From: an uncultured Spirochaetota bacterium
GTDB taxonomy: Bacteria > Spirochaetota > Brevinematia > Brevinematales > JAOACQ01
Reading direction: 5' to 3'
Assembly (NCBI GenBank): GCA_963835575.1
Contig: CAWIGG010000002.1
Coordinates: forward strand, 608,001-672,000
Length of the DNA: 64,000 nucleotides
The notes under the pieces are model-generated. The model had not been told where the DNA came from, searched no databases, and worked only from the letters and a program-made list of their open reading frames with translations. Positions 1 to 64,000 of the stretch are shown here, one piece after another (position 1 is the stretch's first letter; the number at the start of each line of letters is the position of its first letter). Both the position numbers and the translations under genes were made by a program.

Positions 1-1399
1 GGTAGGAATAGCCGGCATCCTTTAAAAGTTCAATCTGACCGGGGCTGTAAGAAATATTGGGGAAAGATATATTGGTTAGATAATATTTATAGCGCTCGTT
101 CAGGTATCTATTTGAAACAGATGGATCTTCATTGAGTTGATACCGCCATGATCCGTTAATATCAAGCGTGTTATATTTTAAATCAAAACTGCGGTCAATT
201 TCACTTTTTTCTATATTACGGTCATCATGAAGGAAAAACTGGTTATTAATCGGCTGGAGAACATCCATTATGTTGAAATCATATCTTCGCTGCTTATATT
301 TTGATACAAAGAAAGGGTCATTTAAATCTTCCCAGTTTAAGGAAAGTAGAATATCATTGAATTTAAGGGAACTGTTTAAATTATACTGCCAGGATAATTG
401 CTGAGTATTGATGTAGTTGCTGTTTTGGGAGTCGATGTAAGTGAAGCGGTCGTTACCAGAAGAGGTATCCCGGAATATCCGCATATCGTTTGCTCCCTGA
501 AACGCAAGGTTAAGGGTCTGGATGACGCCGAAAGGTTGTTTCAAACTATAGTTCATCATAAAATACTGTCCAAGCCTTTCATAAAAATCCAGGCCGAATT
601 CATATGAACCGCTCGGGAGGTTAAAAGTTAAAGAGTTCATCATATACCATCCGATCCTTTCTTCCTGACCGAAAGCAGTACGGATGCCGGTATATTTTTC
701 CCATCTTATGAAAAAAGGAAAATATATGAAGTTTGCCTGGCCGACGGTATAGGTGTCATTCAGGGCAAAGATCATTTCATCTTTAAAATACCAGAGGCGC
801 TGGGCATAGAAATGATATGCCGGGAATTCTGATGGTGTAAATGTGAAATAAACATCTTCAAGAACAACCCTGGTTTCTGAGAGAATAGTCGCTTTTTCAG
901 CATGATAATACCAGCCGCCCTGCAGCGAAATCGGGCTGGCCATTGTCCCGGTCCCGCTGGAAGACCCGCTTGATTTGACATACGACCTTACTTTTTTTAA
1001 AATTCCTTTTTTTGTTTCGGGATTAAAAGACATAAAGTCTGCCAGATAGACATCCTGTCCGTAACGGAATTCCACCTTTTCGAAAGCGGATATGTCAGTT
1101 ACTTTGTTGCTGGCAGTTGTGATGATGACAGTTCTTGCTTTAAGCGTATTATTGTCAAATCGTATTTTTACATTTCCTATAAATTTTATCTGCGTTATAT
1201 GCTGTTTTTCGAAATTCTGCATGATTACTTCATCGTAACTATCGAATATAATATTTTTCCCGGAATTTGTTGAAGATGGTTCTATTTGATATTCGGGTAT
1301 GCTGTTAGTATCTTCACTATTTGTATCTGCATGAATATAAGATATTGGAAGAAAAAAAACAATTACAATATAAAGCGGAATTATTTTTTTAAAGCTCAA
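1..1399 (-). CDS. Exported LptD/OstA-like outer-membrane protein, runs off the left edge (partial)
   Basis: Not in the ORF track because it has no stop in the window. TTG at 1399 with GGAG RBS at 1407-1410, then a signal-like N-terminus (MSFKKIIPLYIVIVFFLPISYIHA). IKFIGNVKIRFDNNTLKA and PAYHFYAQRLWYF..FPFF segments resemble LptD N-terminal regions. Confidence 0.6.
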   Translation of the reverse strand, partial: MSFKKIIPLYIVIVFFLPISYIHADTNSEDTNSIPEYQIEPSSTNSGKNIIFDSYDEVIMQNFEKQHITQIKFIGNVKIRFDNNTLKARTVIITTASNKVTDISAFEKVEFRYGQDVYLADFMSFNPETKKGILKKVRSYVKSSGSSSGTGTMASPISLQGGWYYHAEKATILSETRVVLEDVYFTFTPSEFPAYHFYAQRLWYFKDEMIFALNDTYTVGQANFIYFPFFIRWEKYTGIRTAFGQEERIGWYMMNSLTFNLPSGSYEFGLDFYERLGQYFMMNYSLKQPFGVIQTLNLAFQGANDMRIFRDTSSGNDRFTYIDSQNSNYINTQQLSWQYNLNSSLKFNDILLSLNWEDLNDPFFVSKYKQRRYDFNIMDVLQPINNQFFLHDDRNIEKSEIDRSFDLKYNTLDINGSWRYQLNEDPSVSNRYLNERYKYYLTNISFPNISYSPGQIELLKDAGYSY

Positions 1400-1551
1400 T
1401 CTATTACTCCAATAAAAAAATACAAACAGGACATAATTATAATATATATTTTATAAAAAGTCAGATTAGGATATCCTATTTTTCATCGGAATAAGATAAT
1501 GAAATATAGACTTTTTGTATAAAGATCATTAAAATTCTCGGATAAAATATA

Positions 1552-2865
1552 ATGGAGAGTATTATTCATATGAATAATGAATCACCGCGCATTTATAATC
1601 TGTTTCCCCGTTTGATCGGCTCTATGGATGATTGGTCAGGGCATTTAAATAGAATTAAAGATATGGGCTTTAACTGGATTTATTTAAATCCGTTTCATTA
1701 TTCCGGTTTTTCAGGAAGCCTGTATTCCATTAAAGACTATTATAATTTCAATCCGCTGTTCATTAATCCGGATTCAAAATTATCCCCGGTTGAACAGCTT
1801 GGAAAATTTATTCAAACCTGCCGTAAAAAAGATATCAAAGTTATGATGGACCTGGTTATCAATCATACTGCAAAAGACCATCCCTTTACAAAAGAGCATC
1901 CGGAATGGTATCAAAAGAATAAAAATGGTGAAATCTTGAGCCCCGGCGCCTGGGACAACGGCCGCTGGGTAGAGTGGGGAGATCTGGCGGAAGTGGACAA
2001 CAATAACGCTCTGGAAAGGGTAAAACTCTGGAATTATTGGAGAGATTTGATCTCATATTATATTGAACTCGGCTTTGACGGCTTCAGGGCTGACGCTGCT
2101 TACAGCGTGCCTTCCGCTTTATGGGATTTCCTGATTCATGATGCGAAAGGAAAGAAAAATGATCTCTTCTTTTTTGCTGAAAGCCTGGGCTGTCCCGTGG
2201 AAAAAACCGTGGAATTGGCGGAGACCGGCTTTGATTATATTTTTAACAGCTCGAAATGGTGGAATTATCAGGATGACTGGCTTCTTGAACAATACGCTAA
2301 GACAAGAGAGAAAGCGCCGTCAATTTCTTTTCCGGAATCGCATGACACTCCGCGCCTGGCTTTCGAATCCGGCAATAATATTGATCTCATTAAGCAGCGG
2401 ACTGTTTTTACGGCTTTTTTCTCATCTGGCTGGATGATACCTGCCGGTTTTGAATACGGTTTTAAAAATAAAATGGATGTTGTTCATACATCTCCTTCGG
2501 ATTGGGAAGAAATAAATATTGATCTGACCGGATTTATTAAACAGATTAATCAGTTCAGAATGAAGTATAAAATATTCAGCGGGGAAAGTGAAATAAAAAA
2601 AATAGACCCCGGAAATAATATGGACATCCTGGCGTTACTGAAGTTTTCCGGAAACGGGAAAGAAAAGGCTTTGATAATTCTGAATAGGGATTTAAACAGG
2701 TCTTATAATATTTCAGCGGCTGAAATCGGCGGATTTCCGGAAGTGAATAATATAAAGGAATACTGCCTGTTTCCTGAAGAGAAACCAAGCCCGGCTTCTT
2801 TTAAAGATTTAAATATAGAATTAAAACCTTATGATATAAAAGTATTTTATCTGGCGTATAAATAA
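1552..2865 (+). CDS. GH13 alpha-amylase-family glycosyl hydrolase (cytoplasmic)
   Basis: DLVINHT, GFRADAA (nucleophile D), FAESL (acid/base E) and SHDT motifs. Start may be ATG 1570. Confidence 0.9.
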   Translation: MESIIHMNNESPRIYNLFPRLIGSMDDWSGHLNRIKDMGFNWIYLNPFHYSGFSGSLYSIKDYYNFNPLFINPDSKLSPVEQLGKFIQTCRKKDIKVMMDLVINHTAKDHPFTKEHPEWYQKNKNGEILSPGAWDNGRWVEWGDLAEVDNNNALERVKLWNYWRDLISYYIELGFDGFRADAAYSVPSALWDFLIHDAKGKKNDLFFFAESLGCPVEKTVELAETGFDYIFNSSKWWNYQDDWLLEQYAKTREKAPSISFPESHDTPRLAFESGNNIDLIKQRTVFTAFFSSGWMIPAGFEYGFKNKMDVVHTSPSDWEEINIDLTGFIKQINQFRMKYKIFSGESEIKKIDPGNNMDILALLKFSGNGKEKALIILNRDLNRSYNISAAEIGGFPEVNNIKEYCLFPEEKPSPASFKDLNIELKPYDIKVFYLAYK

Positions 2866-2893
2866 AAAATACCCGCTTACTGGCGGGTATTTT
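2866..2893. terminator. Bidirectional intrinsic terminator
   Basis: aaaatacccgc-ttactg-gcgggtatttt hairpin between convergent genes. Confidence 0.8.
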
Positions 2894-2917
2894 CGTTTAT
2901 TACAAACCAGGGATTTA

Positions 2918-3124
2918 TTACAGGTCTTTCTGGTCAATATATCCTTCCAGCATTGCCTTGCTGATGTTTTCAGCCAATTTCTCTATGGCGAAAGAAATAT
3001 AATTAGGGTCTTTAATCTTTTTTCTCAGCTGTTCCATTCTTGTCTGGGAGAGCGAGCTGGAATTGGTCTTGACAATAATCCGGTGAAAATTCCGTTTTTT
3101 TTCAATAAGGACTTCTTCTATCAC
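2918..3124 (-). CDS. Small protein with FlgM-like C-terminal segment
   Basis: RMEQLRKKIKDPNY...IEKLAE resembles the FlgM C-terminal sigma28-binding helix pattern; last gene of the operon; GGGAG RBS. Confidence 0.45.
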   Translation of the reverse strand: MIEEVLIEKKRNFHRIIVKTNSSSLSQTRMEQLRKKIKDPNYISFAIEKLAENISKAMLEGYIDQKDL

Positions 3125-3146
3125 TTTTTTCTCCCGGCGAAAATAT

Positions 3147-3497
3147 CTAATAAAAGGACTTTATATGCTTAAAACTGGGTTCCTTACTTTTCATCTCTAC
3201 AAAAAATGCGTCTATACGCATCTCTTCAAATTTGATCTCTGAATTGTTAATATAAATTTCGGCACTTTTTAAAATCCTTTTAACTTTTCTTTGATTAATT
3301 GTTGCCTCAATATCCATTAATTGAGGGCCTTTTCTGCACTTTACTTCAACAAAAACCAGTGTTTCTCCATCTTTGAATATATGATCGATTTCTCCATATC
3401 TTGTTTTATAATTGGAAGTGATATATTGATAACCCTGGGAAATGAGGTGTTGTTTGGCGAGGGCTTCGCCGTTTCTTCCGAGAATATGATCAGTCAT
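3147..3497 (-). CDS. yraN: YraN/UPF0102 family endonuclease-like protein
   Basis: G..GE..A..HL...GY, NYKTRYGEID.I and LVFVEVK motifs. Confidence 0.92.
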   Translation of the reverse strand: MTDHILGRNGEALAKQHLISQGYQYITSNYKTRYGEIDHIFKDGETLVFVEVKCRKGPQLMDIEATINQRKVKRILKSAEIYINNSEIKFEEMRIDAFFVEMKSKEPSFKHIKSFY

Positions 3498-3499
3498 TT

Positions 3500-4651
3500 T
3501 TAATTCTTTTTAAATTGTTTTGCCTGGAGAGCTCTAACAATATGAATATCTTTTTCCTTGGAGAGCCTGATTGTCTGGCCTTCGGTTACTTCGTCGCCGA
3601 ATTCATCCCGCATTATTTTTACAGTCGGCCTTAAAGGTGATACAGGATCTGAGGAAATGACAGTCGCGATTGATTTATTGCTGAGCTGTACAAAACAGCC
3701 GACCGGATAAATGGACATCATATTGATAAATACTTTAAGAATCTCGGGGTCAAATTTCTTGGCCCCTTCTCCGAGGACCATTTTCATGGCGTCATAGAAA
3801 TCTTTTCCCTCCCGGTAAACCCGGTCCTTGGTCAAAGCCTCGTAAGTATCAACAATGGAAATAATTTTGCTCATTTCGGAAATTTCCGTGCCCCTGATTT
3901 TACGGGGGTAGCCGGAACCGTCATATTTTTCATGATGTTCCAATCCGACCCTGGCTATTTCAATCGGCAGATTGAGTTCTTTCGCTATGATCTGGTAGCT
4001 GTAGATGGGATGGGTTTTAACCTGGTTGAATTCATCCTGATTGAGCTTTTCTTCCTTTTCTAATATAAAAGCGGGGATTTTTACCATTCCGACATCATAA
4101 ACAAGAGATGCCAGAGCTAAATTTACTAATTTTACCAGTGAATAACCCAGTTTCTGTCCCAATAAAACAGATAATATCGTTGTATTTATGATATGATTGG
4201 CCAGGTAGTCGCCTTTTCCGGCGATATTGACCAGGTTGATAAACAGCTCCATTTTTTTCTCGGCCATAATGGTATTCACGATTTTTGTGGCCAATTTCTG
4301 GAATTTTTCCGTGTCAAGGGACTGTTCGCTTCTGTATTTATTGTACATCGCATCGACGATGGTGATGCATTCTTTATAAAAATCAAGGTATTTAGCCGTG
4401 TCTTTATCGATTATGATGCTCTTTTTTTCTGAAGGGACCGGAGCTTCCCCGATTTTATTCAGATCTATTGCTGCGACAAGATCGCCCGCGGTTTCGACAT
4501 ATTTAACGTTCCTGGTTTTTAAATTGGATATCGTATAGGTGTCCAGAACTTTTCCGGCCGGCAGTACGATATTAAGATTATTGTCGAATAAAGACTTGTT
4601 AAATTTCATTCCGGACCGGAGTTCATCAATATCTATTTTCCGCATCGGCAT
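3500..4651 (-). CDS. HD-GYP domain protein (HD motif degenerate: YDVGM)
   Basis: HHEKYDGSGYP, IISIVDTYEAL, KFDP and C-terminal IYPVG...PLRP region. Confidence 0.88.
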   Translation of the reverse strand: MPMRKIDIDELRSGMKFNKSLFDNNLNIVLPAGKVLDTYTISNLKTRNVKYVETAGDLVAAIDLNKIGEAPVPSEKKSIIIDKDTAKYLDFYKECITIVDAMYNKYRSEQSLDTEKFQKLATKIVNTIMAEKKMELFINLVNIAGKGDYLANHIINTTILSVLLGQKLGYSLVKLVNLALASLVYDVGMVKIPAFILEKEEKLNQDEFNQVKTHPIYSYQIIAKELNLPIEIARVGLEHHEKYDGSGYPRKIRGTEISEMSKIISIVDTYEALTKDRVYREGKDFYDAMKMVLGEGAKKFDPEILKVFINMMSIYPVGCFVQLSNKSIATVISSDPVSPLRPTVKIMRDEFGDEVTEGQTIRLSKEKDIHIVRALQAKQFKKN

Positions 4652-4683
4652 ACGGAATACCCCCGCGTACTTTTACACAAATT

Positions 4684-4938
4684 TCAACCCCTTAAAGAAT
4701 ACACGAAACTGAAAATTTCAGCAACTATTGTGTACAATTCTGTCGGTATTTCTTCATTCTCTTTCAGGCGGTAAAGCGATTCCGCCAGTTTATCGTTTTT
4801 GTAAATAGGGATCTTGTTCTTTTTTGCCAGTGATACGATATAATCTCCGACCGCTCCGACTCCTTTTGCCAGAATATAGGGAGCGTCATTGACAGCTTCT
4901 TCGTATTTTAAAGCGACGGATTTAGTCTGCATATTCAT
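4684..4938 (-). CDS. FlhB cytoplasmic-domain-like / EscU-family small protein (YlqH-like)
   Basis: VALKY...AP.ILAKG.G, IPIY, EIPTELY..VAEI. Confidence 0.9.
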   Translation of the reverse strand: MNMQTKSVALKYEEAVNDAPYILAKGVGAVGDYIVSLAKKNKIPIYKNDKLAESLYRLKENEEIPTELYTIVAEIFSFVYSLRG

Positions 4939-4952
4939 TCCTCCTCATTTTT

Positions 4953-5984
4953 CTAAGCAGATATATCAAGATTAAACAAATCTCTATTTTCAGTATTTTC
5001 AGGCCGGTCTTTATCCTTTATCCAGAATAAATTAGGATTTTTAAATTCATGAAATGCAACAATGATTTTTTTATTATTCAGCTTCCGGCTGAGCGCAGGA
5101 CTGATATTCCCGGCGTAATCCTTTATTTCCCCGGAAAACCGCTCTAAATATGAGGTTTCTAAATAAACATTGACATCATATCCGTTTTCAAATTTATCCA
5201 GTATGATGATAAAACCTCCGGTTTTTTCACTGGAACAGTCAAAATAGAATCTTTCTTTATCTGCTTTTTTTTCTTTTCTCTGCAGAACAGGTATGTCTTC
5301 CTTATTATTTTGCAGATAAGAAATGCCGAATGCGCTTTCTTTACCGAAATAAGCCTGGAAAAGCCCTTCCAGGATATGGATGTGGTCAACCTGGTTCTCA
5401 TCAGGAGATATTTTTTCGTCTTTAGACAGGCTTTTTGATCTTAGATTTTGTATATAGAGTTTCAGTATTTTTTTCAGATGAGAAAAAAAATCAATAAATT
5501 CCATGTCCAGGCTCAACCCGTTCCTAAAAAAATTAATAAATAGATCTGCATAAGACTGGCTGTATTTTATTGAAGCCAGATGGAGAAATTTTAATAAATC
5601 TTTATTCAGCTTTAAGCCGGATTGATGCATTTTTAGAGCGGTCTGAAAAAAGCTGTCCTTTAAAGGGAGATTGTTTTCTATCAGTATATTTTTAATATTT
5701 TCCAGAAGGGACGCTTCTTTTTTTCCCTGGAGGTATTCGGCATTAATGAGAGAGCCGATGACCCTGAGTTTGAAAATTTGACGTCCGTTATCATCAATGC
5801 CGGATTCAACAAGAGCAAAGAAATTATCGGGAATATCGGAATTGACAGCGGCCTGCGCTTTTTGCCCGTTGATTTCGATTGTCGCCTTGTTTTCTTCGAT
5901 TTTAATGACTTTCACATTGACAATTTTATCCGGCTGCAGATTTTTTTTCAGCAGGGATTCCTGATTGATCAATTGAATATTCAA
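4953..5984 (-). CDS. Hypothetical protein, positional YlqG/FliK-like partner of the FlhB-like protein
   Basis: 343-aa ORF immediately upstream of the FlhB-like gene; C-terminal LDISA; assignment mostly by context. Confidence 0.45.
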   Translation of the reverse strand: MNIQLINQESLLKKNLQPDKIVNVKVIKIEENKATIEINGQKAQAAVNSDIPDNFFALVESGIDDNGRQIFKLRVIGSLINAEYLQGKKEASLLENIKNILIENNLPLKDSFFQTALKMHQSGLKLNKDLLKFLHLASIKYSQSYADLFINFFRNGLSLDMEFIDFFSHLKKILKLYIQNLRSKSLSKDEKISPDENQVDHIHILEGLFQAYFGKESAFGISYLQNNKEDIPVLQRKEKKADKERFYFDCSSEKTGGFIIILDKFENGYDVNVYLETSYLERFSGEIKDYAGNISPALSRKLNNKKIIVAFHEFKNPNLFWIKDKDRPENTENRDLFNLDISA

Positions 5985-6132
5985 AATGCCCCCGTCATCA
6001 GCTGTACAGATGCTTTTTCTTATAGTGAAGTTATCGGAATTATTTTATTTTGTAAAAGAAAATAGATAATGTATTCATGGGTGACACTAAGCCCCTTACC
6101 ATGTGATAATCTAAGTGTTCGGCCTATGTTTA

Positions 6133-6255
6133 GCCACAGAATTTCACAGAATATCACTGAATTTTAAAATACTTTATTAGTTTAAAAGATAAATGTGAAT
6201 TTTGAAGGTAATTATTTATATGTTATTTCTGTGTACTTCTGTGAAATTCCGCGGC
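6133..6255. repeat. Inverted-arm periodic repeat element (gccacagaatttcacagaatatcactgaa ... ttctgtgtacttctgtgaaattccgcggc)
   Basis: 29-nt imperfect inverted arms (6133-6161, 6227-6255) made of ~10-nt units; closely similar arms at 57428-57513. Confidence 0.8.
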
Positions 6256-6368
6256 AGTTATATCATCCACTTAAAAAGAAAAAGAACATTAATTATATAT
6301 ATTTTTGCTTTTTTGCATCTTTTATCCTATTTTTATACTTATAAAGGTGAAAAGCCTGAGGAGTATGA

Positions 6369-6893
6369 ATGGACGAGCAGAGGATCAGGGAATTCGAGGT
6401 TTTTTTTAAAGAAAATGAGAATACGGTTTACCGTATCATAAAAGGTTACACAAAATCCCATGATGCTGCAAAAGATATTGTGCTGGAGTCGATGATGGTT
6501 GTTTATGATAATTGGAATAGAATTAAAAACTATGAAAATAAAACCGGATATATAGTCAAAATAGCAATTAATAAAGTTAAAAAGAGGTTTTTGACGGAAA
6601 AAGTCAAGAACTGGCTGACATTCCAGAGCGATGAAGAATCCCTCAGGAATGTTTATATAAAAGATGACCCTGAGGAAAAGGTTTTACATATGGAAGAGGA
6701 GGAATGGCTGGAACGGGAGCTGCAGAAATTAAAAGAGGCGGAGAAAAATATCATTATTTTTAAAGACCGCGACAAAATGAAATTTGATGAAATCGCAGCA
6801 CTCTTGAATATTAAACTTCCGACGGTAAAATCTCTTTATAGAAGAGGGAAGTTGAAACTGGCCAGAGAGTGGGAGGCAAGTTATGCGGAGTAA
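6369..6893 (+). CDS. ECF RNA polymerase sigma factor
   Basis: Region 2 (AKDIVLE...YIVKIAIN) and region 4 (FDEIAALLNIKLPTVKSLYRRGKLKL). Confidence 0.9.
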   Translation: MDEQRIREFEVFFKENENTVYRIIKGYTKSHDAAKDIVLESMMVVYDNWNRIKNYENKTGYIVKIAINKVKKRFLTEKVKNWLTFQSDEESLRNVYIKDDPEEKVLHMEEEEWLERELQKLKEAEKNIIIFKDRDKMKFDEIAALLNIKLPTVKSLYRRGKLKLAREWEASYAE

Positions 6894-7320
6894 AGTATGC
6901 GGGTTTATAATGGAGAAGATTGATAATAATCCCTTCTGGGAAAAAGACTCTGATATAAAAGAGCATTTGAAAAAATGCCCGGAATGTAAACATTATGCGG
7001 CCGTTACTTCTCACTTGAACCGTATTGAAGAGAATGGGGAAAAAGTGGAATTATGGAATGAGTTTTTAGATAAGCTGGAAACAAGAGGTCAAAGGACCTT
7101 CTGGCTCAGACCGGTAATGGCCGCTGTTTCTTTAATCTTTATTGTCTCTTTGTTTTTTACCTTCTATAGCTTTAATACGCCGCAGACTGTTAATCAGACG
7201 AATACGGTGGTCAGTAATTCTGTAAAAAGCGGCAGCGGTTCCAGCGCGGCGGCTAATGCTGAATATAATTATGATACAAGCGATCTCGATTATTATTATG
7301 AAATATCTATGGAAATATAA
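6883..7320 (+). CDS. Zinc-binding (ZAS) membrane anti-sigma factor
   Basis: HLKKCPEC (HxxxCxxC), one TM helix, overlaps the sigma stop codon. Confidence 0.85.
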   Translation: MRSKVCGFIMEKIDNNPFWEKDSDIKEHLKKCPECKHYAAVTSHLNRIEENGEKVELWNEFLDKLETRGQRTFWLRPVMAAVSLIFIVSLFFTFYSFNTPQTVNQTNTVVSNSVKSGSGSSAAANAEYNYDTSDLDYYYEISMEI

Positions 7321-7429
7321 AGTAATTCGGAAATCAATTGATGAATAAAGTTAAGCCGGCCTGCTCGATTTTTCCGGAGACTGAAAGTTAGATGTAAAAA
7401 AGCAGACATCTGATCCAGAGGAGGAAATA

Positions 7430-8044
7430 ATGAAAAGTAAAGTGATGGCGGTAAGTTTGGGATTGGCGCTGTTAATAGCCTTGAGCGGTTATTCACAGAG
7501 CAAAAAAGACACTGATCAATCCGGCAGGGATGAATTCCGAGGTCCGGGAATGATGAATGACTGGGATAACGGAGGCAGGATGCGCGGCCCTGGTTTTAAT
7601 CAGGATAGATATAGCCCGATGTGGGGCGGCGAAGGGATGATGGTGATGTTCTTTGTGCCGGAAGCCAGGACAATCATTGAAAGTTATGGAATAAAAATAC
7701 AGAAAGTGTTCCTTGACGCCAGAGAAGCAAAGCTTAAATTTATGGATAAAAGAAGGGATCTCAAACAGAAGCTGGACGCGCTGGTTGTTAAATACGCGGA
7801 TGATAAAACTGTTTCAAAAGATATTGTGTCAGCATTAAGAGATATGCAGGTTCTGCAGTACCAAGTCCAGGCAATTAATAAGGAAGCCATGAAGAAAATT
7901 CAGGACCTTAATGATGCCAGGGAAAAAGAATTAAAGACAGCTCTTGATAATTGGGTGAACAAGCTGGATAAAGACAGTAAGGAACTCGATAAATTTGTTG
8001 ACTCTTATAAGGACCATCCCCGGTATCGGCCCGATAAAAAATAG
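7430..8044 (+). CDS. Exported helical protein, Spy/CpxP-like periplasmic stress protein
   Basis: Signal peptide, Gly/Met-rich segment, coiled-coil body; follows the ECF/anti-sigma pair. Confidence 0.55.
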   Translation: MKSKVMAVSLGLALLIALSGYSQSKKDTDQSGRDEFRGPGMMNDWDNGGRMRGPGFNQDRYSPMWGGEGMMVMFFVPEARTIIESYGIKIQKVFLDAREAKLKFMDKRRDLKQKLDALVVKYADDKTVSKDIVSALRDMQVLQYQVQAINKEAMKKIQDLNDAREKELKTALDNWVNKLDKDSKELDKFVDSYKDHPRYRPDKK

Positions 8045-8056
8045 ATCGCATTTAAC

Positions 8057-8091
8057 AAAAAAGGGACGCTTTTTAAAGCGTCCCTTTTTTT
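8057..8091. terminator. Bidirectional intrinsic terminator
   Basis: aaaaaagggacgcttt-tt-aaagcgtcccttttttt. Confidence 0.85.
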
Positions 8092-8146
8092 ATAAAATCA
8101 TATAGTGTTTTTTAGAGAACGGCTGCGGCCTTTCCAGGCAGAAACA

Positions 8147-9193
8147 TTATTTCAAATTATTATTTGTTGCCGGAGATGTTTTCTTATCCTGAACACTTTG
8201 ATTTGTTGTCGCAGAAGGCGTGATTTTTTTATCTTTGTTTTCTTTATCCAGATCAATACCCATATCCAGCAGGGCTTTTTTTGCTTCCTTTTGAACCCCG
8301 AAGTCGGGATCGTAAACGGCTTTATATCTCAATAATTCAACTGCCGAGCTGTTATCTTTGAGGTGTCCCAGCGACTTGATGGCTTCAAGGCGTATCCGCA
8401 CGTTTTCTGATTTGGCGAAGTTTATCAATTTTTCAGAAACGCCTTTTTCTTTTACATAAGATATTCCGGCAATAGACCAGAGACGGATATTAAGATCCTC
8501 ATTTTCATTTTCAATATAAGGGGAAAGAATGCTGACGGCCTGGGAATTCCCTGTCTTGCCGATGGCGTAGGCGCAGTACATCCGCAGGTCCTTGCTTTCG
8601 CCGGTATTTTGAAGGATATTGGATAAAACAGAGATGTCTTTTGCATCGCCAATATCTCCCAGGGCGATTGCCGCTGAACTGCGGATATCATTCTGGTAAT
8701 CAATATTGGTCAGAATACCGAGCATTTTACTACCCAGTTCCCTGTATTGAATTTCGCCGATCGCGCGGATAATGCCGGAGCAAAGAAGCGTTTCTTTCGG
8801 GTTATCGATTTTATTGGTCAAAAGGTTATAAAGCCTTGGGCCGGCGCTTTTTATCTTAAGCTCGCTGACGGCAAAAACGATCTTTCTGAGAACATCCGAA
8901 TTGCTTTCGGAACTGAGCGCAGAAAGCCATATTTTTTCATCATCTATTTTAAGATTTATAAGGGAATAAGCGGCGCTTCCCCTCACATCGGGGCTGATAT
9001 CGCTCACAAGCGCTTCCTGTATGATATTGTAAGCTTCTTTTGTCTTGCTGTCTTCGATCGCCTTTATGACGCCTGACCTCTGGGAAGCGATCCCGAATTT
9101 CATTGTTTTCTGCCAGTGCTCCATCAGTTTCGGATCCAATGAAAAAGCGAAGCCCGTTAAGAACAGCAGATAAATAAAAATCATTTTTTTCAT
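8147..9193 (-). CDS. Exported HEAT-repeat protein
   Basis: Signal peptide from MKKMIF; repeated VR..AA.ALG HEAT/PBS-lyase units. Confidence 0.85.
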   Translation of the reverse strand: MKKMIFIYLLFLTGFAFSLDPKLMEHWQKTMKFGIASQRSGVIKAIEDSKTKEAYNIIQEALVSDISPDVRGSAAYSLINLKIDDEKIWLSALSSESNSDVLRKIVFAVSELKIKSAGPRLYNLLTNKIDNPKETLLCSGIIRAIGEIQYRELGSKMLGILTNIDYQNDIRSSAAIALGDIGDAKDISVLSNILQNTGESKDLRMYCAYAIGKTGNSQAVSILSPYIENENEDLNIRLWSIAGISYVKEKGVSEKLINFAKSENVRIRLEAIKSLGHLKDNSSAVELLRYKAVYDPDFGVQKEAKKALLDMGIDLDKENKDKKITPSATTNQSVQDKKTSPATNNNLK

Positions 9194-9335
9194 TATAATT
9201 CTCCAAATAAGACTATTCATATATTAAATCGGAATAATAAGGGAAAATATATATACTATAAATAAAAATTAATGACTCTGTAAAAATATATTTAAAGCAT
9301 TGGAATTTTTAATTAATCATGAAACCCCTGATCTA

Positions 9336-9517
9336 CAGGCTATGTGAAAAGTTAAAATTTCACCACGAAGTTCACGAAGAGCACAAAGAAAATTAATGAT
9401 TTAGTCAAAATTTGTATTGATTTTTCGTTTTTAACTGTTTTAATGAAGATAAACAATAATAAAACTTCGTGTTCTTCGTGAACTTCGTGGTGAATAAAAT
9501 AGTTTTCACATAGTCTG
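9336..9517. mobile_element. MITE-like element with terminal IRs and CTA duplication
   Basis: caggctatgtgaaaa / ttttcacatagtctg terminal IRs; CTA at 9333-9335 and 9518-9520; internal inverted arms caccacgaagttcacgaagagcacaaag / cttcgtgttcttcgtgaacttcgtggtg. Confidence 0.7.
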
Positions 9518-9544
9518 CTAGTCGAGGGCTTCATGTGAAAATAT

Positions 9545-10309
9545 TTATTCTGATATCAGGCTTTTCCATGGGAGAGATTCCAGATAGCGCAGTTTTTCCC
9601 GCATTTTCGGATCGTTCACTTCATTGGCAAGCGGCGTGATGGAGACATAGCCGTCGTGGACGCTGTTCAGGTCGGAACCGTCGTTATGCCCGAAACCGGG
9701 CGGATCGCCGGTAATGGTCACATAAACTTTATCTTCTTTTTCTTCAACGATGATGTAATCTTTATAAACACGGTTGCCCAGATGGGTGATCTTAATGCCT
9801 TTTGCTTTTGGAAGATTGGGAAAATTGATATTGAGCATAATGTTTTCTTTAAGAATTCTCTTATCAAGATGGTCCAGCAGTTCGGAAATAAATTGGACCG
9901 GGTAGGTGAAATCCTTCACTTCCGTCCAGGCGTCAAGGGATGCCGCGATGGAAAATATATTGTTGAGGGCGCCTTCTCTCGCGCCGGCCACAGTTCCTGA
10001 ATAGAGGATATCATCGCCCATATTGGGGGCGTCATTGATGCCGGAAATGATAATATCGATTTTTATGTCTTTAAAAAAATGAGCGAGCGCGACTTTCACG
10101 CAATCGGCCGGCGTTCCGTTTACAGCATAGCTCTGAACGTCAAGCTTGATTGTTTCCATGGGCTTGAAAAGCGTTATGGCATGGCTTGATGCGCTCATCT
10201 CTTTCATGGGAGCGCAGAGAAAAACATTGTGTTTTATCAGGAGCTTTTCTTTAAGAAGAAGAATGCCTTGCGCTTGATAGCCGTCGTCATTAGTTAATAG
10301 AATATTCAT
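9545..10309 (-). CDS. surE: 5'/3'-nucleotidase SurE
   Basis: ILLTNDDG, GTPADCV, SGIN, YSGTVAGAREG, VSITPL. Confidence 0.96.
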   Translation of the reverse strand: MNILLTNDDGYQAQGILLLKEKLLIKHNVFLCAPMKEMSASSHAITLFKPMETIKLDVQSYAVNGTPADCVKVALAHFFKDIKIDIIISGINDAPNMGDDILYSGTVAGAREGALNNIFSIAASLDAWTEVKDFTYPVQFISELLDHLDKRILKENIMLNINFPNLPKAKGIKITHLGNRVYKDYIIVEEKEDKVYVTITGDPPGFGHNDGSDLNSVHDGYVSITPLANEVNDPKMREKLRYLESLPWKSLISE

Positions 10310-10339
10310 TAACTTTATTCTCCTTTCTTAAAATATGCT

Positions 10340-11020
10340 CTATTGTATATTCTGCCTGATGCTCACAAAGGAATCGGTAAACGGAATTTCCAGACGGATC
10401 AAAGTCTGTTTATCTTCTATATTGCCGATCCTGAATAGGCCCGGGTCTATGCCCAGCCCTTTCATAAGCATGATCACCAGGGCTATCCCCATTCCGGCCC
10501 CTTCCAGTTCATCACCCTGTTCAAGATAAAACTGCGCGATATCTTTATACTGCATGGCTTTTTTTAATTTTTCCCTCAGGCGCCTTTCCTCAATTTGAGT
10601 GATATGAGCGTTGTTAATCACTTCGATTTTGACGCCTTTATCATCATATTCAAAAACAACCTTGATCCAGTAATCATGATTTTTAAGGTTACTGAAATAC
10701 TTTATGTAAGAAGATTCCACCAGAAGGTTTTTAAATTTCAGCATTCCCGACAGGTATTGATTCTCATCGTCGATATTGAGATTGTTGAGTTCAAAAATAA
10801 CCCTCTTCAAATTGGCTTTTGCGGCATTGACAATCAGTTCCATCAGGCATGTGAGCAGTACACCGGCCAGTTCGGGTTTATTAAATTTTTCAAAAATAAT
10901 CTGAAGGGCTGTTTCCACTTCCTTTTCCACATCATCATCGGCTATGAAAAATTTCATGATATATGATTTGTTTCTGTCAATCTGTTCTTTTATAAAGCTG
11001 TAATTATTATTTTCCATCAT
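10340..11020 (-). CDS. Stand-alone GHKL/histidine-kinase-like ATPase domain protein
   Basis: ELIVNAAKAN (N-box) and EGAGMGIAL (G2-like). Start taken at MMENNN with AGGAGG RBS; the longer ORF overlaps thpR. Confidence 0.7.
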   Translation of the reverse strand: MMENNNYSFIKEQIDRNKSYIMKFFIADDDVEKEVETALQIIFEKFNKPELAGVLLTCLMELIVNAAKANLKRVIFELNNLNIDDENQYLSGMLKFKNLLVESSYIKYFSNLKNHDYWIKVVFEYDDKGVKIEVINNAHITQIEERRLREKLKKAMQYKDIAQFYLEQGDELEGAGMGIALVIMLMKGLGIDPGLFRIGNIEDKQTLIRLEIPFTDSFVSIRQNIQ

Positions 11021-11579
11021 TTTCCTCCTGGAAAGGGAATTCGGCGATCTTTGAATAAACCGGCCCGTTTTTTGTGAGCTCGCTTTTATAAAGGGCATAA
11101 TTTTCCGGAGAAAATCTGCCGAATTCTTCAGCGTTTGATCTTTTAAAAAACTGCGTCCAATCATTCTGTATTCGTCCTTTTATTCTTGCTATTGTGATAT
11201 GAGGATGAAATTCTCTTTCTTCAATGGGAAATCCGTATTGAGAGGCGGTTAATTCGATATTCTCATATAGTTCCTTCAGCCCGGTATTTTCCTCCACGCC
11301 GACCCAGGCGACTTTAGGGAAAATGATATTGGGAAAAGCGCCTGATGTTTTGATTGATAGAGAAGGTTTAACTGTTTTGATTTTTTTTAAATCGTTTATG
11401 ATTGAATCTACCGCCGCCTGATCAGTCTCGCCTAGAAATTTCAGCGTAATATGAAGATTCTCATCCTCGACATATTTAATATAATCACGCTGGATCTTTC
11501 TGCATCCGGAGATAAATCCGCTGATTTTATCCTTAATCTCAACAGGGATATCGATTGCGAAAAAAGCACGCATACCCAT
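11007..11579 (-). CDS. thpR: RNA 2',3'-cyclic phosphodiesterase (2H family)
   Basis: RAFFAI and two HxT motifs (LHITL, PHITI). Confidence 0.93.
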   Translation of the reverse strand: MGMRAFFAIDIPVEIKDKISGFISGCRKIQRDYIKYVEDENLHITLKFLGETDQAAVDSIINDLKKIKTVKPSLSIKTSGAFPNIIFPKVAWVGVEENTGLKELYENIELTASQYGFPIEEREFHPHITIARIKGRIQNDWTQFFKRSNAEEFGRFSPENYALYKSELTKNGPVYSKIAEFPFQEENDGK

Positions 11580-11583
11580 GTTC

Positions 11584-12297
11584 CTACTTTTTTTTCAGGA
11601 GAATTTCTTTCAGCCTGCTGCCGTCAGCCTTCAGTATTTCAAAATAAAAACTTCCGTAATATATTGTTTCTCCGGCTTTGGGGATATAGCCGAATTTCTC
11701 GAGGATAAAACCGCCTATGGTCTCATAGGTTTTTGAATTGATTTTTGTTTTAAAAAGATCGTTGAACTCTTCCAGGCTCATCTGCGGAAACAGGATAAAT
11801 TCGTTCTTTTTGATCATTTTAAAGTTCTGTTTTTTTTCTTTATCATACTCATCGCTGATATCGCCTACAATTTCTTCCAGAATATCTTCCATGCTGATAA
11901 TCCCGACCATTGTCCCGTATTCGTCGACAACAATAGCGATATGGACCCGTTCTTCCCTGAAAAGCGAGAGAAGCTCGCTGGCTTTTTTATTCTCAGAAAC
12001 AAAGAGCGGTTTTCTGAGGATCTTTGTGATATCGAAATTTACTTCTATGCTTTTAAAGAACTGGAGAAGGTCTTTGACATACAGGATGCCAATGATATTA
12101 TCTATTTTCTGAAAAAAAACAGGAAAGCGTGAATGCCCGTCCGCGATCACGGTTTCAATAATCTCTGTAAAAGAATTGTTCTTATTTATAAGGACCACAT
12201 TGCTTCGGGGTATCATGATATCGGATACCTCAATTTTTGATAGTTCATCTAAGATCACCTTTCTGCTCATTATCTTTTCCTTAGATGAAACATCCAT
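11584..12297 (-). CDS. CBS-pair + CorC/HlyC domain protein
   Basis: DIMIPR, GHSRFPV, VVDEYG..G..SMEDILEEIVGDI.DEYD, TIGGF. Confidence 0.92.
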   Translation of the reverse strand: MDVSSKEKIMSRKVILDELSKIEVSDIMIPRSNVVLINKNNSFTEIIETVIADGHSRFPVFFQKIDNIIGILYVKDLLQFFKSIEVNFDITKILRKPLFVSENKKASELLSLFREERVHIAIVVDEYGTMVGIISMEDILEEIVGDISDEYDKEKKQNFKMIKKNEFILFPQMSLEEFNDLFKTKINSKTYETIGGFILEKFGYIPKAGETIYYGSFYFEILKADGSRLKEILLKKK

Positions 12298-12354
12298 CCA
12301 AACCTCCCGAGTCTTTATTGAAAAGTTAATAACAGTAAATTAAAAAGTCAAAAA

Positions 12355-12526
12355 GGCAGTTCCATAAACTTTGGGTTTTGGAACTACTGCTAGAGTGCTG
12401 AGTTTTGCAGCCGCTGCGTATGCTGCGCATACTTTACGCGGCAGCGTCTTTTTCATTCACTTTAAGCTTTATATTATCGGGCAGTTCCAAAACTTGTTTA
12501 TCGAACCACGAGTTTTGGAACTGCCC
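12355..12526. repeat. Three-hairpin intergenic repeat with GGGCAGTTCCAAAA...TTTTGGAACTGCCC end hairpins
   Basis: Two terminal hairpins plus a central palindrome; second copy of the same architecture at 40519-40680. Confidence 0.8.
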
Positions 12527-13345
12527 TTAAATCGCTTTGTCCGGCGTCATTTCAAAATTGCCTTTTCCCTGCAGTGAGAGAATATAGCTGAAAAACCCCT
12601 GTTTAAGCGTCAGATTGAAATTGATCTGTATATTTCCTTTTTTACTTATCAGCTGTTGAAGCATCATATTAAAATTGTCTTCAAAATCTACCGTGATATT
12701 ACCGACCGGCTGGGGTTCAACTGTATTGCTGAAATCCTCTTTTGTATAAGAGAGGAACTGGATCTGATTATTAATTATAAGGCTGTCATTCTGGACGTCC
12801 TTGATCCCCCAATTATGCTTGTAAACGATAACGATTTCCTGTTTATCATATCTGGCGGGAAAGTTTGTCATTTCGCTTTTCCCTTTCCAGATTCCTTCTT
12901 CATCCGAAAAGTCGGGGAAAATCAGGCTGGCGTAAGCATTCAACCCGAGAACAGGATTATTGTTCACAACGACAGTGGGTCTGCCTTTTGTCGTCAGGTA
13001 AAAGCTGCCGAGCCAGTTCCTGATATAGATCAGCCCGAATTCGAAAAAGGCCGTTGTCGCGGTATCGGCGCCTTCAAGTTCATGGTTTTTAATATCGAAT
13101 TGAATTTTATATCCGGCCGCGTTCGTTTCAACCGCTTTTATTTCAATATCCGCGGTGAAAACGACCTGTCCGGAATATATGAGCGGCCCGGCCTTCATAT
13201 CCAGCTGGCAGTCGGCCTTTAATTTATAAGGATAGACTTTACCCAGTTCAAAACGGTAGGCCGGTTTCATTTCCTTTTTGACCGCTCCGCATGAGACGAG
13301 GAGCAGTATTACGCTAATTCCTGTAGCGAGCCATTTGATTTTCAT
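12527..13345 (-). CDS. Hypothetical lipoprotein
   Basis: MKIKWLATGISVILLLVSC lipobox-type signal; overlaps the end of proS. Confidence 0.7.
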   Translation of the reverse strand: MKIKWLATGISVILLLVSCGAVKKEMKPAYRFELGKVYPYKLKADCQLDMKAGPLIYSGQVVFTADIEIKAVETNAAGYKIQFDIKNHELEGADTATTAFFEFGLIYIRNWLGSFYLTTKGRPTVVVNNNPVLGLNAYASLIFPDFSDEEGIWKGKSEMTNFPARYDKQEIVIVYKHNWGIKDVQNDSLIINNQIQFLSYTKEDFSNTVEPQPVGNITVDFEDNFNMMLQQLISKKGNIQINFNLTLKQGFFSYILSLQGKGNFEMTPDKAI

Positions 13346-15035
13346 ACATTTCTCCAATACGCTTTTGCACAGAATCCATGGGTATGAATTCTTTTTCCGT
13401 GCTATGGCGTTCTTTTATTTCAAGCTTACCTTCTTCCTTAAAACTTTTACCGATGGTGACGCGGATGGGTATGCCGGTCAGGTCGGCGTCTTTGAATTTT
13501 ACGCCCGGCCTTTCGTTCCTGTCGTCAATAAGCACCTCGTGAATTTTAGAAAGATCTTCATATAATTTCTCCGCTGTTTTCATCAGATCGCCGTCTTCCG
13601 TATTGATCGGTATGATGATGACGGCAAAAGGAGCGATACTCATCGGCCATATAATGCCGTTTTCATCATGGCTCTGCTCGATGACGCTGGCCAGCGTCCT
13701 GCCTACGCCGATCCCGTAGCTGCCCATGATCGGATAGACTTCCTTGCCTTCGGGGTCCAGCACCTTGACATTCATGGCATGCGTGTATTTATAACCGAGC
13801 TTGAAAATATGGCCGACTTCGATGCCCTTGTAGGACTCGAGTTTTTTCCCGCACTCCGGGCATTTATCCCCGCTTTTGACAAGGCGGATATCTTTTATGA
13901 CGCCCAGGGCGAAATCCCTTCCCGGGTTCACATTGATCAGATGATAGTCCTTTTTATTGGCGCCTGTGATGCCGTTGACAATATACTGCACGCTTTCATC
14001 GGATACGATGGTGATATTTTTCAGTCCGACCGGCGAAGCGAAACCGACCGGCGCGCCGGTAACTTTTAATATGGTTTCCTCATCGGAGAGTTCCAATTCG
14101 GCGCACTGCAGGGCGTTCTTCAGCTTGACCTCGTTTATGGAGAGGTCTCCCCGGATGACGGCCATAACGGGCTTTCCGTCCGCCATATATATTATGGATT
14201 TAATAAAGATTTCAGGGGATGTTTTAAAGAATTCAGTCAGTTCCTCAATGGTTTTGGTATCGGGCGTATGCGCCTCTTCTATCTTTTTCGGGCTGCCGTC
14301 CGGTTTTTTAAAATCCATGGAGGAAGCCGCCCTTTCGGCATTGGCCACATAATGGCATGAAGAGCATTTGATGATCTCTTCCTCGCCGATGGTTGAGGCG
14401 ACCATAAATTCTTCCGAAACGGAGCCGCCCATGGCGCCCGTGTCGGCGAGAACCGGCATAACTTCGAGGCCGCAGCGGTGGAAGATCCTCCGGTAAGCGG
14501 CGCGCATCGATCCATAATTTTTATCGAGTCCCGCCTCGTCCATATCGAAGGAATAGGCGTCCTTCATGATGAATTCCCGGCAGCGCATAATGCCGTAGCG
14601 GGGGCGTATCTCGTCCCTGAATTTTGTGTTGATCTGGTAGAGATTTAAGGGCAGGTCCCTGTAGGAATGAACATTTTCCTTTACGATGGCCGTAAATGCC
14701 TCTTCATGCGTCGGGCCGAGGACCATGTCGTTTTCATGCCGGTCCTTTAAGCGCATCATTTCCTTCCCCATCTTCTCATAACGCCCGCTTTCCTGCCAGA
14801 GCTCAGCCGGCGTAAGAATGGGGGGGAGAAGCTCCTGCGCTCCGGCCGCGTTCATTTCCTCGCGGACGATCTGAATGATCTTCAGAACGGCGCGCTGGCC
14901 GAGCGGCAGGAATGTATAGAGGCCGGCGCCCATTTTTCTCATCAGGCCGGCCCTCATCATGAGAATATGAGAGTCAATTTCCGCGTCCTTCGGGGTTTCC
15001 CTCAGGGTGGGAAGAAGAAGCTTGGATAAGCGCAT
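13314..15035 (-). CDS. proS: Proline--tRNA ligase (with INS editing domain)
   Basis: MRLSK..PTLRETP, LGPTHEE, FRDEIRPRYG.MR.REF, GIEVGHIFKLG, MGSYGIG; start at ATG 15035 with GGAG RBS. Confidence 0.98.
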   Translation of the reverse strand: MRLSKLLLPTLRETPKDAEIDSHILMMRAGLMRKMGAGLYTFLPLGQRAVLKIIQIVREEMNAAGAQELLPPILTPAELWQESGRYEKMGKEMMRLKDRHENDMVLGPTHEEAFTAIVKENVHSYRDLPLNLYQINTKFRDEIRPRYGIMRCREFIMKDAYSFDMDEAGLDKNYGSMRAAYRRIFHRCGLEVMPVLADTGAMGGSVSEEFMVASTIGEEEIIKCSSCHYVANAERAASSMDFKKPDGSPKKIEEAHTPDTKTIEELTEFFKTSPEIFIKSIIYMADGKPVMAVIRGDLSINEVKLKNALQCAELELSDEETILKVTGAPVGFASPVGLKNITIVSDESVQYIVNGITGANKKDYHLINVNPGRDFALGVIKDIRLVKSGDKCPECGKKLESYKGIEVGHIFKLGYKYTHAMNVKVLDPEGKEVYPIMGSYGIGVGRTLASVIEQSHDENGIIWPMSIAPFAVIIIPINTEDGDLMKTAEKLYEDLSKIHEVLIDDRNERPGVKFKDADLTGIPIRVTIGKSFKEEGKLEIKERHSTEKEFIPMDSVQKRIGEMYENQMARYRN

Positions 15036-15229
15036 TGTAAAACTCCTTTGAATGTTTTGTGGAATGGACAAACAACTTGGTGATATTCTATAACCATAAA
15101 ATTTTAAGAGGAAAAGCATTTTTATTCAATAAAACAGGGGATAACAGTGGATTATGCTGATTATTGATCATCTATAAACACAGAAAGGAAGGAATCATAT
15201 GCCCAGGTTTAATATGCTAAAGCATGTCT

Positions 15230-15730
15230 TTATGTTTCTTTCGGCTCTTTCACTTCCGTGTCTCTTTCCCAGCCTTCATTCTGTATTACTATTCGTTCAA
15301 TGGCTATAGCGTTACAATTGGCATCAAGATCCACCATGGCTTCATATTCCGATACCCAGCATCTATAGATTATATAAGAATGGACAAGAGCGCCCTGTTC
15401 ATTAAATAAATCGATGTTGATGTCTTTTCTGTAATTTTTGAGAGACATGGCAGAATCGCCGGCCATATTATGTACAAAATTTGCCCAGTCTTCAAAAGCT
15501 GTATCCTGTGTGATACCGCGTTCCAGAATGATGGGACTGTATTCAGTCGTACCGGGTGAACGGCGGAGCAGGCTGGGGTCACCTCCCTCCCTGTGGCAGA
15601 TTACTTCAGTTGTTCTTTTCAAGCCGCTTATTTTTGATACGCCGATCACATATTTTCCATCCCAATTGACCTTGAATTTAAAATTTTTGTAGGGATCAAA
15701 ACGGTGCGTATTAACTGGGAACCCAGACAT
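15230..15730 (-). CDS. Phage/contractile-injection-system tail tube protein (T4 gp19-like, Afp1/5-type)
   Basis: RFDPYKNFKFKV.WDG, SGL....E...HREGG, PG.T.Y.PI.LERG.T.D..F..W, RCWVSEY, IE......EGWERD; GGAGG RBS. Confidence 0.92.
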   Translation of the reverse strand: MSGFPVNTHRFDPYKNFKFKVNWDGKYVIGVSKISGLKRTTEVICHREGGDPSLLRRSPGTTEYSPIILERGITQDTAFEDWANFVHNMAGDSAMSLKNYRKDINIDLFNEQGALVHSYIIYRCWVSEYEAMVDLDANCNAIAIERIVIQNEGWERDTEVKEPKET

Positions 15731-15779
15731 ACAGCCCTCCTTAATTAATTTTATCCATATGATCGACTTTTTTATCTAT

Positions 15780-17545
15780 GGCCCTGCTGAAAAAATTCAA
15801 ACACAAGCATAGGGGATATTCCGGCAAATTTTCAACCGCACAAGGAAAAAGATTAAGAAATCAAAGGCCATGTCGGCGGCAGCCTTCGATTTATCAGCCA
15901 AATAGCCCCGATATCTCTTGAAATTAATCCCGATTCCCCTTAAAAGCATGCGGGTTTTGACTTTTACCAGACCACGGAACAAAATCCTGCCGCTCAAATA
16001 CTTTGGTTTCAATAAACTCATCAATCCTTCTACGGCAGGGCGTAGTCCCATCAGAAATTTTCCTGCATCCATACATATCAATTCCAAAAATTCATCCATC
16101 CATTCCCTTTTGGCGTCTATTACCAGCCGACTTTGCTTCTTGCCGACACAGGCCAGACAATTTTCTTTCTTATCGCAGGCGGCACATTTTTTTACATCAA
16201 AATTCAATACCACGGAACCATCTTCATTTTCAATAATGCTATTCGGGATTTCTCCCGCCGGACACATCCCATATTTGCCGGTTTTTGGGTCTGTATACTC
16301 AGAAAGTTTCGCTTTGTTTTTTATCCCTTCCAGATCGACGCCGCGTATCGCGCTCATTACCAGTTGAACGTCTTCGCCGCTCTCATTCCGAAGGTCTTCA
16401 GAATTATAACCGCCATCGCTTATCGCTGTTTCAATATTCGTTTCCTTTTTTAAATTAGATAGTTGCCTGCGGAATAAATCCCCATCGTCAGCATTATTCG
16501 ATGCGGTTTCTATGCTGGTAATCACCTGCATCGGATTTTGAGGGTCACAGGTTTCAACCGCGTTCACCTTATACCCGACATACTGTTTTCCCCGCTTCTC
16601 CCGGTAGGTCGCGTCTTCGTCCACCGGCGACTGCATCGATGAGGCTTTGATTTCCCGCGGCAGCTTCAGCGTCACCTTGCCTTCTTTTTCTATCCGGCAT
16701 TGTTCCCGCAAAAGTCTCATTGCCTGCCGGAAACTCTTTTGTTTCCTGACTTTATTGTGAAACACGTTCTCTGTAATCAGCCCGAATATTTCCTCGCCAA
16801 TTTCCACCGTTTTCGATTCGTAATTCTCCTTTTTCAGTCGATAACTGAATCCGTCCTCATTTTGTTTTAGAAAATCCTTACATCTTTCACTTAAGGAAAA
16901 TCCAGCATTGGAAACATCTTCCGCCATATTGGACAACACTTTATGAAACAGCATAACCCGATTCAGCCGCTTGATATTGGCCCCAATCATTACAGAATCT
17001 GTCCTCTGCAGTCCGGTTTTGATCCCGACCTCTCCAATTAAAAGATCCCGAAACTCATCAAATATAACGTCAAAAAGCCCGTCCTGATTCTCCGCCACAG
17101 CGGCACGAAAATAGTATAACGTCCTGATCGACATCTGCTGCGCGTTGATGTCTTCCAATCCCAGCGCGTATCGAAACGATAAATCATATCGATACCGCTC
17201 AAACAACTGTTCATCGGTCAGAGAGAATAGCTCTTTCATGATTTCCAGCCCGGCTAATATGTTGACCGGGAAATTACTCCTACCAAGTTTTGGGTCATAT
17301 AGTGGAGCAAACTTCCGCTCATTTATTTTTGAGAAAACTTTCTGGTAAAAAAGCCCGGCCCAGCTTTCATTTAAACTTTCTCTCATTTCCTGGTTCATTT
17401 CATATCTTACCGGATATAAATCCTGTTCTATATGTCTCTGATTCAGCTTGAACATTTTGACCTCTCTCTGATTCATGTGCATATATTATAACGAGTTATG
17501 CAACTTTTGTACATGAATCGGTAGGATTGTTTTTGCAGTAGGGCC
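15780..17545 (-). mobile_element. IS1182/IS5-like insertion sequence
   Basis: IRs ggccctgctgaaaaaa (15780-15795) / tttttgcagtagggcc (17530-17545), 14/16 match; 6-bp direct repeat ATCTAT at 15774-15779 and 17546-17551. Confidence 0.88.
15797..17455 (-). CDS. DDE transposase (IS1182-like)
   Basis: LGRSNFP N-terminal region, RTDS (D1), SPVDEDATYREK, GYKV, DGGY (D2), Cys-rich insertion, LRPAVE (E); start may be 17482. Confidence 0.9.
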   Translation of the reverse strand: MFKLNQRHIEQDLYPVRYEMNQEMRESLNESWAGLFYQKVFSKINERKFAPLYDPKLGRSNFPVNILAGLEIMKELFSLTDEQLFERYRYDLSFRYALGLEDINAQQMSIRTLYYFRAAVAENQDGLFDVIFDEFRDLLIGEVGIKTGLQRTDSVMIGANIKRLNRVMLFHKVLSNMAEDVSNAGFSLSERCKDFLKQNEDGFSYRLKKENYESKTVEIGEEIFGLITENVFHNKVRKQKSFRQAMRLLREQCRIEKEGKVTLKLPREIKASSMQSPVDEDATYREKRGKQYVGYKVNAVETCDPQNPMQVITSIETASNNADDGDLFRRQLSNLKKETNIETAISDGGYNSEDLRNESGEDVQLVMSAIRGVDLEGIKNKAKLSEYTDPKTGKYGMCPAGEIPNSIIENEDGSVVLNFDVKKCAACDKKENCLACVGKKQSRLVIDAKREWMDEFLELICMDAGKFLMGLRPAVEGLMSLLKPKYLSGRILFRGLVKVKTRMLLRGIGINFKRYRGYLADKSKAAADMAFDFLIFFLVRLKICRNIPYACV

Positions 17546-17606
17546 ATCTATATTTATTAATAAATATCCTTGAAAAATCGGCGTAACAATATATAATATA
17601 ATCTGG

Positions 17607-18941
17607 ATGGTTGGAAGCGTGAAATTTTTGAAAATTTTCATTATCATACTTTTATGTGCCGCATCTTGCCTGATTTTCAGATTAGAAGGCTTCTCTATTA
17701 CAATATCTATAGACGGAATTAATGATTTTGACATGACTTCCAATGTAATTCTCACTTCCACTCCGGGTTATACTAACTGGATAACCTGGGACGATAATTA
17801 CCTGTACATAGGCTATTTCGGGACCGGTCTGGCGGACAATCTCGCTTCGACTATGCTCATAGCGTATTTTTCAACAAATACAAACAGCGGCGGCGCTTAC
17901 GGAGCTGTCTTTGACTCCCAGGGAGCGGTCCTGCCTTACAGGGCGGATTTTCTGTTCAGGTATGATACGACATATTCCTGGGACAGCGCCGTCTGGAACG
18001 GAACGGGATGGAACTGGAGCAGTCCATTCTCAATTACGCCTTCTTCCGATTTGATGACAAACGGCAGCTACCTGGAATTCCGCATATCAAGAGCGAACCT
18101 CGGCAATTCTCCGTACCTGGACTGTAATCTTTATATGGTAAAACCTTCAGGAATGTTCGGGGCTGTCCCGAATGTATCTTTTTCAGACGGCTTCGGCAGT
18201 TATATCAATACTTTTCTAAACTTCGGGACTGATTTCACGGAATCGAATATTATCAGTTCAAACGCAATTTATGAGGTTGTTGATACAAATCCGGTACTTT
18301 CTAATACTGTTTTATTTCCTTCAAACGGTCAAACGAATGTCTGGGGCGAACGGATCACGCTGACAAATTTCGCATGGCAGGCCATAGGCCTGAGGAATAT
18401 TTCTTATTATACCAATAATCATTATATGTTTACGATTTCCATTACGAATTATGAATCGAATTTTACCTGGGATATTGATACAAATGCTTTTCCGCCCGGC
18501 ACTTATGACATCTATTCCATGGCGAGCAATACTTCGGGCGGATTATCGTCCGCAACCAACACTTTTGTGATTTTATCAGCCCCCGATCTGGTAATCATTA
18601 AAACCGTTGATAACATCCAGCTCGGTTCCACTAATTTCAGCTGGCCGGGAGCGCTGATTCTATATAAAATCATGTACTCCAACCAGGGTGACGGATACGC
18701 GACAAATGTTGTCCTGTTTGAAAAGATTCCGGAGCATTCCACGTATTATACCAATTATCTCGGGGCTGCCACAACCGGCTGGGAAACCCAGTATGCGCAT
18801 ATTGATAATCCCGACCAGAGCTATGGTTCAACAGATTATGACAGCGACAATACGGGCGTCAAATGGGTCCGGTGGAGGAAAACAAGCATAGCTTCGGATG
18901 AAGATGACAGGACCATTTATCTGGGAGTAACTATTGATTAG
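17607..18941 (+). CDS. Secreted protein: carbohydrate-binding/DOMON-like N-terminus, Ig-like domain, C-terminal DUF11 domain
   Basis: Signal peptide; ISIDG...TWDDNYLYIG, LEFRISR; PDLVIIKTVD...PG..ILYKI.YSNQG...ATNVVL.EKIP (DUF11 pattern). Confidence 0.7.
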   Translation: MVGSVKFLKIFIIILLCAASCLIFRLEGFSITISIDGINDFDMTSNVILTSTPGYTNWITWDDNYLYIGYFGTGLADNLASTMLIAYFSTNTNSGGAYGAVFDSQGAVLPYRADFLFRYDTTYSWDSAVWNGTGWNWSSPFSITPSSDLMTNGSYLEFRISRANLGNSPYLDCNLYMVKPSGMFGAVPNVSFSDGFGSYINTFLNFGTDFTESNIISSNAIYEVVDTNPVLSNTVLFPSNGQTNVWGERITLTNFAWQAIGLRNISYYTNNHYMFTISITNYESNFTWDIDTNAFPPGTYDIYSMASNTSGGLSSATNTFVILSAPDLVIIKTVDNIQLGSTNFSWPGALILYKIMYSNQGDGYATNVVLFEKIPEHSTYYTNYLGAATTGWETQYAHIDNPDQSYGSTDYDSDNTGVKWVRWRKTSIASDEDDRTIYLGVTID

Positions 18942-19032
18942 CAATGAAATTGTACTTTGATATTGAAGATTCCGATAAATGAATTTTAATATTGGAATAG
19001 AAGTTAAAATTAAATTGAATATAAGGGAAATT

Positions 19033-20508
19033 ATGAAGCGGATAAATTTTATTGCTCTATTGTTACTAATGACCGGCGCTCAATTGTTTTCTGCGGTGAA
19101 AGTGCTGAGCGTCATCTCGGACCTAAAAGATTATAACAATCTGATTGACGGTAAAATGGATACTTACGCGTCCGGGAAAAAGGGAGATAATACGATTATA
19201 CTTCAGCTTGGGACTATGAAGTATATAAAAGACTTGAAAATATATTTAGAAGAACAGGCGCAGATAAAAAAAATTTCGTTATATACTTCAGATAATTTCA
19301 TAAATTGGAGTATTATATTAGAGAAGAGGAATCCGAATGAAAACATCCTTGACTTTCAATTAAAAAATACCGCAGGTCTATTTATAAAAATTGTGATCAA
19401 TTCCGATTCGGAAATTAAAATCAAAGAAATCGAGTGTTTTGATGCAACAGCGCCTAAAAATCAAATATTTAATATTAAAATCGACTCTATTATGGAAGAC
19501 TCTGTTGTACTTAATTGGGAAACGAAAATCAAGACAGAGGACTTTTTTGTCTATTCAAAGAAAGTGAACGGCACAAAAATGACATTGTTTGAAATGGATT
19601 ATAAAGAGAAACATTCCATAAAACTGAAGGGGCTTTTAAAAGGCACCGAATATGTTTTTAATATAATAAGCCAGTCCCCCGACGGAACAAAATTAGAAAG
19701 CGAGCCGATGGAATTCAGGACAAAAGGGACTCCGTTACCGGATATCTGGGAATTGAGAGCGGTCAATATCAACCCTTATACGGCCAAAATTTATTACCGC
19801 TCCAACATTCCCACAAAGTATGAAGTCTATCTGGGCCAAAATGAAAAAAAGCTGGATAAAATCATTGAAGAAGGTAAATTCAGCGAAGCGAGAGAATTTG
19901 ATATACTGGGGCTTCAGCCTGAAACAATATATTATTATAAAATAATTTTAAAGGACAAGCTCGGGAATGTGGCAATGACGCCGCCGCTCCAGTTTAAAAC
20001 ACCCGCGGATAATATCGCCCTGGGTAAAAGGGTTATCGGGACTTTTAATTTTATTGATGAAGATATTAAAAAAAGGGGGTTTGGAGAGACCACAGTCGAT
20101 AAGGTTGTGGACGGCAATCTGAATTATTTCGGCGGAATGGCAATCTCTTATAATGCGGACAATGCGGATCAATATGTTATAATTGACCTGGGAAAGTCTG
20201 AACCGGTAAAAAGGATTGATGTCTACTGGTGGGCTTTATCCTATTCAAGGGATTACAGGATCGAATTGAGCGAGAACGGCACTGATTGGTTTACTGCGCA
20301 AGAACATATTGACGCGGAAAAAGGGATTGATATTAATTCCCCAGGAGGCGATTATCTGGTTTATCAGTCGGTACCAATTAATAAAACCGCGAGACTGGTT
20401 AAACTGTTTGTTAAAGCCGGTAATTTGAGGGGCTCGAAGATTAAAAAATGGAACCCGCGTCCCAATTTGTATCTTTGTGAGATTGCGGTAATAAAAGAGC
20501 CCAAATAA
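19033..20508 (+). CDS. Secreted discoidin (F5/8 type C) + fibronectin-III domain protein
   Basis: Signal peptide MKRINFIALLLL; NLIDG, two FN3 units (LKGLLKGTEY, GLQPETIYYY), NIALGK...QYVIIDLG...YRIELSENGTDW. Confidence 0.82.
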   Translation: MKRINFIALLLLMTGAQLFSAVKVLSVISDLKDYNNLIDGKMDTYASGKKGDNTIILQLGTMKYIKDLKIYLEEQAQIKKISLYTSDNFINWSIILEKRNPNENILDFQLKNTAGLFIKIVINSDSEIKIKEIECFDATAPKNQIFNIKIDSIMEDSVVLNWETKIKTEDFFVYSKKVNGTKMTLFEMDYKEKHSIKLKGLLKGTEYVFNIISQSPDGTKLESEPMEFRTKGTPLPDIWELRAVNINPYTAKIYYRSNIPTKYEVYLGQNEKKLDKIIEEGKFSEAREFDILGLQPETIYYYKIILKDKLGNVAMTPPLQFKTPADNIALGKRVIGTFNFIDEDIKKRGFGETTVDKVVDGNLNYFGGMAISYNADNADQYVIIDLGKSEPVKRIDVYWWALSYSRDYRIELSENGTDWFTAQEHIDAEKGIDINSPGGDYLVYQSVPINKTARLVKLFVKAGNLRGSKIKKWNPRPNLYLCEIAVIKEPK

Positions 20509-20567
20509 AAAATTTATATCCAGTTTACTGTTTTTTTATATTCTCTTTTTTTGTAAGGAGGCCAGTT

Positions 20568-21656
20568 ATGAAAGGGAGAAGGGTTTTTGGTATTGTTGCC
20601 GGCTTGTTTGTGATTTTCCTTCTGGGTGTGGTGATTTTCATCCCCTGGGGAGGCAGCAAACTTGGAGCCGCAACAGGCGCCGGTATTGTCCTGACAAACA
20701 TAGTGCAGGTGAACTGGAACAGCGGCGCTATTGCTATGTCGACGAATGCCACTAATGTCGGCGCTGCTGTAGGAACAAACTATGGCATGACATGGATCGG
20801 GATAACAAACCAGAATGTTGTTTCCGGAACGTCTGTTTCCAACGAAACAATTCTTTCCAATGATGGGAATGCTACCGCGGACTTTATCCTGACCTTCAGC
20901 AGTAATACTTTTCCAAATACCAGTTCAGTAAACTGGTCTGCGGTTTTTACCAATGAGGCCGGAGGCGCAAGCAGCGGTAATCTCAGGGTTACGCTGGCCC
21001 CATCCAGTTTTGCGAATATCCGCCTTTTCATTTCAGTTCCCAACACTGAAACGAACGGAGCCTTTATCATCTTTCAATGCTTTTCATCCAATTCGAATGC
21101 CGTTGCCGAAATCGGCACAGCCGCCACAAACTATGTCGGTTATAACGGTATTCCTTACGGAGGCGACATGGGAAGATACGGAGCTCCTGTAGGCGAAGCA
21201 TTTCTTTCCAATGCTCAGCCCAATTTTACGAACTGGATTGTCACAACGATTTTTGCCAATATTTTGATTTCAAAAACCGCCGATATCAGCAACGCGGCTC
21301 CTTTTATAGCCAATACGACAATCCCATTCCCCGGAGCCATTATAACATACAGGCTCGGTTTTACAAACTCAGGCATGGTGGCCGGAAATTCCGTACGGAT
21401 TATTGATACGATTCCCACAAATGATCTTTTGTATGTTAATAATTCTCTCAAGAAGGGTAATTATGCGACCACTTTTGCCAATTACGGGACTCTTACGGCT
21501 CTTTTAGACACCCCGGGAGATGATGACGGTTCAACGAATCCTACGGCTGCCGACCAGATTATTTTCTGCCCGACAAACGGCGTTGCTCCTTTGACCGGCG
21601 GCGATATTCAGTCCAATGACGCCGGCGCTTATTACTACAGAACTTATTTGAAGTAA
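20568..21656 (+). CDS. Secreted Thr/Asn-rich protein with C-terminal DUF11 domain
   Basis: N-terminal hydrophobic segment; ISKTAD...PGAIITYRLGFTNSG...V.IIDTIP; strong AGGAG RBS. Confidence 0.75.
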   Translation: MKGRRVFGIVAGLFVIFLLGVVIFIPWGGSKLGAATGAGIVLTNIVQVNWNSGAIAMSTNATNVGAAVGTNYGMTWIGITNQNVVSGTSVSNETILSNDGNATADFILTFSSNTFPNTSSVNWSAVFTNEAGGASSGNLRVTLAPSSFANIRLFISVPNTETNGAFIIFQCFSSNSNAVAEIGTAATNYVGYNGIPYGGDMGRYGAPVGEAFLSNAQPNFTNWIVTTIFANILISKTADISNAAPFIANTTIPFPGAIITYRLGFTNSGMVAGNSVRIIDTIPTNDLLYVNNSLKKGNYATTFANYGTLTALLDTPGDDDGSTNPTAADQIIFCPTNGVAPLTGGDIQSNDAGAYYYRTYLK

Positions 21657-21903
21657 TCTTGCTTGATTTATTGTCTAATTGTTTATCAGGAAAGGAATTT
21701 TGCTAATTTTTAAATTATGGGACATTACTACAGATTCTAAGAATTCATTCCTGGGATATTCCTTCCTGATCCGGGTTAATAGTTAATATACCCTAATTAA
21801 TAAGACAAATCTTCCCTGATAGCTGGCAGAGGAAAAAGAGATTAATTAATAAAATATAAATACTATAGATAACACGGGGGATTAAGGTTAGTGGAATAAG
21901 ATT

Positions 21904-22911
21904 ATGAGATATCTGCTGATGGTTTTGTTCTTAGCGGTAAGCATTGATTTCTATGGGAATGTCAAGTTAATCGGCAGGGACGGCTGGTATGCGCAGGTTG
22001 AGATCAATAAAAGCCTTTTTAAAAATTCCCCCGCCGTTTTTTTAATTTATAACAATCAGATAACAAATACTTTATTCCTTCTGGAGGATGATGCTAACCG
22101 TCTCTTTAAGCTGAATATTGATGACGGTCTTTATGATTATGTCATTTATGATATTGAAAAAAAAGTTCTGGAAAAGGGAAAGCTTGATTTAACAGAACCG
22201 TTTAAGTTTAATATTAAGACAATAGGTTCTGATAATATTGAAGTTGAGATTAATACAAAAGATTATGAAAATATAGAAGCCAGCCTGTTGCTCAGTAATA
22301 AAATCCTTAATAATAAGAAATTAACTGTCAATAAAAGTAATATCATCAGATTTGAGAATTTGGGATCCGGCACTTATTACAGACTGGAATTGACCTCTAA
22401 TAATTATTATAAAAGTAAGGGATTTAAAACACTGCTTAAAAACATCGCCTTGAATAAACCGGTATACGGGACTTTTACAAAATTGCCGGAAAGCAGGTTT
22501 GTTGACGATACAACGCCTGTGATCAGAAGAATTAATGACGGCAGGCTGGAATGGTATAAGGGAATGGCAGTCAGCGGCGAAGTAAATTCAAGCGATCAAT
22601 ACGCTTTTATCAATTTGCTCGGTATGGAGGAACTGAAGGAAATAAAAGTGTACTGGCATGCCTATTATTATCCGCTTAAATATTCTTTTTATTACAGCAA
22701 AGATGGGACAAACTGGAATTATATTGAAAGGAGTACCAATCAATTTTCCAATAATGTAGCAGGCGACAACACGCCGCTCATAATCGATGATATAATGACA
22801 AATATAACAGCGTATTATATCGGTATTATTGTTAAAAAAGGGGAAAAGATAAATAACAGGCTGGCACTGAGGAATTATCTTGAATTGTTGGAGATTGAAG
22901 CCTATGAATAA
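21904..22911 (+). CDS. Secreted protein with C-terminal discoidin domain (paralog of 19033-20508)
   Basis: Signal peptide; NIALNKPVYGTF, INDG, DQYAFINL, YSKDGTNW. Confidence 0.75.
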   Translation: MRYLLMVLFLAVSIDFYGNVKLIGRDGWYAQVEINKSLFKNSPAVFLIYNNQITNTLFLLEDDANRLFKLNIDDGLYDYVIYDIEKKVLEKGKLDLTEPFKFNIKTIGSDNIEVEINTKDYENIEASLLLSNKILNNKKLTVNKSNIIRFENLGSGTYYRLELTSNNYYKSKGFKTLLKNIALNKPVYGTFTKLPESRFVDDTTPVIRRINDGRLEWYKGMAVSGEVNSSDQYAFINLLGMEELKEIKVYWHAYYYPLKYSFYYSKDGTNWNYIERSTNQFSNNVAGDNTPLIIDDIMTNITAYYIGIIVKKGEKINNRLALRNYLELLEIEAYE

Positions 22912-24130
22912 ATGGTTGTTTTGTTTGGTTCTTCTCCTGCCGATCAGCCTTTCTGCCGCTACAAGATCCGGCACTGTCTTCACAAATACCGCCAGAATAT
23001 ACGGCGGCCCTTATGTTATAGACCAGACGAATGTCTTTTTAACAGCAGGCTCTATTTACGGCCTCAGTGCTCTGATTTCTACGACAAATGTATATATCGG
23101 ATATCCGATTTTTACTTTAAGAATACCCTTCAGCATAACGAATTTAGGCAACGATGCCGACAGCAATGCCCAGATATTTGTGGAACTCCTCAGCAACAAT
23201 CCGGGATATGCCGCAAGCGCCTGGAATTATTCCATTGAAGTAAGTTCCGTTACACAGGGAACAAATTACGCGATACCATACGCCAGCTTCGGAGAAGGGG
23301 CTATTTTCAGTTTCAACCTGGTTGTTTACATTCCTGCCGATTGCCCGTCCGGTTCCAGCGGTTTTTTCAGGGTTATTGCGTCTACTCTCAGTAATACAGG
23401 GCATGTCGCCGCTCAATATACAGGTTATAATCTTCTAAACTACGGAGGCATAGATACCGCCTCAAATGATATCCGGATCAATATTAATCTGCCCAATCAA
23501 ATAACAAGCATTTTCGGCACTGATGGTATTGATACGATCAACATTTTTAATGGCTTGTATGGTCTCCGCAGAACAAAAAATTCAATCACCCTTAATCTCG
23601 CTAATGCGCCATTCAATTTAAACAGTCTGTATCTATGGTATGCGGTTGACAGTCTGGCTGACGGTAGTTTTGGCCCTAATACGGCGGATACATCCGTGAA
23701 GATGACTACATTATCATCAAAACAATTCCAGGGTGATATTCCCGGGAACGCTCTATCCAAGGGTTCAATATTGTCTTTTGTTTTTGAGATTGATGGAGTA
23801 ACGTATTTAACGAATTTAACATACAGGCTTTTGGACCTGGGATCTCAGGATAATTATCAGACTGTTCTTATGCATAATGTTATTGATTATAAAAGCGGAG
23901 ATTATCTCTATATAAAACTCCCGGACAAACTGATGGGTAAGGAAGGGAAAGTCTATATATTCTCTATCAGCGGCGACCTGGTCTATATTATGTCTACGGG
24001 GAATCTGGATCAGCAGATATTAAAATGGAACGGTATGGATAAAACAAAGGCCTGGGTTGCAAAAGGCATGTACTTTATAGTGATAGATTTTGCCGATTTA
24101 AAGGAAGTCCGCAAGGTTTATGTTAAATGA
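22904..24130 (+). CDS. Secreted protein with T9SS type-A-like / FlgD-Ig C-terminal domain
   Basis: Signal peptide MNKWLFCLVLLLP; C-terminal KVYIFSISGDLV...WNGMD....VAKGMYFIVI........KVYVK. Confidence 0.75.
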   Translation: MNKWLFCLVLLLPISLSAATRSGTVFTNTARIYGGPYVIDQTNVFLTAGSIYGLSALISTTNVYIGYPIFTLRIPFSITNLGNDADSNAQIFVELLSNNPGYAASAWNYSIEVSSVTQGTNYAIPYASFGEGAIFSFNLVVYIPADCPSGSSGFFRVIASTLSNTGHVAAQYTGYNLLNYGGIDTASNDIRININLPNQITSIFGTDGIDTINIFNGLYGLRRTKNSITLNLANAPFNLNSLYLWYAVDSLADGSFGPNTADTSVKMTTLSSKQFQGDIPGNALSKGSILSFVFEIDGVTYLTNLTYRLLDLGSQDNYQTVLMHNVIDYKSGDYLYIKLPDKLMGKEGKVYIFSISGDLVYIMSTGNLDQQILKWNGMDKTKAWVAKGMYFIVIDFADLKEVRKVYVK

Positions 24131-25683
24131 TAAAGGGATTTATGAATAAAAAGTTTATCATTCAAAAATCCATACTTCTTATAATAGCATCGCTTTTCTT
24201 TGTCAATTCCTTGATGTTCCCGGCCATCACTTCCGGTTCTGATTTTCAAAAAATCCCGAAAAGCGCCAGGGCTATCGCACTTGGTGAAAGCTATACCGCC
24301 GCTATTGATGATATTGCCGCTATTGATTATAACCCGGCGGCGCTCAATACAATGAAAAATATTGGGTTTTCTTTGATGTATCAAACCTGGATTGACAACA
24401 GCTTCGGTGCTTACGGGGCGGCGGGTTACAGGCTTGGGTCATTTGTTTTTGGAAGCAGCTTCTATTATCTGAACTACGGCGGTTTTAAGGAATATGATTA
24501 TTTCGGAAATTATGTTCAGAGTTACAATCCTTGTGATATGAATCTTAAACTGGCGGTATCCGCCGATGGAGGCATTCTTGCCGAATTCTTGAAAGGCCTG
24601 TCCATAGGAATGTGTGTTTCAGGGATTTACAGAAGCCTGCTTGATGATTATCAGCTGGGGATGACAGTGGATGCCGGGATTCATTATAAAACAACGCTTT
24701 CAAAACTGCTTCAAATTAATGATGAATACTTCAATGAAACGGTCGGCTTTATGCCGATCAATGCGGGCTTTTCCATTCAAAATATTGGTTTTTCGGGTGA
24801 ATTTATGGCGCCTCTTAGAATGAATGCAGGTATTTCAATAGGCCTGTTCCGCGATTTTTTTCTTTCTTTTGATATATCCAAAGATTATAACGATACCCCC
24901 TTAATGTTCAAGTGCGGAGCAGAATACACCCTTTTTGATATACTTTCAGTCAGATGCGGTTTTAATATCGGTAAAGACAGCGGTAATTTTTCGGCCGGAT
25001 TCGGAATTAAATACCCGTTAATCTTTGACAATCTCCGTTTTGATTATGCTTTTTCACCGCTGGGGGTCATGGGCAACAACAACAGCTTTTCCATTTATGG
25101 GGAATTTCTATTCGGTAGGAATTATGATGACTATTTCAGCAAAGGATTATATTATTATAATAAACAGGATTACTTAAAAGCAAGAGAGTTATGGAGAAAT
25201 GCTTTGAATTTAAGCCCGAAAAGCGAAGAAGTCATCAGAAAATTAAAAAAGGTAAATGAAATGATTGATTATAACCTTTTAGATCCGGATAGATTAAAAT
25301 CAACAAACACATTATATATATCCCAGCTTGATTCAGTCAAATCAGGCGTTTCAGTTAATAATCAGTTTGCCGCTTTTCTTATTATAACAAAACGAGATAA
25401 TGTGACAAATGTATCCCTGACCGGCGATTTTAATAACTGGAATATTAATAATCTGCAGTTAAAAGCGGATAACACCACGGTACTCTCCAATACTATCTGG
25501 AGTATAACCCTTAGGTTGATGAAAGGCGTTTATATGTACAAGTTTGTGATTAACGGTTCAAAATTTGAATACGACATGAATAATCCCGTCTTTACTCCGG
25601 ACGGCAAAGGCGGAACCAATTCAATTTTACTGATCGAAACCTCAGATTCCAATCAGACTAAAACAATGGAAACTGCCGAATAA
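24127..25683 (+). CDS. PorV/PorQ-family outer-membrane barrel fused to TPR and CBM48 (glycogen-binding) domains
   Basis: SARAIALGESYTA..DD..A..YNPAAL, GAEY, LRFDYAF..LG..G; TPR (KGLYYY...DYLKA...W..AL); VSLTGDFNNW...YMYKFVING...D..NP...DG.GG.NS. Confidence 0.82.
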   Translation: MIKGFMNKKFIIQKSILLIIASLFFVNSLMFPAITSGSDFQKIPKSARAIALGESYTAAIDDIAAIDYNPAALNTMKNIGFSLMYQTWIDNSFGAYGAAGYRLGSFVFGSSFYYLNYGGFKEYDYFGNYVQSYNPCDMNLKLAVSADGGILAEFLKGLSIGMCVSGIYRSLLDDYQLGMTVDAGIHYKTTLSKLLQINDEYFNETVGFMPINAGFSIQNIGFSGEFMAPLRMNAGISIGLFRDFFLSFDISKDYNDTPLMFKCGAEYTLFDILSVRCGFNIGKDSGNFSAGFGIKYPLIFDNLRFDYAFSPLGVMGNNNSFSIYGEFLFGRNYDDYFSKGLYYYNKQDYLKARELWRNALNLSPKSEEVIRKLKKVNEMIDYNLLDPDRLKSTNTLYISQLDSVKSGVSVNNQFAAFLIITKRDNVTNVSLTGDFNNWNINNLQLKADNTTVLSNTIWSITLRLMKGVYMYKFVINGSKFEYDMNNPVFTPDGKGGTNSILLIETSDSNQTKTMETAE

Positions 25684-25750
25684 ATTAATAACAGAAGAAA
25701 GAGTGTTGGCTTAAGCTTTCCTTTTATGAAGGGAGGAAATTGATATGGCT

Positions 25751-25954
25751 TTATGCTGTTACATCAAGCTTTTTGCCCAGTGTTTCCTTCGGAAGAACTG
25801 GATTAGAGCCGCCGGATTTATTATCCGCATCCCTTTGAGATTTAGCCTGGGCTGATCTTTCGGCGGCTTTTTTATCTTCCATAGCCTTCATTCCTTCCTT
25901 TTGCTTCTGGGCGGTGGTTAATTCTTGAAACTGTTGAGCGGGAGAAATAATCAT
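25751..25954 (-). CDS. Small hypothetical protein (YjfB-like C-terminal LGKKLDVTA)
   Basis: AGGAGG RBS; helical N-terminal part; C-terminal G..LD..A motif. Confidence 0.55.
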   Translation of the reverse strand: MIISPAQQFQELTTAQKQKEGMKAMEDKKAAERSAQAKSQRDADNKSGGSNPVLPKETLGKKLDVTA

Positions 25955-26048
25955 AAAAATCCTCCTTAATTCTCAACTCATTTTAATTGAGTTTTTTAAA
26001 TATATCAATAGAAAAATATTATTTTTTTTTAATTACAGCACTGTATCT

Positions 26049-27311
26049 TTACTTTAATTCCAATGTTACCAGTGTTTCGATATGATAGGTATGAGGAAAC
26101 ATATCAACAGGCTGGCAGTAAACCGCTTTATAATTTTTCCCCGTCAGGATCAATAAATCCCTGGCAAGCGTTTCGGGAGAACAGGATATATAGATTATTT
26201 TTTCAGGCTTAATCCGTAAGATTTCTTTTAATACTTCAGGCTCACAGCCGGAACGCGGCGGGTCTAAAATCACAGTTTGAAACATTCCGGTATTTAAATC
26301 TTTTAAAACGTATTTTATGTCGGAAGCGATGAATTCCGCATTTTGGATTTGATTTATTTTAGCATTTATTCCTGCGAACTTTATGGCGGCTGGATTATTA
26401 TCGATCCCCAGGGCTTTATGCGCTTTTGCCGCGGCCGGGAGCGTAAAGAATCCCGATCCGCAGTAAAGGTCCAGCACATCGCCGGTTACATTTACAAGGG
26501 ATTTATCGATTAAATTTAACAATATGCCGGATTGATCATAGTTTGTCTGGAAAAAGCCGTTCAGAGGTATCCGGTAAAGGTAATCGCCGGTTTTCTGTTC
26601 GATATAATCCCTGCCTGAAATTGTATGATATTCCCGGTAACTGGCTGCTCCTATGCCTTCAATAGTTTTAATATCTTTTATAATTCTACTGCCGATTTTA
26701 TTGATCTCAGATTGAAACCTTTTTACGAAAAAGCAGATGCCCGTTTTACCTTCCTCACTGCTTCTTATGTGCGCTTGAAGAATCACTTCGGGAAAATGAT
26801 ACTTCTTCAGTTTTTCATAAACTTTATTATTTATTTCCATTTCCTGGGGGCAGTTGTCCAGTGTGATTGTTCTTTTGGAACTTTCCTGCATAAATACAAG
26901 ACTGCCGTGTTCATTGAGAAATGAAAACTTATTACGGCAGACGGCCGGATTCTTCATGCCGATTATTTCATTAACTTCAATATTGATTTTACTTTTGATT
27001 TTAAGCATATCGCAGAGTATTTCTCTTTTCCAGAAAAGCTGTTCCCTGTATCCGATATGGAGCCACTGGCATCCGCCGCAGCCGTTTTCAAAGGCGTTAC
27101 AGCCGGATTTAACCCGTTTTTCAGAAGGTTTTATGATTTTTAAAAGTTCTCCTCCGGCGTTATTATTATTTATCCTGTTGATTTTAATTTTCACTCTGTC
27201 GCCTGGAATTGTTCTTGGAACAAAAATAGTATTATTATTGAACTTTGAAACTCCTTCTCCATTTTGATTGAGTGATGAAATTTCAGTTTCTATGATTTCA
27301 TTTTTTAACAT
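26049..27311 (-). CDS. rlmD: 23S rRNA (uracil-5)-methyltransferase RlmD/RumA
   Basis: TRAM domain, CGGCQW Fe-S motif, FFQTN, LDLYCGSG, LDPPRSG, YISC, DMFPHT.H.E. Confidence 0.93.
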   Translation of the reverse strand: MLKNEIIETEISSLNQNGEGVSKFNNNTIFVPRTIPGDRVKIKINRINNNNAGGELLKIIKPSEKRVKSGCNAFENGCGGCQWLHIGYREQLFWKREILCDMLKIKSKINIEVNEIIGMKNPAVCRNKFSFLNEHGSLVFMQESSKRTITLDNCPQEMEINNKVYEKLKKYHFPEVILQAHIRSSEEGKTGICFFVKRFQSEINKIGSRIIKDIKTIEGIGAASYREYHTISGRDYIEQKTGDYLYRIPLNGFFQTNYDQSGILLNLIDKSLVNVTGDVLDLYCGSGFFTLPAAAKAHKALGIDNNPAAIKFAGINAKINQIQNAEFIASDIKYVLKDLNTGMFQTVILDPPRSGCEPEVLKEILRIKPEKIIYISCSPETLARDLLILTGKNYKAVYCQPVDMFPHTYHIETLVTLELK

Positions 27312-27324
27312 AGCGAAGCTTTCC

Positions 27325-27693
27325 TTATGAATTCTTTTTTTTCCAGTATAGCTCTTCTTCCATGAGATGCGCGATAAGTTTTTTAACAGGCCAGCGAATA
27401 TTTTTTTCCGTCAGTCCGCAGAATATTGGGCGCCGGATTTTTTTTTGGGGAAAGATATGGAGAGCCTTCTGTATCTCATTATTATCAAAACCGAGGAACA
27501 CAAGAATTGCCGTTTCTTTCTCTTCAAAATGGTCTTTATTCCGGATTTCCAGCGCTTCCTTAAGCGGCCTGTCCTCCATTCCGGACGCGCTGAGAAGCAG
27601 TATATCTTTCTTTAATTCCTTCGACAATAAATTATTGATTGCTGCAGCATCGGACTTGTTATAACCGTAAAGAAGTATCCCGATTTTATCCAT
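27325..27693 (-). CDS. DUF3783-like protein
   Basis: ILLYGY...PIFCGLTEKN..W....L...L.EE pattern. Confidence 0.7.
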   Translation of the reverse strand: MDKIGILLYGYNKSDAAAINNLLSKELKKDILLLSASGMEDRPLKEALEIRNKDHFEEKETAILVFLGFDNNEIQKALHIFPQKKIRRPIFCGLTEKNIRWPVKKLIAHLMEEELYWKKKNS

Positions 27694-27765
27694 AGGATCA
27701 TTCCTTGTTTTTATTAATATTCCTGCCGGTTAATTCACAGTCTAAGAAATTCAATCTTATGAGTT

Positions 27766-28185
27766 GGAACCACAGATTACACCGATTTCACTGATGTTTT
27801 TCCGTGAAAACTGTGGTGAGCCCTCTGATGAGGTCCGAAGGCCTTGCTCAGGAAATCATTCCAAAATGAATTATTGCAGAAATAATATATTGTCTATTTT
27901 TTTCAAAAATACCAAATGGGAACGGCTGAATAAATTCTATAAACTGGAATATACCTGTAATACATTTTGTAGGGATTATTATCGATTGATATATCGCCTC
28001 CAGAAAATCTGTGCCCATTTTTATAAATTTCAATTATCGTATTAATAATTTCATGTGTTTGTGATTCGTTCTCATTTCTTTTTTCATATTTATAATTATA
28101 ACATGATTTCACTGAATTATAGTGATCTTGACGAATCTATAAATCCAAAAATATAATCTGTGTTTTCTGTGAAATCTGTGGTTTC
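27766..28185 (-). pseudogene. Decayed GxxExxY-family gene enclosed by inverted periodic-repeat arms
   Basis: One frame gives QTHEIINTIIEIYK; an adjacent frame continues MGTDFLEAIYQS and ends AIIHFG. Arms: ggaaccacagattacaccgatttcactgat (27766-27795) / aatctgtgttttctgtgaaatctgtggtttc (28155-28185). Confidence 0.6.
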
Positions 28186-28223
28186 GTTCCTTTGTTCCTT
28201 TTCCCATTAAGCAGTTAGCACGG

Positions 28224-28544
28224 CTATTTCTTAAAAACCAGGGAATAAGAATGGTCAATCATCTTTTTAATTTCCTCATCCGGTATTGTCCCGTCTATGG
28301 CGACTGTATTCCAGTGGGTTTTGTTCATATGATAGCCGGACCTGACAGCCGGATATCGCTCACGGAGTATGATAGCAAGGAACGGGTCACATTTCAAATT
28401 TATACTGATGATTTCATTGTCCAGCGGTATCAGGGCGAACATTTTATTGCTGATTTTCATAATAAGTGTTTCCGGCCCGAATGGAAAGTCCTTGTATGCT
28501 CCCTGTTTGGATGAACAATATTCTATCAGCGTCTTTAAATCCAT
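28224..28544 (-). CDS. MmcQ/YjbR family DNA-binding protein
   Basis: DFPFG, KMFAL, NLKCDP, GYHMNKTHWNTV, IDHSY.LV; start at MDLK with GGGAG RBS. Confidence 0.92.
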   Translation of the reverse strand: MDLKTLIEYCSSKQGAYKDFPFGPETLIMKISNKMFALIPLDNEIISINLKCDPFLAIILRERYPAVRSGYHMNKTHWNTVAIDGTIPDEEIKKMIDHSYSLVFKK

Positions 28545-28658
28545 GCGCTCCCCGTTATGAATTAATAATGAATTAATATCAGATATATAATTCCTTATTC
28601 TATAATAAGTTTTATAATTTTTCAAGAATATTTTAAAAAAGACATGAGAAAAAGACGC

Positions 28659-28699
28659 TTAATAAATAAGCATTATACCTATTTATGCTTATTTATTAA
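28659..28699. promoter_or_regulatory. Perfect 15-bp inverted repeat, candidate activator site upstream of gdhA
   Basis: ttaataaataagcat-N11-atgcttatttattaa. Confidence 0.5.
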
Positions 28700-28799
28700 T
28701 CAACATTCAATAAATTATCAATATGTGATTTGTCCGCCTTTTTTTAATAACTTGTTCTAGAGTAAAGGAATAGAAAATTATAACAATAAATGGATTTAA

Positions 28800-28815
28800 T
28801 GGCATCATAATTGCA
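28800..28815 (+). promoter_or_regulatory. Sigma54 (-24/-12) promoter candidate for gdhA
   Basis: TGGCAT-CATAA-TTGCA, exact GG-N10-GC spacing. Confidence 0.72.
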
Positions 28816-28914
28816 CCAATTATTCAAAATCTGTAAATATTTGAGAGGAAACAAATATTTATTTTAAAAGGAGCGATTTAATTTAGTTTGATCCAACGGC
28901 TTGGAAAAAACTAA

Positions 28915-30294
<1,380 letters not shown>

Positions 30295-30352
30295 GTTTTA
30301 TATTAGAAGAAAATATAAATTAATAAATAAAATTTTAGTAAGAGAAACAATT

Positions 30353-30384
30353 ATAAGGGAGGAAAGTATTCTTTCCTCCCTTAT
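30353..30384 (+). terminator. Stem-loop after gdhA
   Basis: ataagggaggaaag-tatt-ctttcctcccttat. Confidence 0.7.
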
Positions 30385-30515
30385 TGATAAGAAAACAGCA
30401 ATTCAATTTTATGACTCAAAAAAATTGTTATTATTGAGAATTTTCTCATCCTGTTTTATAATAAAATTTGCCTATAGCTCATATATGATCTGTTTGATTA
30501 TGAGAGGAGAAGAAG

Positions 30516-31343
30516 ATGATTACGATTGATGCGGCAAAACTGCATTATAAAGATTTGAACAAAAAAATCTATGATTCCATACAAGAGGGAGAAAAGCATA
30601 TTAAAGTTGAGAATGCCGTGGGCCACCGCTACATCGGCGACGGTTTAAGGGGCAGCGATGTCAGAATTGATCTTCACGGGACCGCAGGGAATGACCTGGC
30701 GGCTTTTATGAACGGCCCCTCGATTCATGTTTATGGAAACGCCCAGGATGGAATAGGGAACACAATGAATTCCGGCAGGGTTTATGTATATGGCGACGCC
30801 GGCGATGTTTTGTTTTACGGAATGAGGGGCGGTGAGGTTTATATCAAAGGCGATGTGGGCTACCGAGTGGGAATCCATATGAAAGAATATATGGATTATA
30901 TTCCGAAGGCGGTTATCGGCGGATGCGCCGGCGATTTCTTCGGCGAATATATGGCGGGCGGTTTTCTTGTTATTCTGGGCCTGAACAAAAAAGACAGGCC
31001 GATACTTGGAGATCATATCGCGACGGGAATGCACGGCGGCCGCATCTATATCAGGGGCGATGTGGAAGCGGACCATCTTGGAAAAGAAACAAAATCTTTC
31101 GAACTGGATGAAAATGATATGAAGATCATCAAACCGCTGATAGAGAATTTCTGCGAAGCCTTCGGGTACGACAGCAAAAAGATTTTAAAGGACAAGTTTA
31201 TAAAGCTTATTCCCGTGAGTAAAAGGCCCTACGGCAGGCATTATGTTCCGTTCTGGCATACTTTAACCAATAGAAAGGCGGTACTGCCGGGTTCTTATGA
31301 AGAAAACGGCTATCCTAAAGTTAGAAATATCCGGGATAGATAA
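30516..31343 (+). CDS. Glutamate synthase GXGXG beta-helix subunit (GltB domain 3-like)
   Basis: Repeated G..G...G..M.GG units, GDFFGEYMAGG, GMHGGRIYIRG. Confidence 0.9.
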   Translation: MITIDAAKLHYKDLNKKIYDSIQEGEKHIKVENAVGHRYIGDGLRGSDVRIDLHGTAGNDLAAFMNGPSIHVYGNAQDGIGNTMNSGRVYVYGDAGDVLFYGMRGGEVYIKGDVGYRVGIHMKEYMDYIPKAVIGGCAGDFFGEYMAGGFLVILGLNKKDRPILGDHIATGMHGGRIYIRGDVEADHLGKETKSFELDENDMKIIKPLIENFCEAFGYDSKKILKDKFIKLIPVSKRPYGRHYVPFWHTLTNRKAVLPGSYEENGYPKVRNIRDR

Positions 31344-31357
31344 AAAAGGGGAAAAGA

Positions 31358-32890
31358 ATGTTATATCAGCCGATTGTATCGAATTATTATGATTTCAAGG
31401 TTGTGCGCGATCAGAATAGATGTATAAAATGCATGGGGTGCGTCACCCAATGCTCATTTGAATCAAACTACTGGGACGAGGACAGGCAGACGATAGATTC
31501 GGTACACAGCAAGTGCATCGGCTGCCACCGCTGCGAGGCGTTCTGCCCGACCGACGCGATCTCCATCCAGCATAATCCTTCAAAATTCAGGGCAAACGGC
31601 TACTGGACAAAAAGGGAGATCAGGAATATTTACCTGAATGCCGAAACGGGCGCCATCGGATTTACCGGAATGGGGAATGATATGCAGACCCAGGCCGTCT
31701 ATTTCGACAGGATCCTGTTTGACGCCTGCCAGGTAACGAACCCGTCCATTGATCCCCTGCGCGAGCCGATGGAGCTTGTGACTTACCTGGGCAACAGGGG
31801 CAGGGAACTGGAAATGGAAGAAAAAAAGAAAAAAATAAAACTTCAAACCAGAGTTTCGAAACTCCTGAAACTGGATGTCCCCATAATTTTCGGGCCGATG
31901 TCTTACGGTTCGATCAATCTTAATGTTCAGAAAGCCCTGGCAGAGGCTTCGAAGAGGCATGGGACTTTCTGGGGGACGGGGGAAGGCGGTCTGCACCAGG
32001 ACCTTTATGAATACGGCAATAATACGATTGTTCAGGTGGCTTCGGGAAGGTTCGGAGTGCATGAGGAATACCTGAAAACCGGAGCGGCCATTGAAATAAA
32101 AATCGGCCAGGGCGCGAAGCCCGGCATCGGCGGGCATCTGGCCGGTGAAAAGGTGCTGGAAGATGTGGCTAAAACAAGAATGATCCCGATCGGGAGCGAC
32201 GCGATTTCGCCCGCCCCGCATCATGATATATACTCCATTGAAGATCTGCGTCAGCTGATCTATGCTTTAAAGGAAGCGACCCGGTATGAGAAGCCTGTGA
32301 GCGTCAAAGTATCGGCCGTTCATAACATCGCGGCCATTGCTTCAGGTATTGCCCGAGCCGGAGCGGATATCATCGTTGTGGACGGCTACCGCGGAGGTAC
32401 CGGCGCTACGCCTACGATCATCCGCGACCATACCGGCATTCCTATTGAACCGGCCATAGCCGTTGTTGATGAAAGGCTGAGGGAAGAAGGGATCAGGGAA
32501 AATGTCGGGCTGATCGCCGCCGGAGGAATCAGGAGCGCTTCTGATGCGCTCAAAGCCATTGCGCTTGGAGCTGACGCTGTTTATATAGCGACAGCCGCTT
32601 TAATGGCGGTTGGATGCACCCTCTGCCAGCAGTGCCATACAGGCCGCTGCGCCTGGGGTATTACGACTAACGATCCATATCTGGCTAAAAGGCAGAACCC
32701 CAATATCGCGGCCGAACAGGTTTCAAACCTGCTCAGGGCCTGGGAAATAGAGATGAAGGAAGTCCTCGGGAGCATGGGGCTGAACGCCATAGAAAGCCTC
32801 AGGGGCAATAAAGAGCGCTTGAGGGCGGTCGGTATGACGGAAAGCGAAATGCAGGTGCTGGGCTTGAAGCAAGCCGGCCTTGGAATGTAG
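31358..32890 (+). CDS. Glutamate synthase FMN-binding subunit with N-terminal 2x[4Fe-4S] ferredoxin domain (archaeal-type GltB2)
   Basis: CxxCxxCxxxC pairs, MSYGS, TGEGG, QVASGRFG, EIKIGQGAKPG.GGHL, SPAPHHDIYSIEDL, GCTLCQQCHTGRC. Confidence 0.93.
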   Translation: MLYQPIVSNYYDFKVVRDQNRCIKCMGCVTQCSFESNYWDEDRQTIDSVHSKCIGCHRCEAFCPTDAISIQHNPSKFRANGYWTKREIRNIYLNAETGAIGFTGMGNDMQTQAVYFDRILFDACQVTNPSIDPLREPMELVTYLGNRGRELEMEEKKKKIKLQTRVSKLLKLDVPIIFGPMSYGSINLNVQKALAEASKRHGTFWGTGEGGLHQDLYEYGNNTIVQVASGRFGVHEEYLKTGAAIEIKIGQGAKPGIGGHLAGEKVLEDVAKTRMIPIGSDAISPAPHHDIYSIEDLRQLIYALKEATRYEKPVSVKVSAVHNIAAIASGIARAGADIIVVDGYRGGTGATPTIIRDHTGIPIEPAIAVVDERLREEGIRENVGLIAAGGIRSASDALKAIALGADAVYIATAALMAVGCTLCQQCHTGRCAWGITTNDPYLAKRQNPNIAAEQVSNLLRAWEIEMKEVLGSMGLNAIESLRGNKERLRAVGMTESEMQVLGLKQAGLGM

Positions 32891-32893
32891 GAG

Positions 32894-33430
32894 GTGCGTG
32901 TGAAAAGAGTTTATCCTGTAGAGCAATACTGCATCGCATGCCATCTCTGCGAAGTGGCCTGCGTTGTCGAGCACTCAAAGTCAAAGAATATATTTTATGC
33001 CTTTTCGGAAAAACCGAAGGTGAATTCAAAAATAGAAGTCGAGATGAGCGGACCTCTTTCCTTTTCGGCAAGCTGCAGGATCTGCGTAAATGCCGAATGC
33101 GTGGAAGCCTGCCCGGTGGCGGCCATGTGGCGGGATGATGAAACCGGACTGGTTAAAGTTATCGATGAAAGATGCATCGGATGCTGGATGTGCATTATGG
33201 CCTGTCCGCAGGGTTCGATCACGACGCGCGTGGATGAAGACGTGAAACTGCGCCTGGCGGACAAGTGCGACCTGTGCGAGGGCAGGGCATTGGGACCGGC
33301 CTGCGTCCAGGCATGTCCGAACGACGCGCTTCTTTTTGAAGACAGGGATGAAAAAACAAAGGACGAGAAGCCGATGAAAGGTTCGGCTCATACCTTAATG
33401 GAAAGTGAAGACATGGCGTTGGAAGATTAA
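32894..33430 (+). CDS. 4Fe-4S dicluster electron-transfer protein (HydN/CooF-like)
   Basis: Four Cys clusters incl. CIACHLCEVAC, CIGCWMCIMACP, KCDLC....PACVQACP; start at GTG 32894 or 32900. Confidence 0.9.
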   Translation: MRVKRVYPVEQYCIACHLCEVACVVEHSKSKNIFYAFSEKPKVNSKIEVEMSGPLSFSASCRICVNAECVEACPVAAMWRDDETGLVKVIDERCIGCWMCIMACPQGSITTRVDEDVKLRLADKCDLCEGRALGPACVQACPNDALLFEDRDEKTKDEKPMKGSAHTLMESEDMALED

Positions 33431-33443
33431 CGGAGGAAGTTGA

Positions 33444-34733
33444 ATGAAAGCCAAATATGTGAGCATTGGTTATTCCGCTGGCGCGATCGGGATGGTGGAA
33501 GTGATCAGAAAGTACGATAAAAAGAGTAAAATATTAGCTATAACAAAAGAAAAGTTTACTGCTTACGGCCGCCCGGCCATTGTCGATTACGCCATGGGCA
33601 GGATTAATGATGACGGCATTGCATATAAAGGGCTCGGATATTCCAAATTCCGCAATGTCGATACGGTCCTGGGCAAGGAAGCCGTGAAAGTGGATGCCAA
33701 AGCGCATACAGTCGAGCTTTCCGACGGCCAGGTTGTCGAATATGAAAAGCTTCTTTTAAATATAGGCGGCAAACCCATCAGCCCGCCGATACCCGGCAAG
33801 GAATTAAAGGGGGTGATGTACTTCTTTAACCTGGAAGACGCTAAGGAAATGAGAAAAGCAGTCGTCGATAAAGGGGCAAAAAGGGCCGTTGTCATCGGCG
33901 GCGGGCTTATCGGTTTGAAAGCGACCGAAGCCCTGGCGCATCTCGGGGTAAAGGTGACTATAGTTGAACTGGCCCCTGCCATCCTGACCAGGGGTCTTGA
34001 TCCGGCCGGATCGGAACTGATGACGCAGAAAATGAAGGAATGCGATGTTGAGATTTTCACCGGGACCGAGGTTTCAGAGATCATCGGTGATAAATCCGTT
34101 AAAAAAGTCAGGCTCAAAACCGGGCATGAAATCGAAACCGACCTTGTTTTTATATCGATCGGCGTTACTCCGGATACGCGCCTTGCCGAGGAGAGCGGTG
34201 TCAAGGCGAACAGGGGAATAGAAGTCGACCGCCATATGCAGACAAACCTTAAGGATATCTATTCAGCCGGCGATGCGGCAAAAGGCTATAATTTCCTCAC
34301 TAAAGAAAACATGGTCATCGCGATATGGCCTGTGGCCCGGAAAATGGGTTATAATGCCGGTATGAATATGATGGGAATGGATAATGAATACGATGGTTCG
34401 ATACCGATGAACTCGCTCTTTTTTGATGATCTCTATACGATTTCCTTCGGCGAGACCAATCCGCAGAACCCGCAGGATTATGAAATTCTTGAGAAAAGAT
34501 ATGACAGTAAGACATACCGGAAAATAATCATTAAAGATTATCTCATTGTCGGCGCTGTTTTCGTAAATGATATTTCCCGTTCGGGAATCATAAAAGGAAT
34601 GATTTATGAAAAAATCCCGGTGACGGCGATCAAAGATCAATTGCTGAAAAAGGATTTTTCATTCATCGACCTGCCGAAAAAGTACAGGGATATTACTTAT
34701 ACGACGCCTTTTAAAGACCTTATTGCCAGATAA
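33444..34733 (+). CDS. FAD/NAD(P)H-dependent oxidoreductase (NirB-N/rubredoxin-reductase-like)
   Basis: VVIGGGLIG, T...IYSAGD. Confidence 0.88.
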   Translation: MKAKYVSIGYSAGAIGMVEVIRKYDKKSKILAITKEKFTAYGRPAIVDYAMGRINDDGIAYKGLGYSKFRNVDTVLGKEAVKVDAKAHTVELSDGQVVEYEKLLLNIGGKPISPPIPGKELKGVMYFFNLEDAKEMRKAVVDKGAKRAVVIGGGLIGLKATEALAHLGVKVTIVELAPAILTRGLDPAGSELMTQKMKECDVEIFTGTEVSEIIGDKSVKKVRLKTGHEIETDLVFISIGVTPDTRLAEESGVKANRGIEVDRHMQTNLKDIYSAGDAAKGYNFLTKENMVIAIWPVARKMGYNAGMNMMGMDNEYDGSIPMNSLFFDDLYTISFGETNPQNPQDYEILEKRYDSKTYRKIIIKDYLIVGAVFVNDISRSGIIKGMIYEKIPVTAIKDQLLKKDFSFIDLPKKYRDITYTTPFKDLIAR

Positions 34734-34737
34734 AAAA

Positions 34738-34769
34738 AAGGGCAGATACCTTCAAAGATATCTGTCCTT
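34738..34769. terminator. Stem-loop between convergent genes
   Basis: aagggcagata-N9-tatctgtcctt. Confidence 0.6.
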
Positions 34770-34781
34770 ATAAGACTTATT

Positions 34782-35294
34782 CTATTGCTTCTTTTCTATA
34801 AACTTATTCAAAGCGTCAACCAGGTCCTGCAGCTCATCGCCTTTCCTCAGGCGGAAGCGGAGAGTCTTATAATCAATCTTGCCTGAGGTCGCTTCTTCAA
34901 GGGTTCTTTTTATTCTGTATACAGGTCCGGCCATCTTATGCGAAATGAAAAGACCGAAGATGGCTATCATGACTATGAAAAGAATGCTCATGGTAACCAG
35001 CGGCTTCCAATAGAGCTGGAAAATGTTTTTTGATTTATTCATGTCAAAATACTTGTAGAGAACAGACATGTCTTTTGCCGTGTCCCTGTCGGATTGTAAT
35101 TTGATTGCCTGTAATTTTACAGGATCGGTTGTATACTGAAAATAGAGGCCTTTATTGAACCTGTAATAATTAACAACACCGAGGGCCATGAGAAAGAGGC
35201 CTAAACTGATTAGAATAAGCAGGGAAAAACGTCCAATAAACCGGATCTGAAAGGGTTTATCAATAAAATAACGCCATCTGAACTTTTTATTCAC
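34782..35294 (-). CDS. Two-TM membrane protein with C-terminal HAMP-like domain
   Basis: YFIDKPFQ..F, two TM helices, SHKMAGPVYRI...LRKGDELQDL...LN. Confidence 0.8.
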   Translation of the reverse strand: MNKKFRWRYFIDKPFQIRFIGRFSLLILISLGLFLMALGVVNYYRFNKGLYFQYTTDPVKLQAIKLQSDRDTAKDMSVLYKYFDMNKSKNIFQLYWKPLVTMSILFIVMIAIFGLFISHKMAGPVYRIKRTLEEATSGKIDYKTLRFRLRKGDELQDLVDALNKFIEKKQ

Positions 35295-35599
35295 AAAAAC
35301 CTCCTTGTAACTAACAATTTTCTTCTTTTATAATGTAAAATAAAATTTAATTTTGTCAATAGAAAAAATTATTTATAAGGTTATTATCGGCCGGCGCAGT
35401 CTAAATGAAAACTGTTTTTTTATTACCGGTAAAAAATATTTTTTAACCTGAATTTTTAGTTTTTCTCCTGAATCAGGATTATTTGAATTAGAGGCGGTTC
35501 TAAAAAAAATAAAATAATAGTTTTTGGAAGTACCCTTATTATATGATAAAGGCATTTCCATCATATTCCGATAAATAAAAGAAGAGGTATTTTATAAAA

Positions 35600-36481
35600 A
35601 TGAGAATATTTGTAATTATCCTGCTGTTTTTTTTAACTGACTGCGCCGTTCAAGTCCCTCCATCAGTAAAAAAGACACCGGTGAAATTTGATTCAAATGT
35701 TTCTATTGAATTCGGGCCGTTTTTTATACCTGCTAATAACAGCCTTAATTCGATTTCAATAAATTATTTTACAAAAGATAAGCAAAAGACATCCATTTAT
35801 TTTTCAATGGTCGGGGATCTGGACTGGCTGCGTTATGATAACGAGCTTTCAAGTTATCACAAAATGATATTCAGGGACCTGGAGGAAAACGCTGTATATC
35901 AGTTCAGAATTAACAGCCGTTCAGAAAAGCTTTTATCAAAGTCATTAATAAAGACAGTTCCTTACGGAAGCGATTATCAATTCGATTTTGCCCTGTCATC
36001 GATGGATTCGCATCTGGAAATTGAAAAAAGCCCTCATTTTATGATCCTCTTATCTGAAAAGAAGGTCATCAGCGAAAAGGATTTCATTCCTTTCTATAAT
36101 GCGAATAAAAAAATTATTTCTTCGACTATCATTGTCCCGCTTTTCGATCTCAGCATCAATAAAAATCTGATTTCCCTTTCCGAGGATGGGTTTTACTGCT
36201 TGAAATATAAAAGCGCCAATATCATTCTTGTCTATAAGGATTTTAAAGATACTGATAAAATTTCAAATTATCTTTCTCAAAATATCGATGACAGGAATTA
36301 CATTGTCGCCGGGCCGCTGGACCCGGATGTGCTCCGCCGGATAGCCGAACAATACCGGACAAAAGTAGAAGCGATTTATACCATTAAAAGGGAAGATGAA
36401 GGGCTTAAGAATATCCGCAGCATAGATAAATATGAATGGATCACAATAGCCAATAAAAATAATTTTGCCTTGAAAAATTGA
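35600..36481 (+). CDS. Exported hypothetical protein with FN3/purple-acid-phosphatase N-terminal-like domain
   Basis: Signal/lipobox-like N-terminus; GP, HKMIFRDLEENAVYQFRI. Confidence 0.5.
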   Translation: MRIFVIILLFFLTDCAVQVPPSVKKTPVKFDSNVSIEFGPFFIPANNSLNSISINYFTKDKQKTSIYFSMVGDLDWLRYDNELSSYHKMIFRDLEENAVYQFRINSRSEKLLSKSLIKTVPYGSDYQFDFALSSMDSHLEIEKSPHFMILLSEKKVISEKDFIPFYNANKKIISSTIIVPLFDLSINKNLISLSEDGFYCLKYKSANIILVYKDFKDTDKISNYLSQNIDDRNYIVAGPLDPDVLRRIAEQYRTKVEAIYTIKREDEGLKNIRSIDKYEWITIANKNNFALKN

Positions 36482-36491
36482 GGGAAAGAGG

Positions 36492-36941
36492 TTGAATATG
36501 AATAAGATCCTTTTAATAAACGGTCCGAACCTGAATATGCTCGGCTTAAGAGAGCCGGACAGGTACGGTACTGTCAGCCTGGATGAAATTGTCGCGGATG
36601 TTAAGAAAAAGGCCCTGGAAGCGGGATTTGATTTAAACAGCTTTCAATCAAACAGTGAAGGCGACATCATTGGGTTCATTCAGAAAGAAGGGCAGAAAGC
36701 CGCGGGTCTTATCCTGAACGCGGGCGCTTTTACCCATACTTCCATAGCTATCCGGGACGCCATCTTGAGCGTCAGGATACCTTTTGTGGAGGTCCACCTG
36801 TCGAATATTTTCGGCAGGGAAGAATTCCGCCACCGTTCCTATTTTTCGGACATCGCCGCCGGGATTGTGGCCGGTTTCGGCGCCTTTTCTTATATACTGG
36901 GCCTCGAGGCGCTCGTTGATATTATCCGGAAAAAAAGTTAG
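36492..36941 (+). CDS. aroQ: Type II 3-dehydroquinate dehydratase
   Basis: INGPNLNMLGLREP..YG, QSNSEG, NAGAFTHTSIAIRDA, EVHLSNI..REEFRH. Confidence 0.97.
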   Translation: MNMNKILLINGPNLNMLGLREPDRYGTVSLDEIVADVKKKALEAGFDLNSFQSNSEGDIIGFIQKEGQKAAGLILNAGAFTHTSIAIRDAILSVRIPFVEVHLSNIFGREEFRHRSYFSDIAAGIVAGFGAFSYILGLEALVDIIRKKS

Positions 36942-36982
36942 AATACCATGCGCTTTAGTGATAACTGGCAAGAGGAGCGTAA

Positions 36983-37768
36983 ATGATTAGAAAATATGCG
37001 TTTTTGTTATTTTTCTTAATTCTGACGGTATTATCATTCGGGCAGGACCTCGCGGAAGTCAAAAAGAATTATCTCCAGGGAGTGACTTCGCTGGCGAATA
37101 ATGATCTAAAGAGCGCCGAAGAATCATTTAACCGGGTCATTTCCGCCCATGCCGCAAAAAATAAAACATTCGATCCTTATATAGCGAAGTCCTATTATTT
37201 TCTGGGAGATATTTCTTTCATCAGGCAGGATTATGATAAGGCTGTTGATAATTATAAGCTGGTCGCCCGTCTTTATTACCAGGAAGATATTTATTCAAAA
37301 AGCCTGTATAAACTGGGCAGGACGCTTGTTATGGCGGGGCGCTATAGTGAAGGCATCGCTGTTCTTGAAGATTATATCGCGCAATATCAAAATAAGGATT
37401 TCCTGGAAGACCACAGCTATTACTGGATGGGCAGGGCCTGCGCGAAAAAGAATGATTATATCAGAGCGCTTTCTATTTATCAGTTTGTACTGGATAAATA
37501 CCCTTCGAGCGCCCTTTCATTTGAGCTGAGGAATTCAATTTCAACCCTGCAGGGTATTCTAGAAGAGCAGAACTCTCAGAGGAGCATGCAGGAAGAAAAA
37601 TCAACCGGCCTTCTGGATTTAAAACAAAAAAATGAATTGCTGGTAAAAGAAAAGAATATTCTGGAACAGATGTCCAGGCTCCTCCAGATCAAGCAGAGGC
37701 TCCTGGAAATAAAAGCGATAAAAGTTGAGGCTCTCGCGCGTTTAAAAGAACAAAACGAGGTGCAGTAA
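36983..37768 (+). CDS. Exported TPR protein (CpoB/BamD-like) with C-terminal coiled coil
   Basis: Signal peptide; TPR units SYYFLG, SLYKLG, SYYWMG; KYPSS. Confidence 0.8.
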   Translation: MIRKYAFLLFFLILTVLSFGQDLAEVKKNYLQGVTSLANNDLKSAEESFNRVISAHAAKNKTFDPYIAKSYYFLGDISFIRQDYDKAVDNYKLVARLYYQEDIYSKSLYKLGRTLVMAGRYSEGIAVLEDYIAQYQNKDFLEDHSYYWMGRACAKKNDYIRALSIYQFVLDKYPSSALSFELRNSISTLQGILEEQNSQRSMQEEKSTGLLDLKQKNELLVKEKNILEQMSRLLQIKQRLLEIKAIKVEALARLKEQNEVQ

Positions 37769-39274
37769 ATGAAACTGAATATCGGGGTCCTTCTTTTTTT
37801 ATTATTGACGGCCGCCGGTTACGGCAAATGGATCGAACTTTCCAATGATTATATAAAAATAGGAGTGGATAACGACACAGGCCGTTTGACCCTGTCCACA
37901 GTTGAGGGAGACGTCAGCATTTCATTTGATAATTTTAAGGATTTACTGTATTCCAAAACCCCGCCGACTTCCTTTACGACGCTTTCAATCAACGACGAAT
38001 ATTTCATATTCGGGAGCGACAGCGGTTATTTCAAACAGAGGCCTTTTATTGAAGGTAATAAGATAATAACCGAATGGGTGGTCAGGGATATTGACGTGAT
38101 CCAGGAAGCCGGTATAACAAAAGGCGCGAGCACCGGCCTGGAAGACACCATGCTTATTTCTTATAAAATTGCGAATAAAACGGGTAGAACAATAAAAATA
38201 GGGGCCAGGATCGTTCTTGACACAGTCCTGGATGATATTGAGCCTAAAGAGTTCGGCATTCCCGGCGCCGGGAATATCAGCAAGGAAACGCTGCTTTCAC
38301 ATGACGGAATTCCCGGCTTCTGGTACGCTTTTGACGATTACAGCAATCCGATTTTACGTACGGTCGGCACTTTCAAAGGAGAGGGTGTCGTTAAACCGGA
38401 CAGGGTTATTTTCGCGGCCTGGGACCGTTTTTATGATAATAAATGGGATTTTTCAGTCGATTCCTCCAGGGATTTCAGAAGGCAGGGTACAGCCCAGATG
38501 GACAGCGCTGTTGCCCTTTTTTATGATCCGGTTGAAAAAGGGAAAGATGAAATGAGGCAGATTAACACAATGTACGGAGTTTACGGGACAAGTGTCTTCA
38601 CCGGTGATGACATGTTTGTATCCATGAGCGTCCCGATGGAACTCAAGGGGCCTCCAGTCCCTGTAGCCGTCGATTTTAATAACCATTCTAAAAACCCCCT
38701 TGACAGGCTTCAGATTGAAATTATTCCGCCGCAGGGATTTAAACTTTCACCGGATGAAACGAATATGATCAATTATGTTAAAGTGAATTCCGGCGAATCA
38801 AAAAAAATGCTCTGGAACCTGACAGGCCTGAATACGGGAGGCACATATAATGTCAGGATCAAAGCGACCGGCTGGATCAATGAAGTCAGTCAATCAATAG
38901 AAGTGGATAAGGACTTCAGCATCGTGTCGCTTAAAACGAATATAAAACAGAATATTGTTACTGAAAAACCGGTTGTCCAGGTGGAAACGCCTGTGACAAC
39001 CGTACATGAAACCCTGCCGGAAACAGTCATACAGAAGCCGAATCCGGCCCTGTCCGAACAGGAAAGAAAATTATTGATGGAAATAAATGAACTGGATGAA
39101 TTGATCAGTCAGATCAGCAAAAAATACGAGATCATGATGGGCGTATATAAAAATCTCTATACCACTAACAACAGTTATATCCTGGACGCCGACAGCGATA
39201 TCAAGAACTTCCAGTCGGCCCTTGAAGAAGAGGAAGAGAAACTTTCCGATGAAATGTCGATCCTGAGAGATTAG
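37769..39274 (+). CDS. Exported hypothetical protein (beta-rich N-terminus, Ig-like middle, coiled-coil C-terminus)
   Basis: Signal peptide; 501-aa ORF abutting its neighbours in the operon. Confidence 0.65.
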   Translation: MKLNIGVLLFLLLTAAGYGKWIELSNDYIKIGVDNDTGRLTLSTVEGDVSISFDNFKDLLYSKTPPTSFTTLSINDEYFIFGSDSGYFKQRPFIEGNKIITEWVVRDIDVIQEAGITKGASTGLEDTMLISYKIANKTGRTIKIGARIVLDTVLDDIEPKEFGIPGAGNISKETLLSHDGIPGFWYAFDDYSNPILRTVGTFKGEGVVKPDRVIFAAWDRFYDNKWDFSVDSSRDFRRQGTAQMDSAVALFYDPVEKGKDEMRQINTMYGVYGTSVFTGDDMFVSMSVPMELKGPPVPVAVDFNNHSKNPLDRLQIEIIPPQGFKLSPDETNMINYVKVNSGESKKMLWNLTGLNTGGTYNVRIKATGWINEVSQSIEVDKDFSIVSLKTNIKQNIVTEKPVVQVETPVTTVHETLPETVIQKPNPALSEQERKLLMEINELDELISQISKKYEIMMGVYKNLYTTNNSYILDADSDIKNFQSALEEEEEKLSDEMSILRD

Positions 39275-39278
39275 GCAT

Positions 39279-40358
39279 ATGCAGAACTATACCCGGAACC
39301 GCCTGCAGAAAGTCCAGGAACAGTTAAAGGAAAAAGAAGCCCTCTTTATAAACCTCCCTGAAGAAGTTTCCTATCTGACAGGATTTACAGGAGACGATTC
39401 CTGTCTTGTTGTATTCAATCAAAAAACCTTTTTCATTACAGACGGCCGTTATGTGGAACAGTATAAACTGGAAAGCCGGATAGACGCCGGGCTTCTGGAA
39501 ATTAAACCGGATAGAAAATTGACACAAATACTGGCCGATTTAATTAAAAATAATCATATAGAAATTCTGTTTTTTTACAAAAAAGAGATCAGCTGTGATT
39601 TTATCGATAATTTAAAAACCGCGCTTGGTCCTGCCGATTTAAAAATTGAGAATTCATTGATTTTGAAAGAACTCAGGATCTGCAAGGATGAATACGAGAT
39701 TGAAATCATCCGGCAGAACCTCCTGATCACGGAGCTGGGCTTTCACATGATCATGCCATTGATTGAAAAGGGCAGGACAGAGGCCGAGATAGCCGCCGAT
39801 CTTGAGTATTACCTGAAGAAAAAGGGAGCCAAAAAAACTTCCTTCGATACGATAGTCGCCTCCGGCTTCCGGAGCGCACTGCCGCACGGCACCGCCGGCG
39901 ATAAAATGATTAATGATAATGAAATTGTCCTTTTTGACTTCGGGATAGTAAAAGACGGATACTGCTCAGACTTTACAAGGTGCTATTATTTTGGTACAAT
40001 AATCGACCCGAAAATCAGCGAGATCCATAAAGTCGTCCTGGAGGCCCTGAAAAAAGCCGAATCATTGATCGCTCCGGGTATACCGGCAAAGGAAATACAC
40101 GAAGCGGCGTCCGGCGTCATCCGGGAAGCCGGATACGGGGAGTATTTTACGCATTCCACCGGGCATGGCGTGGGACTGCAGATCCATGAGCTCCCGGGCA
40201 TCTCGCCGGGCGAGGAAAGGCTCCTCAAAGAAGGCATGGTATTTACGGTTGAACCGGGTATTTATCTGCCCGGCACCGGCGGCGTCAGGCTCGAGGACAT
40301 GGTCCTTGTGACAAAGAACGGCTGCGAGGTGCTGACGACTTCGGACTACAGTCTTTGA
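39279..40358 (+). CDS. Xaa-Pro aminopeptidase (M24B)
   Basis: YLTGFTG, TDGRY, SALPHG, DFG....GYCSD.TR, HSTGHGVG..IHE, TVEPGIY, GVRLED. Confidence 0.95.
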   Translation: MQNYTRNRLQKVQEQLKEKEALFINLPEEVSYLTGFTGDDSCLVVFNQKTFFITDGRYVEQYKLESRIDAGLLEIKPDRKLTQILADLIKNNHIEILFFYKKEISCDFIDNLKTALGPADLKIENSLILKELRICKDEYEIEIIRQNLLITELGFHMIMPLIEKGRTEAEIAADLEYYLKKKGAKKTSFDTIVASGFRSALPHGTAGDKMINDNEIVLFDFGIVKDGYCSDFTRCYYFGTIIDPKISEIHKVVLEALKKAESLIAPGIPAKEIHEAASGVIREAGYGEYFTHSTGHGVGLQIHELPGISPGEERLLKEGMVFTVEPGIYLPGTGGVRLEDMVLVTKNGCEVLTTSDYSL

Positions 40359-40518
40359 CCCGGGATACGGATAATCCGCTAAGCCACGCTAATGGACGCG
40401 AATCGGGATGATGGAAAAATAAGTATTAATGGAATGAAATATAATTAAGGAATTAAATATTAGCGTGTATTCGCGTGCATTCGCGGAAGATTCCGTGTTA
40501 GTCCTTATTATTTATAAT

Positions 40519-40680
40519 GGGCAGTTCCAAAAACCTTAAGTTTTTAGGAACTGCCCCGGTTATAAAAACTTTTTGGTTAATGTAAATGACGCAACTGCTA
40601 AGTTTGCAAAGCAAACTTAGCAGTTGCATGAATCAAAACAATGTCGGCAGTTCTAAAAATATGAGTTTTTAGAACTGCCC
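40519..40680. repeat. Three-hairpin intergenic repeat (second copy), flanked by TAAT
   Basis: gggcagttccaaaaac...gtttttaggaactgccc; central gcaactgctaagtttgc-aaa-gcaaacttagcagttgc; ggcagttctaaaaa...tttttagaactgccc. Confidence 0.8.
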
Positions 40681-40837
40681 TAATATTATTGGTAATATAA
40701 TCTCTAGTTAATCAGGTAATCCGGTTTGAAATCAGATTTAAAAAAATATCATTCAAATTTATAAAACTTGCATTGTTCAGTTACTTTATAATTTTCACAT
40801 TTCACTTTATAATTTATGCGAATTATTGGGAGGATAT

Positions 40838-41398
40838 ATGGTTTCATCAAATGATCTTAAAAAAAGCATTGTGTTAAAGATAGAGGGCGAACTCTATTCT
40901 GTACTCTGGTATCAGCATCATAAACCCGGGAAGGGAGGTGCCATTGTCAGGACAAAACTCAGAAATGTCATTAGAGACACCGTGATTGAAAAAACATTCC
41001 GCGCCGGCGAAATGCTTGAAGACGTCTTTGTCGAGAGCACCGAGGCGCAGCTCCTGTACAAGGAAGACGAACATTATATTTTTATGGATAATGAAAGTTA
41101 CGAGCAGTATTCGGTTTCCGAGAGCCTTGTCAGCGATTCGGCCAAATACTTAAAAAATGAAATGGTCTGCACGCTCTCAATTTATGAGGGAGAGGTTATC
41201 GGGGTTGAGCCGCCCATGTTTGTCGACCTGATCATAAAAGAAACTGACCCCGGTCTGCGGGGCGATACTGTCAGCGGCGGTTCCAAACCCGCAACACTGG
41301 AAACAGGCGCGGTCGTACAGGTGCCGCTTTTTGTCACCATCGGCGAAAAGGTGCGTGTGGATACAAGGGACGACCGTTATATTGAGAGGGTAAAATAG
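40838..41398 (+). CDS. efp: Elongation factor P
   Basis: HHKPGKGGA, TDPGLRGDT..GGSKPATLETG, VPLFV. Confidence 0.97.
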   Translation: MVSSNDLKKSIVLKIEGELYSVLWYQHHKPGKGGAIVRTKLRNVIRDTVIEKTFRAGEMLEDVFVESTEAQLLYKEDEHYIFMDNESYEQYSVSESLVSDSAKYLKNEMVCTLSIYEGEVIGVEPPMFVDLIIKETDPGLRGDTVSGGSKPATLETGAVVQVPLFVTIGEKVRVDTRDDRYIERVK

Positions 41399-41407
41399 GA
41401 GGGCGAT

Positions 41408-41872
41408 ATGATTGATATTAAAGATATCAAAAAGCTGCAGAATATTTTTTCAGGCGATGATATAGAGGAAATCGAGATCCGCAGCGGGAAGGACGCTGTC
41501 AGGATCATATCCGGGCAGAAAGTAAATCCGGCGGACAAGCTGGCAGCTAGGCAGGCAATGGAAGCTTCCGCATTATCTTCCGGGGCGCCGGCTCCTTCCG
41601 ATAAACCTGTTCTTCAGGAAAGCGGTCAGGTGTTTGAGCTCCGCTCTCTATGGATCGGTTTTTTTACGCGCCTGAACCCGAAAACGGGTGAAAACTACAT
41701 TAAGCTGAGGGACATCGTGAAGAAAGGCGGGCTTGTCGGGCATGTCCGTGTGCTGGGCGTCCTTCAGGATATCAGATCGGAAGTGAGCGGCAAGGTAAAG
41801 GAAGTGCTTGTCGAAGAGGGACAGCCCATAGAGTACGGCCAGCCGGTCATGCGTTTTGAAGTCCAGGGTTAA
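41408..41872 (+). CDS. AccB/BCCP-like protein lacking the biotinyl-lysine motif
   Basis: AccB architecture (N-terminal IEEIEI, Ala/Pro linker, SGKVKEVLVEEGQPIEYGQP) between efp and accC, but VRVLGVLQD replaces the canonical EAMKM. Confidence 0.8.
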   Translation: MIDIKDIKKLQNIFSGDDIEEIEIRSGKDAVRIISGQKVNPADKLAARQAMEASALSSGAPAPSDKPVLQESGQVFELRSLWIGFFTRLNPKTGENYIKLRDIVKKGGLVGHVRVLGVLQDIRSEVSGKVKEVLVEEGQPIEYGQPVMRFEVQG

Positions 41873-41891
41873 TGAAAAAAGGAGTAAAGCC

Positions 41892-43241
41892 ATGTTTAGA
41901 AAAATATTGATCGCGAATAGAGGCGAGATCGCCGTCAGGGTTATCAGGGCGGCCAGGGAACTCGGTATCCCGACGGTATCGGTCCATTCGGAAGCCGATG
42001 AGGAATGCCTTCATACGGAACTGTCCGACCAGGACGTCTGCATCGGGCCGGCTGTTTCGAGCGAAAGTTATCTGAATATACTTTCCATCATCAGCGCCGC
42101 TGAAATTACGGGCGCCGACGCCATCCATCCCGGCTACGGATTCCTTGCCGAAAATTCAAAATTTGCCAATATCTGCAAAGACCATAAAATCACGTTTATC
42201 GGTCCATCTGCCGAAGTGATCGACCTGCTGGGCCATAAGGCGATGGCCCGCAAGACGATGAAGGAGATCGGCGTTCCGATCACTCCGGGCACAGGCATTA
42301 TTCAAAACCCGGGCGAAGCCGTGGAGTTCGCCAAAGATTCCGGCTATCCCGTTATTGTCAAAGCCGTGGCAGGAGGAGGCGGAAAAGGGATGAGGGTGGC
42401 CTGGTCGGATGAGGAGCTTGTCAATATCATTCCGATAGCGCAGGGCGAGGCGAAATCGGCCTTCGGGAATCCGGATGTGTATATTGAAAAATATCTGAGC
42501 GACCCGCGCCATATTGAAATACAGTTTATCGCCGACCAGCATGGAAATGTGGTGCATCTCGGCGAAAGGGACTGCTCCATCCAGAGAAGGCACCAGAAGC
42601 TTGTGGAGGAATCGCCGAGTCCATGTTTGACCGCAGCGACAAGGGCTGAAATGGGCGAAGCGGCTAAAAAAGGAGTTCGAAAGGTCGGATATGTCGGAGC
42701 GGGGACCATGGAATTCCTCTACGACACGGACGGCAAGTTTTATTTTATGGAAGTGAACACAAGAATACAGGTGGAGCATCCTGTGACGGAAATGGTCACG
42801 AATATCGATATCGTCAAGGAGCAAATCCGCGTGGCGCTGGGGGAAAGACTTTCATTCAGGCAGGAAGACGTCAGGTTTACCGGTAACGCGATCGAATGCC
42901 GCGTAAACGCGGAAGACCCCTTTATGAATTTTATGCCGACCCCGGGAAAAATAGTGGATTTTCATATACCCGGAGGCCCCGGCGTGAGAGTGGACACGCA
43001 TGGTTACACAGGTTATGAGATCCCGAAATATTACGACTCCCTGCTGGCGAAGGTCATCACATGGGGAAGGGACAGGGACGAAGCCCTGGCGAGAATGAAA
43101 CGGACGCTGTTGGAATTTAAAGCGACCGGGATCAAGACGACGATACCTTTTTATGAAAAGCTCCTGGAAAACCCCGATTTCCAGAAGGGGAAATATTCCA
43201 CAAAATTCCTCGAGAATTTTAATTTTAAACCTGATAAATAG
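41892..43241 (+). CDS. accC: Biotin carboxylase
   Basis: KILIANRGEIA, IHPGYGFLAEN, GGGGKGMR, RDCSIQRRHQK, EVNTRIQVEHPVTE, YYDS. Confidence 0.97.
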   Translation: MFRKILIANRGEIAVRVIRAARELGIPTVSVHSEADEECLHTELSDQDVCIGPAVSSESYLNILSIISAAEITGADAIHPGYGFLAENSKFANICKDHKITFIGPSAEVIDLLGHKAMARKTMKEIGVPITPGTGIIQNPGEAVEFAKDSGYPVIVKAVAGGGGKGMRVAWSDEELVNIIPIAQGEAKSAFGNPDVYIEKYLSDPRHIEIQFIADQHGNVVHLGERDCSIQRRHQKLVEESPSPCLTAATRAEMGEAAKKGVRKVGYVGAGTMEFLYDTDGKFYFMEVNTRIQVEHPVTEMVTNIDIVKEQIRVALGERLSFRQEDVRFTGNAIECRVNAEDPFMNFMPTPGKIVDFHIPGGPGVRVDTHGYTGYEIPKYYDSLLAKVITWGRDRDEALARMKRTLLEFKATGIKTTIPFYEKLLENPDFQKGKYSTKFLENFNFKPDK

Positions 43242-43249
43242 GACGGACT

Positions 43250-43579
43250 ATGGACCAATTTATTATAGACAGGGAAAGCATCCGGAGTATTGTCCGCTTT
43301 ACAATAGAAAAGAATAAGGACGCGAGGACCGCGGAAATAGCGCCGGGAATAGGGAAAAAGCCGCCCATCGATATCACCTATACCTCAAAAACATCGCTCA
43401 ATGTCAAAGTCAAAGTGTTAGTGCGCTTCGGGGTTGATATTTTAAAAGCGACTGAAAAACTGGTAAAGGATATAAAAACCAATATTGAAAGCCAGGTCAA
43501 GGTGCAGGTTAAGGATGTGGATATAATAGTCAAGGACGTATTTAATGAGAAAGAGAACCCTCCGGCTGGTAAAAAATAG
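43250..43579 (+). CDS. Asp23/Gls24 family protein (YqhY-like)
   Basis: V.V.FG..I......L...IK..IE.....V..VDI.V pattern; position after accC. Confidence 0.75.
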   Translation: MDQFIIDRESIRSIVRFTIEKNKDARTAEIAPGIGKKPPIDITYTSKTSLNVKVKVLVRFGVDILKATEKLVKDIKTNIESQVKVQVKDVDIIVKDVFNEKENPPAGKK

Positions 43580-44120
43580 CGTCTCTGCCTTTTATTTGAT
43601 CATTTCCGCCGCCATCGGCATTTTATTTTATTCGATATTCCTGGGATTCCAGCCGGGAATAGACGTTTCCGGCCTGATCCAGGCCAGGGCCGGTTTAAAG
43701 CCCTTTGCCCTTTTCGGGATATGCGCCTGCGTACTCATCAGTTTTCCCGTCATACTATCAGCGCTCTTTATTTACGATCATTTTTCAGGCTCTTATATCA
43801 CGGCTTCCGGGAACGGGAGCGTTCATCTGAGCGATAAAGCAATTGAAGGTTTTATCCAGGGGACCGCCGCGGATATCGTTGGGGTGGAATCCCCGGAAGC
43901 GGTTGTCGATGTTCTTAAGGACAACAGGATAGGCGTTCATCTCCGGCTCGATACCTTTGTAAAAAGCGATTTTACCGGTTTCGCCGAACGCGTAAAGAAA
44001 AAGATCATCAAGGAGCTTGAATTGAATCTTGGAATAAATAAGTTCAAATATTTTCATGTCACAATCGAATCGATCGATATTCATACCGGTCCCGGCAATT
44101 ACAGGGTGAGTTATAAATGA
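43545..44120 (+). CDS. AmaP-like membrane anchor of Asp23
   Basis: Two N-terminal TM helices then G.V.LS..AIE Asp23-like domain. Confidence 0.65.
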   Translation: MRKRTLRLVKNSVSAFYLIISAAIGILFYSIFLGFQPGIDVSGLIQARAGLKPFALFGICACVLISFPVILSALFIYDHFSGSYITASGNGSVHLSDKAIEGFIQGTAADIVGVESPEAVVDVLKDNRIGVHLRLDTFVKSDFTGFAERVKKKIIKELELNLGINKFKYFHVTIESIDIHTGPGNYRVSYK

Positions 44121-45295
44121 AATCGATTATTATTAAACAGGGCAGGGAAAAATCCATCCACCACCGCCATCCATGGATCTTCTCCGGCGCTATACAGAAA
44201 ACTGAAGGCAATCCCGAAGCCGGCGAAATTGTTGAGATCAGGGACTCCAAAGGCGCCATTCTGGCTAAGGGCTATTATAACGCCCGATCACAAATCCAGG
44301 CGCGTATCCTTGAGTGGAATGAGGGCGTCGAGATCAACAGGGACTGGCGGGAGAAAAAAATCCGCGCATCCATTCTAAAAAGGAAGAACATCGCGGGTAC
44401 TGACGCCATGCGCCTGATCTACGGTGAGGCCGATTTTCTGCCGGGGCTGATCGCCGACAGGTACGGGGATTATATCGTCCTGCAGTTTTTGACGGCCGGC
44501 ATCGACCGGGTCAAAAAAGAAATAGTTGAAATCATCGATTCAATATTAAAACCGAAGGCCATTTATGAAAAAAGCGACGCCGACGTGCGCTCGCTAGAAG
44601 GCTTACCGCCTTCAAGCGGATTGATGCTGGGGAAAGAGGTCCCGGAATTGTTGGAAATTACCGAGAACGGTTTGAAATATTTTGTAAACCTCAAGGAAGG
44701 GCAGAAGACCGGCTTTTTCCTGGACCAGAGGGAAAACAGGAAGATCATTATGCCGTACGCGGAAGGGAAGGAAGTCCTGGACGGTTTCTGCTATACCGGC
44801 GGCTTTACCCTGAGCGCGCTGAAGGGCGGGGCGAAGTCTGTCGTTTCTGTCGATTCCTCGGCCGAAGCATTGGGCCTCCTTGAAAAAAACCTGAAAAATA
44901 ACGCAATGACTCAATCTCAATCAAATATCATTCAGGCGGATGTTTTTACATTGTTAAGGCAGTACAGGGATGAGGAAAGGCTTTTTGATATGGTGATCCT
45001 CGATCCGCCGAAACTGGCGCCGACGAAGTACCACCGCGATAAAGCCCTCAGGGCTTATAAGGACGTCAACCTGCTCGCCATGAGAATTTTAAGGGAAAAC
45101 GGCCTGCTGGTCACTTTCTCATGCTCCGGCGGCGTCAGCCTCGCCGATTTCAAGATGATGATAGGCTGGGCGAGCATCGACGCAAAGAGAGAGGTACAGA
45201 TCATCCGCACGCTGTCGCAGGCGGAGGACCATCCGATCAGGGTATCATATCCTGAATCTGAGTACCTGAAGGGACTCGTCTGCAGGGTGATATAA
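44117..45295 (+). CDS. RlmI/YccW-family SAM-dependent rRNA methyltransferase
   Basis: HPWIFSG (PUA), GEAD.LPGLI.DRY, GQKTGFFLDQR, FCYTGGF, LDPP, FSCS, DHP......E.EYLKG. Confidence 0.92.
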   Translation: MKSIIIKQGREKSIHHRHPWIFSGAIQKTEGNPEAGEIVEIRDSKGAILAKGYYNARSQIQARILEWNEGVEINRDWREKKIRASILKRKNIAGTDAMRLIYGEADFLPGLIADRYGDYIVLQFLTAGIDRVKKEIVEIIDSILKPKAIYEKSDADVRSLEGLPPSSGLMLGKEVPELLEITENGLKYFVNLKEGQKTGFFLDQRENRKIIMPYAEGKEVLDGFCYTGGFTLSALKGGAKSVVSVDSSAEALGLLEKNLKNNAMTQSQSNIIQADVFTLLRQYRDEERLFDMVILDPPKLAPTKYHRDKALRAYKDVNLLAMRILRENGLLVTFSCSGGVSLADFKMMIGWASIDAKREVQIIRTLSQAEDHPIRVSYPESEYLKGLVCRVI

Positions 45296-45397
45296 AAAAT
45301 ATTTCTCTTTGCAGTACAGCCTGCTGTAAGATGGCCGGCAACGTCGGCCGGAAACAACATTTATTTTCTTTAGAAATCTAATTGGGAATTTTTATTC

Positions 45398-46523
45398 CGA
45401 CAGGCTGTCGGGGGTTGCGTCTTTTCTGCGTGTCTACATTATCGGGTAAGGGTCACCGCCGGACAAAAGAAAAGCGAACAACCCCCGACTGTCAGTCGCA
45501 AACCCCCTCCATTGTATTAATAATGAAAATAATATACAATTAATCCTACACATCCGCCTCATCCGTGCCAATCCATGCGCAGAATCGGATTGTATAATAA
45601 AGCCGATAATTAATAATAGATCCCAAGGAGCACACCATGCCCGACCAAGAAGTAAAAACCCTCCGCGACATGATCTTCTTCCAGTACGCCAAGCTGATCG
45701 TCCGCAGCAGTAAAGGTTACTTGAACGGAAAGGAAGCCAAGGAAAAGGACTACGGCCTGATCAAGACCAAATTCCGCCGGCTCCGGGACGAGGCCATCTC
45801 CTGGTCTGATATCCTCCGGGAGGACAAACAGTTCGCCGAGGCCGAAAAAGTCTGCGCCTACTGCGGAGCGGAGAAAAACCTGCAGTGGGAGCATATCGTC
45901 CCGAAGTCGCTCAAGATCAAGCCCGAATGCGGCGCCTGCGACGCGATACAGAGTATTCATAATCAGGTATTGGCCTGCCGGAAATGCAACGCGTCGAAGG
46001 GAACAATGGGGCTTTATTCATTTTATAAGAAGAAAGACCCCGACAACCCGAAGTATTTTGACTACCTGCCCGCGATTCTGGAAAAGAAGTACCTTAAAAC
46101 GATTTATCAGTGCCACGAATGTGCCGGGACACTGGATAATACCGATCTCGACGGCGACGGTGTGATGGCTGTACTGGATGTGGACTGGATTGTGAAATAG
46201 AACCCCGTTCCCGAGGCCATTTTCCATTAGCCATAATCTGCACATAAAATATCTTGATTTATAGATGTGTCATCCGCTAACATAATAATAGAAGAGAGGC
46301 ACAAGTTTTTGACAGGATGTCAAAACCGACGCATAAAGCCATCGGATGGCGACATAAGGAGGCTATATTAATGAGGAGTCGTTTTTTAAAAGCCGGATAA
46401 CACACATCCATACTTTCAGACAGCTTCGACTGAAAATGACCTCGACCTGTTTTCTTTCTTTAGCGCGATATTTCTTTCTTTTCGAAAAGAAAGAAATATC
46501 GTAATTCCCCCGACAGCCTGTCG
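45398..46523. repeat. 17-bp perfect inverted repeats bracketing the HNH gene, plus internal palindromes
   Basis: cgacaggctgtcggggg (45398-45414) / cccccgacagcctgtcg (46507-46523); 36-bp perfect palindrome at 46466-46501. Confidence 0.75.
45637..46200 (+). CDS. HNH endonuclease with zinc-finger Cys pairs
   Basis: CAYCG...WEHIVPKS...NQVLACRKCNASK; AGGAG RBS. Confidence 0.88.
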   Translation: MPDQEVKTLRDMIFFQYAKLIVRSSKGYLNGKEAKEKDYGLIKTKFRRLRDEAISWSDILREDKQFAEAEKVCAYCGAEKNLQWEHIVPKSLKIKPECGACDAIQSIHNQVLACRKCNASKGTMGLYSFYKKKDPDNPKYFDYLPAILEKKYLKTIYQCHECAGTLDNTDLDGDGVMAVLDVDWIVK

Positions 46524-46582
46524 TGACAAAAACCCCAAATGCAATTTAAAAGAAATGAAATTTAAATAATCATTTCATTAAA

Positions 46583-48424
46583 TCAGTTTGAAGAATTGAC
46601 CATATTCTTCAACTGCCGATAAAGCATCTCCACCTGTGGGTCGGGAAAAAGCTCCCTTGTTATTTCAAGCTCTTTCACTGCCCCCTGAATGTCGCCAAGC
46701 CTGAACCGTACATACGCCAGGCAGAAGTGCGAATAAATACACTGAGGGCTGGCGGCGATGGAGCGCTCCAGCTCAGCTATTACTTTACCGCGGGTGTTGT
46801 CATTAGTGATAAATTGATCCAGAAGGGGCGGCGCCATAACCGCCGGCTGAAGCATGGCGTACTCGTCTCTTTTGATGACCGCGTCGTTTTTCGGGCTGAA
46901 GCCGCGCTTGATGTAGACAAGCGAATTGTTATCGAAATAGACCAGCGCCCAGACGCTTCTGTCGAAGAGATATTCCATATAGTTATTTACTACTAAATTT
47001 CCGATGTTCGACGCGTAAGGCACCACGGCGAAAGAAATACCGTATAGTCTGCATTGCTCATAAAAATAAGCCGGCGGCTTCTGCAGGATTTTCGTCCTGA
47101 AATCATTGATGAACTCATCGGGATAGACCTGGACGCGCCCGTCGATATAAACCGGGTATTTCCTGAGCTCCCAGATCAGATAGCCGCCCCATTCAAAGGG
47201 GTTGAACATATTCCCGTCCAGGTCGCTCTGATTCAGATAAAGCGCTGAATGAACGGGATAATCCTTTTCACTCAGGCCGATACCGATAGGTTTATGAAAT
47301 TGATAAATCAGGAATGATTGCGTAACCAGCAGGACAATAAAAGCGCCGGTAAATAGCGCTTTGAATTTAGATCTATTTTCACCGTATTTTGTGAGATTGA
47401 AGGCCGCCGGCGCAGCCGTCACCGCCGCGATAATTCCCAGGTCGCCCAGGAACCTGACGGAATAGACCCCGAGAAGTGTAAAAAAGAACAGTAGAAAAGA
47501 GCGGAAAAAATCCTTTTTAATCAAATAATAAACGGTGATGCCGGTGAAAACCGCGAGGTAGCTCAATATAATGACGATGTATAAAATTCCCGATTTCGGC
47601 AGGACCTCAAAGAGCGAGAAAAATTCTTCCGTCGCTTTTGTCGCCGGGACAAATGTGCTGTAAACCTTAATGAAGTTCGGATTGGCCAGGCTCAGGCATA
47701 AAAGAAAAGCCGTCAGTATGAGCGCGTTTTTTATATCCGGATTTTTGTCTTTTAAAAAGAATCTGCGGACAAGCGCCGCGGCGATCCAGATAAAAAGCAC
47801 GGCAAAGGCTTCAGCGAAGGATGAATGGCTGTTGACCCATAATATAAACAGGAAAGCAGTCAGCCATAAATAAGGGTTTTTAAAAAACGCGGCGGGGCCT
47901 GATTCTTCATTCCGGCCGGACAAAGCTTTCGGAAGAATTAGAATAAATAAAACAAGATAAATATTGCCGAGGAGGTGCGGGCGGATCATGATCCTCGGCA
48001 TATAGAGGAACGCGAAAGCCAGGAAAAGATTGATGATGATCAAGAGGGAAAGAAAGAGGCTCTGCCTGGAAAAAGAGGCTTTAAATAAATAAAGCCATAC
48101 GCAGGTAAATAATATCAGGACTAAAACGCATTGAAACAGGACAAGTCCGTTGATATTCCCGATGGTGTTAAATAAATAACTTGCCGCGTCGAAAAGCCAT
48201 GAGTAGGCGGGATTGAAATTTCCCTTTGCCGTAAAGGAGTAGCTTTCGGTCAGCGGGAAAAAATGGTTTTTAACGATATCCTCGCCTGTCCGCAGATGAA
48301 AGCCGTAATCGGGATTGTCCACAGGGTTGATAGAGAGAAACAGGGCGAGTAAAACAGGAAATAAGAGTTGAATGAATTTAAATATATTCCCGGATTTTTT
48401 AAAATCAATGGATTCCATTTTCAT
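46583..48424 (-). CDS. Polytopic membrane protein (GT-C-like) with C-terminal TPR
   Basis: DNPDYGFHLRTG, YSWLF, RPHL, LWVNSHS, NP, GGYLIW..YIDGR; ~10 TM segments. Confidence 0.7.
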   Translation of the reverse strand: MKMESIDFKKSGNIFKFIQLLFPVLLALFLSINPVDNPDYGFHLRTGEDIVKNHFFPLTESYSFTAKGNFNPAYSWLFDAASYLFNTIGNINGLVLFQCVLVLILFTCVWLYLFKASFSRQSLFLSLLIIINLFLAFAFLYMPRIMIRPHLLGNIYLVLFILILPKALSGRNEESGPAAFFKNPYLWLTAFLFILWVNSHSSFAEAFAVLFIWIAAALVRRFFLKDKNPDIKNALILTAFLLCLSLANPNFIKVYSTFVPATKATEEFFSLFEVLPKSGILYIVIILSYLAVFTGITVYYLIKKDFFRSFLLFFFTLLGVYSVRFLGDLGIIAAVTAAPAAFNLTKYGENRSKFKALFTGAFIVLLVTQSFLIYQFHKPIGIGLSEKDYPVHSALYLNQSDLDGNMFNPFEWGGYLIWELRKYPVYIDGRVQVYPDEFINDFRTKILQKPPAYFYEQCRLYGISFAVVPYASNIGNLVVNNYMEYLFDRSVWALVYFDNNSLVYIKRGFSPKNDAVIKRDEYAMLQPAVMAPPLLDQFITNDNTRGKVIAELERSIAASPQCIYSHFCLAYVRFRLGDIQGAVKELEITRELFPDPQVEMLYRQLKNMVNSSN

Positions 48425-48536
48425 GTTTAATATCCGCAAAAAAAAGACTTGCTGATATTGTATATTTTACTCTAAAATAAGACAAGAATTATAAATTGAG
48501 GGTTGTAGTTCATACTCTTCCATTTATTTCCGGTCA

Positions 48537-48812
48537 TTGTCCGTGATAAATTATTTAACCAATTCTAGCGAATGGTATCATATCGTATTGATAAACGACA
48601 GTATCAAAAAGAAAATGTATTTTTATATTAACGGCAAAAAAACCAATAAAGAAAATAGATATTACAAAATCAAAGCGGATTCCGATTTGTTCATTGGATA
48701 CGGTCCTTCCGGGGAAAATGAATACGCGCTCGGAAGAATTGATGATCTGGGAATATTTAATTATGCCTTGACGGAAGATCAAGTTGAAAAACTATACACA
48801 GAAAGGGGATAG
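48537..48812 (+). pseudogene. LamG/concanavalin-like domain C-terminal fragment
   Basis: WYHIVL, YFYING, LFIG, GRIDDLGIFNYALTEDQV..LY; no signal peptide and no clear start. Confidence 0.6.
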
Positions 48813-49125
48813 ACTGGCAAAAAATAAAAAAGCTTCTATCAAAAAATATTTTTAAAAAAACGTAAAATTCTTCCTCCTGATGCGATAATAATATGAATAT
48901 TTTTGAATTGAGTGGATTTTGTATATTTTAAAACAATATTATGGGACCATTTTTTAAGATAGCCCTTTAATTCATTTCAATAGAAAAATTATTCATATAT
49001 TTTTAAATTTTATCAAAATTGAATGCCTCAAAACGTATTATATTTAAGAGGAAAAACCTCGACAACTCAGCATTTATGTATATCAAAATTGCTAAGTATC
49101 TTAAAGAAAGTATTCCGGAGGAATT

Positions 49126-51040
49126 ATGAAGAAATATTTGTGCTTTAGTATTTTCATTTTTACAGCATTTATGTTCTTTTCCTGTACTGTGAATCCGACC
49201 GGAGGAAGCAATGCGCCGGGAGGTTCACAATCATCATCTTCAACTTCATCGTCTGACGGCAATTTGCTTAAGAACGGAACATTTTCGGAAGGGACCAACA
49301 ACTGGGAATTGTGGGCGAACGATACCGCTCAGGTTTCCTGGACTGTTGAAAACGGGGAAGCGAAGATCACATTTACTGACCCGGGACAGCATGCGTGGTC
49401 TGTCGGATTCCGTCAAAACAGGTTCCCGATTGAAAGCGGCGAAACCTACGTTTTAACATTCCAGGTCAGCTCGGACTCATCGCGGGAAATACAATCCTTT
49501 GTTCAGCTTGACGGCAGTCCCTGGACCATGTATTCGACCGACAATCTTTATATTATCACAAACAATATGACTGAATATACCTATACTTTTACCATGTACA
49601 ATCCGACCGATAATGCGTCGGATTTAGAGTTTTTCATCGGCGGGCCGGGCGCGGGGACAACTTATATCGATAATGTGGTATTGAAAAAAATCAGTCCCGA
49701 GCCCGCCCAGCAGAACTATCCTTCGGTCAAACCGGTTATGGACAGGTCCAATATCATTATTTATGAATTGGTTCCCGGGTCTTACAACGGCGGGTCCTGG
49801 GACGGGGGATACTGCCTTAAAGGGATCACGGGCAAGCTGGACAAAATCAAGGAGCTCGGCGTGAACTGCATCTGGCTGACCCCCATATTCCAGGGCGAAG
49901 GGATGGGCTACTGGACGTACGATTTTTATAAGATCAGTACTAAATTAGGCACTCTCAATGATATAAAGGAGTTTGTCTACGAAGCCCACAAACGGAATAT
50001 CATGGTCATTCTGGACCTGGCGTTCAATCACACCTGGACCCAGCACCCGTTTTTCCAGGATGTTTTAAAGAATAAAGGCCTGTCCCCTTACAGGGATTAT
50101 TATATCTGGAGCGGCGAGCCCGGGAACTCTAACTTTCAGTTATTGCTACGACTGGACCAATCTGCCGAGTCTCAATCTGACAAACCAGACGGTAAGGGAA
50201 TACGTATACGGCGTGGCGGAATACTGGCTGACCAATCTGGACATTGACGGCTATAGAATGGATTGCGCGTTCCTGCTCGAAGACAGATATCCCGGTTTCA
50301 GTTTAATTTTAAAGAACTGTCTTGCCGCCATAAAACCGGATATTTTCCTTCTCGCTGAGGGAAATGTTAACGAGGGCCGGTTTTTTAATAACGGTTACAA
50401 CAGCGCTTACGACTGGGATTTGAGGGGTTCCGATACATCTGGAATTCCCGCTTTGTTTTCCGGACTGAAGACAGCATTTGATGTCCATAATGTTCTGACA
50501 AGAAGTTTGCCGGCAAACGGTCAGCCGTTCCGGTTCGCCGAGAACCATGATTATCCCCGCGCCGCTTCCCTCTGGGGCGTAAACGGATCCATAGTCGCGC
50601 ATACGATAGTTTTAACATCAAGGGGATACCCGGATGTGTTCGGCGGGGCCGAAGTAGGTTTTGCCCCGGCAATGACCCATCCGTATTCTGAGAATGATCC
50701 GATTGTCTGGGATTTTAATGCGCCTATATACAGTTACTTTAAAAAGCTGATTGCCGTCAGGAACCAATATCTCAAGAGTGATCTGCAACAGTACTGGATC
50801 AATAATGATTCGAGCGTCATTTACTCATCCCTCTCTGTCAGCGGGACAAATAGACTGATCGTACTGGCGAATTGCACAAATGAGAGCAGGACAGCGGTTC
50901 TTTCGCTGACAAATGCCGAACTCGGGACAATAAGCTCTCTGACTGAATTGATCAGCGGCACAAATGTAATATATAGCGGAGGAGGCACCCTGACCGTGAC
51001 TTTAGGAGGGTATGAAACAGCCATATACCTGGTCAGGTAA
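49126..51040 (+). pseudogene. Lipoprotein CBM4/9 + GH13 alpha-amylase, split by a +1 frameshift at ~50140
   Basis: Lipobox FFSC; NLLKNGTF CBM; WLTPIF, DLAFNHT in the first ORF. After cagTtattgc the next frame reads YCYDWTNLPSLNLTNQTVREY and continues into DGYRMDCA, LAE, ENHD. Confidence 0.8.
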
Positions 51041-51064
51041 TTATCTATTTCCTTTTATGCAATA

Positions 51065-51119
51065 ATCCCTCGCCAGTTCTATATCTGAGCCTCATAGACT
51101 GGCGGGGGATATTTTTTTA
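51065..51119 (+). terminator. Intrinsic terminator
   Basis: atcccctcgccagttctat...atagactggcgggggat followed by a T-tract. Confidence 0.75.
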
Positions 51120-51131
51120 TTTTTGAAAAAA

Positions 51132-51160
51132 TTGACTTATTATATTGGAATTAATAAATT
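51132..51160 (+). promoter_or_regulatory. Sigma70-type promoter candidate for icd
   Basis: TTGACT-N17-TAAATT. Confidence 0.55.
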
Positions 51161-51254
51161 TATTGCTATTGAATTAATTCAAACCGATTTATAAATATTG
51201 CTATTTCTTTTGATTTTTCTTAAAATAATCCAGATTTTTTTACAAGAGGTGTAT

Positions 51255-52496
51255 ATGAGCGGCAAGCTGATAAAGGTCCCTTCGAAAGGCGAAGTAATTA
51301 AAATAAAAAACAGGGCGCTGTCTGTCCCGGACTATCCCATCATTCCTTATATTGAAGGAGACGGCACGGGCCCGGATATCTGGAAAGCGTCGCAGGTTGT
51401 CTTTAATGAAGCGGTAAAGAAGGCCTATAAAGGAAAGCGGGAAATCGCCTGGATGGAGATATACGCCGGCGAAAAAGCGCAGGCCCTCTACGGCACTTTT
51501 CTTCCCGAAGAGACCCTGGCTGCTGTCAAGGATTATATGATCTCCATCAAAGGGCCGCTGACGACGCCTGTCGGCGGGGGTATCCGAAGTCTGAATGTGT
51601 CGCTCCGCCAGCTTCTGGACCTGTACGCGTGCATACGGCCAGTCAGGTATTATACAGGCACCCCATCGCCGGTTAAAAGGCCGGAAAATGTAGATATGAT
51701 CATCTTCAGGGAAAACACCGAGGACGTTTACAGCGGCGTTGAATGGCCCAAAGGCTCGGTTGAGGCGAGGCAGGTGATAGATTTTCTCAGGAACACAATG
51801 AAGAAAAATATCCGGGAGGATTCCGGGATCGGCATCAAGCCCATCAGCGAGTTCGGGTCCAAGCGCATAGCCAGGAAAGCGCTTCAGTACGCCGTTGATA
51901 ATAATAGAAGGAGCGTGACGATAGTCCACAAGGGCAATATTATGAAATATACTGAGGGCGCGTTCAAAAACTGGGCTTATGAAACGGCCGTGAGCGAATT
52001 CCGCGACAGGATCATCCTGGAATCGGAGATCACCGACAGTAAAATGGCTGAAGGGAAAGTCATCGTTAAGGACAGGATCGCGGACAGCATGTTCCAGCAG
52101 GTGTTGATCAAGCCTGAAGAATATGATGTGATCGTGACGACGAATTTGAACGGCGACTACCTTTCCGACGCCATCGCGGCGCAGGTCGGCGGCCTGGGCA
52201 TAGCGCCCGGCTCCAACATCGGCGACTATTACGCCGTTTTCGAGGCGACGCATGGGACGGCGCCGAAATACGCCAATCAGGACAAGGTCAATCCCGGCTC
52301 TCTCATCCTTTCAGGCGTGATGATGCTGGAGTATATGGGCTGGAAGGAAGCCGGCGAGCTCATTAAAAATGCCCTTGAAAAGACTATCAAGAGCAAGGTC
52401 GTGACATATGATCTGGCCCGTCAGATCGAAGGGGCGAGAGAAGTGAAATCCAGCGAATTTGCCCGCGAGATCTGCAATAATATGGAAAGCAAATAA
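51255..52496 (+). CDS. icd: NADP-dependent isocitrate dehydrogenase
   Basis: [61 protein letters not shown]; start ATG 51255. Confidence 0.97.
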
Positions 52497-52568
52497 CCTC
52501 CATAAAAAAGATATAATTTAGGTAAGGCATGTCTTGAAATAATATCAAAGCGGTATTAGAATTTTAGA

Positions 52569-53975
52569 ATGATTGGAAGTTTATTCCTTAATCAGGAATT
52601 CAGGATATTACCCTATCAATACTGGCAAAAGGATTCTTATCCTCAGAAGGCTTATCATCTGCGTATTTTCTGCAAACAGGAATCCATCGATGATAATGCA
52701 GTATTAGTATTACAGGATACCGGCGGGTTGAAAGAAACCGTATTGACGCGGATTATATCTTCAAAAATAGAAAATTATAAAATACTTTCCCTGATCAGCG
52801 GCAAAAAAGTCTTTTTACAGTTAAAGCAAACGGCCGCGCCTGAACCTGTTTCTCCACAGCGGAAGTTCCTTGCCGTTCCGTTTGAATATAAGATAAGCGA
52901 TGGGATAATAAACGGCAGTATCATTCTTTCGGAATCCAATATTAAAAATCTCTACCGGATTCTGGACCATCCGATCGATGATCTGGAAGATTTTATTGAG
53001 GAAAGATATGTCGGGATCCTGGAAAAGGTATTGTACCAGAAGCTATCAAAGCCGCCGGAGAATTTTTCGCAGTCCGTTCTCCTGCTTCCCGACAGGGACC
53101 TTCAGCTTCTGCTAAACCATATCCTTCATAAAAACATCGCTTCGGTTGACATGCTCGCTTCCTATATATACGGGCTGGGGGATGACGGCAAAAAGATCGC
53201 CGATAACCTTTCAAGATCCGTAAAAAATGAGGTAATGGAAAAGGTAAAGCTGGCGCGCCTTAAATCCACTTACCGGTGGGCGGAAGAAGTTAAATATATC
53301 ATTCACCGAAATCTTTTTGTCGCCGCGAGGGAGCTGGATATTTCCATCAGGGGAATGGAAACGCTGGATTTTATGTGGAGGAGTTTCGAGATAAGCGCGG
53401 TAAAGAATCTGCTTCAGAAAAAAAAGGTGGAAGATTGGATTTTTGAATTTGATAAAAACAATCAGATAAAAGAAATCATGGCCGGTATCAAGAGAAAGAT
53501 ATTGACGGAAGCGCTCACTTTTGCGGACATGAATAAAATCGAAAGCGTATTTAAAAAACACATCTCGCAGAACGGCGTCGATCTGCTTAAGGAAGACATT
53601 CAATATTCAAGGAAACTGCCCCTTGATAAGCGTTATCTCTCCCTTTCGCTTTTTTATAAAGGGGTTAAGGAAATCACCTATGCTCCGGTTGTTAAACAAA
53701 TGGATTTCGAAGAGGAAGTCAAAAAAAGGATCTCTGACGGGGGGGCGATCGATCTGATAGTGGATGAAATCGGCTTCGCGAAGCTGGTCTACGCCTTAAA
53801 AAACATGCCGCATGACTGGGTCAGTTCCGTCCTTCAGGGCGTTCTTTTGAATATTTATGAGGATGTCCTCTTAAATAAAATAAAAATAAAGCGGTATGAT
53901 GATTACCGGATCGAGGAAAGCCGCCGGGAATTCCTAAAAGCCCTGCTGATCCTCTGCGATGAAGAGAAGATATGA
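52569..53975 (+). CDS. Hypothetical protein with FliG C-terminal-like repeats
   Basis: LPDRDLQLLL...LASY...IADNLSRSVKNEV and LTEAL...VFKKHISQNGVDLLKEDI resemble FliG armadillo segments. Confidence 0.5.
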   Translation: MIGSLFLNQEFRILPYQYWQKDSYPQKAYHLRIFCKQESIDDNAVLVLQDTGGLKETVLTRIISSKIENYKILSLISGKKVFLQLKQTAAPEPVSPQRKFLAVPFEYKISDGIINGSIILSESNIKNLYRILDHPIDDLEDFIEERYVGILEKVLYQKLSKPPENFSQSVLLLPDRDLQLLLNHILHKNIASVDMLASYIYGLGDDGKKIADNLSRSVKNEVMEKVKLARLKSTYRWAEEVKYIIHRNLFVAARELDISIRGMETLDFMWRSFEISAVKNLLQKKKVEDWIFEFDKNNQIKEIMAGIKRKILTEALTFADMNKIESVFKKHISQNGVDLLKEDIQYSRKLPLDKRYLSLSLFYKGVKEITYAPVVKQMDFEEEVKKRISDGGAIDLIVDEIGFAKLVYALKNMPHDWVSSVLQGVLLNIYEDVLLNKIKIKRYDDYRIEESRREFLKALLILCDEEKI

Positions 53976-53982
53976 AAAATAC

Positions 53983-54011
53983 TTGACGTTATTGGTTTTT
54001 TTAGTTAAATT
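53983..54011 (+). promoter_or_regulatory. Sigma70-type promoter candidate for groES
   Basis: TTGACG-N17-TAAATT. Confidence 0.55.
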
Positions 54012-54045
54012 ATTACTTAATATAAAATAATAATCGGAGGACATA

Positions 54046-54333
54046 ATGAAAGTTAAACCTTTAGGTAACAGAGTTTTGATCAAAGTGAAGGAAACAGAAG
54101 AGAAAACAAAGGGAGGAATTTTTATTCCCCAGACAGCCCAGGAAAAAACGCAGACCGGCGTCATCGAAGCTGTAGGCCCGGGTAAAAAGAACAACAAGGG
54201 CGAGTTGATCCCTCTTGAAGTTAAACCGAAAGACGAAATTATTTTTGATAAGTACGCCGGCACTCAGATTAAGATCGACACTGCCGATTTTCTGATTTTA
54301 TCAGCGGATGATATCCTGGCGATAATTTCTTAA
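54046..54333 (+). CDS. groES: Co-chaperonin GroES
   Basis: KPLGNRVLIK, EEKTKGGIFIP, G...AVGPG, FDKYAG, DILAII. Confidence 0.97.
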   Translation: MKVKPLGNRVLIKVKETEEKTKGGIFIPQTAQEKTQTGVIEAVGPGKKNNKGELIPLEVKPKDEIIFDKYAGTQIKIDTADFLILSADDILAIIS

Positions 54334-54354
54334 GTTAAGAATAATTTTAATATT

Positions 54355-54422
54355 CCCGTCCCTCACCATTTTGTCAGGTTACACCGGAGAAGCCGACAAA
54401 ATGGTGAGGGACGGGTTTTTTT
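54355..54422. terminator. Long stem-loop terminator after groES
   Basis: cccgtccctcaccattttgtc ... gacaaaatggtgagggacggg plus T-tract. Confidence 0.8.
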
Positions 54423-56157
54423 ATTTACTGAACAGACCGGTTATAAAATAAATCCCGTATGTGATCTGAAGGATAACCAGATAAGCGAAGCTTATGACGC
54501 CTTTCTTAAAACCGGAAAAAAGGATCCTGGTAAAAAGCATTAATAAATAACAGGACAATACAGGAACGGCGAAAAGAATGTTTTTTAATAAGACCGCGCT
54601 GATGACGGACGCCGGGATCAAAAGCAGAATAAAAAGGGAAAGGATATAAAATCCATCCTTCAGGCTGAGTCTGTTGGATTGACTGTGCTCCCTGTACTGG
54701 CGCGCCCTCAAGAGGGCGTTTTTTATGATCAGGCCGAATAATTCCTTATTATTCTGGGGAAATTTTCTGTACAGCATAATATCCGGGCTGTATGATATCT
54801 TTTTTGAGCGCTTTTTTATCTGTCTGCAGAGCAGGTATTCCAGCTTTAAATGATTTTTGATTGACAGGTCTTTTATATCAACATATTCCTTTTTTATAAA
54901 AAGGCCGTTCAGCTGGAGTTCATTGACTTCCTTGTAATTGAGGGGTTTATAACGGTAGTTCAGATTGAGGTTCAGAAAATAGCTGGATAATACCGAGTAT
55001 GAAAGTAATTCAAACGAAGAAGGCCTGTTCCGCAGGACAACATATCCTCCCGTCGCGCCGATATGGGGCAGGGACAGGATCCTTCCGGAGGAAAATAAAA
55101 AACGCTCGTCCGGATAACAGTCCAGCGCGGATAAAACAATGATATCACCTTTAATCATCCGCTCTTTCAGGATTTTTATCATCCTGAGGCTGAAGCTCTC
55201 CTCACCGGTACGGCAGAATTTAATCCTCGGGTCTCTTATGCCGGGGGCTTTTTTACCCGCGTAAATAATTTCATAATCATTATACTGGATCTTCAGAAAA
55301 TGCCTGAGAGATTCTTTTTCATATCTGTCATAATTCTGGGGGAAAAGAATGATCGAATAAAAGAATTGTTTATTCTGCCCCATCGGCCTGTTATAAAACC
55401 GCAGGATTTTATCGCGGAAAAAAACGGCAAGAGTATCTATAAAAGTTTTAATGATCATATTGAGTTTTATGTTGCCGAAGCTGCCGCGGGTGTATTTCAG
55501 TTCTATCGGCGCCGGCGCGATCTTTTTATGATTCTTATGCAGAACAATGAGAAGCTCAATATCAAAGGCGAAATGCTTGACTAAAACTTTCGGCAGCGAC
55601 ATTTCGAGGGCTTCCCGTTTGAAAAGCTTGATGCCAGTTTGAGAGTCCATGACCGGCAGGCCGAAAAGAAGTTTGATAACCGAATAATAGACCAGGCTCA
55701 TGATCCTTCTTTTGAGCGGGTATGTCAGTATCGAATCATGGTGAAGCTTGCTTCCGATGACGGCGTCGGCTTTTTCCGCGATCATAACGCGGAAGAAATT
55801 GGGGATATGATAGGGAGATAATTCCAGGTCGGAATCGAGAAACATGATATAATCGCCGGTGGAAAACTCATAGCCGGTTTTCAATGCCCAGCCTTTTCCG
55901 AAATTATGATAATTCCGGACTATTTTAACCCGGGGATGTCCGGAAAATTCTTTTTTAAGGATTTTATAAGAATTGTCCCTGGATCCGTCGTCAATGAGGA
56001 TTATTTCATAATTGAAATTGAGCTCTTTTAAAACACGGATGACTTCATGGGTGTTCCGGACAATGATCTTTTCTTCATTCAGGAAGGGCATCAGAATTGA
56101 AAGCTTTTTATTTTTTCTTATTTTTTCAGATACCGGTAATTTTTCCAAAGGGTGCAT
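54421..56157 (-). CDS. GT2 glycosyltransferase (DPM-synthase-like domain + degenerate second GT-A domain + TM tail)
   Basis: ILMPFLNEE, IDDGSRD, NFGKG, FLDSD, DSQTGIKLF, FAFDIEL. Confidence 0.88.
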   Translation of the reverse strand: MHPLEKLPVSEKIRKNKKLSILMPFLNEEKIIVRNTHEVIRVLKELNFNYEIILIDDGSRDNSYKILKKEFSGHPRVKIVRNYHNFGKGWALKTGYEFSTGDYIMFLDSDLELSPYHIPNFFRVMIAEKADAVIGSKLHHDSILTYPLKRRIMSLVYYSVIKLLFGLPVMDSQTGIKLFKREALEMSLPKVLVKHFAFDIELLIVLHKNHKKIAPAPIELKYTRGSFGNIKLNMIIKTFIDTLAVFFRDKILRFYNRPMGQNKQFFYSIILFPQNYDRYEKESLRHFLKIQYNDYEIIYAGKKAPGIRDPRIKFCRTGEESFSLRMIKILKERMIKGDIIVLSALDCYPDERFLFSSGRILSLPHIGATGGYVVLRNRPSSFELLSYSVLSSYFLNLNLNYRYKPLNYKEVNELQLNGLFIKKEYVDIKDLSIKNHLKLEYLLCRQIKKRSKKISYSPDIMLYRKFPQNNKELFGLIIKNALLRARQYREHSQSNRLSLKDGFYILSLFILLLIPASVISAVLLKNILFAVPVLSCYLLMLFTRILFSGFKKGVISFAYLVILQITYGIYFITGLFSK

Positions 56158-56174
56158 GAGTTTTTCCCCTGTGA

Positions 56175-56204
56175 TAAAGGCGGCGAATCAAATCGCCGCC
56201 TTTA
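56175..56204 (-). terminator. Stem-loop after leuB
   Basis: taaaggcggcga-atcaaa-tcgccgccttta. Confidence 0.65.
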
Positions 56205-56223
56205 TATTTTAATAACTATTTTT

Positions 56224-57294
56224 TTATATCGCTCCGGCCACCAGGTCCCCGACCTCTTCCGTTGTGTAGCCCATTTTGCCGGCCGACTGGCTTTTCATTT
56301 TGGTGCACGCGTAAGCGACGCCTTTTGCGATGGCTTTGGCCGCATTGTCTTCTCCGAGTTCGTCCAGCATCATCCGTCCCGCCTCAATGGCCGCGAGAGG
56401 GTTGATTTTATGGAGGCCTGTGTACTTGGGCGCTGAGCCGCCGATGGGCTCGAACATGGAAACGCCTTCGGGATTGATGTTCCCGCCGGCCGCTATTCCC
56501 ATCCCGCCCTGGATCATGGCGCCGAGGTCGGTGATGATGTCGCCGAAGAGGTTTTCAGTGACCGCGACATCGAACCACTCGGGGTTTTTGACAAACCACA
56601 TTGTTGTCGCGTCGACATGGGCGTAATCGCGCTTGAGGGACGGGTATTGCGAGGCGCCCATCTCCTCAAAAGCCCTGAACCAGAGGTCGCCGCAGTATGT
56701 CAGGACGTTCCTTTTATGGACAAGATGGATCGGCTTTTCCGCGTAGACTTTATTTTCCTGGTTTCTTTTTTTCTTCAGTTCAAAGGCGAATTTCAGACAG
56801 CGGTCGACGGTCCTTCTGTCGTAAACCATCAATTGAGAGGCGATCTCGTCCTGCGTGCCTTCGCGCGTCACGCCGCCGTGGCCGGTGTATATGCCGCCTG
56901 AGTTTTCCCTGACGACGATAAAGTCGATATCCGCAGGGCCTTTATCCTTGATCGGAGTTTCGACATTGGGGTAAAGCTTGACCGGCCTGAGGTTGATGTA
57001 CTGGTCCAGGTCAAACCGGATGCGGAGGAGAAGACCCTTCTCTAAAATTCCGGGCTTGACGTCTGGATGCCCGATGGCGCCGAGGTAGATGGCGTCGTAT
57101 TTTTTTAATTCCTCTATTTCCTGTTTATCGATGATCTTCCCTGTTTTGAGATAGCGTTCGCCGCCGAAATCATAAAAATGATAATCCAGCTTAAGCTTGA
57201 ATTTATCCGCGGCGCTTTTTAAAACCTTGATGCCTTCGGCGATGACTTCAGGGCCTGTCCCGTCCCCGCCGATCACGGCGATATTGTAAGCCAT
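56224..57294 (-). CDS. leuB: 3-isopropylmalate dehydrogenase
   Basis: GDGTGPEV, LGAIG, LLLRIRFDLDQYINLRP, VRENS, NLFGDIITD, FEPIGGSAP. Confidence 0.9.
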   Translation of the reverse strand: MAYNIAVIGGDGTGPEVIAEGIKVLKSAADKFKLKLDYHFYDFGGERYLKTGKIIDKQEIEELKKYDAIYLGAIGHPDVKPGILEKGLLLRIRFDLDQYINLRPVKLYPNVETPIKDKGPADIDFIVVRENSGGIYTGHGGVTREGTQDEIASQLMVYDRRTVDRCLKFAFELKKKRNQENKVYAEKPIHLVHKRNVLTYCGDLWFRAFEEMGASQYPSLKRDYAHVDATTMWFVKNPEWFDVAVTENLFGDIITDLGAMIQGGMGIAAGGNINPEGVSMFEPIGGSAPKYTGLHKINPLAAIEAGRMMLDELGEDNAAKAIAKGVAYACTKMKSQSAGKMGYTTEEVGDLVAGAI

Positions 57295-57427
57295 ATTTCC
57301 TCCTTATTATAGACGCGGCTTTATTAATCGTTATATTATTATAACAGGCATAAATTCTAAAGGACGATTGAAAAAAAATAAAATTTTCTTTTGGAAGGAA
57401 TTTGATCGGGTAACGGTTGGAGTCTAA

Positions 57428-57513
57428 TCAGCCACAGAATTTCACGGAAATTCACTGAAAGGGGATGATGGACTATTTTTATTCTGTGTTAATCTGTGTA
57501 ATTCAGTGGCTGA
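57428..57513. repeat. Inverted-arm periodic repeat element
   Basis: tcagccacagaatttcacggaaattcactgaa / ttctgtgttaatctgtgtaattcagtggctga; same family as 6133-6255. Confidence 0.8.
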
Positions 57514-57756
57514 AATTTTTAAGGCGCTTTCCTTTTTTTTAACCCAAAAATAATTCTCAGCATCTTTTATTTTTCCTATAGCTTGTCCCTCGGCGGGTAC
57601 TTCGTGTCTTCCCTACTTTCTGTTAAACCTCACCCTTATTCGCGTGAATTCGCGGATTACCCGTTCTTTTATCTCCAATTGACTTTTTCATCGTTTCCGT
57701 TTAATATTTATACCTCATTTTTCTTTGAAAAATAATTCGTCTAAAGGAGTTTTCCA

Positions 57757-58134
57757 TTGAAAATTGATTTTGAAAAAGGGGATGGTCTTGTCCCCGTCAT
57801 CACGCAGGACGTTAAAACGGGCGAAGTTCTGATGCTGGCTTATGCCAACAGGGAAGCCTTCGAATATACAATAAAAACCGGCAAGGCAACATACTGGTCG
57901 CGCTCGCGGAACAAGCTCTGGTGCAAGGGCGAGGAATCGGGGAATTACCAGGAGATCGTCGAAATTCTGATCGACTGCGATGAGGACACGCTCCTGTATA
58001 AAGTGAACCAGAAAGGCGGCGCCGCGTGCCACGAGGGTTATGAAAGCTGTTTTTTCAGGACCCTCCAAAAGGGCGAGTGGGTGAATAACGGCAAAGTCAG
58101 GGTATTTGACCCGAAAACGGTTTATAAAAAATAA
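57757..58134 (+). CDS. hisI: Phosphoribosyl-AMP cyclohydrolase
   Basis: [42 protein letters not shown]. Confidence 0.96.
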
Positions 58135-58146
58135 TAAGGATTGTTT

Positions 58147-59025
58147 ATGAGTAATAAAGTATTGAAGCTTGGTATCCCGAAGGGAAGTCTGGAGGAAGCG
58201 ACGCTCGCGATGTTCAAGAAGGCGGGCTACAACATCAACCTCAGTTCGCGCTCGTACTACCCATGGGTGGACGACGAGGAGCTTTCTCTACTGATGATCC
58301 GGGCGCAGGAAATGGCCCGCTATGTCGAGGAAGGCGTCCTTGACGCCGGCATCACCGGCAGGGACTGGGTCGAGGAAAACCATGCCGATGTCACGGCCGT
58401 TTCGACATTGAATTACTCCAAGTCGAGCAGGAAGCCCGTGCGCTGGGTGCTGGCCGTGCCGCAGGATTCCGGCTTAAAGTCCGTCAAGGACCTTGAAGGA
58501 AAGCGCATCGCTACGGAAGCCGTCGAGATGACGAAAAAGTACCTCGCTAAGAACGGCGTCAAGGCGCTGGTGGAATTCAGCTGGGGCGCGACGGAAGTGA
58601 AATGCCCGACGCTGGCGGACGCCATCGTGGAGATCACGGAAACGGGCTCGAGCCTCCGCGCGAATAACCTCGTCATCATCGACGAAGTGATGGTTTCGAC
58701 CACACAGCTCATTGTCAATAAGAATTCATGGAAAGACGCCTGGAAAAAGGATAAAATAGAAAAGATCAACCTGCTCCTGCAGGCCGTCCTTTCGGCGGAA
58801 AGCAAAGTCGGGCTGATGCTGAACGTGTCGAAGAAAAACCTTGACGCCGTTCTGAAGATCCTGCCGGCGCTCCAGAAGCCGACGGTAAGCCCCCTCACGG
58901 ACAACGAATGGGTGGCGCTCAACACGATCATCGACGAGAAGATCGTACGGGACATCGTGCCTGAGCTGAAGAGGCTCGGCGCATCGGGGATTGTCGAGTA
59001 TCCTTTGAATAAAATTATAGACTAA
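58147..59025 (+). CDS. hisG: ATP phosphoribosyltransferase (long form)
   Basis: [35 protein letters not shown]-terminal regulatory domain. Confidence 0.96.
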
Positions 59026-59044
59026 TATAAACCATTCTTTATTG

Positions 59045-59582
59045 TAATATCCGATTGTTCACGCGGATTACACTGATGACACGGATTTTCGCAGATACAC
59101 GGATTAAATTCACGCAAAGGCGCAAAGATCGCAAAGAATCAGATTATATACGTCTCCCCAAATATTTTAACCGCCCAAGACACCAAGGACACTAAGATTC
59201 ACCAACTTTGGGTTTTATTGTTAATGTCTTTTATTTCTTCTTTAGCCTTTGTGTTCTTCAATTCTTTTATTTAAATCCCGGGTAATTCCAGTATAATAAC
59301 TGCCGTCACAGCATTCAAGAATATACATATATGACATAAAATCCCCCTTCCCCCCGTTCTCCGCGTCCTCAGCGTCTCAGCGGCAAATAAACACTTCTAC
59401 TAACCAACTATCTTTTATAATAAATAAATCCTCATAAATCTGTCTTAATCTGTGAAAATCAGTGTGAACAATCGGATATTATGAAAAAGAATCCTTTTAT
59501 AAAATCCTTAATCGTATAAAAGCTTCAGTATTAAATTACCGTTATCCCCATTCTTTGTGTTTTTGCCCCTGCGCCTCCGTGA
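59045..59582. repeat. Cluster of nested periodic inverted-arm repeats
   Basis: Perfect 18-bp IR taatatccgattgttcac (59045-59062) / gtgaacaatcggatatta (59464-59481) enclosing cacgcaaaggcgcaaagatcgcaaag, caagacaccaaggacactaag and ctccgcgtcctcagcgtctcagcgg arms. Confidence 0.75.
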
Positions 59583-59586
59583 TGAT

Positions 59587-60489
59587 TCATTTCCTTAACC
59601 TCACAAACCCCGCCCTCACACGGCCGCGGTATCTTCCACTCCTCACGATCCCCGGAATAAAATACACTTCTTCCGATTTTAGTTTTTTAGAGTCTTCTTT
59701 AATAAACAATTTATTCAGCAGCCAGTAGAAGAGGAAGAAATAGACAAACGGCATGATCACAAATAATAGAATAACGGTGATGAAATAATTGATCGCCAGT
59801 TCCAGCAGCTTCAGGATGGACTCGCCGACAAACGTCTGGGCTTTGGTGAAGGCCTCAACGATAAAATTCTTTACTTTATTGAAAGTCTTGATCAGGAACT
59901 CGGCGATGATTGTCAGGAAACTTTTCTGCTTGATATCCTGGTCGGTTTTGACAGGCGCCGGATTCTGCGCGTTTTTATCGCTGGATTTTTGATTGACAGG
60001 TTCCTTCTGAATATTTTCGATATGCGCCTTGATGAGGGTCCCATTTTCAAGCTGGGCGGCCTGTGTAAAATAATTCGTGATATGGACGGACAGGGACAAT
60101 CCCGGATTGATGAAGAGGAGGAGGATCAAAAGCTTGACCGCCCATTTTTTTGTCTTTTCAAAAAGGGTCAAAGCCCATGTGCCGACAAGAAGAAGCTTTA
60201 TTAATAAAAGCTGACTGATCTTCAGAAGGATAAGCTGAAATAGGAGAACGCCGTTGATGATCACGAAAAAGTTGAATATTTTATCGACGATCTCGGCGGA
60301 ACCTTTGAGCAGGGGCACACCGCCTATCAGGATTTTAAGTCCTGTTACAAGCGAGAGGTTTGTTAAAGCGAGCGTTGATGAATTGCTGAGAAAGAGAAGC
60401 GCGCCCTGGTAAAAGACATCAAAGAGAGCAAAAAGGACTAAAATAAGACAGACCACGGACTGCCAGTTTTTTAAAAGAAACTTCTTCAT
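59587..60489 (-). CDS. Hypothetical membrane protein
   Basis: Multiple hydrophobic helices; GGAG RBS. Confidence 0.7.
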   Translation of the reverse strand: MKKFLLKNWQSVVCLILVLFALFDVFYQGALLFLSNSSTLALTNLSLVTGLKILIGGVPLLKGSAEIVDKIFNFFVIINGVLLFQLILLKISQLLLIKLLLVGTWALTLFEKTKKWAVKLLILLLFINPGLSLSVHITNYFTQAAQLENGTLIKAHIENIQKEPVNQKSSDKNAQNPAPVKTDQDIKQKSFLTIIAEFLIKTFNKVKNFIVEAFTKAQTFVGESILKLLELAINYFITVILLFVIMPFVYFFLFYWLLNKLFIKEDSKKLKSEEVYFIPGIVRSGRYRGRVRAGFVRLRK

Positions 60490-60904
60490 AATTATACTCC
60501 ATCATAATTAATCATTCCTATTTATCGGAAAAACTCCTATATTTAAACACCAAGACTCCAAAATCACCAAGAATCACCAAGGAAATTTAATCCATTTCAT
60601 TGCTCATCTTGACAGTCACTTGCTTAATCCTGTTTGTGTATCTTTGTGTTCTTGACATCTTGATGCTTCAATACATTATTATAAAATGTCGAAAGCCTAA
60701 TAATAGGGAAGTGTAAATTAATCAGACACCTTAAATACATCCTGTTCTCTGTGCTCTCCTTTTTCTCAGTAATCTCTGTGTTTTTCAATAAAAGGATAAG
60801 TATTATTATCATTATGATGACCATTTCCCGGTTCTTCGTGCCTTCCCGTCTTGTAAGCTATATTTTGGAGAAAAAGTTTACAAAAAATAATTCTTCAGTA
60901 GAAT

Positions 60905-61077
60905 ACCTCCTTGTGGAAGTTGTTGCTCACTACCCGCCTGCCTTCTGGTTTGAAACCAAGGCACACAGGAAGATTGCCAACTCCACAAGGACCGTTTTGG
61001 TCTCTTAAAACAATTGCCAGGATATTCCCTTGAATAATCCTGTCGCTCATTACAAGGGTGCCGAAATGGAACGGTCT
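60905..61077 (+). ncRNA. Bridge RNA (target-binding loop + donor-binding loop)
   Basis: Two stem-internal-loop-hairpin modules whose loop segments match the target flanks and element ends (detailed in findings); 5' and 3' limits approximate. Confidence 0.85.
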
Positions 61078-61103
61078 GATATTTTAATCTGCTGGAGGAA
61101 AAA

Positions 61104-62378
61104 ATGCTAATCCGGGATGCTATCGGGATTGATCCCGATTCACAACAGTATGTGTGTATGTATGTCAAAGCGGAAGACTGGAAAACGGAACGGAAAGCCT
61201 TTCCGGTTACCACAAGCGGCCTTGATAATCTGATCGAATGGACTCGGTCGAAAAATGACCCGATTATCGCCATCGAGGGAAGCAACGGGCAGAGTAAGCC
61301 CTTAGAGAAAGTGCTTCGTAAGGAATCGATGACCTATTACTCGTTTAAAGCAAGGGATGTTGAACAAAAGAGGAAAAGCCAGCTCCCGGCGGGAAAGAAC
61401 AACGAAAAGGATGCTCATGCCGCCGCTCTTTTGGCTTTAGAGCGTGAAATGAACGGTTCTCTGGAAAAATGGAGAAGGGTCTATCCTGTTGACAGCGAAT
61501 TACAGACGATAACCCGGAAATATGAAAGTGTAAGCGGCAGGATCACAGAGGAAATATCCGGGCTGTGGAAGCTTTTATGCGAGGCTTCCCCGGATGTTTA
61601 CCTGTTCTTAAGCGGCAAGAATATGGAGACGGATAACAGACGTAATGTTTTGAATAGCGCAGGAGTACTGAATTTGCTGTGTAATTGTCCCGATTTAAGC
61701 CAATGGAGGAGATTAAGCGCGGAGAAAATGAAAGAGCTGATGGGTGGAGGCTCTTATAGAGGCCGGGATAAGACCATCGCCGGCTTACAGGTAATAGCCC
61801 AAAGAATCTTGGGTGTAGCGGGCCCCATTTCCATGATGATCCGGCAATCTGCTGAAAATATTATTCTTTTGAAAGGCCATAAGGAAGAAATGAAGAAGAT
61901 TTTGGATAATCTGGCTGAATCCAGGGAAGCTGTCCGGGTTTTAGCCTATGACGAATCCAATGGCAATGGGTTGAAAGGAATCGGCGTGATCACTGCCTCT
62001 ACGATGATAGCCGAGATTATTCATATCAATCGTTTTGTTAAAGAGGACAGCCTGGCGTTATATGCGGGATTCGGTATGGTGGAAGATGAAACCGGAAAGA
62101 AAAATAGGGGTGAAAGAAAGAAGATGAAACATACTCACGATTATAACCGCCGTTTGAAAAACGCCTTTATGAACGCGGCCAAGAACTTTGTTCACTGGAA
62201 TCCGGACCACCATATTTCCGGCATGCACAGGAATTTGATAAAAAATGGAATGAGCAGGCTCGAAGCGAATAAAAGGGTTGCCAGAGCATTAGTCCGTAAG
62301 ATATTTCGGATATTAAAGGACTATGAGTCTGAAAATATAAGGAAAATGGAAGAAAACGGGGTGGCAAAAGTGGGTTAG
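61104..62378 (+). CDS. IS110-family recombinase/transposase
   Basis: GID (D10), IEG (E58), KNNEKDA (N100/D103), GIGVITAS..IAEI..I.RF....L..YAG, N.RLK, VARAL.R.I; GGAGG RBS. Confidence 0.92.
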   Translation: MLIRDAIGIDPDSQQYVCMYVKAEDWKTERKAFPVTTSGLDNLIEWTRSKNDPIIAIEGSNGQSKPLEKVLRKESMTYYSFKARDVEQKRKSQLPAGKNNEKDAHAAALLALEREMNGSLEKWRRVYPVDSELQTITRKYESVSGRITEEISGLWKLLCEASPDVYLFLSGKNMETDNRRNVLNSAGVLNLLCNCPDLSQWRRLSAEKMKELMGGGSYRGRDKTIAGLQVIAQRILGVAGPISMMIRQSAENIILLKGHKEEMKKILDNLAESREAVRVLAYDESNGNGLKGIGVITASTMIAEIIHINRFVKEDSLALYAGFGMVEDETGKKNRGERKKMKHTHDYNRRLKNAFMNAAKNFVHWNPDHHISGMHRNLIKNGMSRLEANKRVARALVRKIFRILKDYESENIRKMEENGVAKVG

Positions 62379-62601
62379 AAACCCTGCGGAAATATTCCGC
62401 GAGCAACACCTCCATTTTCTTCCGCCTTTATTATATCGAACTACTGAGGTTTTTTAAATATTTTGATTGTTTTTTTCTTGACTTAACTAAAACAATCTTC
62501 CTGTTGAACTAAACCCCGTTTCTCTATTCGCGTCCATTCGCGGGTAACCTCGTTTGCGCCCCTTGGTGCTCTTAGTGTTTTTGTGGTTAAATTAAAGTAC
62601 C

Positions 62602-63999
62602 TCAATCTTTATTCATTTCATAGATCTCATTAAAAAGGTAGGAATTGGCGAGGAAGATTTTCAAAAGCTCCGGGTCAAAATGGGCGGGATTGACCCTGTC
62701 ATCGCCATGGGAGATGATATCGACGGCTTTTTCATGAGAGAGCTCGTATTTGTAAGGTCTGGCGCTGCGGAGCGCGTCATAGATATCGGCGAAAGCCATG
62801 ATCCGCCCGGGGAGCGGTATAAGCTTGCCCTTCAGGCGCTCCGGGTAGCCGCTTCCGTCCCATTTTTCATGGTGATAAAGCGCGATCTGCCGGGCCGTCA
62901 TCAGCACGAGCGAACCGGCGCCGTCAAATATTTTTCCGCCGATAACAGTGTGTTTTTCCATGATTTTCCATTCTTTTTGAGAAAGCCGCCCTTTTTTAAA
63001 GAGGATCCTGTCGGGAATTCCGACCTTGCCGACGTCATGCATGGGGGCCGCGAAATAGAGGTTTTCAACTTCTTCACCTGAAAGTCCCATTTTTTCGGCT
63101 AAAAGCTTGACGTAAAGGCTCACTCTCTTGATATGGGCTCCAGTTTCCGGGTCCCTCAGCTCGGCGATAATGGCCATACGGTTGATCGCTTCGAGATAGG
63201 CGAAATCGACCTTACGGAAGGCATTGTCTCTTTCCCACAAAGTCTTTTCCAGATCTGCTTTTTTTATTTCTATTTCCCTGTAAAGGCGGGTGAATTTATT
63301 TGACAGAACAAAAGAAGTGCTCAATATGAAGATCAGAAAGCCGTATGGGGAAAACGGCGCCAGCGCGTTCAGCAGCGGGGATGTGATGACATTCTTTGAA
63401 ATAATAATGTCCATGATAACAGTCAGGATCATGAAAATCATGGGATAGAGCATGACCAGAGCGTCTTTATTTTTTCTGCGTTCTCTAAGCAGAATGATAA
63501 ATATTGAAATAATAGGAATAGTCCAGCTGTATTGGTAAATATTGATATTCAGGAAATCCCATAAAGCCGGTTCGCTACTGATCAGCGCCGTAATAATACA
63601 GCCCGCCGAAACGGCGTAAAAAATGTAATGAAGAATGTTCCTTTTTTGATTAAAATGCCGCAGGATGAACTCGAAAAATAAAGGGACAACGGTAAATAAA
63701 CAGATGTATTCAATTCTTTTCAGGAGCATAAAATCCTGTATTATGAAATACTTCACTTCCGAATGCATGAAAAAATAGATTGAGAAGAACAGGCAGAAGA
63801 GGCCGAAAAATAAATTATCGGAGCCTTTTTCAATCCTGACATAGAACAGTAAAAAATAAAGGCCGAAAACTATGATGACAATAGTGAGAAAAGTTTTAAT
63901 ATATTCGGTTAAAAAATAATGATGCGTAATTTTTTGATATGGGGCGATCATGATAAGCCCGTTTATCAATCCGGCTTCATAGGAAAAATATCCTTTCAC
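62602..63999 (-). CDS. Membrane-bound HD-GYP phosphodiesterase with 7TM-DISM-like sensor (5' end probably beyond the window)
   Basis: ~7 TM helices, then RDPETGAH..RV, MHDVGK, HHEKWDGSGYP, ADIYDAL, HFDP. Confidence 0.9.
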   Translation of the reverse strand: MKGYFSYEAGLINGLIMIAPYQKITHHYFLTEYIKTFLTIVIIVFGLYFLLFYVRIEKGSDNLFFGLFCLFFSIYFFMHSEVKYFIIQDFMLLKRIEYICLFTVVPLFFEFILRHFNQKRNILHYIFYAVSAGCIITALISSEPALWDFLNINIYQYSWTIPIISIFIILLRERRKNKDALVMLYPMIFMILTVIMDIIISKNVITSPLLNALAPFSPYGFLIFILSTSFVLSNKFTRLYREIEIKKADLEKTLWERDNAFRKVDFAYLEAINRMAIIAELRDPETGAHIKRVSLYVKLLAEKMGLSGEEVENLYFAAPMHDVGKVGIPDRILFKKGRLSQKEWKIMEKHTVIGGKIFDGAGSLVLMTARQIALYHHEKWDGSGYPERLKGKLIPLPGRIMAFADIYDALRSARPYKYELSHEKAVDIISHGDDRVNPAHFDPELLKIFLANSYLFNEIYEMNKD

Positions 64000-64000
64000 C

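Follow-up and report, generated by a model that had tools for sequence, protein, structure and literature searches.

Among the closest known counterparts of the element considered here is IS621 of E. coli, a member of the IS110 group (PMC11208160) for which structures have been solved (8WT6-8WT9; PMC11208158). According to the available portions of these reports, a two-domain recombinase of 326 aa acts with an RNA encoded in the left end, in which a target loop precedes a donor loop, and the 5′ sides of both loops copy the top strand while the 3′ sides are its complement, core included, with a right target guide of four bases (PMC11208160). The core common to both junctions is CT and the guides that contain it are followed by handshake guide bases (PMC11208158), a -35 element lies in the right end and a -10 element in the left end, and the target lies within a dispersed genomic repeat. 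The nucleophilic serine is described there as conserved, and mutation of D102 or S241 abolishes activity (PMC11208158). ISCro4 (PDB 9T56) and IS622 (10.1101/2025.05.14.653916), which are bridge recombinases for genome engineering, are described as close kin of IS621. Further points of comparison are ISPpu9 and ISPpu10 of Pseudomonas putida, IS110-family elements that occur in several copies, each in one type of repeated extragenic sequence, namely REP palindromes or one conserved intergenic sequence (PMC12288879; 10.64898/2026.03.19.712850, as far as their available text goes), and the IS1111 group and seekRNA elements, which have the protein family and the RNA-guided logic in common with the IS110 group. 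Bridge recombinases are under development as programmable tools to insert, excise and invert DNA and, in the sources at hand, this work has to date concerned IS621 and its close kin.

The window, which is the whole stretch of 64,000 nucleotides that was analysed, comes from an uncultured Spirochaetota bacterium, and at 60852-62498 it contains a 1,647-bp element (counted with one copy of the core and lying, as do all of its features below, on the forward strand) that we read, with a probability of about 0.93, as an intact and recently active IS110-family insertion sequence of the IS110 group, with its RNA upstream of its gene. With four guides that can be read from its letters, it is a genuine IS110-group element, modelled on the IS621 plan even in its handshake bases, and it has in common with IS621 the two-domain recombinase, the RNA in the left end with the target loop before the donor loop, the strand sense of the loops, the CT core, the division of a promoter between the ends and a target within a dispersed repeat. 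It shares its fold and family profile match with ISCro4 and IS622, but belongs to a separate clade. Unlike elements of the IS1111 group, which have short left and long right ends according to the part of PMC11208160 that treats them, it has a long left end of 252 bp before the ATG, with the RNA inside, and a short right end of 120 bp.

Six copies were found in this genome of 4.39 Mb (7 contigs), and all share their junctions, which read ...CTTCC(C/T)G(T/C)-CT-TGTAAGC on the left and ...TAAAACAAT-CT-TCCTGT on the right. Over 1,651 aligned bases, the six copies vary in the flanking T/C and in four internal positions, all of which lie outside the RNA region; the RNA region is identical throughout, the ends are the same in 6/6 copies and the recombinase ORF is intact in all of them. 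The copy number and the near-identity of the copies indicate that the element has been active recently. The sequence-only reading, the strings and coordinates of which were all found in the window, had placed a complete IS110 element at 60849..62504 with a shared overlap of four nucleotides, TCTT; the element is real, but its boundaries are corrected to 60852-62498, and the four-base overlap is a coincidence of the window copy. The core is CT rather than TCTT, because two of the six copies have C for T at the start of the left TCTT, a base therefore assigned to the target, and because the base 3′ of the right CT varies among relatives, being C in L027, L022, L028 and L036, T in L023, L025 and L015, and A in L031. 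The left end of the relatives is always CT-TGTAA or CT-TGTAG, so that CT alone is common to both junctions, as is described for IS621 in the available part of PMC11208158.

The left target half (LT), CTTCCCGT at 60842..60849, is host DNA outside the element and is conserved in the six copies except for T/C at 60849 and one further C/T. It is followed by the left copy of the core (60850..60851) and by the right donor (RD) TGTAA at 60852..60856, with which the left end begins. The element finishes with the left donor (LD), TAAAACAAT at 62488..62496, and the right copy of the core (62497..62498) separates this from the right target half (RT), the host sequence TCCTGT at 62499..62504, which is identical in the six copies. 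The core is present at both junctions of every copy, there are no terminal inverted repeats and the target is predicted to be reconstituted precisely, as in other IS110 elements. The empty site predicted by the sequence-only reading, CTTCCCGYCTTCCTGT, has 16 intact LT-CT-RT occurrences in the genome, compared with 0 for the pattern read backwards; the exact form CTTCCCGTCTTCCTGT accounts for 11 occurrences and allowing Y at its eighth base gives 16. The exact 16-mer target occurs 16 times in G000, six times in G006 and once in G009, and 0 times in four genomes of the same genus. In addition, on a contig from another metagenome run the element, about 99% identical, occupies a different word-array site, and the contig parts from the window only outside 60842-62504; this is thus an independent insertion with its break points at the same places. 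Contigs of four DNA runs contained neither the circle junction nor empty-site joints, rare forms being of a kind that contigs cannot reveal, and a search for an orthologous empty site within the genus gave no comparable syntenic spacer, the flanking gene being just 66% identical in the best of four congeners.

The recombinase gene (61104..62378) encodes 424 aa, with a RuvC-like domain at residues 7-161 (Pfam PF01548, 4e-13, 49.8 bits against a cut-off of 29) and a Tnp domain at residues 290-368 (PF02371, 7e-13, 49.3 bits against a cut-off of 21.3). It scores 102.2 bits with the NCBIfam equivalog NF033542 (transpos_IS110), under the curated cut-off of 140, and the protein is a family relative outside the trusted range of that model. 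When searched against solved structures, the single sequence matched IS621 alone (E = 0.004), and a profile of 22 homologs matched IS621 at E = 2.4e-12 and ISCro4 at 8e-8. With an AlphaFold2 model (mean pLDDT 88.4), Foldseek returned the IS621 chains as the best matches (E = 7e-11, about 15% identity), then ISCro4 (E = 2e-10), followed by TIGR-TasR and Nop5-type proteins. These domain, profile and fold matches bear out the earlier assignment to IS110, and the description of its lineage as divergent is fair given the low identity in the Foldseek alignment, the NCBIfam score and the lack of an Rfam match. In the model, the length in excess of IS621 is accounted for by predicted helices at about residues 163-232, which separate the two long helices of the coiled coil. 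A protein search returned 215 homologs at E <= 1e-10, the closest of which are 80%, 59% and 58% identical, and the next group is large, at about 45% identity and 420-525 aa, and nearly all metagenomic; the clade to which the element belongs consists of proteins of 420-480 aa, nearly all of them from uncultured bacteria of the sediment and bioreactor type.

In the profile alignment, IS621 residues D11, E60, D102, D105 and S241 stand opposite D10, E58, N100, D103 and T330. A single-sequence alignment instead sets D103 opposite D102 of IS621, and the profile alignment is preferred because it is anchored on the shared DA motif. The third position of the DEDD set is therefore taken as Asn, which is invariant in alignment A1 and present in 119/120 listed homologs, the motif K.N..DA being found in the same proportion. 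Residue T330, at the position of S241 in IS621, is followed by the invariant Gly331 and lies in a loop, MVEDETGKKNRG, that has no Ser at all, and Thr330, which carries a hydroxyl, is a candidate nucleophile. Among the 120 listed homologs, the nucleophile position is Thr-Gly in 112 and Ser-Gly in four, with three more mis-parsed by the search pattern and one without a match. The aligned sequences thus suggest that the whole protein clade has Thr and Asn where IS621 has the catalytic Ser241 and Asp102. A literature search found no threonine form of the IS110 nucleophile, and the word "threonine" is absent from the available text of PMC11208158 and 10.1101/2024.06.21.599552.

These substitutions raise the question of whether a genuine element has here been left with a crippled recombinase, the copies having been moved in trans by another IS110-family recombinase. 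Such a helper could be at hand, as at least three other IS110-type genes of the same genome have Ser at the nucleophile position, and the IS621 D102 and S241 mutants are reported dead in the accessible part of PMC11208158. However, with Thr-Gly in 112 of 117 parsable homologs and the Asn motif nearly universal, both residues are fixed features of a clade rather than signs of decay, all six ORFs have stayed intact, the covariance model of the RNA (R1) has no match beside the other IS110 genes examined (L052, L054 and L061), and the guides described below fit this element's own ends. Mobilization in trans is on this evidence very unlikely, and we favor an element moved by its own recombinase.

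The region 60880-61100, which the sequence-only reading had proposed as a two-module bridge RNA, folds into both modules at -75.7 kcal/mol (z = -5.46), and 0/200 shuffled sequences fold as well. The predicted bridge RNA would be about 170 nt long, at about 60909-61080, a structured RNA with two internal loops in the long left end as is characteristic of the IS110 group. A scan of 60500-62800 with Rfam gave no family, the two matches obtained being at chance level (both E > 0.8) and outside the RNA. The target-binding module (60909..60990) consists of an outer stem, 60909-60922 with 60978-60990, an internal loop and an inner hairpin at 60939-60963, and its 15 stem pairs include compensatory changes among relatives. 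The left side of its loop, CTACCCGCCT at 60930-60939, matches the left flank plus core, CTTCCCGTCT at 60842-60851, at 8/10 positions, and within it the left target guide (LTG), TACCCGC plus CT at 60931..60939, has the sense of the target top strand and agrees at 7/9 positions with sites that read TTCCCGT plus CT and at 8/9 with those that read TTCCCGC plus CT. The imperfections are A60932, which stands opposite T in all six sites, and C60937, which stands opposite T in four of the six. The right side, ACAGGAAGA at 60965-60973, is the reverse complement of TCTTCCTGT at 62496-62504 (9/9), and the match extends to 11/11 when 60965-60975 is set against the LD-core-RT junction at 62494-62504. It comprises the right target guide (RTG), ACAGGA plus AG at 60965..60972, which is complementary to CT plus TCCTGT in 8/8 positions, and a handshake-type guide, ATT at 60973..60975, complementary to the last bases of the right end, AAT; the region of the latter, AGATTGCC, is kept in 11/14 aligned relatives, and the concept of a handshake guide is that set out for IS621 in the available portion of PMC11208158.

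The donor-binding module (60991..61076) is supported by the fold and by the alignment. On its left side the left donor guide (LDG), TAAAACAAT at 61006..61014, equals the left donor at 9/9 positions, and on its right side the right donor guide (RDG), TTACAAG at 61050-61056, is the reverse complement of the core plus right donor, CTTGTAA at 60850-60856 (7/7), and is followed by one handshake base, G61057. The guides are thus on the strands defined for IS621, the 5′ loop sides having the sense of the top strand and the 3′ sides its complement, and the earlier assignment of LTG, RTG, LDG and RDG is upheld. There are differences from IS621 in detail, since the RTG is 6+2 nt long rather than the four bases given in the relevant part of PMC11208160, and the core positions of the LDG are TG, mismatching CT.

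Relatives of the element allow the guides to be compared with targets that differ. Thirty loci from genome contigs and two from kin genomes were compared, and the region upstream of the gene aligned well in 14 elements, in which the stems and donor loops are conserved and both target loops are hypervariable. In the 14 RNAs, RNAalifold gives a common scaffold of 31 pairs, 14 of which have at least one compensatory double change. The RTG and the right flank match over eight positions in the window element (ACAGGAAG with CTTCCTGT), in L023 and L024 (ATTGAAAG with CTTTCAAT) and in L028 (TGTTGGAG with CTCCAACA), all 8/8, and over seven positions in L027 (CACGGAG with CTCCGTG), L025 (CCAGAAG with CTTCTGG), L022 (GATTGAG with CTCAATC) and L036 (AGGGAGAG with CTCTCCC, after which the contig ends), all 7/7, and L015 (CACGGAG with CTTTGTG) has 5/7 plus two G:T wobbles. 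With six bases from each of eight elements, 41/47 non-core bases match, and only 2/40,320 re-pairings of guides with flanks are as good. The LTG and left flank match at 42/63 bases, with 8/362,880 re-pairings as good; L024 was omitted from both counts as a near-duplicate of L023. Here the fit is 7/7 in L023, 6/7 in L031, L038 and L039, and 5/7 in the window element and L025, and it is poor in L027 (4/7), L033 (2/7) and L015 (1/7, or 7/7 if shifted by one base). In L027 and L038 the core positions of the LTG are GT. Outside this count, the left side of L028 sets UGUCAG against CGTCAA, with four matches and two wobbles. The loops therefore covary with their targets across relatives, the RTG with RT in eight elements.

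The donor guides also change along with the ends, as L015 and L036 have TAAAACTAT in the guide and in the right end alike, and L028 has the RDG CTACAAG with the left end CTTGTAG. The base after the AAG of the RDG, which is the handshake position in IS621 in the part of PMC11208158 that describes it, follows the last LT base: where that base is A (L023, L038 and L039) it is T, and where that base is C (L025, L031 and L033) it is G, L015 being the exception. Among sequences outside its building set, R1 finds only L029 (45 bits), which has no recognizable element ends, and it has 0 matches in 150 other sampled genomes of the phylum.

It could be argued that the upstream structure is a mere leader or promoter, that the protein itself reads the word array, and that the loop matches are a by-product of conserved ends. 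The donor loops do overlap the conserved junction promoter described below, for which reason their conservation alone proves little, and the left guide is imperfect. Of all parts of the RNA, however, the target loops vary most, and still they agree in each element with its own flanks, which differ from one element to another (TTCAAT, CCAACA, CAATC, CTCCC and TCTGG are examples), an agreement that recognition by protein does not predict, and we consider a leader without guide function most improbable beside a guide-bearing RNA. Chance resemblance, with unrelated hairpins of a non-coding end fitting the flanks by accident, has in its favor only the shortness of each match (7-10 nt); the fold z-score and the six copies speak against it, and it is already refuted by the 16 empty sites compared with none for the control, the re-pairing results and the compensatory stem changes.

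With the RNA read as a bridge RNA, the following mechanism can be proposed. The element would encode the 424-aa RuvC-like/Tnp recombinase and the bridge RNA of about 170 nt, of which the first internal loop would specify the target CTTCCCG(C/T)-CT-TCCTGT and the second, through TAAAACAAT and TTACAAG, would read the element's own joined ends. Strand exchange would take place at the CT core, hence the CT at either side of the element, and excision would restore the target. By analogy with IS621, the RNA is presumably made, a circle probably forms, the chemistry would be the same and the loops should be reprogrammable.

The joined ends would also create a promoter, TTGACT-17 bp-TAAGCT, with the spacing counted across the junction. 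Its predicted -35 half, TTGACT at 62478..62483, is in the right end and its -10 half, TAAGCT at 60854..60859, in the left, and the two form a promoter only when the right end joins the left end; at the level of sequence, the reconstitution of a promoter at this junction that is typical of IS110 elements is thus predicted here. In relatives, TTGAC[AT] is conserved 4 nt before TAAAAC in 13/13 right ends, and TA...T hexamers occur at the equivalent position in the nine left ends examined. A second, internal promoter of sigma-70 type, TTTACA-16-TAGAAT at 60877..60904, is predicted by a promoter scan (10/12 matches) and ends 5 nt before the RNA stem, where relatives have a -10-like (T)AGTA. box aligned at the same place; this extra promoter-like site directly before the RNA is a further difference from IS621. 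Taken together with the protein, these features suggest, with slightly less than even confidence, a large clade of bridge recombinases, for the most part uncultured, whose composite active site has been re-tooled, such that Thr would replace the Ser nucleophile (which would imply a 5′-phosphothreonine intermediate) and Asn the Asp that holds the nucleophile loop, with a helical insert of about 70 residues at the tip of the coiled coil and a bridge RNA with its own promoter, which may thus be made from the integrated copy too and not from the circle only.

With six copies and a known target, donor and RNA, the element is a naturally validated orthologue of the bridge recombinases, and this, together with its distance from IS621 and its longer right target guide, makes it a candidate ready for recombination assays. 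Its divergence adds some value, as do its Thr and Asn, through which the catalytic residues that the mechanism requires can be tested in a natural variant.

The target of the element is the outermost word of a dispersed array of 8-letter words, and insertion takes place where the final two words of the array meet, for example CTTCGTGC-CTTCCCGT-CTTCCTGT. Like ISPpu9 and ISPpu10 it uses one type of repeated extragenic sequence, but a terminal array word in place of the palindromes or the conserved intergenic sequence given for those elements in the accessible text, and in this host the word arrays act as landing pads for an RNA-guided element. A loose pattern for the arrays gave 204 occurrences, no better than the 214 of its reversed control, and from this search only the counts of terminal words and inverted pairs are used. 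No other terminal word is nearly as common as CTTCCTGT, which ends 48/204 arrays, and there is a tendency for arrays to stand opposite one another like inverted brackets, with 15 such pairs compared with one of the opposite arrangement. Finally, two of the copies are interrupted by a nested IS of 1.68 kb at 61091-61094, and composite transposition, in which element and nested IS moved as a unit, was considered and rejected; the nested IS is present in 24 copies with a clear target preference that 61091-61094 fits, and the two interrupted copies are of different SNP haplotypes.

The 424-aa recombinase of the element is longer than the 326-aa IS621 enzyme of E. coli, and most of this difference is predicted to lie in a helical insert at residues ~163-232 (window ~61590-61800), which in the model is placed between two long coiled-coil helices. 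Within this predicted insert, alignment of the homologs identifies Y166, G171, G187, W201, G214, and R221 as invariant. At the other end of the protein, the ORF stops at a TAG (62376-62378), beyond which the same frame continues for 22 further codons to 62447 (KPCGNIPRATPPFSS...), and this stretch is similar to a C-terminal tail that is translated in relatives (homolog P0003: KPRGESPQTTPPFSP). The homolog P0002, which is 80% identical, ends at the same place as the 424-aa protein, and the TAG is also kept in an 86%-identical fragment. The early stop could represent an old truncation, a DNA-level constraint imposed by the right end of the element, or a site of read-through.

A 5'-truncated remnant of a sister element, 86% identical and containing two stops, is present elsewhere in the host genome (G000:C2:1329628-1330118). 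It has lost its bridge RNA, and its right junction reads TAAAACAAT-CT-CTGTGG, with a target half that differs from that of the element.

Among the related loci, the core guide in the left target guide (LTG) is GT rather than CT in two relatives, L027 (1307-1482) and L038 (1318-1482), whose target core is CT, and a poor fit to the left flank is found in L033 as well as in L027. In these relatives the element may have inserted at an off-target or half-matched site, or the guide may have changed once the insertion had taken place. Locus L029 (1322-1478) is a second element in the MAG that contains L028, ~44 kb away from it; compared with L028, its right target guide (RTG) is identical and its donor loop is quite different. 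It scores 45 bits with the covariance model of the element's bridge RNA, no recognizable element ends were found when these were sought at the locus, and the element has probably decayed.

Two of the six element copies in the host genome are interrupted by a 1.68-kb IS (G000:C2:1643158-1644832 and G000:C5:162932-164606), which lies between the bridge RNA and the recombinase ATG (window-equivalent 61091-61094). The nested IS encodes a 488-aa transposase with DUF772 and DDE_Tnp_1_6 domains, has a 4-bp duplication (GCTG), and is present in 24 copies with the site preference ..TTTT..GCTG..AAAA... Because the interrupted copies represent different SNP haplotypes, the two insertions are independent.

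Arrays of the 8-letter words CTTCGTGC, CTTCCCGT, and CTTCCTGT occur throughout the host genome, one example being at window 57608-57623 (G000:C2:665608). They are often followed by ATTCGCG-type repeats and tend to form inverted brackets with a spacing of 77-960 bp.
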